A stretch of 64,000 bases of DNA. Source: Isosphaeraceae bacterium. Its GTDB lineage: Bacteria; Planctomycetota; Planctomycetia; Isosphaerales; Isosphaeraceae. Below, piece after piece: positions 1 to 64,000 of this stretch. The number at the start of each line of letters is the position of its first letter. The first letter of the stretch is position 1. The DNA is taken from contig JARLIH010000138.1 of assembly GCA_031291845.1 (NCBI GenBank), positions 1 to 64,000 of the forward strand, read 5' to 3'. A model generated the notes under the pieces. That model was not told the DNA's origin. It made no database searches and saw only the letters and a list, made by a program, of their open reading frames with translations. Both the position numbers and the translations under genes were made by a program.

Positions 1-543
1 CAGGCTGAACAGCGGGGCTTCGACTTTGACACCTTTGGGCACGTACAGCAACGTGCCTCCCGTCCAAAACGCACCATGAAGCGCGGAAAATGCATCGGCG
101 GACGCGGACACAGCCTGGGTTAGCAGGAACCGCTCGAGCAGCGCGGGATGCTCTTTGGCGGCCGTCGCGAGATCGATGAACACCGCGCCGCCCAGCCGCG
201 CCGGGTCGGCCGTGCGGGTCACCGCGCCGTTCACCTGTGCGATGCCCGTCGCATAGTGGGTGGCCAAGGCTTGGTAAAGAGGCTCAATCGCGGCGCTTTC
301 GGCGGCCCCGGCCGGTCCGGCCGCCGGGGGCTCGAACGCGTTCAGCTTGAACGCTCGAATGTCGGTGCGCCGCCATTCCTCGTCCCGCGCACTCGGCAAC
401 GGAGTCGCCAAGAACGTCGCGAACGCGTCCCTCCGGCGCTGCGACAGCCACGCAGGTTCAGCGCGGCCGCGCAGAAAGGCCGCTAACGTCGCTTCGGTAA
501 ACCCCTCGGTCGTGGCGGGGTTGACGGCTGTGGCGCTGCTCAT
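1..543 (-). CDS. sufD: Fe-S cluster assembly protein SufD, N-terminal part. The gene continues past the window start.
   Basis: The reverse-complement translation from the ATG at 543 reads MSSATAVNPATTEG...AFWTGGTLLYVPKGVKVEAPLFSL, a typical SufD N-terminal region. An in-frame stop lies directly upstream of that ATG. It follows sufC and sufB on the same strand. Confidence 0.75.
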   Translation of the reverse strand, partial: MSSATAVNPATTEGFTEATLAAFLRGRAEPAWLSQRRRDAFATFLATPLPSARDEEWRRTDIRAFKLNAFEPPAAGPAGAAESAAIEPLYQALATHYATGIAQVNGAVTRTADPARLGGAVFIDLATAAKEHPALLERFLLTQAVSASADAFSALHGAFWTGGTLLYVPKGVKVEAPLFSL

Positions 544-785
544 CGATGGTCCATCTCGTCAAAGTCTGATGCGGCTCTCGCTGATTTCAATCAGCGCCGG
601 CCTACGGACGGCGGCGCAGCACGTCGGCGGGGTTGGTCTTCGAGAAACGCACGACGCGGGACTTCAAGGACGCCTGCTAACGGCAATGCCCCCCGCACCT
701 CGCGGCCGGCGGAGATGCCGATACCCCGTTCGACGCCGGGTTTAGCACGACGCGGCGGGACGCTCGCGTGGCGAGTCACTGTCTG

Positions 786-2204
786 TCAACCGACCGAACC
801 TTCCATCTGAAGCTGGATGAGCTTGTTCATCTCGACGGCGTACTCCATCGGCAGCTCCTTGACGAGCGGCTCGATGAACCCGCTGACGATCATGGTCGAA
901 GCTTCCGCTTCGCTCAAGCCCCGGCTCATCAGGTAGAAGAGCTGCTCTTCACCGATCTTGGAAACGCTGGCCTCGTGGCCGATCTTGACGTCATCCTCGT
1001 CGATCTCGATGTACGGATACGTATCGGACCGGCTCTGGGAATCAAGAATCAAGGCGTCGCAGACGACGTTCGACTTCGAGCCCTTGGCCCCGTCGGCGAC
1101 CTTCAGCAGACCGCGGTAAGAGGCCCGCCCGCCGTTCTTGCTGATGCTCTTGGAGATGATCCGCGAGCTCGTGTACGGTGCGCCATGGACGACCTTGGCA
1201 CCGGCGTCCTGGTGCTGCCCCTTGCCGGCGAACGCGATGGAGAGGATCTCGCCGCGCGCCCCTTTACCCATCATGTAAACGGCGGGGTACTTCATCGTCA
1301 GCCGGCTGCCGAGGTTGCCGTCGACCCACTCCATCAAGGCGTCCTCGTAGGCAACGGCCCGCTTCGTCACGAGGTTGTAGATGTTGTTCGCCCAGTTCTG
1401 GATGGTCGTGTACCGACAGCGGCCCCCCTTCTTCACGACGATCTCGACGACCGCCGAGTGCAGGCTCTCGCTCGTGTAAATGGGAGCCGTGCAGCCTTCG
1501 ACGTAGTGGACCTGCGCCCCTTCCTCGACGATGATCAGCGTACGCTCGAACTGGCCCATGTTCTCGGCGTTGATCCGGAAGTAGGCCTGGAGCGGGATGT
1601 CAACCTTCACGCCGGCGGGGATATAAACGAACGATCCGCCCGACCAGACGGCCGAGTTCAAGGCCGCGAACTTGTTGTCGTAGATCGGGATGATGGTCCC
1701 GAAATACTCCTTCATCAAGTCCGGGTGCTCTCGCAGCGCGGTGTCCGTGTCGGTGAAGATGACCCCCTTTTTCTGGAGATCCTCTCGCAGGCTGTGGTAG
1801 ACCACCTCCGACTCGTACTGTGCGCCCACGCCCGCGATCAGGCCGCGCTTCTCGGCCTCGGGGATTCCCAGCCGGTCGTACGTCTTCTTGATGTCGGCCG
1901 GGATGTCATCCCAGGTCGCACCCTGGCGGTCGGCGGCCTTCATGTAGTAGTGGATATCGTTATAGTTCAGCTCGCCGAGCTCGCCACCCCAGGTCGGGGT
2001 GGGCTTCGACCAGAAAACGTCGAGCGCCTTCAGCCGAAGCTCACGCATCCAGCGCGGCTCGCTCTTCATCTCGGAGATCTGCTCCACAACCTCGCGGTCC
2101 AACCCCTTACGGCTCTTGAACGAGTAGTGCTCGTCGGAGTCGCGGAAGCCGTACTTGTATTCTTCCTTGATGCCTGCCACCTGGCTGCTGAGATCGGTCG
2201 ACAT
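786..2204 (-). CDS. sufB: Fe-S cluster assembly protein SufB
   Basis: ORF 786..2261, trimmed to the ATG at 2204 (MSTDLSSQ...). At about 470 aa it is SufB-sized. It lies between sufC and sufD on one strand. Confidence 0.85.
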
Positions 2205-2232
2205 CGCGTGTGTTCCTCGCTCGGTCCGTATG

Positions 2233-3066
2233 TTAGTGCGCCAATTGCCCGGCGGTGGCATGCTGTTCCATCTCGTCCTCGTCGCGGGCGGCTTCCGGGT
2301 ACTTCTCGCGGACCCAGTCGTACCCTTCCTTCTCGAGGAGGTCGACTAGCTCCGCTCCGCCGCTTTCAACGATGCGGCCGCCGAAGAGGATGTGGACGAA
2401 ACCCGGCTTGATGTAGTCGAGGATCCGCTTGTAGTGCGTGATCACCAGCACCCCGGTCGCAACCCGCGCCGCGACCTTGTTGACCCCCTCGGCCACGATT
2501 CGAACCGCGTCGATATCGAGGCCGCTGTCGGTCTCATCGAGAATCGCGAAGGCCGGCTGAAGCATCGCGAGCTGAAGGACTTCCGCCCGTTTCTTTTCGC
2601 CCCCTGAAAACCCCTCGTTCAGGTACCGGCGGGCGAACTCGGGGTCCATGCCGAGCTCGTCCATGCGCTCCCGGATCTCCTTCCGGAACTCGCGCATGGA
2701 GACGAGGTCTTCCCCTTCCTTGCGCTCCGGGTTGCGGACGTTGGATACCGCATGCCGGAGAAAGTTGGCGACGGTCACCCCCGGAATCGAAGTCGGGTAC
2801 TGAAATGCCAAGAAGAGCCCGGCCTTGGCGCGCTCGTCGGCCTCCAGCTCGAGCAGTTCCCGCCCGTCGAGCGTCACCGAACCGTCGCTGACTTCGTAGT
2901 TCGGGTGCCCCATCAGGGCGTAGCTCAGCGTGCTCTTGCCCGAGCCGTTCGGTCCCATGAGCGCGTGGACTTCACCCTGCTTGATCGTCAGGTTGACCCC
3001 TTTGAGGATCTCTTTACCGTTGATCGAGACGTGCAGGTTATCGATCTTCAAAACCTTGCTGCTCAT
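2233..3066 (-). CDS. sufC: Fe-S cluster assembly ATPase SufC
   Basis: ORF 2233..3192, trimmed to [13 protein letters not shown]. It has the Walker A motif GPNGSGKST and an LSGGE-like signature (FSGGEKKR). This is the ABC-type ATPase of the SUF system. Confidence 0.9.
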
Positions 3067-3211
3067 CAGTCTCCTGCCCTGTCGAATCGGGATCGATATA
3101 TCCTCTTGGGATTTCGCAAGCGAAACCCACGGTCCGCCATCGTGATTTGTTGACCCAACTAAGCGGCGTCCGCGACGGCTGCCGCTCCGCACCCACCAGA
3201 CACGGCCGTTC

Positions 3212-3853
3212 TCATGCTACCGAGGGTGGAACCAACGGCTTCGCTTCGAAGTCGCAGGAGTGGTGTCCGTCAAGGCGGCACTGGCTCAGCCTTAGGCCGC
3301 GCCCGAGCACCTTCTCGAACATCTTCCGCTCCATGGCGCAGACCGCCCTATCAACCTCGGCCAGCTCATAATAGGGGCACGTGTGCTGGCGAAGGACCGG
3401 CATCATGCCCACGCTCCCCCGCGTCACCTCGGCCTCGATCCCACGGTCATGCAGGATCGTGCCGAGCTGAAACAGCCGCCCTTCCCACTCATCCCCCTGG
3501 ACCTGAGCACGATACAACTCCGCCAGGCGATCCGTAATCCTCTGGAACAGCATCCGACGCAGTTTTCGGTCCTCGACCGACCGCATCATCTCGTCCCAGA
3601 GCACCACCGCCAAGTCCGCGTAATTCTGGCCCAGCCTCTTGTGCGCTTCCACGCTGGCCTGATACGTATATTTGGGCCGGCCACGGCCGCCGTGCTCGGC
3701 CCGCCGCTCGACCATTCCCGAGCCGACGAGTCTACCGAGCCGGTTCCGCACGGCCGTCGCCGTCACGCCAGTGCGACTCGTCAACTCGGCTAGCGATAAA
3801 GGACCGTCGCGTCGGATGAGGTCCAGCAACACGCGGTCCGACGACTCGGTCAT
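3212..3853 (-). CDS. sufR: SufR-like transcriptional regulator: an N-terminal winged HTH plus a C-terminal Cys cluster of the kind that ligands an Fe-S centre
   Basis: ORF 3212..3946, trimmed to MTESSDRVLLDLIRRDGPLSLAELT. That N-terminal stretch is a DeoR/ArsR-type HTH. The C-terminus has C-x12-C-x19-C-x7-C (CPYYELAEVDRAVC...C...C). It sits directly upstream of sufCBD and is co-oriented with it. Confidence 0.7.
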   Translation of the reverse strand: MTESSDRVLLDLIRRDGPLSLAELTSRTGVTATAVRNRLGRLVGSGMVERRAEHGGRGRPKYTYQASVEAHKRLGQNYADLAVVLWDEMMRSVEDRKLRRMLFQRITDRLAELYRAQVQGDEWEGRLFQLGTILHDRGIEAEVTRGSVGMMPVLRQHTCPYYELAEVDRAVCAMERKMFEKVLGRGLRLSQCRLDGHHSCDFEAKPLVPPSVA

Positions 3854-3938
3854 TGAACAAGCTCCGCTGAAGCTGCCAACAACAACGATTCCTATTGTAT
3901 GGAAGGCCGCTCTGGCCGTCCATGCGCACGAGCCGACT

Positions 3939-3960
3939 TTTCGCACATTTTTTTGCGAAA
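3939..3960. promoter_or_regulatory. Perfect inverted repeat TTTCGCA-N8-TGCGAAA in the divergent sufR / DUF1501 intergenic region. It is a candidate operator.
   Basis: 7-bp arms with an 8-nt T-rich spacer, seen directly in the sequence, about 85 nt upstream of the sufR start codon. Confidence 0.4.
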
Positions 3961-4091
3961 TGTCTCTCGCGGTCGTACAGGCGCTACGGCTAAGAGCTAG
4001 CGTTGGTCGCCGTGCCGGGGTATATTGTTAAAGGTTTGTCGATCACGCGCGTGAACCGCGGCTTGTTGGGAACATTGGAGGACCAGGGCCG

Positions 4092-5429
4092 ATGCTCACG
4101 ATTCGGGGGAAGGCTCGTGGCCGTTTCTGTGACGGAGTGACCCGCCGCGATTTCCTGAGGCTCGGGGGGCTCGCGCTCGGGGGGCTATCGCTCCCGAGGT
4201 TGCTCGAAGCGGAAGCCCGCGCGGCGGCTGGGACGTCTCAGAAGGCGGTCATCATGGTTTTTCTGGCGGGCGGGCCGCCGCACCAGGACATGTTCGACCT
4301 CAAACCCGAAGCGCCCGCGGAGATTCGCGGAGAATTCAAGCCGATCGGCACGAACGTGCCCGGCATCGAGATTTGCGAGTTGATGCCAAGGCTAGCGTCG
4401 ATGATGGACAAGCTGGCCATCATTCGCACGATCGTCGGCGCGCAGGGCGAACACGCGGCGGTGCAATGCCTGACCGGTTACCCGGAAGGGGTTAGCCGGC
4501 AGCAGGGGGGCCGGCCCAGTCTGGGAGCGATCCTGTCGCGGATCGAAGGGCCGGTCAGTCCGGCCATTCCGCCTTTCGTCGGGCTTTCGCCCAGGATGGG
4601 GCACGCCCCTTGGGCCGACAACGGCGCACCGGGCTACCTCGGCATCAAGCATGCCCCCTTCACGCCCAATGGCGCGGACGTATCGAGCCTGACCCTGCAA
4701 GGGATCAGCCTGGACCGGCTCGGCGACCGCAAGGGGCTGTTACGGCGCTTTGACACCATCCGCCGGGAGGTCGACGCGAACGGCGCCCTCGAGGGGATGG
4801 ACGCCTTCACGCACCAGGCCTTCGAGATCATCACGTCGAGCAAGTTGGTGGAAGCCCTCGACGTGACTCGCGAAGACCCCAAGCTCCGCGCCAAGTACGG
4901 TTACGGCGACATGAAGAACGTGGACGATGGCGGTCCGTGCTGCATGGACCACTTCCTCGTCGCGCGCCGACTGGTCGAGGCCGGAGCCCGTTGCGTCACC
5001 ATCGGCTTCGGCCGATGGGACTACCACGACCGCAACTTCATCCAATGTCGGGAACGGCTGCCCAAGCTCGACGCCGGCCTCAGCGCCCTGGTCGAAGACC
5101 TGCACGTTCGGGGTCTGGATAAGGACGTCTCCGTCGTGGTATGGGGTGAGTTCGGCCGTACCCCCAAAATCAACCCGCAGGGCGGCCGCGATCACTGGCC
5201 CCCCGTCTCGTGTGCGCTACTGGCGGGCGGGGGCATGAGAACGGGTCAGGTGATCGGCCAGACCAACCGGCTGGGTGAGGTGCCCAAGGATCGGCCGGTG
5301 ACGTTCCAGCAGGTTTTCGCCACGCTCTATCGGAACCTGGGAATCAGCCCCACGACCACCGTTCCCAACCACTTCGGCCGACCGATGTACTTGCTCGACG
5401 ACTTTGAGCCGCTACCCGAGTTGATCTGA
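4092..5429 (+). CDS. DUF1501 family protein (sulfatase-like fold) with a twin-arginine signal
   Basis: The N-terminus has [18 protein letters not shown], a Tat motif. A GGAGG Shine-Dalgarno site lies 9 nt upstream. The overall composition is typical of planctomycete DUF1501 proteins. Confidence 0.85.
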
Positions 5430-5461
5430 AACAGACAAGGCGAAAACAAGCGGAATGGCCG

Positions 5462-5499
5462 AGGCCCCCAAAGGAGCCTCGGCCATTCCGGATAGAGCG
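5462..5499. terminator. Perfect 14-bp stem-loop GGAATGGCCGAGGC-N10-GCCTCGGCCATTCC between convergent genes
   Basis: Inverted repeat seen directly in the sequence. It is 33 nt after the DUF1501 stop and downstream of the minus-strand small ORF. It could terminate in both directions. No U-tract follows it. Confidence 0.55.
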
Positions 5500-5570
5500 A
5501 TCGGGGACTGCTGAGCAACTGCGCTTTGGTTGGAGTCGTTCCCACGAACCGGAGCACAGCTCGTTCGCGA

Positions 5571-5713
5571 TTACAGACCCTGCCCGCCGAGATGCTTATG
5601 TTTCAGTGGGTTGCGAACTCCGTTACGCTTGGGACGCCGTCCCTTCGCGATCGGTGAGGAGTTCGCGCGCTTCCGCCACTTATGGCTCTTACGGTTCTTC
5701 GTCTTGGTCTTCA
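5571..5713 (-). CDS. Hypothetical small, highly basic protein of 47 aa (MKTKTKNRKSHKWRKRANSSPIAKGRRPKRNGVRNPLKHKHLGGQGL)
   Basis: Short ORF with GC-rich third codon positions. It lies downstream of the flotillin-like gene on the same strand and ahead of the hairpin. I recognise no homolog, so it could be a spurious ORF. Confidence 0.3.
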
Positions 5714-5859
5714 TGGCCCAGCAACCCCAGTCTACGGCGAATGCCGATCGTCGTTTAGGTGAATTAGTATGCGGCTTGCCCACCCGAAATTCAAGGGCAA
5801 CCGGTTTCATCCACGACGCCAGCGCCCGCGGGGCGACGACGGAACCGACCATGCGGCGC

Positions 5860-8033
5860 TCAGTGGGGCCCGTTGGTCCCACTGTTCGCTGCCACCAATA
5901 CCGGTTCGCTCCCAAGCTGACCCTCGGCCGGCTCGGCTTTGGGTTCCACGGCTTGCTGCATTGAATCCATCGCGTGCTTGGCCATACGGTCCGCGAACTC
6001 CTGGAGCGTGGAGTTCGCCCCGGTGCTCGAGAGCTCGAAACCCGACTTCTCCGCGACCAGGAGGTTGATCAGGAGCCCCAGCAGGCCGGAGCCCGCGGCC
6101 GTGCCATTGCCGTCGGCGAGGCTGCCGTTTCCTCCCGCCATGAAGACGCGCTCGGGCACCAGCGGCTGCTCGCTATGCGCAAGTTCCTGGGCGACCATCG
6201 ACAGGGCATAGAGCCGAGGGTCCGAGAACGACTGGATCTTGCGCAGCAACACCGACGCCTCGGAAAGCCCGACCTGGAGCAGTCGCGAACCCTCGCCGCG
6301 CCCCGCAAGAACCCGTTGCTGGCTCTCGGCCTGGGCGGTCACGACGAGTTGCTCAGCCTGCTTTCGGGCCCGAGCCAGCGATGCTTCGCCCTCGTTCTCG
6401 GCGATGCGCACCTGCACGAGCGAGTTCGTCAGCGAGGTTTGCATGGCGGCCTGAGCCTGGGCCTCGTTCAACACCCGCAGTTTATCCGACGCCGCCACCT
6501 GGCGCTCGTAGGTCTCGATCTGCTCGATCGAGAGCTGACGCAGTCGCAACTGCTCGAGCAGCGTCTCGATCTTGCCGCCGGCCTCGGCCGTGTCGGGCTT
6601 GCCGATCAGCACGTCGACGCACTCGATGTCAAACTCGTGGAACTTCCGGCGCAGCTCTTCGCGTGCCTCGTTTTGGATCTCGTCGCGCTCGTGCAAAAGC
6701 TGGAGCATCGTCTTTTTGTGTGCGACGTCCCGGAAGTAAGCGCTCAGCATCGGGTCGAGCGTCTGGGTGATCAGCTTCTTCACGTCGCCGAATCGCTGGA
6801 TGACGCTCGGCGCCTTTTGATAGTCGATGTGCACGACCACCGAAAGGGGCAGGAGCGGCTCGTACGCATCCTTGGTGACGAGGTCGATCGACCGAAGGCT
6901 CTCGTCGTAACGGTGCGTTTCGGTCCGGCCCGTGACCCAGTGCAGCACGAAGTTCGTGGTTGGCACGAGGATGATGTTGCCGGCGTACGTGTTGAACGGG
7001 TACTTGCCCGGGCCGAGCGGGCGTTCCCAAACGCCGCGCTCTCCCTCGGCAACGCGCTCGCCGTGGCGGAACTTATCGCCGGAGAGGTCGTGGCCGGTCC
7101 GCCCCACGTAACTGACGACCACGCCCACGTAGCCGATCGGCACGACCGTCTTCGGAATCGACTCGACGGTCGCAAACCAACGGTTGATGAAGTACGTTCC
7201 GTTGGTCAGCGGAACGTACTGCAAGCCGCGACGGCCGCCGGCGAGCAGGAACGCCTCGGTGTCCTGGTAGTTGTTATGGTAGAACTTCTCCGCGCGGTCG
7301 GTGCCGACCGCAGGCGCAATGATCTCGCCCGGACCGAGCGACGGGCCGTCCATCACCGTGACGATGCCGATGCTGTCGACCAGCATCACCTTGCCGGGCG
7401 CGAACGGGTCGGGAGCCTCGACGGGGCCGCCGATCACGACCGGCAGGAACCCGGACTCGTGGTTGAGTTCCGCCTGCCAGCTCACCAGCGTCTTCAACTC
7501 GCGTTGCCCGCCGACGTCAAGCCGGTACACGGCGTCGTCGGTGATCACGACGAAGAGCGCCAGGTTGATGGCATAGACGCCCTCGCGAAGAATCGCACGT
7601 TGGCGACCCCGCTGGCCGATCACCGGCTCCTGCTCCGGACCCTGAGCCTTGCCCAGCAGGTACGCCCGCGCGTCCTGGAAATTGTTGCAGTCGACGACCG
7701 TTCCGAGTGTCTGGCTGGGCGGCAGTGGCTCACCGTCCCTGGCGTAGACGTAGCCGATTTTTCCCTGGGGCACCGTCACCAGCGGCACGCGGTGGATCTT
7801 GAACTGCCAGCGCCACAGCCCGAAATGCAGCCCCCCACGCAAGAGGTCGGCCTGCAAACCGGCCTCGCCGTTCAAAGCGATAATGCGCCCGTCGGTCACC
7901 GAGCCCTTCGGAGACCAGAGCTTCTCCACGATGCCGACGCGGTTATTGGAGATGTAACGCATCCCCAAAACCTCGCAGAGGACGATCACCCCAACCACGA
8001 ATGCGATCAACCAGAACACGCCCGACGCCATCC
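5860..8033 (-). CDS. Flotillin / band-7 (SPFH) domain membrane protein, YqiK-like
   Basis: ORF 5860..8130. The start was chosen at MASGVFWLIAFVVGVIVL, an N-terminal transmembrane helix. It carries an SPFH domain and a long coiled-coil, Ala/Gln-rich C-terminal half (EQLRLRQLSIEQIETYERQ...). The start is uncertain and could be 8130. Confidence 0.75.
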
Positions 8034-8368
8034 CCGGCGCTGTTTGAGCCCACAGGGAGAGCAGGGACCCCGTCACCGGAAGACCCACGTTGAAACTCCT
8101 TTGCTGAATGAAGGCGGCGGTCCGGACCAAGCCGATTCTTGGGTTGAAGCCGGTCCCACATCGTTGACCTGGATGACCCAGGCGGGAGCGGATCGTTCGC
8201 CCGCTCGCACTTCCCAGGGTATTCGTGCTCCCGGTGGGTTATTGGAGAAAACCACAACGGGTCAGGTGTGTTACAGATTGAGGACATGTTGGGATGGAAC
8301 CTTGAAGTCGGGAGGCTTCCCACCACCACGAAGGACAGCGAGTGATCGCCCGTACTCGAACGCGGCTG

Positions 8369-8398
8369 TTGACGGGGGACGCGAGGCGTTTCTAAGAT
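8369..8398 (+). promoter_or_regulatory. Candidate sigma70-like promoter, TTGACG-18 nt-TAAGAT, just upstream of the CYTH gene
   Basis: Seen in the sequence. The -10 element ends about 8 nt before the ATG at 8406, which would give a near-leaderless transcript. Confidence 0.3.
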
Positions 8399-8405
8399 TT
8401 TCGTC

Positions 8406-9011
8406 ATGGGCTACGAGGTCGAGCTGAAATTCCGCGCGGTGGAGCACGCTGAACTCGCGAAGCGGTTAGCGGAACTGGGGGCCAGCGCCGAGCCGCCGGT
8501 CGCACAGGAAGACCTGTACCTGGCCCATCCGTGCCGTGACTTCGCCCAGACGAATGAGGCGTTCCGGATCCGGCGGGTCGGCCACGACAATTTCGTCACC
8601 TATAAGGGCCCAAAACACCCGGGAGCGACGAAAACCCGGGAAGAAATCGAAATCCCCGTCTTGGCGTCCGAAGAGGGCTTCGCCAGAGTCCGTGTGCTGT
8701 TGGAAAGGCTTGGCTTCTCGCCGGTTGCGACCATCCGGAAAGTGCGGACGACGTTCCGGCTTGAGTATGCGGGGCGTTCGTTGGAAGTGGCGCTTGATGC
8801 CGCGGAGCAAATCGGCGATTTCGCCGAGGTCGAGACCCTCGCTGCCAGCCAGGAAGACTTGCCGCACGCCCAGGATGCGGTTCTCGAGTGTGCGAAGGCT
8901 TTGGGTCTCAACCAGGTCGAGCCGCGTTCTTACCTGCGAATGGCGCTCGAGCGGGCTGACGCAGCGCCTCATTCTCATCCCGCCATGGCAACGTCCCTCC
9001 CTGATCGATAG
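8406..9011 (+). CDS. CYTH-domain protein (triphosphate tunnel metalloenzyme; class IV adenylyl cyclase / thiamine-triphosphatase-like)
   Basis: N-terminal EVELKFR, the ExExK signature of CYTH domains. About 200 aa. Confidence 0.75.
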   Translation: MGYEVELKFRAVEHAELAKRLAELGASAEPPVAQEDLYLAHPCRDFAQTNEAFRIRRVGHDNFVTYKGPKHPGATKTREEIEIPVLASEEGFARVRVLLERLGFSPVATIRKVRTTFRLEYAGRSLEVALDAAEQIGDFAEVETLAASQEDLPHAQDAVLECAKALGLNQVEPRSYLRMALERADAAPHSHPAMATSLPDR

Positions 9012-9044
9012 CGGAGCGAGCTCGGGCAGCGCGGGCCGAGGTCG

Positions 9045-10073
9045 TTGACTTTCGCCCTTTTCGTGCGGCCGTCTCTCGGAACCCGACTGGCCAGACTTGA
9101 GGCGATCTGGTATGAACTCGCCCGACCGGGGAACGGAGTCCCGCGGGTCTCATGTCTTGTCGGTGACACGTCCGAGGAGATTCGCGCGATGGATCGCCAC
9201 CGCTTCGTCCCCTCAACGGAAGCGCTCGATCAGCGCACTCTATTGAGTAGTACCGGGCTCTTCGGGCAGTCGGGTTCGTCGTCGACCTTGACCGGTTCGT
9301 CGGCCAGCACGCACACACCGGACACGTTTAACCAGAAGCTGCTGCGTATCGAGCGAATTCCTTATTACCTCGATAACCTCCAGTCCAAGCGATTTCTGTC
9401 CCCAGCAACGCTCCAATCTCTCCAGACTGACATCTTGGCCGTGGCGGCCGACCTTCACCCCGCCCCGCCTCCGGTGCTGCGGGCATTTAACCTGCAAATC
9501 CGCAAGATGCTGCCCAAGGTCAGTCTAAGCCCCCAAGACGTCGCGAAAGTGAACAACCTGTTCGGGCTTGTCATCCGTTCGGAAGGCGCAACCGAGCAGC
9601 AGGTTGCGAACCTTCAGAAGGACATGCTCTCCATTGCCAAGGCGGATGCCGCCAGTCCGAACTCGGTCTATCTGGCCACGAACGACTATTCGATCATGGT
9701 CCAAGGTGTGTCGATCATCGGCCGCCCGATCGAAACTCCGGCCAATCCGGTCCTGGCGTTGGGGAGTGGTGTTCGTTTGAAGACGGCTGGGTTCGGCGGG
9801 ACGCGCGACCCGCTGCCGACATTCGTCGGCACCTACCGGACCGGGTCCAAGGTCGATCCCGGTACGCGTGTCGAAATCTCGACCCTGAAGGGTGAGGTCC
9901 TCGGCTCGGGCACTGTGATCCTCGGCGGGCAGGACGCGGGCCACTACCGCTTCACGCTCGATCAGCCGCTACAGCCGGGCATCAACTGGCTCCGGATCCG
10001 CGCAGTCGATGCGGAAGGGCACCTGAGCACCGGGAGCTCGGTCTTCGCGGTCAAGCTGGTCACCAGCCGCTAG
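9045..10073 (+). CDS. Hypothetical protein whose C-terminal part may be Ig-like
   Basis: Long ORF with a TTG start at 9045. An alternative ATG at 9189 (MDRHRFVPSTE) is equally plausible. I recognise no conserved domain. Confidence 0.45.
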   Translation: MTFALFVRPSLGTRLARLEAIWYELARPGNGVPRVSCLVGDTSEEIRAMDRHRFVPSTEALDQRTLLSSTGLFGQSGSSSTLTGSSASTHTPDTFNQKLLRIERIPYYLDNLQSKRFLSPATLQSLQTDILAVAADLHPAPPPVLRAFNLQIRKMLPKVSLSPQDVAKVNNLFGLVIRSEGATEQQVANLQKDMLSIAKADAASPNSVYLATNDYSIMVQGVSIIGRPIETPANPVLALGSGVRLKTAGFGGTRDPLPTFVGTYRTGSKVDPGTRVEISTLKGEVLGSGTVILGGQDAGHYRFTLDQPLQPGINWLRIRAVDAEGHLSTGSSVFAVKLVTSR

Positions 10074-10170
10074 GGTTTGACCCAGCCTGACGGCCGAGGC
10101 CGTACCGAGCGCGACCCGTGCTGGACCCATCAAGATCCGGCTCTGACCGTGCTCACGCGGCCGCGCGGGC

Positions 10171-10199
10171 TTGACTCAATCGGGGTAAGCCCTTAAATT
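10171..10199 (+). promoter_or_regulatory. Candidate promoter TTGACT-17 nt-TAAATT upstream of rpsR
   Basis: -35 and -10 hexamers with 16-17 nt spacing, seen in the sequence. They lie about 90 nt before the rpsR ATG. The leader contains a CGCGTG...CACGCG hairpin. Confidence 0.4.
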
Positions 10200-10289
10200 T
10201 GTGGTTTCTTCCCGTTTCAGGGCCCCGCGTGAGGACGGCGTTTTTCCCACGCGGTGAGGCGTCGTATTTCGTCCGAGGACACCAGGTTC

Positions 10290-10532
10290 ATGCCGCGGAA
10301 ACGTTTTGGTCGCAACCGTAAGAACCGCTGCCGGTTCTGCACTCCCGAGGGATGCCCTCGTCCGGCGTACGTCGATTACAAGGACGTCGGCCTGCTCAAG
10401 AAGCTCTGCACCAACCAGAGCAAGATGTTTTCCCGCAAGCGGAGCGGCAACTGCGCGGCGTTCCAGCGGGCGGCCAGCGACGCGATCAAGCGCGCCCGGT
10501 TCATGGCCCTCATTCCGTACGTCGGCGAGTGA
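10290..10532 (+). CDS. rpsR: 30S ribosomal protein S18
   Basis: MPRKRFGRNRKNRCRFCTPEG...YVDYKDVGLLKKL...SRKRSGNCAAFQRAASDAIKRARFMALIPY matches the S18 family. The ORF was trimmed to the ATG at 10290. Confidence 0.85.
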   Translation: MPRKRFGRNRKNRCRFCTPEGCPRPAYVDYKDVGLLKKLCTNQSKMFSRKRSGNCAAFQRAASDAIKRARFMALIPYVGE

Positions 10533-10568
10533 TTCCGGTCCGCTGCGCCGGAAGCATCCATAAGGCGG

Positions 10569-12119
10569 TCAATCCGCCTTCAAATAAGTGAGGAGCTCGG
10601 CGTCCAGCGTCTTGTACGGGACGCCGAGGTGACTTTCGAGAGTGCGCCCCGCGAGCCGGCGCACCTTCCCTTTGTAGGCATCGCTGACGTACTCGAGAAA
10701 GCCTTCTCGATACTGCCGGCCCTTCGCCTGCATGAAGAACAGGGCGAGAGCGTGGGCCTCCTGGTAGTGGAGGAAAACGCTCTTCTCGGCGTTGAACCGA
10801 TCCTGGCTGTACGAGACGAACTCGTCGAGCGGGATGTATTCTTGCGCTTCGAGCAGGTGCGCACGAGCGGCCTCGATGCGGCGGCCGACGAGTCCGCCGA
10901 CTTCGAGCGCTCCCTTGGGCGTGCGGACGAGGGTCTCGAAGTAGGTCCCCAGGCCCTCAAAGACCCAGTAATTGCCGTCGTTTCGGAGGTAGGCCTCGGG
11001 GTCGCCGAGGCCCGATTCGAACAAGAGTTGGTGCGACACTTCGTGATAGAGGGTCGCCGTGACCGGCAATTGCCCCCCCCCATCGCGGAAGAAATAGGCT
11101 GGACGCCGTTTATCTTTGCCCGTGATCGGGATGTAGATGCCCAGGCTGCGCGCGATGCTGGGGCCTTGGAGGGGTTGCAGATACTCGACGAACTCCGGCT
11201 GCCAGGCGAAGTAGTAGACTTCGTGAGGCTTCGCTTCCGTCTCGCCGACCTTGGCCTTGTTTTGGAGACGCTGGGCGAGGGGGAGGCGCTCGCCGAAAAG
11301 ATCGGCGAGAAGCGAATAAAAGAGCTGGTGAAAATCTTCGAGCTGCCGGCTGAACGTGATCGCTTCCGACAGCGGAACGTTCGACCGGATGACGAAATGC
11401 TCGGTGGGAATCTTCCATGCTTTGTCCCATGAACCGTGAAGTTGATCGGCCTCGGCGGCGGGCAGCCAGCGCGGCTCTCGCTGCTTAGGTTCGAGCGGAG
11501 CAGGCAGTTCGCCGCGTTCGAGGTGTGTGACCCACGACTTGGGGACCCAGCCATACGTGGGGTGGAGGACGTTGCCGGCTTCGACCTTTCGCACGGCGTA
11601 AGGTGTGGCCCAGCCTCCTTTGTGGGGAACGTAGCCAAGGAGGCGCCGGGTTTCGGGATGGTTGGGGAGCCGCTCGAGCACCGCGCGCAGGCACTCGTCG
11701 GCCAGGCTGTAGTCCTTGGGCGGCTTCGCGACAGCTTTGAAGGCCAGATCGAAGAGTTTCCGCGCAGCCTCTTCGCGCACGGAGCGCACCGTCGGCAATG
11801 CGATCGCCATCGGACCGGGCGCGGTGGGGACATTGGCCAGGCCTCGGCCTTCGATCGCCGCGGAATCGATCTCAGGCAACGGCAGGAACCGCGTCGGCCC
11901 GTCCGTGGCGTTTGCGGGCGCGGCGAGTGCGGCGACTTCTGCCGAGGCCTCGGTTTCCCCGCGGCTGCGAAGCTGCTCCGCGAGCTGCAAGAGTTGTGTG
12001 CGTTCGCGCTGCTCGATCGCGCTGCGTGCTCGAACCAGCTCAGCCGTGATCACCTCGCCGGCGCCCGGTGCAGGGACCTGGAGCACGAGCGAGACAGCGA
12101 TCGGCCACAAGTTGGTCAT
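10569..12119 (-). CDS. Secreted hypothetical protein with an HExxH zinc-metallopeptidase-like motif
   Basis: N-terminal signal-like segment MTNLWPIAVSLVLQVPAPGAG. It has an HEVSHQLLFE motif. Possibly a DUF1570-type protein. Confidence 0.6.
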   Translation of the reverse strand: MTNLWPIAVSLVLQVPAPGAGEVITAELVRARSAIEQRERTQLLQLAEQLRSRGETEASAEVAALAAPANATDGPTRFLPLPEIDSAAIEGRGLANVPTAPGPMAIALPTVRSVREEAARKLFDLAFKAVAKPPKDYSLADECLRAVLERLPNHPETRRLLGYVPHKGGWATPYAVRKVEAGNVLHPTYGWVPKSWVTHLERGELPAPLEPKQREPRWLPAAEADQLHGSWDKAWKIPTEHFVIRSNVPLSEAITFSRQLEDFHQLFYSLLADLFGERLPLAQRLQNKAKVGETEAKPHEVYYFAWQPEFVEYLQPLQGPSIARSLGIYIPITGKDKRRPAYFFRDGGGQLPVTATLYHEVSHQLLFESGLGDPEAYLRNDGNYWVFEGLGTYFETLVRTPKGALEVGGLVGRRIEAARAHLLEAQEYIPLDEFVSYSQDRFNAEKSVFLHYQEAHALALFFMQAKGRQYREGFLEYVSDAYKGKVRRLAGRTLESHLGVPYKTLDAELLTYLKAD

Positions 12120-12297
12120 AGACGTTCCTCCTCACCACGATTACAGACGAGCGAGCGAGTGCACGCATTCGGGTCGAAGCGTCAGCAGGCCGGTCGCGGA
12201 CTCCGCTTCTCGGATCGCGGGACATCTGCTAGGTTGACGGCGTTCCAGGATGATACAAGGGGGTTCCCCCCCGGGGCACGGACGCGAGACGCCAGCG

Positions 12298-13512
12298 ATG
12301 CGCATCTTCATCTCGACGGGCGAGCCGAGCGGCGACCTGCACGCGGCCAACCTCATCCATTCCCTGCGCCGGCGCGTGCCGGACGCGGAGTTCGTGGGCT
12401 TCGGCGGGCCACTGATGGAGGAGACTGGGGCGCAAGTGCTCTTCCCTCTCGTCGACCTCGCCGTGATGTGGTTCGTGCGCGTCCTGCTGAACCTCCACAA
12501 GTTCATCGGGCTCGTCTCGCTGGCCGACCGGTACTTTCGCGACAACCGGCCCGACGCCGTCGTCCTGATCGATTACCCGGGCTTCAACTGGCACATCGCC
12601 CGCCGCGCGAAGGAACGTGGGATCCCGGTCTTCTACTACGTTCCTCCTCAGATTTGGGCCTGGGGTTCGTGGCGCGTCAACAAGGTGCGGAAGTTTGTCG
12701 ACCACGTTCTGTGCAGCCTTCCTTTCGAGCCCGTCTGGTACCACGAGCGCAACGTTCCCCAGGCCGTTTACGTCGGCCACCCGTATTTCGACGAGCTCGC
12801 CGAACGCGTGCTGGATGAGTCGTTCCTGGAGTCGGAGCGTAGCAAGGGTGGGCCGGTGGTCGCAATCCTGCCTGGCTCCCGTACCCAGGAGATCCTCAAG
12901 AACCTTCCCCTGATGCTCCGCGCGGCGAAGAAAGTCGCATCGAGCCGCCCCGACGCGCGCTTCGTCATGGCCTGTTTGCGAGAACGCCATCGCGAGCTTG
13001 CGCTGGAGGTGATGGAGAGAGAAGGAATCGACGTCGACGTTGCGCTCCACGTGGGACGGACCGCGGAGCTCATCCGCCTTGCGGACGTTGCGTGGGCGGT
13101 GTCGGGCTCGGTGGGACTCGAGCTCATGGTCGAAGCACTCCCGTCCGTCATCTTGTACAAGGTCAAACGGATCGACCTCGTGATCGCCCGTCGTTTCATC
13201 AAATCCAAATACATCAGCCTCGTGAATTTGCTGGCCGACCGCGAGGTGATGCCCGAGTACCTCACCGGCGTCGACGTCTCGGACGAACTGGCCGGCTGGG
13301 CCCTGCGCTGGCTGAACGACCCGACGGAGCGGGCCAAGGCCTCAGCGACGCTCACCGCGTTGCGCGATCGCGTGACCGTTCCGGGCGCTTCCGACCGCGC
13401 GGCAGCGCACATCTTGGAGTCGCTGGCTGCAAAGGCGGCGAGCGCGGCGGTGCGCGGGCCTCACGGCCGGATCGCGCGACTTGAGCGGGACGGCTCTGAG
13501 CTGGAACGATAG
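12298..13512 (+). CDS. lpxB: Lipid-A-disaccharide synthase
   Basis: MRIFISTGEPSGDLHAANLIHSLRR...AVMWFVRVL...YYVPPQIWAWGSWRVNKV aligns with the E. coli LpxB N-terminal region ([30 protein letters not shown]...YVSPSVWAWR). Confidence 0.85.
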   Translation: MRIFISTGEPSGDLHAANLIHSLRRRVPDAEFVGFGGPLMEETGAQVLFPLVDLAVMWFVRVLLNLHKFIGLVSLADRYFRDNRPDAVVLIDYPGFNWHIARRAKERGIPVFYYVPPQIWAWGSWRVNKVRKFVDHVLCSLPFEPVWYHERNVPQAVYVGHPYFDELAERVLDESFLESERSKGGPVVAILPGSRTQEILKNLPLMLRAAKKVASSRPDARFVMACLRERHRELALEVMEREGIDVDVALHVGRTAELIRLADVAWAVSGSVGLELMVEALPSVILYKVKRIDLVIARRFIKSKYISLVNLLADREVMPEYLTGVDVSDELAGWALRWLNDPTERAKASATLTALRDRVTVPGASDRAAAHILESLAAKAASAAVRGPHGRIARLERDGSELER

Positions 13513-13531
13513 CCCGGCGGAAAGTTGCGCC

Positions 13532-13561
13532 GTGACAGGCGCGAGTGTTGCGTGTCATAAT
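13532..13561 (+). promoter_or_regulatory. Candidate promoter GTGACA-17/18 nt-CATAAT upstream of the thioredoxin-domain gene
   Basis: Hexamers and spacing seen in the sequence, about 55 nt upstream of the ATG at 13615. Confidence 0.35.
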
Positions 13562-13614
13562 CCCGGCCGGAGCCCAAGGAAGCCGACTGATACCCACCGC
13601 GCGCGAGTACCCCT

Positions 13615-15711
13615 ATGACCGCGACCCCGAGCGACTCCAACCGGCCGGTGAACCGGTTGGCCGAAGAGACCAGCCCCTACCTGTTGCAGCACGCGCACAA
13701 CCCGGTGGATTGGTACCCTTGGGGCGAGGAGGCACTGCTTCGCGCTCGTAGCGAGGGAAAGCCGATCTTTCTGTCGATCGGCTATTCGGCGTGCCACTGG
13801 TGCCACGTGATGGAGCGAGAGAGTTTCGAGAACCCGGCAATCGCGCGCACGATGAACGACCACTTCATCAACATCAAAGTGGATCGGGAGGAGCGACCGG
13901 ACCTCGACCAGATTTACATGTCCGCGGTTCAGGCGATGACCGAACATGGCGGTTGGCCGATGTCGGTCTTCCTGACGCCCGACCTGAAGCCGTTCTTCGG
14001 CGGGACGTATTACCCGCCCGACGACTCGCGGGGGATGCCGGGGTTCCCCCGCGTCCTGTTGAGCGTGCACCGCGCCTGGCAAGAGCGACGAGACGAGATC
14101 GAGGCACACGCGGGTCAAATGGTCGAGCACCTGAATGCCTTGACCCATTTGCCCGAGGGGCAGGGGGGACTGTCGGAGCGGCTGATCGAGCAAGCCGCAC
14201 GGCAACTCGAGCGGTCGTTCGACCCGGCCCACGGTGGCTTCGGCTCGGCCCCCAAGTTCCCCCACGCGATGGACCTTCGGCTGTTACTGCGCCACTTCGC
14301 CCGCAAAGGGGACGCCCACGCGTTGCACGTGGTCCGACACACGCTCGACAAAATGGCGCGCGGGGGCCTCTACGATCACCTCGGCGGGGGCTTCGCCCGG
14401 TACTCGACCGACGATCGCTGGCTCGTCCCCCACTTCGAGAAAATGCTCTACGACAACGCGCTGCTCACGTCGGCCTATCTCGAGGCCTACCAGGTGACGG
14501 GCGACGTTGAGCTGGCGCGGGTTGCACGCGAGACGATGGACTACGTCCTGACACGGATGACCAGCTCCGACGGAGCGTTCTATTCGACCGAAGACGCGGA
14601 CAGCGAAGGCGAGGAAGGGAAGTACTACGTCTGGACGATCGCCGAAGTCAACGGCATCCTCGGCGCCGAGCGCGGACGGGTGTTCTGCTACGCTTACGAC
14701 GTGACGGAAAGCGGAAACTGGGAAGGGAAGAATATTCTCAACCTCCCCAAAACCGTTGCCCAGGCGGCGAAGATGCTTGGCCGGGAAGAGAACGAGCTGC
14801 GGAGCGAACTCGACGAGGACCGATCGCGGCTGCTCGCCACACGCGAGAACCGAACCCCGCCGGGGAAAGACACGAAGGTCCTTACGTCGTGGAACGGACT
14901 GATGATCGTCGCGCTGGCCGAAGGCGGTCGCGTGCTGAAGGACGAACGCTACATCGACGCCGCGACTCGGGCCGCCGGTTTCTTGCTCGACCGGATGCGG
15001 GACGACCGGGGAAGGCTCAGGCACAGTTTCAAGGATGGACAGGCGCGGTTCAACGGCTATCTGGACGACTACGCGAATCTCGTCGATGGACTGACCCGCC
15101 TGTTCGAGGTGACGGGGGCCGGCCAGTGGCTCGAAGCGGCACTCGCACTCTCGGACGTGATGATCGAGGAGTTCGCCGACTCGGAGCGCGGCGGGTTCTT
15201 TTACACCGGCGAGAGCCACGAAGCGCTCATCACGCGGCCCCGCGATACGTACGACAATGCAACCCCCTCCGGCAACGCCATGGCTGCGACCGCACTTTTG
15301 CGTCTCGCCGCACTCACCGGCCGGAGCGCACTGCTTGATTCGGGGCGCAAGACGCTGGAATCGATGCAGGTCATTCTCGAAAAAGCCCCAACAGCGGCGG
15401 GGCAGAGCCTCATTGCCCTCGATTTCCTGCTCGGACCGACGCAGGAATTTGCCGTTTTCGGCGGCTGGGACCGCACGGAGCTTCGCGCGGTGCTCGAGGC
15501 GATCAACGGCCGGTTCCTCCCTCATAAAGTCGTCGCGCCCGTTCCGCCCGAGGCTAAGCTCGACCTGGTGGCTTCACTACCGTTGCTGGCGGGGCGATCG
15601 GCGCGCGACGGATGCACGACGACGTATGTGTGTGAAAACTTCGCCTGCCGCGAGCCCGTGTTCGGTGTCGACGGAGTCGAATCGTTTTTTGGCTCCCGGC
15701 CGAAGGACTAG
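13615..15711 (+). CDS. Thioredoxin-domain protein of the DUF255/YyaL family (a thioredoxin fold fused to a six-hairpin glycosidase-like domain)
   Basis: N-terminal [22 protein letters not shown]...[13 protein letters not shown] is the conserved DUF255 thioredoxin-like motif. About 700 aa. Confidence 0.8.
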
Positions 15712-15872
15712 CGCATCGGCCGGCATCCAGCCTCACACGAGACTTGCGGCGCCGGCCGGGGAACGACTAAATTGGAACTTGAGTATCCTCCGACGCGCCG
15801 AACACGCCGCTGCCGGAACCTTCTGCCGACTTGTCCGCGCCCGAGAGTCACATCCCCAGGAGGGGACCCGCA

Positions 15873-17306
15873 ATGCCTGACCGGAGATTCTTCGCCTTCG
15901 CGCTCATCGGCGCGACGTCGCTCGTGACTTGGCAGGCCACCCAGGGAGCCAAGCCGAAGGACGAGATGTTGGAACTGTACGGCGTGTTCGCCGAGGCCGT
16001 GGAGCAGGTCGAGGCGAATTACGTCCGGCCCGTGAGCCGCAAGGAGTTGCTCGAGACGGCCCTTCAGGGGATGTTGCAGAACCTCGACCCCCACTCGCAG
16101 TTCATCAACACGAGCGAGTGGAAAGCGTTCAAGCGCAAGATTGAGGGCCGGTTCGGCGGCATCGGGATCACGGTCGAGATGGACCCCACCGGCCGCCCGC
16201 GCGTCGTGGCGCCGATGGTCGGGACCCCGGCCTACGAGGCGGGCATCCTTGCCGGCGACCTGATCGTCGAGATCGACGGCGAATCGACGGAAGGAATTAC
16301 GCCGGACAAAGCGGTCGATGCGCTCTCCGGCCGTCCCGGGACGGCGGTCAAGCTCTCCGTGCTGCACGAGGGCGAAGAAAAGCCGGAGAACATCACGATC
16401 AATCGCGCGATCATCGACGTGCCCAGCGTCCTTGGCGATGTCCGGAAGGGGAACGACGACTGGGACTTCATGATCGATAAAGACAAGAAAATTGCTTATA
16501 TCCGCATCTCCAGTTTTATTCAAAACACCACCGAGGAACTCAAGAAGGCGCTTGCTGAGCTGAAATCGGAGGGGGTCAAGGGATTGGTTCTCGACCTGCG
16601 CGACAACCCCGGCGGCTTGCTCAGCTCGGCGGTCGAGGTTTCCGACCTGTTCGTCGACGACGGGACGATTGTCAGTACGAAAGGCCGGAATACGCCGAAG
16701 AAGACGTTTGAGGCTCATAAGGAAGGAAATCCGAACGACTACCCGATCGTGGTGCTCATCAACCAAGGGTCGGCGTCCGCCGCGGAGATCGTGTCGGCCT
16801 GCTTGCAAGACCACAAGCGCGCGGTGATAGTGGGTCACCGCTCGTTCGGCAAGGGCTCGGTGCAGAACATCTTCGACCTCGACGACGGGAACAGCGTGCT
16901 CAAGCTTACCGTGGCCAGCTATTTCCGGCCTTCGGGCAAGAACATCCACCGCTTCAAGAACGCGAAGAAGTCGGACGAGTGGGGTGTGTCCCCCGACGAA
17001 GGTATGGCGGTTGAGCTGACGCCGGAACAGTACATGGCTTGGGCCCGCTCGCGGCGCGATCGAGACCTCGAGTCGAACGCCAAAGGCCGACGCAACAAAC
17101 ACGAGGACGCCGCGAAGGACAAGCCGAAAGAAGACAAACCGAAGGAAGGCAAACCCGGCCCCGACGCCAAGACAGGCGCGGCGGCCAAACCGGGTGACAC
17201 GCCTGCCAAAGAGGAGGCCCGGAAAAAGCCGTTCGTCGATAAACAGCTCGATAAGGCGCTTCAAGTGATCCGCGAAAAGCTCGAGCTGGCCACGGCGAAG
17301 AAGTGA
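15873..17306 (+). CDS. ctpA: Carboxyl-terminal processing protease (S41 family; PDZ plus peptidase) with a Lys/Pro-rich tail
   Basis: N-terminal signal (MPDRRFFAFALIGATSLV) and a PDZ domain. The S41 catalytic region is LVLDLRDNPGG...SASAAEI. An AGGAGG site lies 13 nt upstream of the ATG at 15873. Confidence 0.85.
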   Translation: MPDRRFFAFALIGATSLVTWQATQGAKPKDEMLELYGVFAEAVEQVEANYVRPVSRKELLETALQGMLQNLDPHSQFINTSEWKAFKRKIEGRFGGIGITVEMDPTGRPRVVAPMVGTPAYEAGILAGDLIVEIDGESTEGITPDKAVDALSGRPGTAVKLSVLHEGEEKPENITINRAIIDVPSVLGDVRKGNDDWDFMIDKDKKIAYIRISSFIQNTTEELKKALAELKSEGVKGLVLDLRDNPGGLLSSAVEVSDLFVDDGTIVSTKGRNTPKKTFEAHKEGNPNDYPIVVLINQGSASAAEIVSACLQDHKRAVIVGHRSFGKGSVQNIFDLDDGNSVLKLTVASYFRPSGKNIHRFKNAKKSDEWGVSPDEGMAVELTPEQYMAWARSRRDRDLESNAKGRRNKHEDAAKDKPKEDKPKEGKPGPDAKTGAAAKPGDTPAKEEARKKPFVDKQLDKALQVIREKLELATAKK

Positions 17307-17388
17307 GCTCCCTGCCGAGGACCGCCTGAGACCTTGCGGCAGTCCCAGCCCGCAAGCGTTAAGTTGGGCCAACTCCGAAAGTGTCTCG

Positions 17389-18453
17389 ATGCCCACCGAC
17401 CGTTTTGTGTTCTTGGGCATCGAGACTACGTGCGACGAGACCGGCGCTGCGGTGCTCGAAGGCCCGCGCCCTCCTCGCACGGGCGTTCCACAGGTGCGGT
17501 CGAGCGTCGTCGCGTCTCAAATCACGCTCCACGACAGGTTTGGGGGCGTTGTTCCCGAGGTTGCTTCGCGCGCCCACGTGCGGCAGATTTTGCCGGTCAT
17601 TGATGAAGCTTTGCGCAGGGCGTCCACAAGGCTGAGTGAAATCGAAGCGGTCGCCGTCGCGACCCGGCCCGGACTGGTCGGCTCGCTGGTCGTCGGCCTC
17701 ACCGCGGCGAAGGCGCTGTCGCTCGCGCTTGGGATGCCGCTTGTTTCCGTCGATCATCTGGAGGGCCATCTCTACGCCTGCCAGCTCGCACACCCGGAGC
17801 GGGAGGTTTATCCGTCGATCGGGCTCGTGGTCTCCGGCGGCCATACCAGTCTTTATCACTGCCGGGGCCCGGTGGATGCCGAACTCCTGGGCGGTACGAT
17901 TGACGACGCGGCGGGCGAAGCGTTCGACAAGGTGGCGAGCCTGCTCGGACTTGCCTATCCCGGCGGCCCGGAGATCGAACGCGTCGCGCGCGAGGGCAAC
18001 CCCCGCGCATACGCCTTTCCCCGCTCGTGTCTGCACGAGGAACGGATCGCTTTCAGTTTCTCGGGGCTCAAGACCGCTGTCCTCTACGCCTTGCGCGGGC
18101 AGGATGCCCGAGCGACGGGGGTCGCTCCGACAGCCCAGACCGTGGCCGACGTCGCGGCGAGCTTTCAGGAGGCCGTGATCGACGTCCTGGTCGCCAAGTC
18201 CCGACAGGCGCTCCGTCGCGCCGGACTCCGTCGGCTCGGGATCGGCGGCGGCGTCGCAGCGAATGGACGGTTTCGCGAGCGACTCACGGCCATGGCGCTC
18301 GAGGAAGGGATCGAGCTGTTCATTCCCCCCTTGTCACTGTGTACCGATAACGCCGCACTCTGCGCTGTGGCATTGCCGAAGCTGGCTCGAGGCGATGTCG
18401 CCGCGCTGGATATTGACGTGAGCCCCGGTCTCGTCAGACCGACGAGAGCTTGA
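17389..18453 (+). CDS. tsaD: tRNA N6-adenosine threonylcarbamoyltransferase (Kae1/Gcp family)
   Basis: VFLGIETTCDETGAAVL...VASRAHV...LVVSGGHTSLY...GLAYPGGPEIE are diagnostic TsaD motifs. Confidence 0.9.
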   Translation: MPTDRFVFLGIETTCDETGAAVLEGPRPPRTGVPQVRSSVVASQITLHDRFGGVVPEVASRAHVRQILPVIDEALRRASTRLSEIEAVAVATRPGLVGSLVVGLTAAKALSLALGMPLVSVDHLEGHLYACQLAHPEREVYPSIGLVVSGGHTSLYHCRGPVDAELLGGTIDDAAGEAFDKVASLLGLAYPGGPEIERVAREGNPRAYAFPRSCLHEERIAFSFSGLKTAVLYALRGQDARATGVAPTAQTVADVAASFQEAVIDVLVAKSRQALRRAGLRRLGIGGGVAANGRFRERLTAMALEEGIELFIPPLSLCTDNAALCAVALPKLARGDVAALDIDVSPGLVRPTRA

Positions 18454-18797
18454 ACGCGAAGAGACCGGGAATCATTCACGGAACGCCTCGGCTCAGGGCG
18501 GTGGCCGACGATGGAACACGTGGGGAGGTGGATACGACTTCTGAAACTCCCTCTGCTGTTGATCGAGCTCCGTACGACGCGCCAGGGCCCGCGTCTGGGC
18601 CTCCGGAATCCCGCGGACCCCGTCAAGGCGTGCACCCGCAGGCGGAACTCGCGGTGGGCTTTTCTTCATGGTTTGACCTCAAGTGTTTGCTCCCGTCCCT
18701 GGGATGGTTTGACAAGCGGAACGGGCTCAAGGCCGACCCATCGGGGCGTCGGACAGAAAACCGCGGCTCCCTAGTGGATCTATCGAGTCACGAAACC

Positions 18798-19505
18798 ATG
18801 GCATTTACAAAATCGGAGTGGGAGACGATCGATGCGATCGTTTTCGACGCCGTGGGCACATTGATCGAGCCGTTCCCGTCCGTGGCGGAGACCTACGCTC
18901 AAACCGCGTTGCGCCAGGGTGTTGTACTCGCGAGCGGGGACGTGAAGACCCGTTTTCACGCGCATTTCCGCAACGATGAGTGGGACGAGATCCGGGGCCC
19001 GATGGCGACGGACGAGGCGATCGAAGTTCGTCGCTGGCGGAGGATTGTGGCAAACGTGCTCCCGGAGGTGCCGGACCTCGACCGGGCATTCGACGAGCTG
19101 TGGCTCCATTTCGGGCAGCCGCAGGGGTGGCGTTGCTTCCCGGAAGTCGCCACCGTCCTTCAAAGCCTGACCGACGTTGGCAGGACCGTGTGTATTGCAT
19201 CCAATTTTGACGCCAGGTTACGAGGGGTCGCGGCCGGGTTGCCACCTTTGGCCAAGCTCACTGGTGATCTCGTCATCTCGTCGGAAGTTGGTTTTCGCAA
19301 GCCGCACCCCGCCTTCTATCGGGCAGCGTGCGAACATCTCGGTTTGGCGGGGGCGCGCGTTTTGTGGGTTGGAGACGACGTTGAGAACGACGTGGCGGGC
19401 CCGATCCGCGCGGGCCTGCGAGGGCTCTGGCTGGATCGCCACGGCCGCGGCGACTCACGTCTTCCCCAGATTCGCGACTTGACCGAGTTATTGACCGCGG
19501 TGTGA
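18798..19505 (+). CDS. HAD-superfamily hydrolase (phosphatase, haloacid dehalogenase-like)
   Basis: DAIVFDAVGTL (motif I DxD-like), an IASNFD motif and the pair VGDDVENDV. The ORF was trimmed from 18450 to the ATG at 18798. The upstream extension is low-complexity. Confidence 0.7.
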   Translation: MAFTKSEWETIDAIVFDAVGTLIEPFPSVAETYAQTALRQGVVLASGDVKTRFHAHFRNDEWDEIRGPMATDEAIEVRRWRRIVANVLPEVPDLDRAFDELWLHFGQPQGWRCFPEVATVLQSLTDVGRTVCIASNFDARLRGVAAGLPPLAKLTGDLVISSEVGFRKPHPAFYRAACEHLGLAGARVLWVGDDVENDVAGPIRAGLRGLWLDRHGRGDSRLPQIRDLTELLTAV

Positions 19506-19528
19506 AACAGTCGTCGGGCAATCCGAGT

Positions 19529-19564
19529 TAATCGGTAGGGCCGGCAGTGGCCGGCCCTACCGAT
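19529..19564. terminator. Perfect 16-bp stem, 4-nt loop hairpin AATCGGTAGGGCCGGC-AGTG-GCCGGCCCTACCGATT
   Basis: Seen in the sequence 24 nt after the HAD gene stop. A very stable stem. No U-tract. Confidence 0.55.
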
Positions 19565-19836
19565 TGCAGGAAAGTGCGACCTGCACCGGCGCGCCGTAGA
19601 TCCAGACCAAGAAGCTGAGGGTTTCCGGGCCGTCGGATTGTGGATTTCCCCCCGCTTGCGCCGATAACACGGACGGTCTTCGACTCGTCTTGTGGGGCTT
19701 TGCGAGTTGGATTAGGATTCGAACCACTCGTTTAACCGACCCCTGGGCCGACGCATTCGGACACCGAGAAGGGGGTGTTCACCCCAGTTCGTCCCGATTC
19801 CCGTCCGTTCCTTTCAGGGAAGAAAGGAAGTCGCAC

Positions 19837-20916
19837 GTGGTCGCAACGGTGGAAGAACTCGCGGCGCTGGTGCACGGCCGTCTCGTGGGTGACGGTACGA
19901 TCGCGATCCGCTCGGCGAGGCCGGTCGGCGAAGCCGGCCCGGGCGACATCACCTTTATCGAGAACGAGCGGTTCGCCCAGAAACTGCGGGCCTCGCCGGC
20001 TTCTGCCGCGATCGTCGGGCCGCACTTCAAACGCGCACCGACGGACCGCTCCCTCCCGATGATCGAAGTCGATGACCCAATGCAGGCGTTCCTCGCCGTG
20101 CGGACCCACCTGGGCAACGGCCGCAAACCGCGCTGGACGGGGATTCATCCGCAGTCTTGCGTTTCGCCCACGGCTCGGATCGGCGAGAACGTTGCGATCT
20201 ACCCGTTCGCGTACGTCGGCGACGATGCGGAAGTCGGTGATGGGTCGACGCTTCACCCTGGCGCGGTCGTGGGAGAGCGTTGTCGCCTGGGCCGGGATGT
20301 CGTCATCCATCCGAACGCGGTGCTGTACCCCGACGTGACCCTCGGTGACCGTGTTGAGGTCCACGCGGGCACCGTTCTAGGCGGTGACGGCTTCGGATAC
20401 CGGCTGGTCGATGGACACCACGTGAAGGTGCCGCAGACCGGGCGCGTGGAAGTCGGCAGCGATGTCGAGATCGGCGCGAACTGCACGGTGGACCGGGCCA
20501 CCTTTGAAGCCACGCGGATCGGTGACGGGACGAAGATCGATAACCTGGTCATGATCGGCCACAACAACCAGATCGGCCGGCACAATCTGCTTTGCGGCCA
20601 GGTCGGTATCGCCGGCAGCAGCAAGACCGGCGACTACGTGGTGCTCGCCGGCCAGGCAGGCATCAAGGACAACATCGAGATCGGCGACCGCGTGGTCGTC
20701 GGCGCCCAGGCGGGCGTTCACCGCAGCGTGCCGCCGAGCCAGCAGATTCTCGGCTCGCCGGCAATCCCGGTGCGCGAGCAAAGGCGCATTTTTCAGATGA
20801 TCGCCCGGCTTCCAGAAATGTACCGCCAACTTCGCGAGCTCTCCGCGCAGGTCGCGCTGTTGACGGCCGCGACGCCTTCCGGATCGGAGCAGGACGACCA
20901 TCCGGGCAGCCTCTGA
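19837..20916 (+). CDS. lpxD: UDP-3-O-acylglucosamine N-acyltransferase
   Basis: Left-handed beta-helix hexapeptide repeats (IGENVAIYPFAYVGDDAEVGDGSTLHPGAVVGERC...). The N-terminal region TVEELAALVHGRLVGDGTIAI resembles the LpxD N-terminus. Start assigned to the GTG at 19837. The ORF extension from 19690 was rejected. Confidence 0.85.
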   Translation: MVATVEELAALVHGRLVGDGTIAIRSARPVGEAGPGDITFIENERFAQKLRASPASAAIVGPHFKRAPTDRSLPMIEVDDPMQAFLAVRTHLGNGRKPRWTGIHPQSCVSPTARIGENVAIYPFAYVGDDAEVGDGSTLHPGAVVGERCRLGRDVVIHPNAVLYPDVTLGDRVEVHAGTVLGGDGFGYRLVDGHHVKVPQTGRVEVGSDVEIGANCTVDRATFEATRIGDGTKIDNLVMIGHNNQIGRHNLLCGQVGIAGSSKTGDYVVLAGQAGIKDNIEIGDRVVVGAQAGVHRSVPPSQQILGSPAIPVREQRRIFQMIARLPEMYRQLRELSAQVALLTAATPSGSEQDDHPGSL

Positions 20917-20984
20917 CGCTGCGCAATTCGGTTGAATCGCCTTCAACGAATGATGACGCTCGTCGTTCGGGAGGAACGAAGCCT

Positions 20985-21878
20985 GTGTCTTCATTAACGA
21001 CGCGCCTTCGCCGGAGAACCGGCTCGCACACCGGCGCGCACAATTCCGGGACGATCGGGCTCCTGGCCGGCAGCGGCCGGTTTCCCATCTTGTTCGCCGA
21101 GGCCGCGCGACGGCACGGCCTCAAGGTGGCCTGCGTGGGGGTGCGTTATGAGGCCCCCGACGAGCTCCGCTCGCTCTGCGAATCGTTCGAGCTGGTCGGG
21201 GTATCGAAGCTCGGCGGGATGATCCGCGCCTTCAAGCGCCGTCGCGTGCAGCGGATCGTGATGGCGGGCAAGGTGACCAAGAGCGTGATGTACACGCCTT
21301 GGCGTTTCCTCCAGCTCTGCCCCGACTTTCGAATGATCCATATGTGGTACCGGACGTGTCGCCACGATAAACGGGACGACTCGATCCTGCTTGGAGTCAT
21401 CGCCGAATTTGAACGCGACGGAATGACGTTCGCCTCGGCCTTGGATTATTGCCCGGAGCTACTCGTGAACGAAGGACTACTGACCCGGCGGGCGCCGACG
21501 AGCGCGGAGTTGAAAGACATCGAATTCGGCTGGGCGCTCGCCAAGGAGATGGGACGCCTGGACGTGGGCCAGTCGGTCGCCGTCAAGGAGCGAGCCGCCC
21601 TTGCCGTTGAGGCAATCGAGGGGACCGACCGTTGTATTGAGCGCGCCGGCCAGCTCTGTCGCGCTGGCGGGTGGACGCTCGTCAAGGTCGCGAAGCCTCA
21701 ACAGGACATGCGCTTCGACGTTCCGACGGTGGGCGTCTCGACGATCGAGAACCTGCACAAGGCGAAAGCGCAGATCCTGGCGATCGAGGCCGGCAAGACG
21801 ATCGTCATCGACCAGCCTGAGGTCGTCGCGCTGGCGAACCGTTATGGGATCACGATCATCGCGCTGCCGAACCAGTAG
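20985..21878 (+). CDS. lpxI: UDP-2,3-diacylglucosamine pyrophosphatase LpxI (DUF1009)
   Basis: IGLLAGSGRFPILFAEAARRHGLKV resembles the LpxI N-terminal domain. The C-terminal DVGQSVAVKERAALAVEAIEGTDRCIERAG resembles the LpxI C-terminal domain. It lies 68 nt downstream of lpxD. GTG start at 20985. Confidence 0.75.
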   Translation: MSSLTTRLRRRTGSHTGAHNSGTIGLLAGSGRFPILFAEAARRHGLKVACVGVRYEAPDELRSLCESFELVGVSKLGGMIRAFKRRRVQRIVMAGKVTKSVMYTPWRFLQLCPDFRMIHMWYRTCRHDKRDDSILLGVIAEFERDGMTFASALDYCPELLVNEGLLTRRAPTSAELKDIEFGWALAKEMGRLDVGQSVAVKERAALAVEAIEGTDRCIERAGQLCRAGGWTLVKVAKPQQDMRFDVPTVGVSTIENLHKAKAQILAIEAGKTIVIDQPEVVALANRYGITIIALPNQ

Positions 21879-21910
21879 CCGGAAGAACACGGAACGAGCC
21901 TGAGCGCCCG

Positions 21911-22717
21911 CTAGGCGACCTCGGGCGTTGCACCCTCTTGCTGCACTTTGAGCTGTGGCTGCACTTCGACCTTTGGCTGTCCCTCCTCGACCGCCTTGAT
22001 AATGACCTCGGCGGCGATGGGGAGGCCAAGGCTGTTAGAGTCGAGCACGAGGTCGTAGTTGTGCGGGTCGGTGCAATCGGCCCGGTACATCGTGCGCTCG
22101 AACTGGTTCCGCCGGCGGTCGAGGTCGCGAGCGGCACGGCGCGCTGTACGGACCGAGACCCCCATCCGTTCCGCCAGCCTGACCGCGCGAACTTTCAAGG
22201 GGGCGATCACCCGCACGGAGAGGGTCTCTTCTCGCGGCAATTGGAAGCATGCGCCTCGGCCGACGATCAGCGAGTTCCCGGCGCGCCCGATCGCCTCGAT
22301 GAGCTTCGCCAGGTGGTCGAGATAAGCCTCCTGCGGTGCGTAGTGCTCCTCGCGGAGGGGCAGGATCCAGTCCTGCACGACGCTCGGGGCGAGCTCGTCA
22401 AAGACCTTGACGTCGTCGACCGGCAGCTCCATCCGCTGTGCAATGGCGTCGAGCAGTTCGTGATCGTAGACCTTCCAGCCGAGTCGCCCGCCGACGGTCC
22501 GGGCGATTGTGCCCCCTCCCGCACCTGCCTCCCGGCTGATGCAAACTACTCGAAAGCGCGGGGTCGTCGTGCCCGGGTTCGCGATCTCGCGCGGACTCGT
22601 TCCCCGGCCCAAAAGCCAGCGCGCAACGTTTCCCGGCCAGGACCGCATACCTCCTGGCTCCTGCGCTTCGGTCGTGAAGTCGTGGTCGTTCGACCGCATG
22701 CGAGCTCCTCGTCCCAC
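21911..22717 (-). CDS. Cytidylate-kinase-like family P-loop protein
   Basis: VVCISREAGAGGGTIARTVGGRLGWKVYDHELL is the Walker-A region of cytidylate-kinase-like AAA proteins. The start is uncertain, with candidate Met codons at 22717, 22699 and 22648. Confidence 0.65.
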   Translation of the reverse strand: MGRGARMRSNDHDFTTEAQEPGGMRSWPGNVARWLLGRGTSPREIANPGTTTPRFRVVCISREAGAGGGTIARTVGGRLGWKVYDHELLDAIAQRMELPVDDVKVFDELAPSVVQDWILPLREEHYAPQEAYLDHLAKLIEAIGRAGNSLIVGRGACFQLPREETLSVRVIAPLKVRAVRLAERMGVSVRTARRAARDLDRRRNQFERTMYRADCTDPHNYDLVLDSNSLGLPIAAEVIIKAVEEGQPKVEVQPQLKVQQEGATPEVA

Positions 22718-22944
22718 CTGCGTCCTTCACGCCAGTCTAGAGCTTGTCGCCGTGAAAGAAAAGTCGGACACGTCCCCGGCCTCGCTGGCTTGTAACGCTT
22801 ACAAAAGAAAAACCCGTGTCGGGAACGCCGCGTTTTTCATTTTTTCCTCAAGTTGCGAGCCTACTGCTGTTTCCGGACCGCGCTCGCGGGCGTTCGGCGA
22901 CGACGGCACGGGCTTTGCCTTAAACCGGGTGGCGAGGCCGACGG

Positions 22945-23193
22945 ATGGACGACAAAGACCATGGACCGAGGGACCGCGACCCCATGAAAGACCGGCGACA
23001 GACGCTGCTGTGGATGAAAGACCTGATCGAACACATGAACTGCTGCCACGAGCAGCTCCAGTGGGCCGCGGACGGCCCGTCGGAAAGCTACCTGGCGGAG
23101 TCGATGCTCGTGGACCTGACCCAGTGCCAGCGCCTCTGCGAGGAGTTACGCGCTGGCCCCCGTAAGGGACGAGCGCTGGCGGCCACTGCGTGA
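22945..23193 (+). CDS. Hypothetical small Cys-rich protein of 82 aa (MNCCHEQLQW...TQCQRLCEEL)
   Basis: ORF in the divergent promoter region with GC-rich third positions and a CCH...C...C cluster that could bind zinc. I recognise no homolog. Confidence 0.35.
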   Translation: MDDKDHGPRDRDPMKDRRQTLLWMKDLIEHMNCCHEQLQWAADGPSESYLAESMLVDLTQCQRLCEELRAGPRKGRALAATA

Positions 23194-23275
23194 GCGGTGT
23201 CCAGTGGTTTCGAGTGCGTCTTTCGTATAAAAGAATGGCGTTGCTCCGAACGACCACCCCGTCGAGAACGTCCCG

Positions 23276-24070
23276 ATGAGCCGTGCAGCCCCCGTGCCCA
23301 GGGCGGAATTCCAGGTTGACCAGCTACGCGTCCTCGTCTTTGAAGACCGCGCCCAGATGGGCCGGGCAGCCGCGGCGGCGGTTGCCCGGTCCATTGCGGC
23401 GCGCCAGGGCGTTGCGGCACGCACCAACGTCGTCTTCGCCGCGGCACAGAGTCAGAATGAACTCCTGACGGCCTTGATCGCCCACTCGGAGATCGACTGG
23501 TCGCGCGTCGTCGCCTTCCATATGGACGAGTATCTCGGCATCGACGCCGACCACCCCGCCTCGTTCCGGCGCTACCTTCAAGAACACCTGTTCCGGCTCG
23601 CCGGTCTCAAAGATGACCAGCTTCGGCTGATCCCGGGCGAACAGACGCAGAGTCCCCTGCGCACCTGTCTCGAATACGAAGAACGGCTCCGAGCTGAGCC
23701 GCCCGACATCGTGTGCGCGGGGATCGGTGAGAATGGGCACCTTGCGTTCAACGATCCGCCGGTCGCCGACTTCCTCGACCCCGTCCTCGTCAAGGTCGTG
23801 CGGATGGACGAGGCATGCCGGCGCCAGCAGTTCCATGAGAGCTGCTTCGACCGAATCGAGGACATCCCAACCCATGGTTACACGATGACGGTCCCCGCCC
23901 TATTGGCGGCACCCGTTGTCTCCGTGGTCGTCCCCGGCGCAAGAAAGGCCGAGGCCGTGCTCGCGACTCTGCGCGGGCCGATCGGCGAGGCCTGCCCGGC
24001 TTCCGCACTCAGGAGACACCCCGGGGCGGTGCTCTACACGGACCGAGATGCGGCGCGTCTGGTTGTCTAA
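23276..24070 (+). CDS. Glucosamine-6-phosphate deaminase / 6-phosphogluconolactonase family protein (NagB-like)
   Basis: VVAFHMDEYLG and GIGENGHLAFNDP are conserved NagB/Pgl-fold motifs. Confidence 0.75.
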   Translation: MSRAAPVPRAEFQVDQLRVLVFEDRAQMGRAAAAAVARSIAARQGVAARTNVVFAAAQSQNELLTALIAHSEIDWSRVVAFHMDEYLGIDADHPASFRRYLQEHLFRLAGLKDDQLRLIPGEQTQSPLRTCLEYEERLRAEPPDIVCAGIGENGHLAFNDPPVADFLDPVLVKVVRMDEACRRQQFHESCFDRIEDIPTHGYTMTVPALLAAPVVSVVVPGARKAEAVLATLRGPIGEACPASALRRHPGAVLYTDRDAARLVV

Positions 24071-24078
24071 CGAACAGC

Positions 24079-25818
24079 TCAACGCCGCACGGTGCCGTCA
24101 ACGTCGTCGACATCGGGTCGATCACGAACGAGGCGCGACGAGATTTCCAGGACCGCTTTCGGATCCTGGCCGCGTTTGGGAACGAAGTCATAGACGAGGT
24201 AGAGGTTGTCCCAGACGATCCGCTCGGAACGGCCCGTTCCGCTGAGCGGATAGCGTTCGACTCCACGCAGCTCGTAGGAACGCAACATCTCGGTTAGCCA
24301 TTCGCGGAACAGCGGACTCTTGTCGGGCTGCTCATTGAAAAACACGAAGCGCAAGGGATGCTTTGCCGACACGGTCTCGAGCCGCGAAGGGCGAGAGAGA
24401 TGGTGGCGAGGCGAGTAGATTCGTTGGTAGCAGAGATACGTGTCCGTGGAGTCCTTCGTCCAGTGGGCGGGCTGGAAGGCGACCCCCAGGTCCGCCTTCG
24501 GGCAAAGGAGCTCGGCGTGCCTCGATTGTTCCGACCAGAACCAGCGCGCGAAGCCGCGATGGCGCTCGTCGTCAGGCCCCTTGTAAGGGTGCGAGAGGTC
24601 GTAGCCCATGCGCCCAAGGCCGAAGACAGCGAGTAGCCCGCAGAAGCCCCAGAGCGCGAGACGGTGCGTGCCGGGGCCACGAAGCCTGGCCAACAGCAAC
24701 GCCGCACCGAGCCCTGACAGCAAGCAGATCGCCGGCGCCACGTATTGCATCGTCCGCGCGCTCATGCCGTACGGATAGCGGTGCAGTGCCGCGGCGATGA
24801 GCGCCAGCCCGAACGGGGCAAGACAGAACGCCAGGACGGTCCATCGCCCGCGCTTCCAGAGCGCTGTCGCGGCAATGACAAAGCAGGCAAATGTCAATAC
24901 GCTCGCACCACGCTCTCCCCCTTCGGGATAGGCGAACATGTAGCCCGTGTTCGTTGTGAAGAACCAGGCAACGAGCTTCCACACACTGTCGAGCGGCGGG
25001 AATGCCGGAGACCAGTCGTGGTGGAAGTAGGCATGGTCCTGCGGCGCGGTTCGATAAAAACGGAGCAAGCCAAGAAACGTGAGAATGACCGCCCCGTTGA
25101 AAAGGGAGTAGGCCAGCCACACTCCCCGGCGCCTCGCGCGCCAGATCGAAGGGAACAAACCAAGACTGACTCCGCCGAGCACGAAAATGGCCGGAAACGA
25201 TAGCCCGACGGCGAACGGGGCCACAGCCGCCAGCGCGCAAAGCCATACCACACGTTCGGGACGCCGCCACCATTCGATTGCTAGGGCGAGAACCACCAGC
25301 GCGACGAGCAGGTCCGATGCGTACGGCTTGACCTCTCCCACGTACCTCAGCGGCCAGCTCGAGACCGCAAAGATCGCCACGGCGCATAGCAGCGCCTCTC
25401 CGCGCACGATGCGCCCGGCGACGTGCCGGAAAAGAAGCACGCCGCCGATCCCGCACAAGAACGGGAAGAGCCGCAAGCTCGACTCGCTAAAGCCGAATAA
25501 CTTGACCGCCGTCAACTCCACGAACAGAAAGAGGACCGGACACACTTGCCGGTAATCCAGCGGTTGCAGCAACTCTCGGTAGCTGCGATCGAGGAAGTTG
25601 GCGGCGAGCATCGTCTCGTCGCACCAGAGCGGGAAGTTCAGGAGATACCGCACCGCTCTTAAGAGGACGCCGAGTGCGACAAAGCCGGTGATTGCGAGTG
25701 CCAGCGACTTCTCGTCGGCGATCGGCGGCAATGAGAAAGGTTGATGCACGGCGATCGCGGCATCCGGCCGATCCGCGAGCGGCTCGCTCGTGGCGGAGTG
25801 ACGAGAGTGCTGTTCCAT
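24079..25818 (-). CDS. Polytopic membrane glycosyltransferase, ArnT/PMT-like (GT39/GT83 type, lipid-linked sugar donor)
   Basis: More than 10 predicted TM helices. A CDETML motif sits in the first periplasmic loop. Size and hydropathy resemble ArnT/PMT family enzymes. Confidence 0.6.
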   Translation of the reverse strand: MEQHSRHSATSEPLADRPDAAIAVHQPFSLPPIADEKSLALAITGFVALGVLLRAVRYLLNFPLWCDETMLAANFLDRSYRELLQPLDYRQVCPVLFLFVELTAVKLFGFSESSLRLFPFLCGIGGVLLFRHVAGRIVRGEALLCAVAIFAVSSWPLRYVGEVKPYASDLLVALVVLALAIEWWRRPERVVWLCALAAVAPFAVGLSFPAIFVLGGVSLGLFPSIWRARRRGVWLAYSLFNGAVILTFLGLLRFYRTAPQDHAYFHHDWSPAFPPLDSVWKLVAWFFTTNTGYMFAYPEGGERGASVLTFACFVIAATALWKRGRWTVLAFCLAPFGLALIAAALHRYPYGMSARTMQYVAPAICLLSGLGAALLLARLRGPGTHRLALWGFCGLLAVFGLGRMGYDLSHPYKGPDDERHRGFARWFWSEQSRHAELLCPKADLGVAFQPAHWTKDSTDTYLCYQRIYSPRHHLSRPSRLETVSAKHPLRFVFFNEQPDKSPLFREWLTEMLRSYELRGVERYPLSGTGRSERIVWDNLYLVYDFVPKRGQDPKAVLEISSRLVRDRPDVDDVDGTVRR

Positions 25819-26021
25819 CGGAGGGCGACATCCCGTGTCCTGTCCCGCGCCATTCCGTGGCGCCGGAGGAGGCCGGCAATATCACTCATTTTCGACGATC
25901 GTGCAACGGGAAGAGCGGCCGGCGGAAAATCGCGGTGGTGCACCCGGTACGGTGTTCTCCGCTCGGTCCCGCCGGCTCTGGCGGTTCGTTCGAGTGATCG
26001 CGCCTCGACCGAGGTCGCTTC

Positions 26022-27445
26022 TCATTCGGGCAGGGGGTGCCCCTTCGTCTCGGGGGCGAAGGGCAATGCGACGAGACCGAGCAGGAACACGGAGCACATC
26101 GCCACACCCGCGTACCGCATCGGCTCGTTGTATCCCCGAAAGACGTCGCTCGTCAGAAATCCGAGCGTGAACGGACCGGCGGCGGCAACGAGCCGGCCGA
26201 CGTTGTAGCAGAAGGACGTGCCCGTGCTGCGGAGGCGTGTCGGGAACAGCTCCGGCAGGTAAATCGCGTAACCGCCAAACAACGCGAGTTGGCAGAAGCC
26301 CATGATCGTGACGAGCAAGAACACGTCGTAGAAGCCGAAGAGCCGGCCCATGAACCAGAATGTGAATGCCGTCGCCAGTAGTGCGAGGACGAACGAGATC
26401 GCGAACGTCGGCTTTCGTCCCAGACGGTGCGTCACGAAGCTGAAGGCGTTGATACCCAGGAACGCCCCGAAGTTCTGAAAGAGAAACGCGACTCCGACGA
26501 AGAATGTGATCTTGCCCGAGAGGACTTTTTCCGGCAGCCCCTGGCCCTCGTACGCCTTCCGGAAGACCGACCGCATCAGGTCGGGGCTGAAAAACCCGAT
26601 GCCCCAAAGACCGACGACGCCAGAGAACGCGAGCAGCATCCCGACGATCGTGTTCCGACGCCACCGCGGCACGCCAAAGAGTTCGGCGAACGATCCGGCA
26701 GCCGGCCCGTCTGCCACAAGTCCCTCTTCCCGCTCGGCCTTCCGTCGGGCGACGGCCTGCTTCCACTTTTCGGGCTCTTTGAGCCAGAGAAAGATCGGCA
26801 CAACGAGCAGCGCCGGGACGACGCCGATCAGGAACGTGGCGCGCCACGCCGTCCCGATCGCCCCCGACTCTTCCATCTTGCCCAGAAAAATGTAAATCAC
26901 GGCCGCCATCATGTTGCCGATCGCTGACAACGCTTGCAGCAGTCCGAGTGCAAAGGGTCGCGCCCGGTCGCTCACGGTCTCCGCGACGAGCGCGACCCCC
27001 ACGGCGAATTCGCCGCCGACGCCCAGCCCCGTGAGGAAGCGGTAGACCGCGAAGTCGTATACGCCTACCGAAAGGGCGCTGAGGCCCGTGAATGCGGCGT
27101 AGAGGAAGATCGTGAGCATCATCGTCTTCGCCCGGCCCAGCCGATCGCCCACGACGCCGAAGATGAGTCCGCCGATGGCCCAGCCGATCATGAAGACCGA
27201 GGTCGCGGCGCCGCTCACCAGGTCGACTTTGCCACTCATCGACTTGTCGGTCGCGGTCGTCCCGAGCAGTTGCGTGATCGCCGGTTTCCGCGCCAGGTTG
27301 AAGAGCTGCTGGTCCATCGTGTCGAAGAGCCAACCGAGGGCGGCAACAATCAGAACGAACCAGTGATAGCGCGTCATCTCGCGATACCAGGGACCGGCAT
27401 CCACATAGGCGGACGGGGCAGCGATGGCCGAGTCGTCAAAATGCA
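26022..27445 (-). CDS. MFS transporter
   Basis: 12-TM pattern with a GxLxDRxGRR-like motif (VGDRLGRAKT). The ORF was trimmed to MHFDDSAIA. Confidence 0.8.
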
Positions 27446-27644
27446 TGAATTGGCTCTCCGGGAATCGATCGAACGGGGCGGGTTGTGGCCCGTCCCTGTC
27501 GCAAGACGTCAGTCTGGACGAGACGGCGGCGGGTTGAATCGTTACCGAAGATAACACGACGGGGCCGCCGTTGCCGCTATCGGGCCTGAGAGAAATCGCC
27601 ACGCCGTCTCGTGGCCAGTCGGAACGTTCGCTAAGATCGAGTCG

Positions 27645-30503
27645 ATGCGAAACGCCATCGCCGCAACGCTGACCGTCCAGTTCGTTGTAGTCGCCGGTCT
27701 CTTGCTTGCGATACGTTCGGGCACAGTGCCGTTAGGGGTAGCGGGGGAATGGGAGTGGCTGCGTCTCCCCCGGACCATCGCGCCAACGGCCACCGGCGTC
27801 GCGCTCGCGCTCGTCGGTATTGGATCGCTCGGGGTTTTCGCTGCGGCGGGTTGGCGTTCGTTGGGGCGAAAGGCGACACCGTTTCGTGAAGGGGCGTGGG
27901 TCACCGCGCTATTCGTTCTTTCGCTGCTCACCCAGATGCTTGTGCCCAGCGGTGCGCCGGAGGCTTACGACCTCGCGCGTTGGGCCAACGTCCCGTTCTT
28001 CGCCGCGTCTTCGGGCTATTACCAGGTTGCGCGGACGGAAATCCGGGATCCGTGGCGGTTCCTGGCCGACTACCCCGACTGGATCAAGCACCAGGACGCC
28101 CTGCACATCGGCACTCATCCCCCGGGCTTGTTTGTGGTGGAGCACGGCCTGTTGCGGGTGATGACGACGAATCCCCGCACCGCGGAATGTGTCGTGGCGG
28201 CGATGCCGTGGCCGGTGCAAGGGGGGCTCGCGTTCCTGGGACGGCTCTACTCACTCCCGATCGCCGACCGGGCCGCGCTGGCGCTGACAGCCGCCTTGAC
28301 CGTCTTTGGGTGCGCGGCGACCGTCGTGCCGCTCTATCTCCTTGCCCGCGTCCATATGCCGGCTCCGACGGCCTGGATGGCGGCATGTCTCTGGCCCCTG
28401 GTCCCATCCACGCTGCTCTTCCAGCCGGTCACCGACACGGCGTTCCCACTCCTCTCGGCGACCTCCCTCATGCTCGCGTCCCGGGCAACGTCCGCACGTG
28501 CGGGCAACGCCCTGGCGCTCGCGGCCGGGGTCATCCTGGGAGTGGGGATGATGTTCACGCTCGCGTTCTTGCCCGTCGGCCTCATCGTGGGCATCGTCCT
28601 GGTCACGGCTCCCGGCACGACGTTGCGGCGACGGGTGTTGCTCGTGGCAAGCACAGGGGTGGGGTTTCTCGGCCTCACTCTGATCGCCTGGTCGATCAGC
28701 CGCGCGGACCCATTCGTCATCTGGTGGTGGAACCTTCGGAATCATTCCCGCTTTTACGTCGAGTACCCCCGGAGCTATGGCGCGTGGGTTCTCGTGAACC
28801 CGGTGGAGTTCGCCACGGGTCTGGGTCTCCCGGTGGTCGTGTGGGCCATCCTTGGTTACTGGAAATGCCGCGAGGCACCACGCGTCAGTTGGGCGACACT
28901 CGCGGTGCTCGTTTTGATGAACTTCAGCGGGAAGAATTTGAGCGAAGTGGGGCGGCTTTGGCTCCCGTTCATGCCCCCGTTCTGTGTCGCCGCGGCAGAC
29001 GGGATGATGCGTTTAAGGGCAGGAGGCAAGACGCTCGCGCTGACACTCGTCTTGCTGGGCGCGCAATCCCTCGCGATGGAATCTCTGATCCAGGTCGTTT
29101 ATCCCATCGTTCCGGGAGCCGCGGCGTCGGATGCCGGGTCACAAAAACACGTGCGTGAGACGGACGCCCAGCTCCGTGTCGATCTGGACCAGCTCACCGC
29201 GCGCGACGAGTCGCCCACCCGACGTCAGCTCGACGGGCGCGCGGCTGTGCCGGCCAAGCTCGATGACATCCCCCGGCTTGAGGTCCGCCAGGCGGCTCAG
29301 GGAGAGGTTCACACGTCCCAGCTCGACCACGAGGGTGACGGGGACCTCCGCCGGCGCCACGCCGCCGACGCCTGGGCTGGGTGCGGATTCGGACGAGGGG
29401 TTCACGGCGATCGCCTCCCGGGGCTTGAGTTCTCGTTGCAGGGGAGCAGTCAATCTCAAACGGCCTCCGCCGGAAAGCGGCAGCGGCTCGGCCGGGAACC
29501 AGCAGCGCTCGCCCCGATCCGAGAACGAGGCGGCCAGCGCGACGGCCCCGGCGAGGTTTTGAGGCGTTCCACGAAGCGGCGAATCCGTGAGCGGCAAGAT
29601 GGCCCCCGCACGGAACCTCGCGAGCCCTCGGGGCAAGATCAACACGCCCGCCTCGGCACACCACTGCGTGCTGAGTGTGCCGAAACGATCACTGGCCAGG
29701 TTCAGGTCGTCGGCAAGACGCGGCTCAGGGCCGTCGAGCCACTGGGCCACGAGCGCCTCGGGAACCCACAGGCGCGCGGAGCTGGCCAGCGAACCGAGCC
29801 GTACAGGCCACCGCAGCGTGACGAGCGCGCCGACGTCGCTCGGATCGAACGGGTCGGGGCCGACTCGGTCGATCACGATGTCCCAATCGCCGAGCACTCC
29901 CGGTTCCGTTGCGAGCTCTTGAAGCGAGCGTGCCACGACGAACGTCAAGATTCCCCACTCGACGGGCGTCAACTGCAGCCGGCTCTCTTCCTCGGCACGG
30001 TTATATCCGAGCAGGCGATCCACCAGCGCGTGCGCCAAGGGATTTTCGAGTCCGAGGGCAAACTTGGTCGCATACCGTGGCCAAGAAAACTGGGCCACGA
30101 GCCCGGACCGTTTCAGCCCGGAGGCCCGCCAAAGGACCTCGACCCGATCCGGTGTCATCTCCGCGCCTGTCCAGCGCTGGAGCCACCGGCACGCGCCCGG
30201 CAAGGTGCCGGGAGCCAGAACCCGGGAAAGCTTCCGGCCCAGTTGGACTCCGCGGTGAGAGAGTCGCGGCAACGGCCCCAGCGGGCCAGCGTCGGAGACC
30301 CATCGATCGTCATCCTCCGGGTCGGCGGCAAGCTTGCTCGCAGCGCGATTCACGCGACGTCCTCCGGCTTGCACGTCCACAACCCTTCGTCGCGTAATTG
30401 GTCCGTTGCGACCTGGAGGATTCGCGTCTCCCACTCGACCCAAGCAGCACTCACTTTGGGCTTCGGCGGCATCACGGATCGAACGAACTTGGCGGCCGGA
30501 TAG
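27645..30503 (+). CDS. Polytopic membrane protein, possibly a DUF2029/GT87-like glycosyltransferase. Only the first roughly 490 codons (27645 to about 29140) look like real coding sequence. The ORF has no in-frame stop until 30503 and runs antisense through the convergent FliM/FliN-like gene.
   Basis: Hydrophobic TM-rich translation up to ...SLIQVVYPIV near 29110. After that it is Arg-rich and low-complexity, typical of an antisense GC-rich frame. A TGA at 29156 is in a different frame. This may be a frameshift or sequencing error, or a real C-terminal end that I cannot resolve. Confidence 0.45.
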   Translation: MRNAIAATLTVQFVVVAGLLLAIRSGTVPLGVAGEWEWLRLPRTIAPTATGVALALVGIGSLGVFAAAGWRSLGRKATPFREGAWVTALFVLSLLTQMLVPSGAPEAYDLARWANVPFFAASSGYYQVARTEIRDPWRFLADYPDWIKHQDALHIGTHPPGLFVVEHGLLRVMTTNPRTAECVVAAMPWPVQGGLAFLGRLYSLPIADRAALALTAALTVFGCAATVVPLYLLARVHMPAPTAWMAACLWPLVPSTLLFQPVTDTAFPLLSATSLMLASRATSARAGNALALAAGVILGVGMMFTLAFLPVGLIVGIVLVTAPGTTLRRRVLLVASTGVGFLGLTLIAWSISRADPFVIWWWNLRNHSRFYVEYPRSYGAWVLVNPVEFATGLGLPVVVWAILGYWKCREAPRVSWATLAVLVLMNFSGKNLSEVGRLWLPFMPPFCVAAADGMMRLRAGGKTLALTLVLLGAQSLAMESLIQVVYPIVPGAAASDAGSQKHVRETDAQLRVDLDQLTARDESPTRRQLDGRAAVPAKLDDIPRLEVRQAAQGEVHTSQLDHEGDGDLRRRHAADAWAGCGFGRGVHGDRLPGLEFSLQGSSQSQTASAGKRQRLGREPAALAPIRERGGQRDGPGEVLRRSTKRRIRERQDGPRTEPREPSGQDQHARLGTPLRAECAETITGQVQVVGKTRLRAVEPLGHERLGNPQARGAGQRTEPYRPPQRDERADVARIERVGADSVDHDVPIAEHSRFRCELLKRACHDERQDSPLDGRQLQPALFLGTVISEQAIHQRVRQGIFESEGKLGRIPWPRKLGHEPGPFQPGGPPKDLDPIRCHLRACPALEPPARARQGAGSQNPGKLPAQLDSAVRESRQRPQRASVGDPSIVILRVGGKLARSAIHATSSGLHVHNPSSRNWSVATWRIRVSHSTQAALTLGFGGITDRTNLAAG
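29139..30158 (-). CDS. FliM/FliN-like switch-complex family protein, SctQ-like, with a C-terminal SpoA (surface presentation of antigens) domain
   Basis: The C-terminus VTLVVELGRVNLSLSRLADLKPGDVIELGRHSRAPVELTSGGRLVARGELVQIDTELGVRLTHVF aligns with the FliN/FliM C-terminal domain. The middle LTPVEWGILTFVVARSLQEL resembles the FliM central region. The ORF extends to 30443. The start was placed at the ATG at 30158 to avoid overlapping the upstream gene. Confidence 0.65.
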   Translation of the reverse strand: MTPDRVEVLWRASGLKRSGLVAQFSWPRYATKFALGLENPLAHALVDRLLGYNRAEEESRLQLTPVEWGILTFVVARSLQELATEPGVLGDWDIVIDRVGPDPFDPSDVGALVTLRWPVRLGSLASSARLWVPEALVAQWLDGPEPRLADDLNLASDRFGTLSTQWCAEAGVLILPRGLARFRAGAILPLTDSPLRGTPQNLAGAVALAASFSDRGERCWFPAEPLPLSGGGRLRLTAPLQRELKPREAIAVNPSSESAPSPGVGGVAPAEVPVTLVVELGRVNLSLSRLADLKPGDVIELGRHSRAPVELTSGGRLVARGELVQIDTELGVRLTHVFL

Positions 30504-40490: not shown

Positions 40491-41252
40491 TCACGATTTC
40501 GAACTTTTCCGCCGTTCCATCATCTTACGGAGGATGTCGTTCGCCGCGTCGCTGGTGTCCTTGTAAGTAGGCTTGGTCGGCTGCTCCGGCCCCGCGGTCT
40601 TTTTCTTGACATAGAAGGGGTTCGACTCGTCGAGGAACTCCTCGACGGCTTCTTCCTCCTCCTCTGCCTCAGGCTCCGTTTCCTCAGAGGAGTCTCCTTC
40701 TCCCTCAGGGAGGCGTTCGTACTCGTTATCGTCAGCGCTGTCCGAGGCTTCGTCGTCCTTGGGCTGGGTCGCCGTCTTGGAGTCCTTGAACGCCGCGATG
40801 GTGATCGTGTCGCCTCCGTAAACGCCCGAGGGGCGCTCGGGAGTCGGGTTTTTCGCGTCGGAGACCAGCCAGGACTCGATGTCGTCATGGCTGACGTCCT
40901 CGGGTGTCGCCGCCGTTTTGGGGGGAGCGGCGGCCGCTTGAGCGGCGGGAGCCGAGGCCCCTTGAATCGACACTGCAAACGTGAGCGGACCGACCTGAAC
41001 CAGGTCACGGTCCTTCAGGTTGCACGGCTCGGTGATCGCCTTACCGTTGACCAGCGTGCCGTTTCGACTTCCGAGGTCGCGCAGCACCACGGCGCTGCCT
41101 GAGATGTTGAATTCCGCGTGCTCGCGGCTCACCTGCTCGCTATTCGGCCGTAGGTGACATGTCTCCCCCCGGCCGATCCGAAAAACCGGGCCCGCGAGCG
41201 GGATCGTCTTCCCCTCCGGTTTGCCCTGAACCACGATGAGCTGAACTTTCAT
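40491..41252 (-). CDS. FHA-domain protein with an Ala-rich linker and a highly acidic C-terminal tail
   Basis: FRIGRGETCHLRPNSEQVSREHAEF...VLRDLGSRNGTLVNG is an FHA domain. The acidic tail is EGEGDSSEETEPEAEEEEEAVEEF. The start was chosen at MKVQLIVVQ (41252). An alternative is 41270. Confidence 0.75.
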   Translation of the reverse strand: MKVQLIVVQGKPEGKTIPLAGPVFRIGRGETCHLRPNSEQVSREHAEFNISGSAVVLRDLGSRNGTLVNGKAITEPCNLKDRDLVQVGPLTFAVSIQGASAPAAQAAAAPPKTAATPEDVSHDDIESWLVSDAKNPTPERPSGVYGGDTITIAAFKDSKTATQPKDDEASDSADDNEYERLPEGEGDSSEETEPEAEEEEEAVEEFLDESNPFYVKKKTAGPEQPTKPTYKDTSDAANDILRKMMERRKSSKS

Positions 41253-41640
41253 TGCACTAGCCCCGACCATCTGGGTCTGCCACGACGGTTGAACGTGGTG
41301 AGAAAGAAAGTGCGAACGAGTCCGAGTGACACCTGGCGTGGAGCGAGCGACGTTTGCAATAACCGTCCTGGAGATTCGGAACCGGGGGGAGCGTGCAATT
41401 CTTACTGGGCTCAAAGAGCCGTTCGCCCGACACAGACAGCCGGAGACGCGAAAAATGGGAACGATCGGGGAATGAGTGCGTATACGGGCTAGCCAGGCCA
41501 GCACCGCGGGATCGGGCGAATGACGTTATGATTTTATCGCGCGTTCGCTAAGTTCCAAGAGCGGCAAGACGCGATCTGGTACATTTTATCCATCGGCGGA
41601 TTACCTTCCGCGAGTGAGCCCATTCCCGAGGCCTCCGGGC

Positions 41641-42393
41641 TCACCGTCGATTGTTCCACGCCGAACACCGGTAAACCGAGCGTTCGAGCTCCACGGCCCG
41701 CTCCACGAGGCGCAGATCCGGTGCGCCAAGCGTCGGGAGGAAGCCAAGAGCGGCGGGTACCCGGCGTTCCAGTCGTTCTCGCCAATAACCATCTTCCCTC
41801 GGTTGTGGCGTCAGGTTGTTCGCGCCGGCAAGCGCCGGAGTCAACGGAGACCGGGCCAGCAACAGGGCCCCGTGCTGCAATACCGCACCCGCGCGTCGTC
41901 GCTGAGCGCTTCCCACGAGCTTGGCTCCTCGCGACACAATATCCTCAGCATCGTAGCCGGTAAAGCATAAAAAGGGACGAGGTTCGTCGATTCCCTCCGC
42001 CCCGTCATTCCCACGCCGCGCGGCCTCGATCCCCTCGGATCGGAGCTCGGATGCGATCGCCTCGTGGACCGCCCGGTAAAGCGCCTTGCTGTCTCGGGCC
42101 AGCGTGTGTTCACGTGACAATACCAGGGCGTAGGTTATCTCGTGATGGTGCCAGAGCGCGCCCCCGCCCGTAAGTCGCCGGACCTTTGGCACGAGACGCC
42201 AGCGCGGGTCGATGTCCGCCTCGGCCAGTCGCTGGAAGTAACCGAGGCTCAGCGTGGGCGTGGTCCAGCCATACGTCCGGAAATATGCGCGCGTCGGGTC
42301 AGCGGCGACCGCGTCCAACATGGCCTCATCGAACGCCATGTTCGCGGCGCCGTCGGCACATTCGTGGGGCAGAACGACACAGTGCGTGGCCAT
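41641..42393 (-). CDS. Lipoate/biotin protein ligase family (BPL/LPL catalytic domain) protein
   Basis: The core GGGALWHHHEITYALV...KLVGSAQRRRAGAVLQHGALLL resembles the LplA/LipB/BirA catalytic fold. It has no DNA-binding or C-terminal LplA domain. The ORF was trimmed to MATHCVVL. Confidence 0.65.
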   Translation of the reverse strand: MATHCVVLPHECADGAANMAFDEAMLDAVAADPTRAYFRTYGWTTPTLSLGYFQRLAEADIDPRWRLVPKVRRLTGGGALWHHHEITYALVLSREHTLARDSKALYRAVHEAIASELRSEGIEAARRGNDGAEGIDEPRPFLCFTGYDAEDIVSRGAKLVGSAQRRRAGAVLQHGALLLARSPLTPALAGANNLTPQPREDGYWRERLERRVPAALGFLPTLGAPDLRLVERAVELERSVYRCSAWNNRR

Positions 42394-42410
42394 GGTATGA
42401 GTTTCCCGTT

Positions 42411-44054
42411 TCACTCCAAGCGGTCGCGGGCGATATCGAAGCTCTGGAAAGCCTGGGCGATGAGCACCACAAGGCCGAAACCGGTCACTGTCAGCGCGAA
42501 CCAGCCACAGGCGACGGCCGCTGCCCAGCTTTCGCCCCCGGCGAAGAACGCGGCCGCTCCCAGCGCGGCGGCCAAACCCGCGGCGAACAGCCCGCAGACA
42601 AGGCGACCCATCATCATCAAGAATTGCCGCCCCATCATCTGAAAGTCGGCCGAAGCTCCCGCCACAAAGCGGCTCGGAAACCAGAGGAAGAACAGGTTTT
42701 CAAGCCCCACGAGCAAAAGGTTCAAGGGCGGCGCGAGGAACAACGCGGCTGGCAGTACGACCGGCGGCAGATCCACCTGCGTTCCGATCAGTACGAGGCC
42801 CGTCCACTCGGCCGCACTGATGACCAAAACCGGCGTCGCGAGCTGCCCCACGACCAGAAACGTCGGCCGAATCGGCAGCGTCTTCAGTTCTTCCATGTGA
42901 GAGAGGTCCGGACGGAAGTCGTAGCCGATCATCGTGGGTGCGAACACGGCGAGGCTCGCCCACACGACAAGTGGTGGGTACGCGAGGCCGAGATCGGCTT
43001 CCTGCCCGCCGGCAGAGAGAACAAAAACCGTGGCCAGCGGCAACGCGAAGAGCACCAGGACCGCCCCGACACGGCTTACGCTGCGGGCGGCGGTCGTGAG
43101 CTGGCGCCAGAGATTCGGCCCCGCGCCTCCGAGCCACGGCAGGACCGGGATACGGACGCGCGCCGACCGGCTGTCCGCCAGGACCCCGCCCCGCCGTACC
43201 CGGCGGAGCAGCTCATAACGCCGGGCGCTGGCCCGCGCCGAGACTTCCAGGAACTCGAAGTTGAGACCGATGACGATGCCCAGCAGGCCCAGGTCGATCG
43301 CGGCCGACAGGGCCGCCTGCGCTACCATGTCGGGCCAAGTCCGCTCTGCCGTGAACGTCATCACAAAGGGGCGAAAGGGAGCGGTAAGCACTCTCAGTAC
43401 GGGCGACGTCCCCACGCGCTGGATCAGTTCCGCCGGGTTTCCGCCAAGGTTCTGTCCGACCATCGCGATGGCGAATGCGACGAGACCGAGCACCAGCACC
43501 AGGAGAGTTTTTCGCTGTCGATTGAATGCCGCAGCGCCGACCACCCCTGCGCAGAGGCTGACGGCGAGCGACACCAAGTACAGCAGCTCCAGCGCAAGGA
43601 ACAGCCCCACAAACGCCGCCCATGGAGACGCGGTGTGGTGCTGGACGAACAGGGTCGCGAAGGCCGCCCCGAAGAGCGCGGCCGCGAGGTTTCCTACTAT
43701 CTTGTAAACCAGCAACTGGCGCGGACGGAACGGACCGCAAAACAAAGAGTTCACTTCCGCGGGCGAGTAGACCAGCGCACGTTCGCCCGTTGACAGAAGC
43801 ACGTTCAGGATGCAGTAGCCCAGCAGTCCGGCCGGCCCAAAGCGACGAATCCATTCGAGTTGCCCCGCGATTTGGATCCGCGGAACGAGAACCGCCGAGA
43901 GGATCGAAGGAAGCAAAACCAGGGCTGCCACCAGCGCGAGCAACGCACCTTTCAGCGTGCGCAGGTTCCGCGTCCAGCGGCGCACCCAACCCTTCGCCCG
44001 CAATCGCAGGAGCAGCCAGAGCGAGCGGTCCAACGGGTCAGACCTCCAGGGCAT
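42411..44054 (-). CDS. Putative ABC exporter permease, a multi-TM protein (ABC_export-like)
   Basis: At least 10 hydrophobic helices. The start was chosen at MPWRSDPLDRSLWLLLRL (44054), overlapping the upstream ATPase stop by 17 nt. The longer ORF extension to 44327 is Arg/Cys-rich and was rejected. Confidence 0.65.
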   Translation of the reverse strand: MPWRSDPLDRSLWLLLRLRAKGWVRRWTRNLRTLKGALLALVAALVLLPSILSAVLVPRIQIAGQLEWIRRFGPAGLLGYCILNVLLSTGERALVYSPAEVNSLFCGPFRPRQLLVYKIVGNLAAALFGAAFATLFVQHHTASPWAAFVGLFLALELLYLVSLAVSLCAGVVGAAAFNRQRKTLLVLVLGLVAFAIAMVGQNLGGNPAELIQRVGTSPVLRVLTAPFRPFVMTFTAERTWPDMVAQAALSAAIDLGLLGIVIGLNFEFLEVSARASARRYELLRRVRRGGVLADSRSARVRIPVLPWLGGAGPNLWRQLTTAARSVSRVGAVLVLFALPLATVFVLSAGGQEADLGLAYPPLVVWASLAVFAPTMIGYDFRPDLSHMEELKTLPIRPTFLVVGQLATPVLVISAAEWTGLVLIGTQVDLPPVVLPAALFLAPPLNLLLVGLENLFFLWFPSRFVAGASADFQMMGRQFLMMMGRLVCGLFAAGLAAALGAAAFFAGGESWAAAVACGWFALTVTGFGLVVLIAQAFQSFDIARDRLE

Positions 44055-44811
44055 TGTGCGCTGGCGCCGGGTCGCCCTCGGGAGGAAGAGGCTCCGTGAG
44101 GCGAAAGAACATTTCCTCGAGCGTTTCGCGGCGTCCGCCGTTTTCGACGCCCCGGTGAAGCTCGGCCAAACCGCCGTGCAGGAGCATCCGGCCCTGATGA
44201 AGGACGAGCACCGACGTGCAAAGGTTCTCCACGAGCGAGAGCAGGTGCGAGCTGACCATGACCGCCGCCCCGGCCTCGGCCCGGCGCCTGATGGAGTCTT
44301 GCATCGTCCGGATGCCGCGCGGGTCAAGCCCGGTTAACGGCTCGTCGAGCAAGATGGCGCGAGGATCGTGCAGGTAGCCACAGCAGATCGCGACCTTTTG
44401 CCGCATCCCCCGCGACAGCTCCGATGCCAGCGCGTCGCGCTTGGGCACGAGCTCAAACTGCACGAGGAGCGATTCGGCCTTGGCGGTCCAGTCCTTGACT
44501 CGGTACGCGCTTGCCACGAACTGCAGGTGCTCCCAAACGGTCAGGCTCTCGAACAGGTTGGGATCGTCGGGCACGTAGGCGAGCGCCGACTTGGCGGCGA
44601 CCGGATCGCGGACGATGTCATGCCCGTCGATCAGGAGCCGGCCGCGCGTCGGCGCGAGAATACCGGCGAGCGCGCGCATCGTCGTCGTCTTCCCCGCCCC
44701 GTTGGGCCCGACCAAACCCAAGATCTCCCCCGCCTCAACGCGGAACGAGATCCCCTCGACCGCGACAGTGCGGTCGTAGGTCTTGTGAAAATCCTGGACG
44801 ACGATTGACAA
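44038..44811 (-). CDS. ABC transporter ATP-binding protein
   Basis: GLVGPNGAGKTT (Walker A), LSRGMRQKV (signature), ILLDEP (Walker B) and an H-loop SSHLL. Confidence 0.9.
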   Translation of the reverse strand: MSIVVQDFHKTYDRTVAVEGISFRVEAGEILGLVGPNGAGKTTTMRALAGILAPTRGRLLIDGHDIVRDPVAAKSALAYVPDDPNLFESLTVWEHLQFVASAYRVKDWTAKAESLLVQFELVPKRDALASELSRGMRQKVAICCGYLHDPRAILLDEPLTGLDPRGIRTMQDSIRRRAEAGAAVMVSSHLLSLVENLCTSVLVLHQGRMLLHGGLAELHRGVENGGRRETLEEMFFRLTEPLPPEGDPAPAHNALEV

Positions 44812-44899
44812 GACGACGGCCCCGAACGAATCCTCGTGCGGCTACGAACACCAATCATGCCAGTCTAGCGTGCCCGGTCGTGAGAAACAGCACCTCGGT

Positions 44900-46381
44900 T
44901 CACGCCGACCCGTGGCTAACGGGCTCGGGCTTCCGCCACCGCAGGACGAGGTTGCGAGCGGCCTGAACCTCGTCCGGGCGGCTAATCGGCGTCGACAAGG
45001 GCGCCTCGTGCAGCCGGTTCGGATCTTCCACCGCGATTTCCCTTAACGTCGCGGCAAATGCTTCCAGGGTCTCGCGGCTCTCGGTTTCCGTCGGCTCGAT
45101 CATCAGCGCTTCGGGAACGATGAGCGGGAAATACACGGTCGGCGCGTGCACATTGTGGTCCAGAAGGCGCTTGGCGACGTCCATCGCACGCACGCCGCGA
45201 TCGCGGGCCATTCCTCGCGCTGAGGCCACGAACTCGTGCATGCAACGGTCGCCGAACGGAACGGGATAGAGGTCCCGCACCAGCGTCAGTAAGTAGTTCG
45301 CATTCAGGACGGCGTGCTCGGCGACGCGTTTGAGCCCGTCCGGACCCTGGCTGCGAATGTAGCAATACGCTCGAAACAGCACCCCCGTGTTGCCAAAAAA
45401 TGCACGGACTCGGCCGATCGACCGCGGGCGGTCACGATCGAGAAAGTAGGTTCCGTCTTCGCGTCGCCCGACGAGGGGCGCAGGCAAGTAAGGCGCGAGG
45501 AAGTCGCGCACTGCGATCGGCCCCGCGCCCGGGCCGCCGCCGCCGTGCGGGCCCGAGAACGTCTTGTGCGGGTTGTAATGCATGAGGTCCGCCCCCATGT
45601 CGCCGGGCCGCGTCGCTCCCAGGATGGCGTTCATGTTCGCGCCATCCAGGTAGAGCAGTGCCCCTCGCTCGCGCAGCAGGCGGGAAATCTCGCCGATCTG
45701 AGGATCGAAGAGACCGACCGTATTAGGGTTGGTGATCATGAAGACCGCGGTCTGGTCGTCGAGCTTCGCCCGGAAGTCTTCGAGGTCGACCAACCCCCGC
45801 CCATCGCTCTTGATCGTGACGGGCTCGAAACCGGCGAGGTGCGCTGAGGCCGGGTTCGTCCCGTGCGCGCTGTCCGGAATGAGCACTTTCGCCCGCTGCT
45901 CTCCGCGTTCCGCGAAATACGCCGCCGCGACCAACAAGGCCGAGAGCTCGCCATGCGCCCCGGCCGCAGGCTGCAGGCTCACCGCGTGCAAACCGGCAAT
46001 CTCGGCCAGGAACTCCTGCAACTCGAACAGGACGGCGAGCAATCCTTGCAAGGTGCTTTCGTCTTGATAAGGATGTTGCGATCCCAAGCCCGGCAGCGCA
46101 GCCAATCGCTCGTTCCGCTTCGGGTTGTACTTCATCGTACAAGAACCGAGCGGGTAGAAATTCGAGTCGATCGACATGTTCGACGTGGAGAGATTCGTGT
46201 AGTGCCGGACGACATCCAGCTCGCTGAGTTCCGGGATGTCCGCTACGGACGAGGCCCGAAATCTGCTCGGAATCAGCTCGTCGAGCGGCCGTTCCGGTAC
46301 GTCGGACGCGGGGAAATACGTCGTCGCCCTTCCGGGACGGCTCGATTCAAACAGCAAGGCGGGCGGATCAAGTTTGTACAT
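44900..46381 (-). CDS. gcvPB: Glycine dehydrogenase (decarboxylating) subunit 2
   Basis: PLP-dependent fold motifs LGSCTMKYNP and TNPNTVGLFD. The protein is the size of GcvPB. Confidence 0.9.
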   Translation of the reverse strand: MYKLDPPALLFESSRPGRATTYFPASDVPERPLDELIPSRFRASSVADIPELSELDVVRHYTNLSTSNMSIDSNFYPLGSCTMKYNPKRNERLAALPGLGSQHPYQDESTLQGLLAVLFELQEFLAEIAGLHAVSLQPAAGAHGELSALLVAAAYFAERGEQRAKVLIPDSAHGTNPASAHLAGFEPVTIKSDGRGLVDLEDFRAKLDDQTAVFMITNPNTVGLFDPQIGEISRLLRERGALLYLDGANMNAILGATRPGDMGADLMHYNPHKTFSGPHGGGGPGAGPIAVRDFLAPYLPAPLVGRREDGTYFLDRDRPRSIGRVRAFFGNTGVLFRAYCYIRSQGPDGLKRVAEHAVLNANYLLTLVRDLYPVPFGDRCMHEFVASARGMARDRGVRAMDVAKRLLDHNVHAPTVYFPLIVPEALMIEPTETESRETLEAFAATLREIAVEDPNRLHEAPLSTPISRPDEVQAARNLVLRWRKPEPVSHGSA

Positions 46382-46558
46382 TGGGCTCTACGAGAGATCA
46401 AAAGTCTGAACGATTCGGGTCATCACGCACTGTTCGAGTCGCTGCTGCGCCCTACATTGCCGAGGACTTTCGTGTCTCTCGGACCTCTCGGCCGCGGAAA
46501 GTCCCTTCGCTCCGACATGAGACGACCGCGTTTTCGATACAACCGCCGCGCCGTTGTG

Positions 46559-47919
46559 TCAACCGGCTGCGATCGCCTTGCCCGCAAGGGAGTAAGCGCT
46601 GGCCAGGCCGTCGATCTCTTCCCTGGTTCGCTTCTCCGTCACCGTAACGAGCGAGCAGTCAGCCATGTCCGGAAACCATCGGCCGAGAGCGATACCGCCG
46701 TGATAGCCTTGCCGGCCGACCGCGCCCATCAGCGTTTCTGAATCTTGCTTCGTGCGGATGACGAACTCCTTGAAGAAGGGGCCGCCGAACGCCAGCGAAG
46801 ATCCCGGCACGGTCGCGAGTCGCTCGGCCGCATAGTGGGCCTTGCGCGTCGACAGTTCGGCAGCCTGGCGCAGGCCCTGCGGACCGAGCGCTGCGAGATA
46901 GATGCTCGCGCGCAGGGCGAGCAGCCCTTGGTTCGTGCAGATATTGGAAGTGGCCTTCTCGCGGCGAATATGCTGCTCGCGCGTCTGGAGCGTCAGCACC
47001 CAGCAGCGCTTGCCGTGGCGGTCCGTGGTCTGCCCGACGATCCTTCCCGGCATCTTGCGGACGAATTCCTCACGGCAGGCCATGATTCCCAGGTAAGGTC
47101 CGCCGAACGACATCGGGTTGCCCAGGCTCTGCCCTTCGGCGACCACGATGTCGGCCCCGTAATCGCCCGGGCGCTGGAGCAAGCCGAGGCTGATCGGATC
47201 GAAGCTCACGATCGCCACCGCGCCCTTGCGCTTCGCGGCCTCGACGAGGGCCTGGGCCTCCTCGATCATGCCAAAGAAATTCGGTGTCTGGATGATCAAT
47301 GCGGCCGTGTCATCCATAATTTCCCGCGCGACCTGGTCCGGATCGGTGCGACCATCGGACGGGGGAACGGTCACCACTTGCGGCTCGAGGTTGGCGAGAT
47401 AGGTCGCCAGGATCTGTCGGTGTTCGGGATGAACCGCCCCCGCCACGACCACGCGGCCGAAGCGCCGGGTGATCGAGAGAGCCATGAGGACGGCCTCAGC
47501 GACGGCGGACCCGCCGTCATAAAGACTGGCGTTCGAGACGTCCATACCCGTAAGCTGGGTGATTAGCGTCTGGTACTCGAACGTCGCCTGGAGCGTTCCC
47601 TGGCTGGCCTCGGCCTGGTAGGGCGTGTACGCCGTATAGTATTCGCCGCGTCCGGCGAGGTGGTCGACGACGGCGGGAATGAAGTGGTCGTAACTGCCGC
47701 CGCCGAGGAAGCACGGCCGCTGGTCAGCGCCGATGTTGCGCGCGAGCAGGTCGCTGACTTGCCGGGTGAGCTCGAGCTCGCTGAGTGCCGGGGGAATCTC
47801 GAGCGGTCGCCGGAGCCGAAGCTCCGGCGGGATCATGTCGAAGAGCTCGTCGAGCGACTTCAGTCCAATGGCCCCGAGCATGACGCGCTCGTCGTCGGGC
47901 GTATTCGCGATATAAGCCA
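46559..47919 (-). CDS. gcvPA: Glycine dehydrogenase (decarboxylating) subunit 1
   Basis: Y(I)ANTPDDERVMLGAIG...YTPYQAEASQG is the GcvPA N-terminal signature. The ORF was trimmed to MAYIANT. Confidence 0.9.
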
Positions 47920-48060
47920 TGATTCGATCTGCGGTCCCGATCCGACGGGTGAAGAGAAGTCGCAAGCGGAAGCGGGCGCAGCCAAAACAGGCGTGGGATC
48001 CCTAACTCCGCGACAATAGTGTTGTATACGAAACCGTCCACACGATCCACGCCCGCTCGC

Positions 48061-48447
48061 TCAGTGGACGTCTTCGGCGATCTTCTTCTGATACGCGGCG
48101 TCATCCAGCAATTCGGCGGGGAGCTCGTGGTCTCCGATCCGCACCTTGATGAGCCAACCCGCCCCGAACGGGTCTTCGGCAAGGAGCTGGACGTTGCCGG
48201 CGACGTCTTGGTTGACGGCGATGACTTCCCCGGTCACGGGGGAGTAAAGGTCACTCACGGCCTTGACGCTTTCGACCTCGCCGAAGGTCTTGCCGGCGGT
48301 CAACTGGGTGCCCACGGCCGGCAGGTCGATGACGATCAGGTCGGTCAACTGGTCGACGGCGAATTTCGAGATTCCCACGGTCGCGATATCGCCTTCGAGG
48401 TAGGCCCATTCGTGGGTCGGCGAGTAATGGAGCGATTTCGGGTCCAT
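48061..48447 (-). CDS. gcvH: Glycine cleavage system H protein
   Basis: YSPTHEWAYLEGDIATVGIS...VESVKAVSDLYSPVTGEV contains the lipoyl-lysine motif ESVK. Confidence 0.9.
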   Translation of the reverse strand: MDPKSLHYSPTHEWAYLEGDIATVGISKFAVDQLTDLIVIDLPAVGTQLTAGKTFGEVESVKAVSDLYSPVTGEVIAVNQDVAGNVQLLAEDPFGAGWLIKVRIGDHELPAELLDDAAYQKKIAEDVH

Positions 48448-48484
48448 CGGCGCGTGATCCTTCGGCGGCAGTAGGTTAAGCGGA

Positions 48485-49591
48485 TCAATCACTGGCAGGG
48501 CGGTGGTAGAACGGGAGCGGGACGACCACGGCAGCGGCATCGTGGCCGCGCACGTTAATGGTGAGCGGCGTGCCGACGGCGGCGACCTCGTTGGCAACGA
48601 GCGCCATGGCCAGGCTCTGGTCGAGCGTCGGCGAAAACGTGCCCGAGGTGACCGTGCCGACCGCCCGGTCTCCCCGCATCACAACGGAACCCTCGCGCGC
48701 GATTCGTTTGCCCTCGACGCGCAGTCCCACCCGAGCGCGGTTCGTTTGGGCTTTCAAGGTCCTTAGCGCGTCTCGCCCGCAAAAGTCGCCTTTGCCGAGC
48801 TTGACCGCCCAGCCGACGCCGGCCTCATAGGGATTGATCGATTCGGACAGTTCGTGGCCGTACAGCGGCATCGCGGCCTCGAAACGGAGCGTATCGCGCG
48901 CCCCGAGCCCGCACGGCCGGATCCCGCGAGCGCTTCCGGCTTCGAGCAACGCGTCCCAGAGCCCCTCCGCGTGCGTTGCGCCGACGATCAGCTCGAAGCC
49001 GTCCTCACCCGTGTACCCCGTCCGGCTCACGACCGCGTCCACCGCGCCGAGCAGCCGGCCCATGGCGAGGCGATAATAGCCGAGCGACCCGAGCGGCTGA
49101 TCGAACAGCGGCTGAAGGACTTCGAGCGCGGCGGGCCCTTGAACGGCGATCATCGCAGTGTCGAGCGTCCGATCGGCGAGCTGAGATTCCGCACCCGAGC
49201 GAAGTCGTTCGAACTGGGCGAGCACCCGCTCGCGGTTTGAGGCGTTGCAAACGACGAAGTGGGTGAAGGGCTGCCGGTAAACGAGAATGTCGTCGATCAC
49301 GCCGCCGGTTTCGCTCGCCATCAGGCTGTACTGGATCTGATTGACGGCCAGGCGCGCGACGTCGTTCGTGGTCGCTCGCTGGAGCCAGTCAACCGTACCG
49401 GGGCCGGAAAAGGTCAAGCGGCCCATGTGGCTGATGTCGAACAGGCCCACGGCGCGCCTGACGGCCTTGTGCTCGTCAATGATTGAGCCGTACTGCACCG
49501 GCATCGACCAGCCGCCGAATTCGACGAGGCGTGCGCCGTGGGATTGGTGCCAGGCAAACAGCGGTGTTCGGAGCAATTCCTCGCCGGGCAT
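48485..49591 (-). CDS. gcvT: Aminomethyltransferase (glycine cleavage T protein)
   Basis: TPLFAWHQSHGARLVEFGGWSMPVQYGSIIDEHKAVRRAVGLFDISHMG aligns with the GcvT N-terminus. The start was chosen at MPGEELLRTPL (49591). An alternative is 49609. Confidence 0.9.
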   Translation of the reverse strand: MPGEELLRTPLFAWHQSHGARLVEFGGWSMPVQYGSIIDEHKAVRRAVGLFDISHMGRLTFSGPGTVDWLQRATTNDVARLAVNQIQYSLMASETGGVIDDILVYRQPFTHFVVCNASNRERVLAQFERLRSGAESQLADRTLDTAMIAVQGPAALEVLQPLFDQPLGSLGYYRLAMGRLLGAVDAVVSRTGYTGEDGFELIVGATHAEGLWDALLEAGSARGIRPCGLGARDTLRFEAAMPLYGHELSESINPYEAGVGWAVKLGKGDFCGRDALRTLKAQTNRARVGLRVEGKRIAREGSVVMRGDRAVGTVTSGTFSPTLDQSLAMALVANEVAAVGTPLTINVRGHDAAAVVVPLPFYHRPASD

Positions 49592-49846
49592 TCGCCATTT
49601 CCCCACCATGATCCGCGGAAGACAACCGGGTGGATTGTAGCCAGCTCAATAGGCGGGTACAACAGCCCCTCCGGTGGGCGGTGGTGATCGATGTGGCTTG
49701 CCCAACAGGCGACCGCGGCCCCTCGGTTGACCTAGATCGTTGGGAGTTAACCTCTTGAGGAGCCGCGGCGAGTGCGTTAGTGTGCCGGTCGACTGCCTCG
49801 CGACGGGACGGTCGCCCAGCGTCTCTACTCTCCGGAAAACGACGAA

Positions 49847-51649
49847 GTGAGTGGTGAATTGCCAAGGGACGAGATCAAGCGTGAATACTCTCAACGGCTC
49901 GAAGCACGGAGGGCGGTCGTCGCACGCCTGGAGCGACGGGAGGCGAGGGTCGCCAACGCGCGGCTGGTCGTCTTTGCCGCGTTGCCCATCGTGGCCTGGC
50001 TCGCGTTCGTCGCCGAACGGATCTCCGGCTGGTGGCTGATTCCGCCAGCTTTTCTTTTTGCATTTCTGGTCTGGTGGCACGAACGATCCCGACGCGCGAT
50101 TCACGGCGCCGCTCGCGCGACCGTGTTTTATGAGAAAGGGCTGGCGCGACTCGATGACCGCTGGGCGGGTACCGGTGAACCCGGACTGCGTTTCCTCGAC
50201 ACCGAACACCCCTACTCGGCCGACCTCGACCTCTTCGGGGCGGGCTCATTGTTCGAACGCCTTTGCACCGCGCGGACGCGGTCGGGCGAGGACCGGCTCG
50301 CGTCCTGGCTCCTCGGCCCCGCGCCAATTGATGTCATCGTCGCCCGGCAAGCGGCGGTTGAGGAGCTGCGACCGCGACTCGACCTTCGCGAGTCGCTCGA
50401 CCTCCTGGGCGACGACGTGCGAGCGGGGGTGGATCCGGACGCGCTCGCCAAATGGGGTCGCACGCCGCGCAGCGGAATTCACCGCCTCATGCGCGCATTC
50501 GCCGTCGCGCTCACCGTTCTCGCGATCGTCGCGACCCTGTTCTGGGCCTTTCGGAGCGAAGGGGGAACGCTATTCCTGATCGTGCTGACGGCGGAAATCG
50601 TCTTCGTGCTCGCGACGAGGCGGCGCGTGGCCGAAACGTTTGCCGGGCTCGAGCTCCGGACGCACGACCTCGTGCTCCTCGCCTCACTGCTGGAGACCCT
50701 CGAACGCGAGTCGTTTCAGGCCGAGGCTTTGACGAGCGTGCGCTCCGCCCTCCAGACGGAGGGGATTCCCGCATCGCAAGCGATCGCGCATCTGGGCCGG
50801 CTCGTTCAGCAGTTGAGCATGATGAAGAACCAGTTCTTCGCGCCGTTCGGATTCGTCGTGCTCTGGCCCTTTCACTTCGCGATCGCGATCGACCGCTGGC
50901 GAGCGCGGTTCGGGCCGGCGATCGGGGGCTGGCTGTTGGCGATTGGCGAGTTCGAGTCTCTCGGTGCGCTGGCGAGCTACGCCTTCGAGAATCCCGGCGA
51001 CTCGTTTCCGGAATTGGTTGCCGAAGGGGCCTGGTACCAGGCTGAATCGCTCGGACACCCGTTGATCCCGCTGTCTTCGTGCGTGCGAAACGACATCGCG
51101 CTCGGAGGCGAAACGCGAGTCGCGCTGATCAGCGGCTCGAACATGTCGGGCAAGAGCACGCTCCTTCGCGCCGTGGGAGTCAACGCTGTCCTCGCGCTCG
51201 CAGGCGCACCGGTGCGCGCTCGAAAACTGCGTCTTTCGCGCCTGGCCATCGGCGCCACGCTCCGCATCCAGGATTCGCTCCAGGCCGGTCGGTCGCGCTT
51301 CTACGCCGAGATCACGCGCATCAGGCAAGTTGTCGACCTCGCCGGCGGACCGATCCCGCTCCTTTTTTTGCTCGACGAGATCCTGCACGGCACGAACTCC
51401 CACGACCGCCGGATTGGAGCCGAATCGATCGTACGCGGCCTGATCGACCGCGGCGCGATCGGCCTGGTCACGACGCACGACCTGGCGCTGACGGAGTTCG
51501 CGGACGAACTGGCCCCCCGTGGCTTGAATGTCCATTTCGAAGACCACTTCGAAAACGGCACGATGTGCTTCGACTACGTGATGCGCCCCGGCGTCGTGCG
51601 CAAGAGCAACGCTCTAGCGCTCATGCGTGCCGTGGGACTGGACGTGTGA
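49847..51649 (+). CDS. Membrane-anchored MutS-family ATPase-domain protein (MutS domain V only; no mismatch-binding domain)
   Basis: C-terminal region ISGSNMSGKSTLLRAVGVNAVLALAG...LLFLLDEILHGTNSHDRRIGAESIVRGL...TTHDLALT is the MutS ABC-type ATPase domain. The N-terminal half has several hydrophobic helices. GTG start. Confidence 0.75.
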   Translation: MSGELPRDEIKREYSQRLEARRAVVARLERREARVANARLVVFAALPIVAWLAFVAERISGWWLIPPAFLFAFLVWWHERSRRAIHGAARATVFYEKGLARLDDRWAGTGEPGLRFLDTEHPYSADLDLFGAGSLFERLCTARTRSGEDRLASWLLGPAPIDVIVARQAAVEELRPRLDLRESLDLLGDDVRAGVDPDALAKWGRTPRSGIHRLMRAFAVALTVLAIVATLFWAFRSEGGTLFLIVLTAEIVFVLATRRRVAETFAGLELRTHDLVLLASLLETLERESFQAEALTSVRSALQTEGIPASQAIAHLGRLVQQLSMMKNQFFAPFGFVVLWPFHFAIAIDRWRARFGPAIGGWLLAIGEFESLGALASYAFENPGDSFPELVAEGAWYQAESLGHPLIPLSSCVRNDIALGGETRVALISGSNMSGKSTLLRAVGVNAVLALAGAPVRARKLRLSRLAIGATLRIQDSLQAGRSRFYAEITRIRQVVDLAGGPIPLLFLLDEILHGTNSHDRRIGAESIVRGLIDRGAIGLVTTHDLALTEFADELAPRGLNVHFEDHFENGTMCFDYVMRPGVVRKSNALALMRAVGLDV

Positions 51650-51674
51650 TCTTTCATCCTGAGGAAATAACCAC

Positions 51675-53693
51675 ATGATTCGCTTAACTCCGGCCGCGAT
51701 CGCCTTGATCCTGGCCCTGACGTCGCTCTTGCAGGCGGACGGGCCGGCCGACAATGTCCCGAGCGCCGTCAGACGCGTCCCGAAGCTCGGTATTGAGGTA
51801 CCGCCGCAAGAACGGGAGGAGCTCAAGACCGGACTCGACAAGCTCGGCACAGCGCTGCGGGGGCTCGAGACCAGCCGGGACCCGAAAATCCAGCGGTTGC
51901 TCGGCGATGTGCGTATCTACTCCAAGGCGGTGCACGACGCACTCGAGTACCAGGAGTTCTTCGCTCCCGCAGAGATCGCGAAGGCGAACGAACTGTTGAA
52001 AGAAGGCCTCGAACGCGCTGAGGCCCTCAAAGGAAATTCCGCGCCCTGGGCGGAAAAGACGGGCCTTGTCGTGCGTGGATACGTGTCGAAGCTCGACGAC
52101 TCGGTCCAGCCGTACGGGCTCGTCATTCCGGAGTCGTACTCGCCGAAAGGCCCGCGGGTCCGCCTCGACGTCTGGTTCCACGGGCGCGGTGAGACCCTGA
52201 GCGAGGTGAACTTTCTCGACGAGCGCCGCAAACAGGCGGGGCCGATCACTCCCGAAGACACAATCGTCCTTCACCCGTATGGCCGGTACTGCAACGCGTT
52301 CAAGTTCGCGGGCGAAGTGGACGTGCTCGAGGCGATCGAGGACGTCCGGAAGCGCTACCATATCGACGACGACCGCATTGCGGTGCGCGGGTTCTCAATG
52401 GGCGGGGCCGCATGCTGGCAGTTCGCGGTTCACTATGGCGACCGCTGGTTCGCGGCGAACCCCGGCGCCGGCTTTTCGGAAACGCCTCGGTTCCTCAAGG
52501 TCTTCCAGCACGAAGACTTGAAGCCGACCTGGTACGAGCAAAAGCTCTGGCACCTTTACGACTGCACCGACACCGCGGTGAACATCTACCAGTGCCCCAC
52601 GATCGCCTACAGCGGTGAGCTCGACTCCCAGAAGCAGGCCGCCGAGGTGATGGCCGAGGCGGTCGCCGCCGAGGGGCTGACCCTTCGCCACGTCATCGGT
52701 CCCCAGACCAAGCATGCGATCCACCCCGAGTCGAAACGGGAAATCGAAACAGACATGAGCAGCCTCGCACGGCGTGGACGTATTCGTACTCCGGCCAAGG
52801 TCCATTTCGCAACATACACGCTGCGCTACAATCGAGCAAACTGGGTCACTCTTGACGCGCTCGGAGAGCATTGGGCGAAGGCACGCGTCAGCGGCTCGCT
52901 CACGCCGCGCGGGCCTGAGATCGTGACCGAGAACGTCGAGGCCTTGACCCTCGACTTCGAGCCCGGCGCGTTCACCCCGGAGCCGGGAGCCGCGCCTCGG
53001 GTGACCGTCGATGGGACCACCGTTGAAGGGCCTCGCCCCCGATCCGACGACTCCTGGCGGTGTGAGCTGCACCGTGAAGGGAAGACGTGGAAGCTGGGCC
53101 CACCCTCCGAAGGACTCCGGAAGCGGCACGGCCTGCAGGGACCGATCGACGACGCTTTCATGGACACCTTCCTGGTCGTCCGGCCGACCGGCGACACGTC
53201 CAACGGATCGTTCGGCTCTTGGAGCAAGCAGGAGCGTGAACGAGCGGTCGAGCACTGGCGGCGGCACTTCCGGGGCCAGGCCCGCGTTAAGGACGACACG
53301 GCCGTAACCGACGCGGATATCGCGTCCGCAAACCTTGTCCTCTGGGGCGATCCCGCAAGCAACGCGGTCCTCCGGCGCATTGCCGACCGCTTGCCGATCA
53401 CCTGGGACCGCGACCACATCAAGGCCGGCGACCGCCAGTACGCGTCGGCTCACCACGCGCTCGCGATGGTCTACCCGAACCCGTTGAATCCGAACCGCTA
53501 TGTCGTCCTGAATAGCGGCTTTACCTTTCGCGAGTACGACTATCTCAATAACGCCAGGCAGACCCCCAAACTTCCCGACTGGGCCGTCATCGACCTACGC
53601 ACTCCGCCCGACGCGCGATTTCCGGGTAAGGTCGTCGATGCGGGTTTCTTCGGCGAACGATGGGAACTGAAGCCGACGGAATCGAAAAACTGA
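51675..53693 (+). CDS. Secreted alpha/beta-hydrolase, prolyl-oligopeptidase/esterase-like, with a C-terminal beta-rich extension
   Basis: Signal peptide MIRLTPAAIALILALTSLLQA. Nucleophile elbow GFSMGG. An RBS-like GAGGAAAT lies upstream. Confidence 0.7.
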   Translation: MIRLTPAAIALILALTSLLQADGPADNVPSAVRRVPKLGIEVPPQEREELKTGLDKLGTALRGLETSRDPKIQRLLGDVRIYSKAVHDALEYQEFFAPAEIAKANELLKEGLERAEALKGNSAPWAEKTGLVVRGYVSKLDDSVQPYGLVIPESYSPKGPRVRLDVWFHGRGETLSEVNFLDERRKQAGPITPEDTIVLHPYGRYCNAFKFAGEVDVLEAIEDVRKRYHIDDDRIAVRGFSMGGAACWQFAVHYGDRWFAANPGAGFSETPRFLKVFQHEDLKPTWYEQKLWHLYDCTDTAVNIYQCPTIAYSGELDSQKQAAEVMAEAVAAEGLTLRHVIGPQTKHAIHPESKREIETDMSSLARRGRIRTPAKVHFATYTLRYNRANWVTLDALGEHWAKARVSGSLTPRGPEIVTENVEALTLDFEPGAFTPEPGAAPRVTVDGTTVEGPRPRSDDSWRCELHREGKTWKLGPPSEGLRKRHGLQGPIDDAFMDTFLVVRPTGDTSNGSFGSWSKQERERAVEHWRRHFRGQARVKDDTAVTDADIASANLVLWGDPASNAVLRRIADRLPITWDRDHIKAGDRQYASAHHALAMVYPNPLNPNRYVVLNSGFTFREYDYLNNARQTPKLPDWAVIDLRTPPDARFPGKVVDAGFFGERWELKPTESKN

Positions 53694-53714
53694 CCCGCTG
53701 ATGCGCGCAGCGGG
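53694..53714. terminator. Hairpin CCCGCTG-N7-CAGCGGG between convergent genes
   Basis: 7-bp inverted repeat immediately after the hydrolase stop and before the TPR gene stop. Confidence 0.4.
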
Positions 53715-53742
53715 CAGCGCCCGAAACCGGACGAAGTGAAGC

Positions 53743-55656
53743 CTACGGTCGGCCCGCGGCTGGGTCGAGCTCGATACGTTTCAGACTCTCCCGGGCCAGG
53801 TCGCGAGCCACAAACCGATTGGCGCCGTGATCGCGAACCCAGAGCAGGAGTTCGATGGCCTGCTCGGGTTTGCCCGACAACAACAGGTCGAGGCCAAGAA
53901 AGACACGCGCTTCGGTGACCGCACCTTCGTTATGAGCCGAGTCGAGCATGACTTCTGCCGGGATCTCGCCCCGGAGATAACGGAAGAGAGGGGCCGGCCA
54001 AACCTTGGCCACGGTTCCGGGGCTGGACTCGGCGACGAATGCGGACGCCTCGGCTTGCTTTCCCGCTCGGCGTGCGGCGAAATGGCCGAGCAGCGCCATG
54101 TAGGGCGTATACGCGCCGCCGTCCGGGTTCAAGTCGAGGTAAAGGCGCGCGTCGGCGTCACCGCCCTCGCGGCCGCTGATGAAGAGCGACCAGCCCCGCG
54201 AAACGTACGCTTCCGAGTGGCGAGGGTTGATTTGAAGCGCAAGGGTAAAGTCGTCGATCGCCCCGCTCCAGTCCCCCTCGGCGCGCTTGGCGTTGCCGCG
54301 ATCGCAATAAAGCCCCGCATCGAGCGGACCCAGCCGCAGCGCCATGTTGTACCCCTCGATGGCCTTGCTCCGTTGCCCCTGGTTATCGAGGACACGCGCG
54401 AGCCCGACGTAGGCCTCCACGAATCTCGGCGCAAGGCGAATCGCCTCGTCGTAATCGCGGATCGCATCATCCACCATGCCAAGCCGTGCGAAGGCGCCGG
54501 CACGGTTGTAATGAAGCAATGCGTTGCCGGGCGCCAGCCGAATCGCCTCGCTGAGGTCCGTCACCGATTGGGCGAATTCGCCCAGGCCGAAATGCGCCAG
54601 CCCGAGATTCGTGAAGGCGCCGGCGTTTTTCGGATCGATCCGGACGGCCTCCTTGAGGTCCAGCGCAGCGCGCTCGAACTGGCCGAGGCTGTTATACGCA
54701 GCCCCGCGGTTCTGGTAGGCCTTCGCGAGCCTCGGATCGATGCGAAGGGCCTCGTCCAGATCCTGGATCGCCGATTCGTAACGCCCCATCCGAACGAGCA
54801 CACCGCCGCGGTCCTTGAACGCGCCGGCGTTCTTCGGTTCGATTTCCACCGCCTGATCGAGGTCGGCCAGCGCCAGATGGTCCTTCCCGTTGCGCGAGTA
54901 TGCGGCGGCTCGCAGACGGAGCGCGTAGGCGTAGCCTGGCGTGCTCTGTAGCGCCCGGTCGAGGTCGGCCAACGCCAGTTCGTAACGCTCGTTACGCAGG
55001 TACAAGTCCGCCCGGTTCGCCAGCGCTCGCGAGTGACTCGGGTCCAATCGAAGCGCTGCGCCGAAGTCCTCGAGCGCTCGGTCGTTGAGATCGAGCGAGG
55101 CATAAGCCATGCCTCGTCCGAGGAAGACGTTCGGGTCGGCGGGGTTGAGCTGAATTGCCTGATTGTATTCGGCAACGGCTTCTTCGTACCGCCCCTTCCG
55201 TTGCAGGACCTGGCCGATGCCGCAATGCGCATCGGCGCTCCCCACGCGGTCGAGCCTAAAGAGGCGAGACGGATAGAAGCTAAGACCGCGCCGAAAGTCG
55301 GCGAGCGCGGCATCATCCCGCCCCAGCATCACCAGCGCGATGCCGCGGTTGACGTAGGGGGATGCCAGGAACGGATTGGTGCGGAGGGCTGCGTCGAAGT
55401 CCGGCAGGGCCCGCTCCGGCTGGTTCAACCGGAGATAAATACTGCCGCGCTTGATATGGCCTTCAATGTCGCGAGGCATCAGCTCGAGGCTCTGATCGAG
55501 CAGCGGCAGTGCCTCGCGGTACCGGCCTTCGTTGTAGAGACGGATGCCCTCAGCACGGAGCCTGCCAGCACTCTGCGCGCGGGCGACGTTGCCGGCGACG
55601 GCGAGCAACGCCACAGCGATCCCGATCAGACTCGCCCTCCGGACGCGTCGACTCAC
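53743..55656 (-). CDS. Tetratricopeptide-repeat protein with an N-terminal signal peptide
   Basis: Signal MSRRVRRASLIGIAVALLAVAGNVARA. At least 12 tandem TPR motifs (repeated AxxYxNRGxAYxxLGxYxxAIxDF units). Confidence 0.85.
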   Translation of the reverse strand: MSRRVRRASLIGIAVALLAVAGNVARAQSAGRLRAEGIRLYNEGRYREALPLLDQSLELMPRDIEGHIKRGSIYLRLNQPERALPDFDAALRTNPFLASPYVNRGIALVMLGRDDAALADFRRGLSFYPSRLFRLDRVGSADAHCGIGQVLQRKGRYEEAVAEYNQAIQLNPADPNVFLGRGMAYASLDLNDRALEDFGAALRLDPSHSRALANRADLYLRNERYELALADLDRALQSTPGYAYALRLRAAAYSRNGKDHLALADLDQAVEIEPKNAGAFKDRGGVLVRMGRYESAIQDLDEALRIDPRLAKAYQNRGAAYNSLGQFERAALDLKEAVRIDPKNAGAFTNLGLAHFGLGEFAQSVTDLSEAIRLAPGNALLHYNRAGAFARLGMVDDAIRDYDEAIRLAPRFVEAYVGLARVLDNQGQRSKAIEGYNMALRLGPLDAGLYCDRGNAKRAEGDWSGAIDDFTLALQINPRHSEAYVSRGWSLFISGREGGDADARLYLDLNPDGGAYTPYMALLGHFAARRAGKQAEASAFVAESSPGTVAKVWPAPLFRYLRGEIPAEVMLDSAHNEGAVTEARVFLGLDLLLSGKPEQAIELLLWVRDHGANRFVARDLARESLKRIELDPAAGRP

Positions 55657-55902
55657 GGCTCCATCCTCTCTCGCGGCATTTGGCGATTCCTACACTTATC
55701 TTGTCGTCGCACGACTTCGCGTTCGATCAGCGCGAGCACCTTGCAAAGCACGAGGCACGGCCGGAACCGACGCGTTTATGCTTTCTGTCGGGCGTAGAGA
55801 TTGCGTCGATTCCGGCCGGCGAATGAGTAGAATGTTCATGGCGGGACGATTCGCTGTGCGAAGCGATCCCGCCTTTGCCGGATGTTACGCACTCGAGGAC
55901 CG

Positions 55903-56496
55903 ATGATGCCGGACCTGACGGCCGCCGAGTTGTTCCGCCGCCTCGACCGTGAGCTCTGGCTGTTGACCGCGAGGGCCGCGGAGGGGCGAGGGGGGCTGAT
56001 TGCCACGTTCGTCAATCAGGCCTCTCTCGTGCCCGACCTACCGCGCGTCCTCGTCGGCATCGCCAGGCAACACCACACCTGGAAACTCATCGAGGGAAGC
56101 AGCGCGTTCGCGCTGCACCTGCTCTCCGAACAGAATCTCGAGTGGGTGTGGCGCTTTGGGCTTTCGACCGGCCTGGACCACGATAAGTTCGCCGGCCTCG
56201 AGTTCACCGCAGGCCCGACCGGCTCCCCCATCCTCGACGGAGCGCTGGGCTGGCTCGACTGCCGCGTCGAGGCCACGCTTGACACGGGCGACCGCACCGT
56301 CTACCTGGCCGAAGTCGTCGCCGCGAAGCTCAGGACGACTGAGGGGCCGCTGACGGTGAAGCAAATGCTCGCACTGGCCCCAGATGAGCGACGTACAGAA
56401 CTTAAGGAGCAGATCGAGCGAGACTGCGCGATTGACGCGTCCGCAATCGAGGCATGGAGGCGCGCTCGCCGCGAGGCCTTCGGCCACCCGCTTTGA
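55903..56496 (+). CDS. Flavin reductase family protein (FMN-binding split barrel)
   Basis: GLIATFVNQASLVPDLPRVLVGI...RTVYLAEVV is typical of flavin-reductase-like domains. The ORF was trimmed to the ATG at 55903. Confidence 0.7.
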   Translation: MMPDLTAAELFRRLDRELWLLTARAAEGRGGLIATFVNQASLVPDLPRVLVGIARQHHTWKLIEGSSAFALHLLSEQNLEWVWRFGLSTGLDHDKFAGLEFTAGPTGSPILDGALGWLDCRVEATLDTGDRTVYLAEVVAAKLRTTEGPLTVKQMLALAPDERRTELKEQIERDCAIDASAIEAWRRARREAFGHPL

Positions 56497-56547
56497 AGTC
56501 TTGGTCCACGTGGTCCCTGGCTTACAACGACGTTCGAAAATGGCGCG

Positions 56548-57702
56548 GTGGAGCGATCGATGATACCGAACATGTTGGGCGCCTACGGTCCCTGGGCGGC
56601 GAATCTCGCCGGTCCCGGGCCGGGTCGGCTGTCCTTCCGAAACGGCCGTTTCCACGATCTGGACGCCTGGCGCAAAGAGGCCCGCGACCGCCTTCTCGCC
56701 TGCTTGCTTCAACCCCCAACTGGAGGTGTTCCGAAGGCCGAGCTCCAGCATCAGTTCGACTTCGACGGGCTGCATATCGAACACCTGTACTGGCAGCTTC
56801 CGTTCGGACCTCCCACAGAAGCTTTCTTCATCAAGCCCGCGGGTGCCCGCGGCCGGCTGCCGGGCGTATTGGCCCTGCACGACCACGGCGGGAACAAGTA
56901 CTTCGGCACGCGCAAGATTGTGCGCATCGACGCAAGCGTCCATGCGATGGTCAAGCGCCACCAGGATGAATACTACGGCGGCGTGGGCTGGGCCAACGAA
57001 CTGGCGCGTCGCGGCTACGCCGTCCTGGTCCACGATGCGTTTGCCTTCGGCAGCCGCCGCATCCGCGTCGCCGACCTTCCGAAAGTGGTGGCCAAGGACG
57101 CGAAGGAGGTGAGCCCCGAGGCGGAGGCAGAGATCAAGTCGTATAACAAGCTCGCCTCCGAACACGAACACCTGGTGGCCAAAAGCCTGCTCTGCGCGGG
57201 AACGACGTGGCCCGGTGTGTTTACGGCCGAGGACCAGCGTGCGCTTGACTACCTGGCCTCGCGGCCCGACGTCGACCCCGATCGGCTGGGCTGCGGTGGA
57301 CTCTCGGGAGGCGGCCTGCGGACGGCCTACCTCGGCGGGATTGACGACCGGATCCGTTGCGCCTGCTGCACGGGTATGATGACCACATGGCGAGACTATT
57401 TGCTCAATAAAAGATATACGCACACGTGGATGATTTATGTGCCGGGCTTGCCGCTCGACCTGGACTATCCCGAGATCTTCGGTCTCCGCGCACCTCTGCC
57501 GGCGCTCGTACAGTGCGACTCGGAGGATGAGCTGTTCACGCTCGGCGAGATGCGGCGCGCCGACGAGATTCTGGCCGAGGTTTACCGCAAAGCGGGTGCA
57601 ACCGAACATTATCGTTGTACGTTCTATCCAGGGCCCCATAAGTTCGACAGGCCCATGCAGGACGAGGCATTCGCGTGGTTCGATCGGTGGTTAAAGACAT
57701 GA
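56548..57702 (+). CDS. Alpha/beta-hydrolase-fold esterase (dienelactone hydrolase / acetyl-xylan-esterase-like)
   Basis: A GCGGLSGGG nucleophile elbow and an HDHGG oxyanion-region motif. Confidence 0.7.
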   Translation: MERSMIPNMLGAYGPWAANLAGPGPGRLSFRNGRFHDLDAWRKEARDRLLACLLQPPTGGVPKAELQHQFDFDGLHIEHLYWQLPFGPPTEAFFIKPAGARGRLPGVLALHDHGGNKYFGTRKIVRIDASVHAMVKRHQDEYYGGVGWANELARRGYAVLVHDAFAFGSRRIRVADLPKVVAKDAKEVSPEAEAEIKSYNKLASEHEHLVAKSLLCAGTTWPGVFTAEDQRALDYLASRPDVDPDRLGCGGLSGGGLRTAYLGGIDDRIRCACCTGMMTTWRDYLLNKRYTHTWMIYVPGLPLDLDYPEIFGLRAPLPALVQCDSEDELFTLGEMRRADEILAEVYRKAGATEHYRCTFYPGPHKFDRPMQDEAFAWFDRWLKT

Positions 57703-58826
57703 CAGGGACCGTCAGTATCGGAATCGAGGCGTTCTCGCCGGATTATTTCACAGCTCGAGAGCGGTTTCGCGCGGCGGTCGAGGCGCGCGGGTTCGTCGTT
57801 GAGTCGCTGTCAGTCGGATTGCGTGGCCCCTCGGGCGAGGACTTGACCATCGACGTCGCGCGGCTTGGGTCCGAAAGGCCGGAGCGGGCGGTGGTCGTAT
57901 CGAGCGGTTTACATGGCGTCGAGGGCTTCTTCGGCTCCGCGGTTCAACTGGCGCTGCTCGAGGCGGGTGTGCCGGGTGACCTGCTCGCCGACGGCGATTC
58001 CTTGATTCTGGTTCATGCCCTCGATCCCTACGGGTTTGCCTGGATCCGGCGATTCGACGAGCAGAACGTCGATCTCAATCGTAATTTCTTGATCAACGGT
58101 GAGCGTTACCAGGGAAGCCCTCCGGCGTACCGGCAGCTCAACGGCCTGTTGAACCCACCGTATGCACCGAGCCGGGTCGACACGTTCTGGCCGAGGGCTC
58201 TGCTCGCCCTGGCGTGGTACGGCCGGAGATCACTTCGTCAGGCGGTCGCCCACGGGCAGTACGACTTCCCGCGGGGGCTCTTCTTTGGGGGCGTAGGCCA
58301 CTCGCGGACCTATCAACTCCTGTTGGAAAATCTGCCGCGCTGGCTCGGGTCCGCGCAAGAAGTCACCCACATCGACTTCCACACCGGACTCGGCGAGTGG
58401 GGCACCTATAAACTCCTGATCGATCCTGAGCTGGGCCCGGCGTCGTTCGCCCGACTCGTCGAGACGTTCGGCGAGGATGCCATTCAGGTATCGAGTTCGA
58501 CCGGGATCTCCTACACCACGCGCGGCGACCTCGGCCCCTGGTGCCAGGCGACTTTTCCCGAGTGCCACTATGATTATGTGTGCGCGGAGTTCGGGACGTA
58601 TTCCCCCTTGACCGTGGTCTCGGCCCTGCGGTGGGAGAACCAGGCGCACCACTGGGGCGACCCGGGCGACGCCGCGACACACAACGCGAAGGCCTGGCTG
58701 AAAGAAGTGTTCGTCCCCGCGGATACGGACTGGAGGGCGACCACGCTTGCCGAGGGGGTCGCCTTGGTCCGCCGCGCGCTCGCGTCGCTTCGCGGGCGGA
58801 GTGATCCGGTCAGGGAACGCTCGTGA
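57699..58826 (+). CDS. DUF2817 / M14-like zinc-carboxypeptidase-fold family protein (succinylglutamate-desuccinylase/aspartoacylase-like)
   Basis: VVVSSGLHGVEGFFGS resembles the zinc-ligand region of the AstE/AspA/M14 fold. The start ATG overlaps the preceding stop as ATGA. Confidence 0.6.
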   Translation: MTGTVSIGIEAFSPDYFTARERFRAAVEARGFVVESLSVGLRGPSGEDLTIDVARLGSERPERAVVVSSGLHGVEGFFGSAVQLALLEAGVPGDLLADGDSLILVHALDPYGFAWIRRFDEQNVDLNRNFLINGERYQGSPPAYRQLNGLLNPPYAPSRVDTFWPRALLALAWYGRRSLRQAVAHGQYDFPRGLFFGGVGHSRTYQLLLENLPRWLGSAQEVTHIDFHTGLGEWGTYKLLIDPELGPASFARLVETFGEDAIQVSSSTGISYTTRGDLGPWCQATFPECHYDYVCAEFGTYSPLTVVSALRWENQAHHWGDPGDAATHNAKAWLKEVFVPADTDWRATTLAEGVALVRRALASLRGRSDPVRERS

Positions 58827-60746
58827 TTTCGTCGAGTGCCTGCGCGTTCTCCAACCCTGTCAGGTCGCCCGGGTCTTCGCCCAGAAGCTTGGCGCGAATG
58901 GCACGCCGGACGATCTTGGCGCTGCGGGTGCGCGGGAGGTCCCGCACGAAGCGAATCTGCTCGGGCGCGAACGATTTCCCCAGATTGTCCGAAATGACCG
59001 AGCGCACGGCCTTGGCCAGCGGCTCGCCCGGTTCGAAGCCTGGACGCAGAACGATAAAGCACCAGATCGACTCTCCCTTGACCTCGTGAGGAACGCCAAC
59101 GGCGGCTGCTTCGGCGACGGCGGGGTGGCCTACCGCGGCCGACTCGATTTCCGCCGGGCCGATTCTTTTCCCCGCAACGTTCAGCGTGTCGTCGCTACGG
59201 CCGTACAGGAACCATTCACCGTCGGCGTCGATCGAGGCCCAGTCGCCGTGCACCCATACGCCGGGCCAGCGCGACCAGTAGGTCTGTTGGTAGCGTTCCT
59301 CGTCGTTCCATAGCCCTCGCGTCATGCCCGGCCAAGGCTTCGTACAGACCAACTCGCCGACTCCGCCACGTAAGGGCTTGCCGGTTGCGTCGTACACGTC
59401 GACCGCCATTCCCAGCGCAGGCCCGCCGAGCGAGCACGGCTTGAGCGGTTGGATCGGCAATGGTGACAGAAAACACGCACCGACCTCCGTACCGCCGGAG
59501 AAGTTGATGATCGGGCAGCGTCCCTGTCCGACATGGTCGAAGTACCATTGCCACGGTCCGGGGTTCCACGGCTCGCCCGTCGAGCCGAGGACTCGCAAAC
59601 TCGTCAAGTCATGGCGGCTGACCGGCTCGACGCCATACCGCATCAACGCACGGATCAAGGTCGGCGACACGCCAAGGATCGTGGGCCTGTGCCGCTCGAC
59701 CAGATACCAGAGCCGGTCCGGCGAGGGGTAGTCGGGGGCTCCTTCATAAAGGACGACCGTTCCTCCGTGAGCCAATCCGCCGACGACCTCCCACGGTCCC
59801 ATGATCCATCCCAGGTCGGTGACCCAGAACAGGGTGTCGTCCGGCCCCATATCGACCTGGTGAGCCGCCTCCTGGGCAATCTTGACGAGAAGCCCGCCGT
59901 GGACGTGGACAGCCCCTTTTGGCTTGCCCGTGGTCCCCGAAGTGTAGGCGAGCAAGAACGGGTCCTCGGACTCCATCGGCTCGGTGGCGCAGTCCGCCGG
60001 CTCGCCCGCGACGACCTCATGCCACCAGACATCTCTTGGGCTCGTCCAACGAACGTCGCAACCTGCGCGGCGCCAGACGATGACGTGGCGGACGCAGGGG
60101 CTGAGCGCGACGGCCTCGTCGGCCACGTCTTTCAAAGGGACGACGTGGCCTCGCCGGAACGTTCCGTCGGCCGTGATGAGCACCTTCGCAGCGCAGTCGT
60201 TCAGTCGCGCTGCCACGGCTGGGGCGCCGAACCCTGAGAAGATCGGCGTGGCAATCGCGCCGATCTTCGCACAGGCCAGGAGCGCGACCACCGCCTCCGG
60301 CGCCATCGGCAGGAAAATGCCGACCCGGTCACCGCGCCCGACCCCGAGCCGCTTCAGAGCTCCGGCGAAACCGTTCGTCTCCGAGAGAAGGTCCCCGTAC
60401 GACAGGGTTCGCGTCGCGCCGTCTTCGCCCTCCCAGATCAAGGCCGGCCGATCCCGACGGGACGACCGCGCGTGGCGGTCGAGGCAGTTGTGCGCGACGT
60501 TGATTGTCCCTCCCACGAACCAGCGCGCATGCGAGGGGCCGCGGGAGACGTCCAGAACCGCCTCGTAGGGGGTGTAAAATTCGATGGGGAGGTCTTCGAC
60601 AACGGCCTGCCAGAACCACTCGACGTCGGCACGACTGCGCCGAACGAGCTCTTGGAGGTCAACAATTCCGTGTCGTTCCATGAACAGCCGGACGCGCGTC
60701 CGTTCGCTATAATTCGCCGAGGGGACCCAAACGGTCGCGCCCGCCA
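58810..60746 (-). CDS. Acetoacetyl-CoA synthetase-like AMP-forming acyl-CoA synthetase
   Basis: AMP-binding motif YTSGTTGKPKG, plus the GGTE and SAKI(V)RR C-terminal motifs. At about 645 aa the size and N-terminal extension are AACS-like. The ORF was trimmed from 61458 to MAGATVWVPS because the upstream part is antisense to the lyase gene. Confidence 0.8.
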
Positions 60747-60837
60747 TGTCGCCGCCCTTCAGTATGGAGTGGTGGCAGGGAACGACGATCAGGATAGCCG
60801 CCACGGCCGTGGTGTCAATCGGCGCATAAAACTCAAC

Positions 60838-62211
60838 ATGAAAACCATCATCGAGCCCTTCAAGATCAAGATGGTCGAGCCGATCAAGCTGACCTCCCCC
60901 GCCGAACGCGAGACCGTCTTGCGCCAGGCCGGGTTTAACGTGTTCCAGATACCGGCCGAACAGGTCATCATTGACCTGCTCACCGACAGCGGGACGTCGG
61001 CGATGTCGGCCGAGCAATGGGCCGGGATGCTGCGGGGCGACGAGTCGTACGCCGGGGCGAGAAGCTGGTACCGGTTCGAGGCGGTGCTCCGCGAGCTCAC
61101 CGGCATGCCGCACGTCCTGCCTACGCACCAGGGAAGGGCGAGCGAGCGCATCTTGTTCGAGTTGATCGGCGGTCCGGGAAAGGTCATACCCTCCAATAAT
61201 CACTTTGACACTACCCGCGCGAACATCGAACACTCCGGGGCCAGGGCGGTCGACCTGGTCATTGACGAGGGGAAACAGCCAAGGAACCGGCACCCGTTCA
61301 AGGGAAACCTCGACGTCTCCAAACTGGAGTCGCTCATTCAGGCCGTGGGTGCACACAGCATCCCGCTCTGTATGGTGACCGTCACGAACAACAGCGGCGG
61401 CGGTCAGCCGGTCAGCCTGGAAAACCTTCGCGCGGTCCGTGAGGTCTGCCAACGGCATGGAATTCCGCTCTTCCTGGACGCCTGCCGGTTCGCGGAGAAC
61501 GCCTACCTGATCAAGCAGCGGGAAGCGGGGCAGAGGGGACGGACCGCAAGGGCCATCGCCCGCGAAATGTTCGACCTGGCCGACGGCGCGACCATCAGCG
61601 CCAAGAAGGACGGGCTGGTCAACATCGGGGGCGTTCTCCTGATGCGCAATGACGATCTCGCGCGGCGGGCGAACAACCTCCTCATTCTGACCGAGGGGTT
61701 CGTCACGTACGGCGGGCTGGCCGGCCGCGATCTTGAGGCGATGGCCCAGGGCTTTACCGAGGTGCTGGATGAAGCCTACCTAAACTACCGGCTCCGAAGC
61801 GTCGCCTACCTGGGCGAACACGTTCTTGCCGCGGGCGTCCCCATCGTCGAGCCCCCGGGAGGACACGCCATTTACGTCGACGCGGCCGCGTTCTGTCCGC
61901 ATATTCCGCCCGCGCAGTTCCCCGGCCAGGCGCTCGTCTGCGCTCTGTACCGACACGCGGGAATCCGCGCGGTCGAGATCGGCAGCGTGATGTTCGGGCA
62001 GGTCGATCCCGACACGGGTGAGTCGGCCGCTCCCCCCATGGAACTCGTGCGGCTGGCCATTCCGCGCCGGGTGTATACGCAGAGCCACATCGACTACACG
62101 GTTGAAGCCCTGGTCGAAATCTACCAGCGGCGCGACACGCTGCGCGGACTACGGATCGTGAGCGAATCACAGGCGCTGCGGCACTTCACGGCGCAATTTG
62201 AGGAAATCTGA
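60838..62211 (+). CDS. Beta-eliminating lyase family enzyme (tryptophanase / tyrosine phenol-lyase-like, PLP-dependent)
   Basis: MKTIIEPFKIKMVEPIK...TDSGTSAMS...SAKKDGLVNIGG are the N-terminal and PLP-lysine-region hallmarks of TnaA/TPL. The ORF was trimmed to the ATG at 60838. Confidence 0.85.
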   Translation: MKTIIEPFKIKMVEPIKLTSPAERETVLRQAGFNVFQIPAEQVIIDLLTDSGTSAMSAEQWAGMLRGDESYAGARSWYRFEAVLRELTGMPHVLPTHQGRASERILFELIGGPGKVIPSNNHFDTTRANIEHSGARAVDLVIDEGKQPRNRHPFKGNLDVSKLESLIQAVGAHSIPLCMVTVTNNSGGGQPVSLENLRAVREVCQRHGIPLFLDACRFAENAYLIKQREAGQRGRTARAIAREMFDLADGATISAKKDGLVNIGGVLLMRNDDLARRANNLLILTEGFVTYGGLAGRDLEAMAQGFTEVLDEAYLNYRLRSVAYLGEHVLAAGVPIVEPPGGHAIYVDAAAFCPHIPPAQFPGQALVCALYRHAGIRAVEIGSVMFGQVDPDTGESAAPPMELVRLAIPRRVYTQSHIDYTVEALVEIYQRRDTLRGLRIVSESQALRHFTAQFEEI

Positions 62212-62239
62212 AAGGGAAGGAGAGCGATCCGTTCTCAGC

Positions 62240-62265
62240 CGCGAAGGCGCGGCGAGTCCTTCGCG
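62240..62265. terminator. Hairpin CGCGAAGG-N10-CCTTCGCG between the convergent lyase and hmgA genes
   Basis: 8-bp inverted repeat seen in the sequence. It overlaps an alternative GCCGCG-AAGG-CGCGGC hairpin. Confidence 0.35.
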
Positions 62266-62359
62266 CCAGGGCTCGTCCCCCCTTCGTGGCTGAATACCTG
62301 CATCTATCCGGGGCGTGTTCGTAGGCGGCGGGCAGGCGGCAATCTGAGCTATGCCGGGC

Positions 62360-63529
62360 TTACTCAAGCCACGAAAGAGGATAGGCCGGATCCTCCCACT
62401 CATCGGCCTCTCGGGTCAGCTTAAGCGGCCGGAATGTGTCCACCATGACCGCCAGCTCGTCGGTCCTGGTCTGTGCGCGGCTCGCGACGATCGTCCCGGG
62501 ATGAGGTCCATGGGGAAGCCCGTGCGGATGCAGGGTGATCGACGACTCCTCGACGCCTCGGCGGCTCCCGAAGTGCCCCTCGACGTAGTAGAGCACCTCA
62601 TCCGACTCCACGTTCGAGTGCGCATAGGGTACCTTGATCGCTTCCGGATGCGTGTCGAGCAACCGCGGAGCAAACGTGCAAACGACGAAGCCGGGGGCCT
62701 CAAAAGTCTGCTGGACCGGCGGCGGTTGATGGACCGTACCGGTGATGGGCTCGAAATCATCGGCGTTGAAGGTATAGGGATAGACCATGCCGTCCCAGCC
62801 AACGACGTCGAAGGGGTGCTGTGCGAGGACGTACCGCGTAAGGCGCAAACCGTCCTTGATCATGAGCGAAGTCGGTTCTTCGCGATCGATGACCAGCGGC
62901 TCGCTGGGCCCGTGGAGGTCGCGCTCGCTGAACGGGGCTCCGAGCTTGAGCTGGCCATCGGGGTTCAAGTAGCGGGGCGGGATCCCTAGGTGGCCGGTCG
63001 ATTCGATCACCAGCAGTTCGGGATCGGTCTCCGGCGCGAATTCCATGAGATAGGTCGTACAGCGAGGAATCATCACGTAATCATGCGGACGAACTGCAAG
63101 GGCGCCGAACGGGGAGAGCAACCGGCCGTGGCCGCGGTGGATGAAAATCAGCTCATCCGCCGCAGCGTTGCGAAAGAGCATTTCCTGCGGCGCGACCGGA
63201 CGGCAACGGCTCATGACGACGTCGTCATTGACGAGCAACGGTACGCGTCCGCTGACCGGGTCGCCGCCGGACGGCATCCGCCGGGTCTTCACATGGTGGT
63301 GCCGGAGCGCGGGGTCGGTGGCAAATTCCAGTGTGAGCGCCCCCGCCGGCTCGACGCGGGTGACGCGCGTCGGCGGTCGAAGGTGGTACAAGATGCTGTA
63401 AGCGCGGCCGAAGCCCGCCGTGGTGACGACCTCCTCGTAGAAGAGGCCTTCGCCACGAAAGCCGGGCTCGGTCCGGTGAGCGACGTGCCGCTTCGGCGGC
63501 AGGGAGCCGATTCTGAGATACGGCGGCAT
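62360..63529 (-). CDS. hmgA: Homogentisate 1,2-dioxygenase
   Basis: Cupin-type HGD pattern with conserved His residues (EGHFGSRRG...HPHGLPHGPH). The protein is 389 aa. It lies directly downstream of an FAH-family gene. Confidence 0.75.
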   Translation of the reverse strand: MPPYLRIGSLPPKRHVAHRTEPGFRGEGLFYEEVVTTAGFGRAYSILYHLRPPTRVTRVEPAGALTLEFATDPALRHHHVKTRRMPSGGDPVSGRVPLLVNDDVVMSRCRPVAPQEMLFRNAAADELIFIHRGHGRLLSPFGALAVRPHDYVMIPRCTTYLMEFAPETDPELLVIESTGHLGIPPRYLNPDGQLKLGAPFSERDLHGPSEPLVIDREEPTSLMIKDGLRLTRYVLAQHPFDVVGWDGMVYPYTFNADDFEPITGTVHQPPPVQQTFEAPGFVVCTFAPRLLDTHPEAIKVPYAHSNVESDEVLYYVEGHFGSRRGVEESSITLHPHGLPHGPHPGTIVASRAQTRTDELAVMVDTFRPLKLTREADEWEDPAYPLSWLE

Positions 63530-63553
63530 GAGGGCGTCACTCCTTTCCCGCGA

Positions 63554-64000
63554 TCAGCGGGCGACCACGTGGTTCCTGAGCACTCCCAGGCGCTCCACGG
63601 AGAGCTCGACCACATCGCCCGGCTTCAGCCAGCCGCCGACCGCCTCCGGCGTCAGCTCGAGGATGCAGCCGGTCCCCACGGTGCCCGACCCAAGCACATC
63701 GCCCGGCACCAGCCGCGTGTCGCGGCTCGCGTGCGCGATGATCTGCGGCCAGGTCCAGTACATGGTCGAGGCATCCCCGCGCGAGTAAACGCGGCCGTTG
63801 ACCGAGGCCGTCATGTCCAGTTGAAGCCGGCCGCCGACGTAACGGTCTGCAAGCTCGTCCCAAGAAACCAGCTCGGGCCCGAGGGACGTCGCGAAGTCTT
63901 TCCCTTTGGCCGGTCCGAGCCCGACTGCCATCTCCTGACGCTGGAGGTCACGGGCGCTCCAGTCGTTCATGATTGTAAACCCGGCAACGTAGTCGAGGGC
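63554..64000 (-). CDS. Fumarylacetoacetate hydrolase (FAH) family protein, C-terminal part. The gene continues past the window end.
   Basis: NDWSARDLQ and GDVLGSGTVGTGCILE are FAH-fold motifs. The ORF is open at the window end. Confidence 0.7.
   Translation of the reverse strand, partial: ALDYVAGFTIMNDWSARDLQRQEMAVGLGPAKGKDFATSLGPELVSWDELADRYVGGRLQLDMTASVNGRVYSRGDASTMYWTWPQIIAHASRDTRLVPGDVLGSGTVGTGCILELTPEAVGGWLKPGDVVELSVERLGVLRNHVVAR

Follow-up and report, generated by a model that had tools for sequence, protein, structure and literature searches.

A long antisense extension of a GT-C-type transferase gene in Isosphaeraceae probably reflects an ancient, clade-wide loss of its stop codon

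How does a gene for a membrane protein come to read, without meeting a stop codon, straight through the antisense strand of its convergent neighbour? The question is raised by a locus in the window, the 64,000-nucleotide stretch of contig JARLIH010000138.1 from an Isosphaeraceae bacterium that was analysed here. The observation made in the initial annotation was confirmed: the plus-strand ORF is an open frame of 952 amino acids whose codons, from position 29139 onwards, are the exact reverse complements of those of a minus-strand SpoA-domain gene [(29139-27645) mod 3 = 0] (Table 1). The membrane-embedded part had been placed in the first 490 codons or so, in agreement with the last predicted helix (residues 461-481) and with the conserved C-terminus of the family, which ends at nucleotide 29108. 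The ORF had also been said to overlap the start of the next gene, which was wrong, as positions 30350-30503 cover the 3' end of that minus-strand gene. The frame-3 TGA mentioned at 29156 is present (29156-29158, plus strand) and terminates an ORF at 27896..29158; it is out of frame, not conserved and without a role, and inspection by eye of the other two frames revealed no equivalent stop in the corresponding linkers of the relatives L005/L006 and L001.

Table 1 Features of the transferase/SpoA locus (positions in the window).
Feature	Position	Strand	Description
Plus-strand ORF	27645..30503	+	952 codons, ATG start, TAG at 30501-30503
GT-C-fold membrane glycosyltransferase core (by predicted fold)	27645..29108	+	488 codons, ends ...IQVVYPI
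Ancestral stop position	29109..29111	+	GTT (Val489) in the window; stop in orthologs
Linker VPGAAASDAG	29109..29138	+	10 in-frame codons from the old C-terminus to the SpoA stop
Shadow-ORF tail	29139..30503	+	454 codons plus stop; antisense to SpoA over its entire length and to the final 51 codons of the 335-aa gene
SpoA/FliN-C-domain gene	29139..30353	-	404 aa from GTG 30353; stop 29139-29141
Maximal SpoA ORF	29139..30443	-	434 aa, TTG start at 30443
335-aa gene (p335)	30350..31357	-	Upstream of the SpoA gene, same operon

A total of 563 homologs of the transferase were found, mostly of 485-490 aa and with 100+ invariant columns. Neither Pfam nor NCBIfam gave a match to the transferase, and a PDB sequence profile search was also empty. 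The AF2 model of the core (pLDDT 87, pTM 0.91) was related by Foldseek to AglB/STT3/PglB, ArnT, PMT and ALG9 with a probability of 1.0 (best E 5e-4, TM-scores ~0.4). By its predicted fold, and without a sequence-family match, the core belongs to the GT-C-fold glycosyltransferases. As in ArnT, PglB/STT3/AglB, PMT and ALG9, the predicted polytopic helical fold is combined with invariant acidic residues in the first extracytoplasmic loop, which would be formed here by the GEWEW motif; its E35 and E37 are invariant in A2 and nearly invariant in A1 (A1 includes P0076). Unlike the GT-C enzymes that use lipid-linked sugars, it reached TM-scores of only about 0.4, has no curated family match and lacks a C-terminal soluble domain. 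Since a Kyte-Doolittle threshold was too crude for counting transmembrane helices, the topology was derived from K/R-rich loops and the secondary structure of the model, in which the C-terminus seems to form a strand lying against the conserved GEWEW loop at the periplasmic face; the old C-terminus would accordingly face the periplasm.

At this terminus the window departs from its relatives. More than 40 Isosphaeraceae orthologs terminate as ...IQVVYPx-STOP, one residue past the invariant Pro487. Of the orthologs that carry the QVVYP terminus, almost all have TGA, TAA or TAG as codon 489, and a few extend 1-4 codons beyond. The window reads on, which bears out the earlier suspicion of a lost stop. 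Its codon 489 is GTY, as in L005/L006 and L001, and P0002 likewise has a valine. Because nearly all the QVVYP-terminus orthologs stop there, the missing stop is the part of the observation that cannot be put down to chance, whereas the openness of the antisense frame is not above chance.

In the exact antisense register, a stop appears only where the sense gene uses TTA, CTA or TCA, and since these codons are rare (together 0.69% in the ORF set of the window, and zero in the SpoA gene) the frame stays open for long. The genome has a GC content of 64%, and about 5% of 434-codon genes would be expected to be devoid of the three codons. In the window, 28 antisense ORF pairs in exact register share 600 nt or more, and the present pair ranks fifth among them; in the stop-keeping relatives L029, L030, L033, L049 and L076 the antisense run through the SpoA gene reaches 407-475 codons. 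A long antisense frame is thus no more than chance in this genome, and published ORF statistics ascribe long frame -1 ORFs to biased codon use in the sense gene (PMC3454372). Judging from its codon usage, the tail reads as a passive shadow ORF, a by-product of GC-rich codon usage and not a new domain. Shadow ORFs are normally free-standing and never translated. The tail resembles them in its exact register, in a sense gene free of TTA, CTA and TCA, in mirrored GC1 and GC3 and in the lack of conservation of its own, but differs in continuing, at its 3' end, a genuine gene that looks expressed; ribosomes translating the transferase would thus meet no in-frame stop before the shadow ORF.

The gene on the minus strand carries the marks of a genuine one. 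Pfam FliMN_C (PF01052) matched residues 366-432 of the 434-aa ORF (E = 4.4e-20, 71.8 bits against a gathering cutoff of 23.8), the NCBIfam equivalogs SctQ (82.4 vs 100.8) and FliN (54.7 vs 84.05) remaining below their cutoffs. In more than 15 syntenic loci its orthologs aligned almost end to end, and in the remainder partially; the dN/dS of the full gene was 0.23. GGAGG precedes the GTG at 30353 by 7 nt, and this start overlaps the stop of the upstream gene in a GTGA. The latter, p335, matched nothing in Pfam or NCBIfam and has syntenic orthologs with 29-56% identity. Synteny of the gene order MFS<- GT-> <-SpoA <-p335 <-RR <-HK extends to more than 25 loci, and the tail-to-tail spacer between transferase and SpoA genes measures 6-25 nt in many stop-keeping relatives; on gene order, the convergent arrangement is ancestral. 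Scanning of 28800-30700 revealed no terminator or promoter at the junction, the only hairpin being on the minus strand at 30104-30092. The RNA fold of 29060-29240 showed no special structure (z = +0.53) and no Rfam family was found in the whole window.

Past the core, the frame continues for 464 codons, comprising the linker and the antisense part. As initially described, this extension is rich in arginine, which accounts for 62 of its 464 residues (net charge +16); neither a hydrophobic segment nor a Pfam match was found in it, and its AlphaFold pLDDT was 23-43. Comparison of per-frame codon usage around 29140, a check proposed from the outset, gave a log-likelihood ratio (LLR) that flips from +0.40 bits per codon in the core, as high as in other genes, to -0.11 in the tail, and GC1 and GC3 of the tail mirror those of the minus-strand gene. 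GC3 alone was a weak discriminator (0.80 before 29139 and 0.74 after), the codon-usage likelihood ratio being clearer. Over the last 110 SpoA codons, the apparent dN/dS was 1.6-1.8 when the bases were read as tail versus 0.09-0.11 when read as SpoA, and the same bases encoded 39-59% amino acid identity in the plus frame versus 81-89% in the minus frame. Between the window and L005, 42 of the 58 differences affected position 3 of the minus-strand codons, and the substitutions fall on position 1 of the plus-strand ones. No homolog of ~950 aa with an end-to-end alignment, which would have spoken for a genuine long protein, was found; the extended homologs are 610 and 649 aa long, and the similarity in their tails is solely that of sequence antisense to SpoA. 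The flip of the LLR, the mirrored GC1 and GC3 and the absence of independent conservation together support the view that the region past ~29110 is not genuine plus-strand coding sequence. Transcriptional slippage at the A5 run at 29143-29147 was also considered and discarded, as L005/L006 and L001 do not share the run.

The stop-less junction is common to the window and three independently assembled relatives, namely L005/L006 (= P0001), L001 and P0002. These formed one clade in 169 of 200 bootstraps of a neighbour-joining tree of the transferase (Kimura distances), in which the long branches of L002 and L003 are artefacts of sequences in the wrong frame; the clade comprises only four independent sequences, P0002 at the protein level alone. 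Protein identity among the stop-less assemblies was 56-70%, falling to 56-58% inside the clade, with dS > 1. The in-frame linker has 30 nt in the window, L005/L006 and L001 and 27 nt in P0002, and it always starts with V-P. It is also the sole part of the extension free of constraint from the other strand, and the retention of V-P-x-A despite third-position changes hints that the beginning of the extension, at least, may matter. The tails measure 121, 153, 161 and 464 aa in the four members. Given the V-P linkers of near-equal length, the monophyly of the group and an identity of 56-58% with dS > 1, the comparison indicates that the stop was lost in a single old event in the ancestor of the clade. 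A candidate fifth member, P0076/L007, was rejected because it lies elsewhere in the tree and has no downstream SpoA gene; its junction (CCC GGC G TGA) suggests a separate frameshift of 1 nt.

These comparisons bear on the two explanations put forward in the initial annotation, whose interpretation was, overall, partly supported. An assembly or sequencing error, either an indel or a miscall near 29100-29115, could have removed a real stop, and a single-base shift would indeed bring the frame to the stop at 29156-29158. We give this next to no credence, since three other assemblies from different samples share the stop-less junction, the in-frame linker of 27-30 nt and the GTY CCN codons, the L005/L006 and L001 linkers, read by eye, have no out-of-frame TGA, and the canonical YPx-STOP end would not be recreated by altering any single base. 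The other proposal, a pseudogene in the making whose non-stop product is tmRNA-tagged or misfolded while the gene decays, is in keeping with the loss of the native stop, the disruption of a rigid C-terminus and the lack of a downstream terminator, but it is very improbable in view of the state of the core. Its dN/dS was 0.15 between the window and L005 and 0.15-0.25 across the stop-less clade, where dS exceeds 1 (the L001 pair compared only 294 codons, with the same sign as the other pairs); all the family-invariant residues are retained in the stop-less members, the codon-usage LLR is normal, and no frameshift or internal stop was found in any of the four. By these measures the transferase gene is still under purifying selection and not decaying, and its product is presumably still functional. 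The C-terminus is otherwise extremely rigid across the family, fixed to the residue, and long tolerance of an Arg-rich appendage of 121-464 aa on it is somewhat surprising.

Selection could instead have acted on the extension itself, as a C-terminal domain or as a genuine antisense gene overprinting the SpoA gene. The length of the ORF and the conserved V-P-x-A of the linker speak for this, as does a precedent in GC-rich Pseudomonas: two long antisense overlapping genes of P. aeruginosa were reported to be translated and under purifying selection (PMC8850804). The tail shares with them its position as a long antisense ORF inside a GC-rich gene, but differs in that its apparent dN/dS exceeds 1, its length varies and no fold is predicted for it. 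With a four-fold variation in length, changes concentrated on plus-codon position 1, no domain match and a frame equally open where it is unfused in relatives, we find this reading hard to credit. Slightly more room, though still little, is left for the stop loss having been kept as a regulatory device, in which ribosomes that read past the old terminus shield the transcript from Rho and allow antisense transcription into the SpoA/two-component operon, coupling expression of the transferase to repression of that operon. The convergent genes lie only 30 nt apart without a terminator-like hairpin or unusual RNA structure, and in none of the four lineages has the unconstrained linker acquired a new stop. 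However, the chance of a stop is about 2.7% per codon, and calculation from 64% GC predicts that ~76% of lineages would keep 10 linker codons free of stops at random, so the persistence of such a linker gives no signal of selection against stops, and stop-keeping relatives have even shorter spacers, so that their transcripts must already overlap. It is similarly improbable that the stop-less state was selected as a translation-coupled switch, which would link envelope glycosylation and the SpoA/two-component signalling module, or because V-P-x-A is now part of the enzyme.

We therefore favour, as the likely explanation, an ancient stop loss throughout the clade, in which the core and the SpoA gene are selected and the antisense tail is a tolerated by-product. 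The ancestor of a sub-clade within the Isosphaeraceae would have lost the stop of its GT-C-type transferase gene, and the resulting 30-nt linker would have led the transferase frame, codon for codon in register, into the antisense strand of SpoA. The frame would then run to the first TTA, CTA or TCA of the neighbour, which gives 464 codons here and 121-161 in the relatives, and the tail would persist without constraint, fold or fixed length. With neither an in-frame stop nor a terminator-like signal in their way, ribosomes presumably enter the tail. Because the old C-terminus is predicted to face the periplasm, the disordered, Arg-rich tail may be exported and trimmed by proteases; alternatively, the mRNA may be truncated and the ribosomes rescued by tmRNA.

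Convergent overlaps can arise via stop-codon movement (PMC4161906), and the present case resembles, as far as that source cites it, the lineage-specific stop loss with overlap of a convergent neighbour of Vakhrusheva et al. 2011 (J Mol Evol 72:138, cited in PMC4161906): the orthologs have a conserved terminus, and a sub-lineage runs to the next in-frame stop. Overlaps under 30 codons have been termed 'trivial' (PMC3454372). Unlike the typical convergent overlap of a few codons, the extension covers a whole gene of 404 codons and 51 codons of the next, and unlike typical stop-shift overlaps the stop-less state has lasted down to 56% protein identity.

The warning that gene callers would mis-annotate one strand proved justified, since JGI calls on the L005, L006 and P0002 contigs keep the long plus-strand ORF and omit the SpoA gene. 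Neither the 952-aa ORF nor the 335-aa ORF nor any of six SpoA start variants turned up in an exact look-up in the protein collection, although SpoA variants starting with GTG or TTG may be deposited with an initial V or L and hence be missed. Callers that favour length take a chimeric ORF of 610-952 aa and drop the real SpoA-domain gene, so that antisense 'proteins' pollute databases and a conserved operon member is hidden. For the biology of these bacteria, the locus provides a clear natural case of a gene surviving for long without a stop of its own, the length of its junk tail being set by the codon choice of its neighbour, and it makes the transferase a test case for how bacteria handle long nonsense extensions on membrane proteins, whether by export, proteolytic trimming or ribosome rescue.

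The plus-strand ORF that the initial annotation had described as running 952 codons was present in the window, as was the convergent SpoA gene, whose TGA lies where it had been placed and whose homology is backed by Pfam (see the table). Since (29139-27645) mod 3 is 0, beyond 29139 each plus codon has a minus codon as its reverse complement, in agreement with the claimed exact antisense reading; the 464-aa tail past the old C-terminus is Arg-rich as stated (62 Arg), and the TGA reported at 29156 was found at 29156-29158, out of frame. One point had to be corrected, as the last 154 nt of the ORF (30350-30503) cover the 3' end of the next gene, which encodes the 335-aa protein, and not its start.

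Features of the transferase/SpoA locus and of three further antisense pairs in the window
Feature	Position	Strand	Remarks
Plus ORF	27645..30503	+	952 aa; ATG start; TAG stop 30501-30503
SpoA gene, maximal ORF	29139..30443	-	TGA stop 29139-29141; Pfam FliMN_C (SpoA), E = 4.4e-20
335-aa protein gene	30350..31357	-	upstream neighbour of SpoA gene; no family found
288-aa response regulator	31297-32163	-	run ending in SpoA gene
REC-histidine kinase	32160-33416	-	run ending in SpoA gene
Single-domain response regulator	33426-33950	-	run ending in SpoA gene
PAS histidine kinase	34006-36555	-	run ending in SpoA gene
Shadow ORF	768-2411	+	coding-like partner 786-2261 (-); shadow GC1 far above GC3
Shadow ORF	5974-8427	+	coding-like partner 5860-8130 (-); shadow GC1 far above GC3
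Shadow ORF	15708-17480	-	coding-like partner 15831-17306 (+); shadow GC1 far above GC3

The most likely start of the SpoA gene is GTG 30353, which gives 404 aa; the TTG at 30443, where the maximal ORF begins, is probably not the true one. The GTG is preceded 7 nt upstream by GGAGG and backed by ortholog alignments extending to SpoA residues 1-28; a GTGA overlap (30350-30353) joins it to the stop of the 335-aa gene, which, together with the GGAGG, suggests translational coupling of the two genes. The order MFS transporter (-), transferase (+), SpoA (-), 335-aa protein (-), response regulator (-), REC-histidine kinase (-) was kept in more than 25 loci. The SpoA gene is the last of a minus-strand run within 29139-36555, a cluster syntenic in many Isosphaeraceae loci. 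The best NCBIfam match of its product was SctQ (82 bits, under the model cutoff). No flagellar or T3SS genes were seen among the few scanned neighbours of this cluster, which ties a FliN/SctQ-like protein to two-component signalling.

The first 488 codons of the plus ORF matched a large family (563 search matches, mostly from Isosphaeraceae and Singulisphaera, most of 485-490 aa), for which Pfam, NCBIfam and PDB sequence searches gave no match. A confident AlphaFold model built from 15 sequences (pLDDT 87, pTM 0.91) retrieved with Foldseek the GT-C glycosyltransferases AglB, STT3, PglB, ArnT, PMT and ALG9 (probability 1.0, TM-scores of about 0.4). The members appear to form a GT-C family, centred on Planctomycetota, that has yet to be curated; source names conflict ('methylthioxylose transferase', RgtA/B/C/D-like, PMT). 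Alignments contained more than 100 invariant columns, including an HxGTHPPG motif, GEWEW in the first loop and the terminal IQVVYP. The proposed alignment of the N-terminal part located its normal end, since canonical homologs terminate exactly one residue past the Pro of IQVVYP; codon 489 of the window ORF (29109-29111) reads GTT instead, leaving the frame open.

We fetched 87 related loci and mapped in each the QVVYP terminus, the stop that follows it and, where present, a convergent SpoA gene. The stop directly followed the terminus in more than 40 loci, and came 1-4 codons beyond it in L024, L039 and L050. Read-through was found in four independent sequences: the window, L005/L006 (protein P0001, from two JGI samples; 70% identical to the window, 121-aa tail), L001 (a Singulisphaera sp. 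MAG; 56%, 153-aa tail) and the protein sequence P0002 (58%, 161-aa tail). Such short tails speak against membrane-protein homologs of about 950 aa, named at the outset as possible contrary evidence. In the window, L005/L006 and L001, whose DNA was compared, YPx and the SpoA stop codon were separated by exactly 30 nt, in frame and starting GTY CCN; the P0002 linker has 9 codons. This recurrence, with linkers in frame in three other independent sequences, disposes of the assembly frameshift that had been suspected. Neighbour-joining on 44 transferase cores grouped the four stop-less sequences as a clade, with 169 of 200 bootstrap replicates in support, and dS inside it was 1.4-1.8, at or past saturation. 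The stop was thus lost once, and long ago. In stop-keeping relatives the convergent genes are often just 6-25 nt apart, a spacing at which a small deletion or substitution would suffice to join the frames.

P0076 (locus L007) was rejected as a related stop-less case: it lies elsewhere in the tree, lacks a downstream SpoA gene, and its junction, CCC GGC G TGA, looks like a 1-nt insertion. The L007 locus itself (6440-9435) looks rearranged or degraded, with the upstream MFS gene in fragments, a repeated CCGATTCACGT motif after the transferase 3' end and, downstream, a 497-aa ORF that is possibly a transposase. L003 keeps the stop, and its 69-nt convergent spacer (5466-5535) is extremely AT-rich (TATATTAATATTAAATTTATATTTAATGAATA), although the rest of its genome is GC-rich; the transferase also gave a broken tblastn match there, which may reflect a frameshift.

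Between the window and L005, the 488 core codons had a dN/dS of 0.15 (70% aa identity), and comparisons with L001 gave 0.18-0.25 (59-61%), values at odds with the proposed pseudogene in the making. The last 110 SpoA codons had a dN/dS of 0.09-0.11 on the minus strand (81-89%), and the same codons read as tail an apparent 1.6-1.8 (39-59%); 42 of the 58 nucleotide differences between the window and L005 in these 110 codons fell at minus-codon position 3. The suggested comparison of codon usage across 29140 gave the same picture: a log-likelihood ratio that weighs sense against antisense register, with other genes of the window (12,345 codons) as the training set, was +0.40 bits per codon in the core, +0.07 in the linker, -0.11 in the tail and +0.17 in the SpoA gene, with the switch located in the 29085-29264 interval, and GC1/GC2/GC3 passed from 0.65/0.52/0.80 to 0.76/0.54/0.74 past 29139, mirroring the minus gene. 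In a full-length AlphaFold model the core was confident and residues 485-952 had pLDDT 23-43, and a Pfam search of the 952-aa ORF returned no match at all, hence none in the tail.

In exact antisense register, a stop arises only where the sense gene has TTA, CTA or TCA. These codons made up 0.69% of the 19,289 codons of the window ORF set, a greedy longest-ORF selection still holding a few shadow ORFs; all three codons are absent from the SpoA gene, as expected for about 5% of 434-codon genes. Long antisense-register runs also crossed SpoA orthologs in L029 (452 codons), L030 (407), L033 (455), L049 (475) and L076 (473), all five of which keep the transferase stop. Within the window, 28 opposite-strand exact-register ORF pairs overlapped by at least 600 nt, the SpoA/transferase pair ranking fifth; in three the shadow ORF was longer than its partner (partner GC3 0.82-0.87), and length-based gene calling would choose the wrong strand there too. 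All this agrees with the account of long frame -1 ORFs by sense-gene codon bias (PMC3454372).

Because the transferase/SpoA junction has no in-frame stop, no terminator-like hairpin in a terminator scan, no unusual structure on RNA folding and no Rfam element, ribosomes should enter the tail and would read on. K/R-rich loops at residues 321-330, 406-413 and 455-461, together with a single Arg ahead of TM1 at the N-terminus, point to a periplasmic C-terminus; in the model, the terminal strand 482-485 is one of three β segments, the other two (31-32 and 36-40) lying in the GEWEW loop. The tail might be exported and then trimmed by periplasmic proteases, or translation might run off the mRNA 3' end and be resolved by tmRNA. 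Under either fate the enzyme would evidently still function, because its core is under selection. V-P-x-A at the linker start was kept in all four stop-less members despite third-position changes, which hints weakly that the start of the extension is translated and matters. A stop-free linker has a calculated chance of about 0.76 per lineage at 64% GC, so chance would account for its occurrence in all four, which gives no evidence of selection for read-through.

The warning that gene callers would mis-annotate this locus was borne out by the JGI calls on L005, L006 and the P0002 contig, which took the long plus ORF (610 and 649 aa) and omitted the SpoA gene, those on L005 including a second antisense ORF (3587-4432). 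An exact-match search of the protein collection with the window's own proteins found none of them. The finding qualifies neither as a functional antisense overlapping gene of the kind reported in Pseudomonas (PMC8850804) nor as a pseudogene. Convergent overlap created by a stop-codon shift is known (PMC4161906, citing Vakhrusheva et al. 2011), as are frame -1 shadow ORFs in GC-rich genomes (PMC3454372), and our finding combines the two. It stands out by its scale and persistence: the nominal overlap spans an entire gene, and relatives with as little as 56% protein identity still lack the stop, which is notable in a transferase family whose C-terminus is otherwise fixed.
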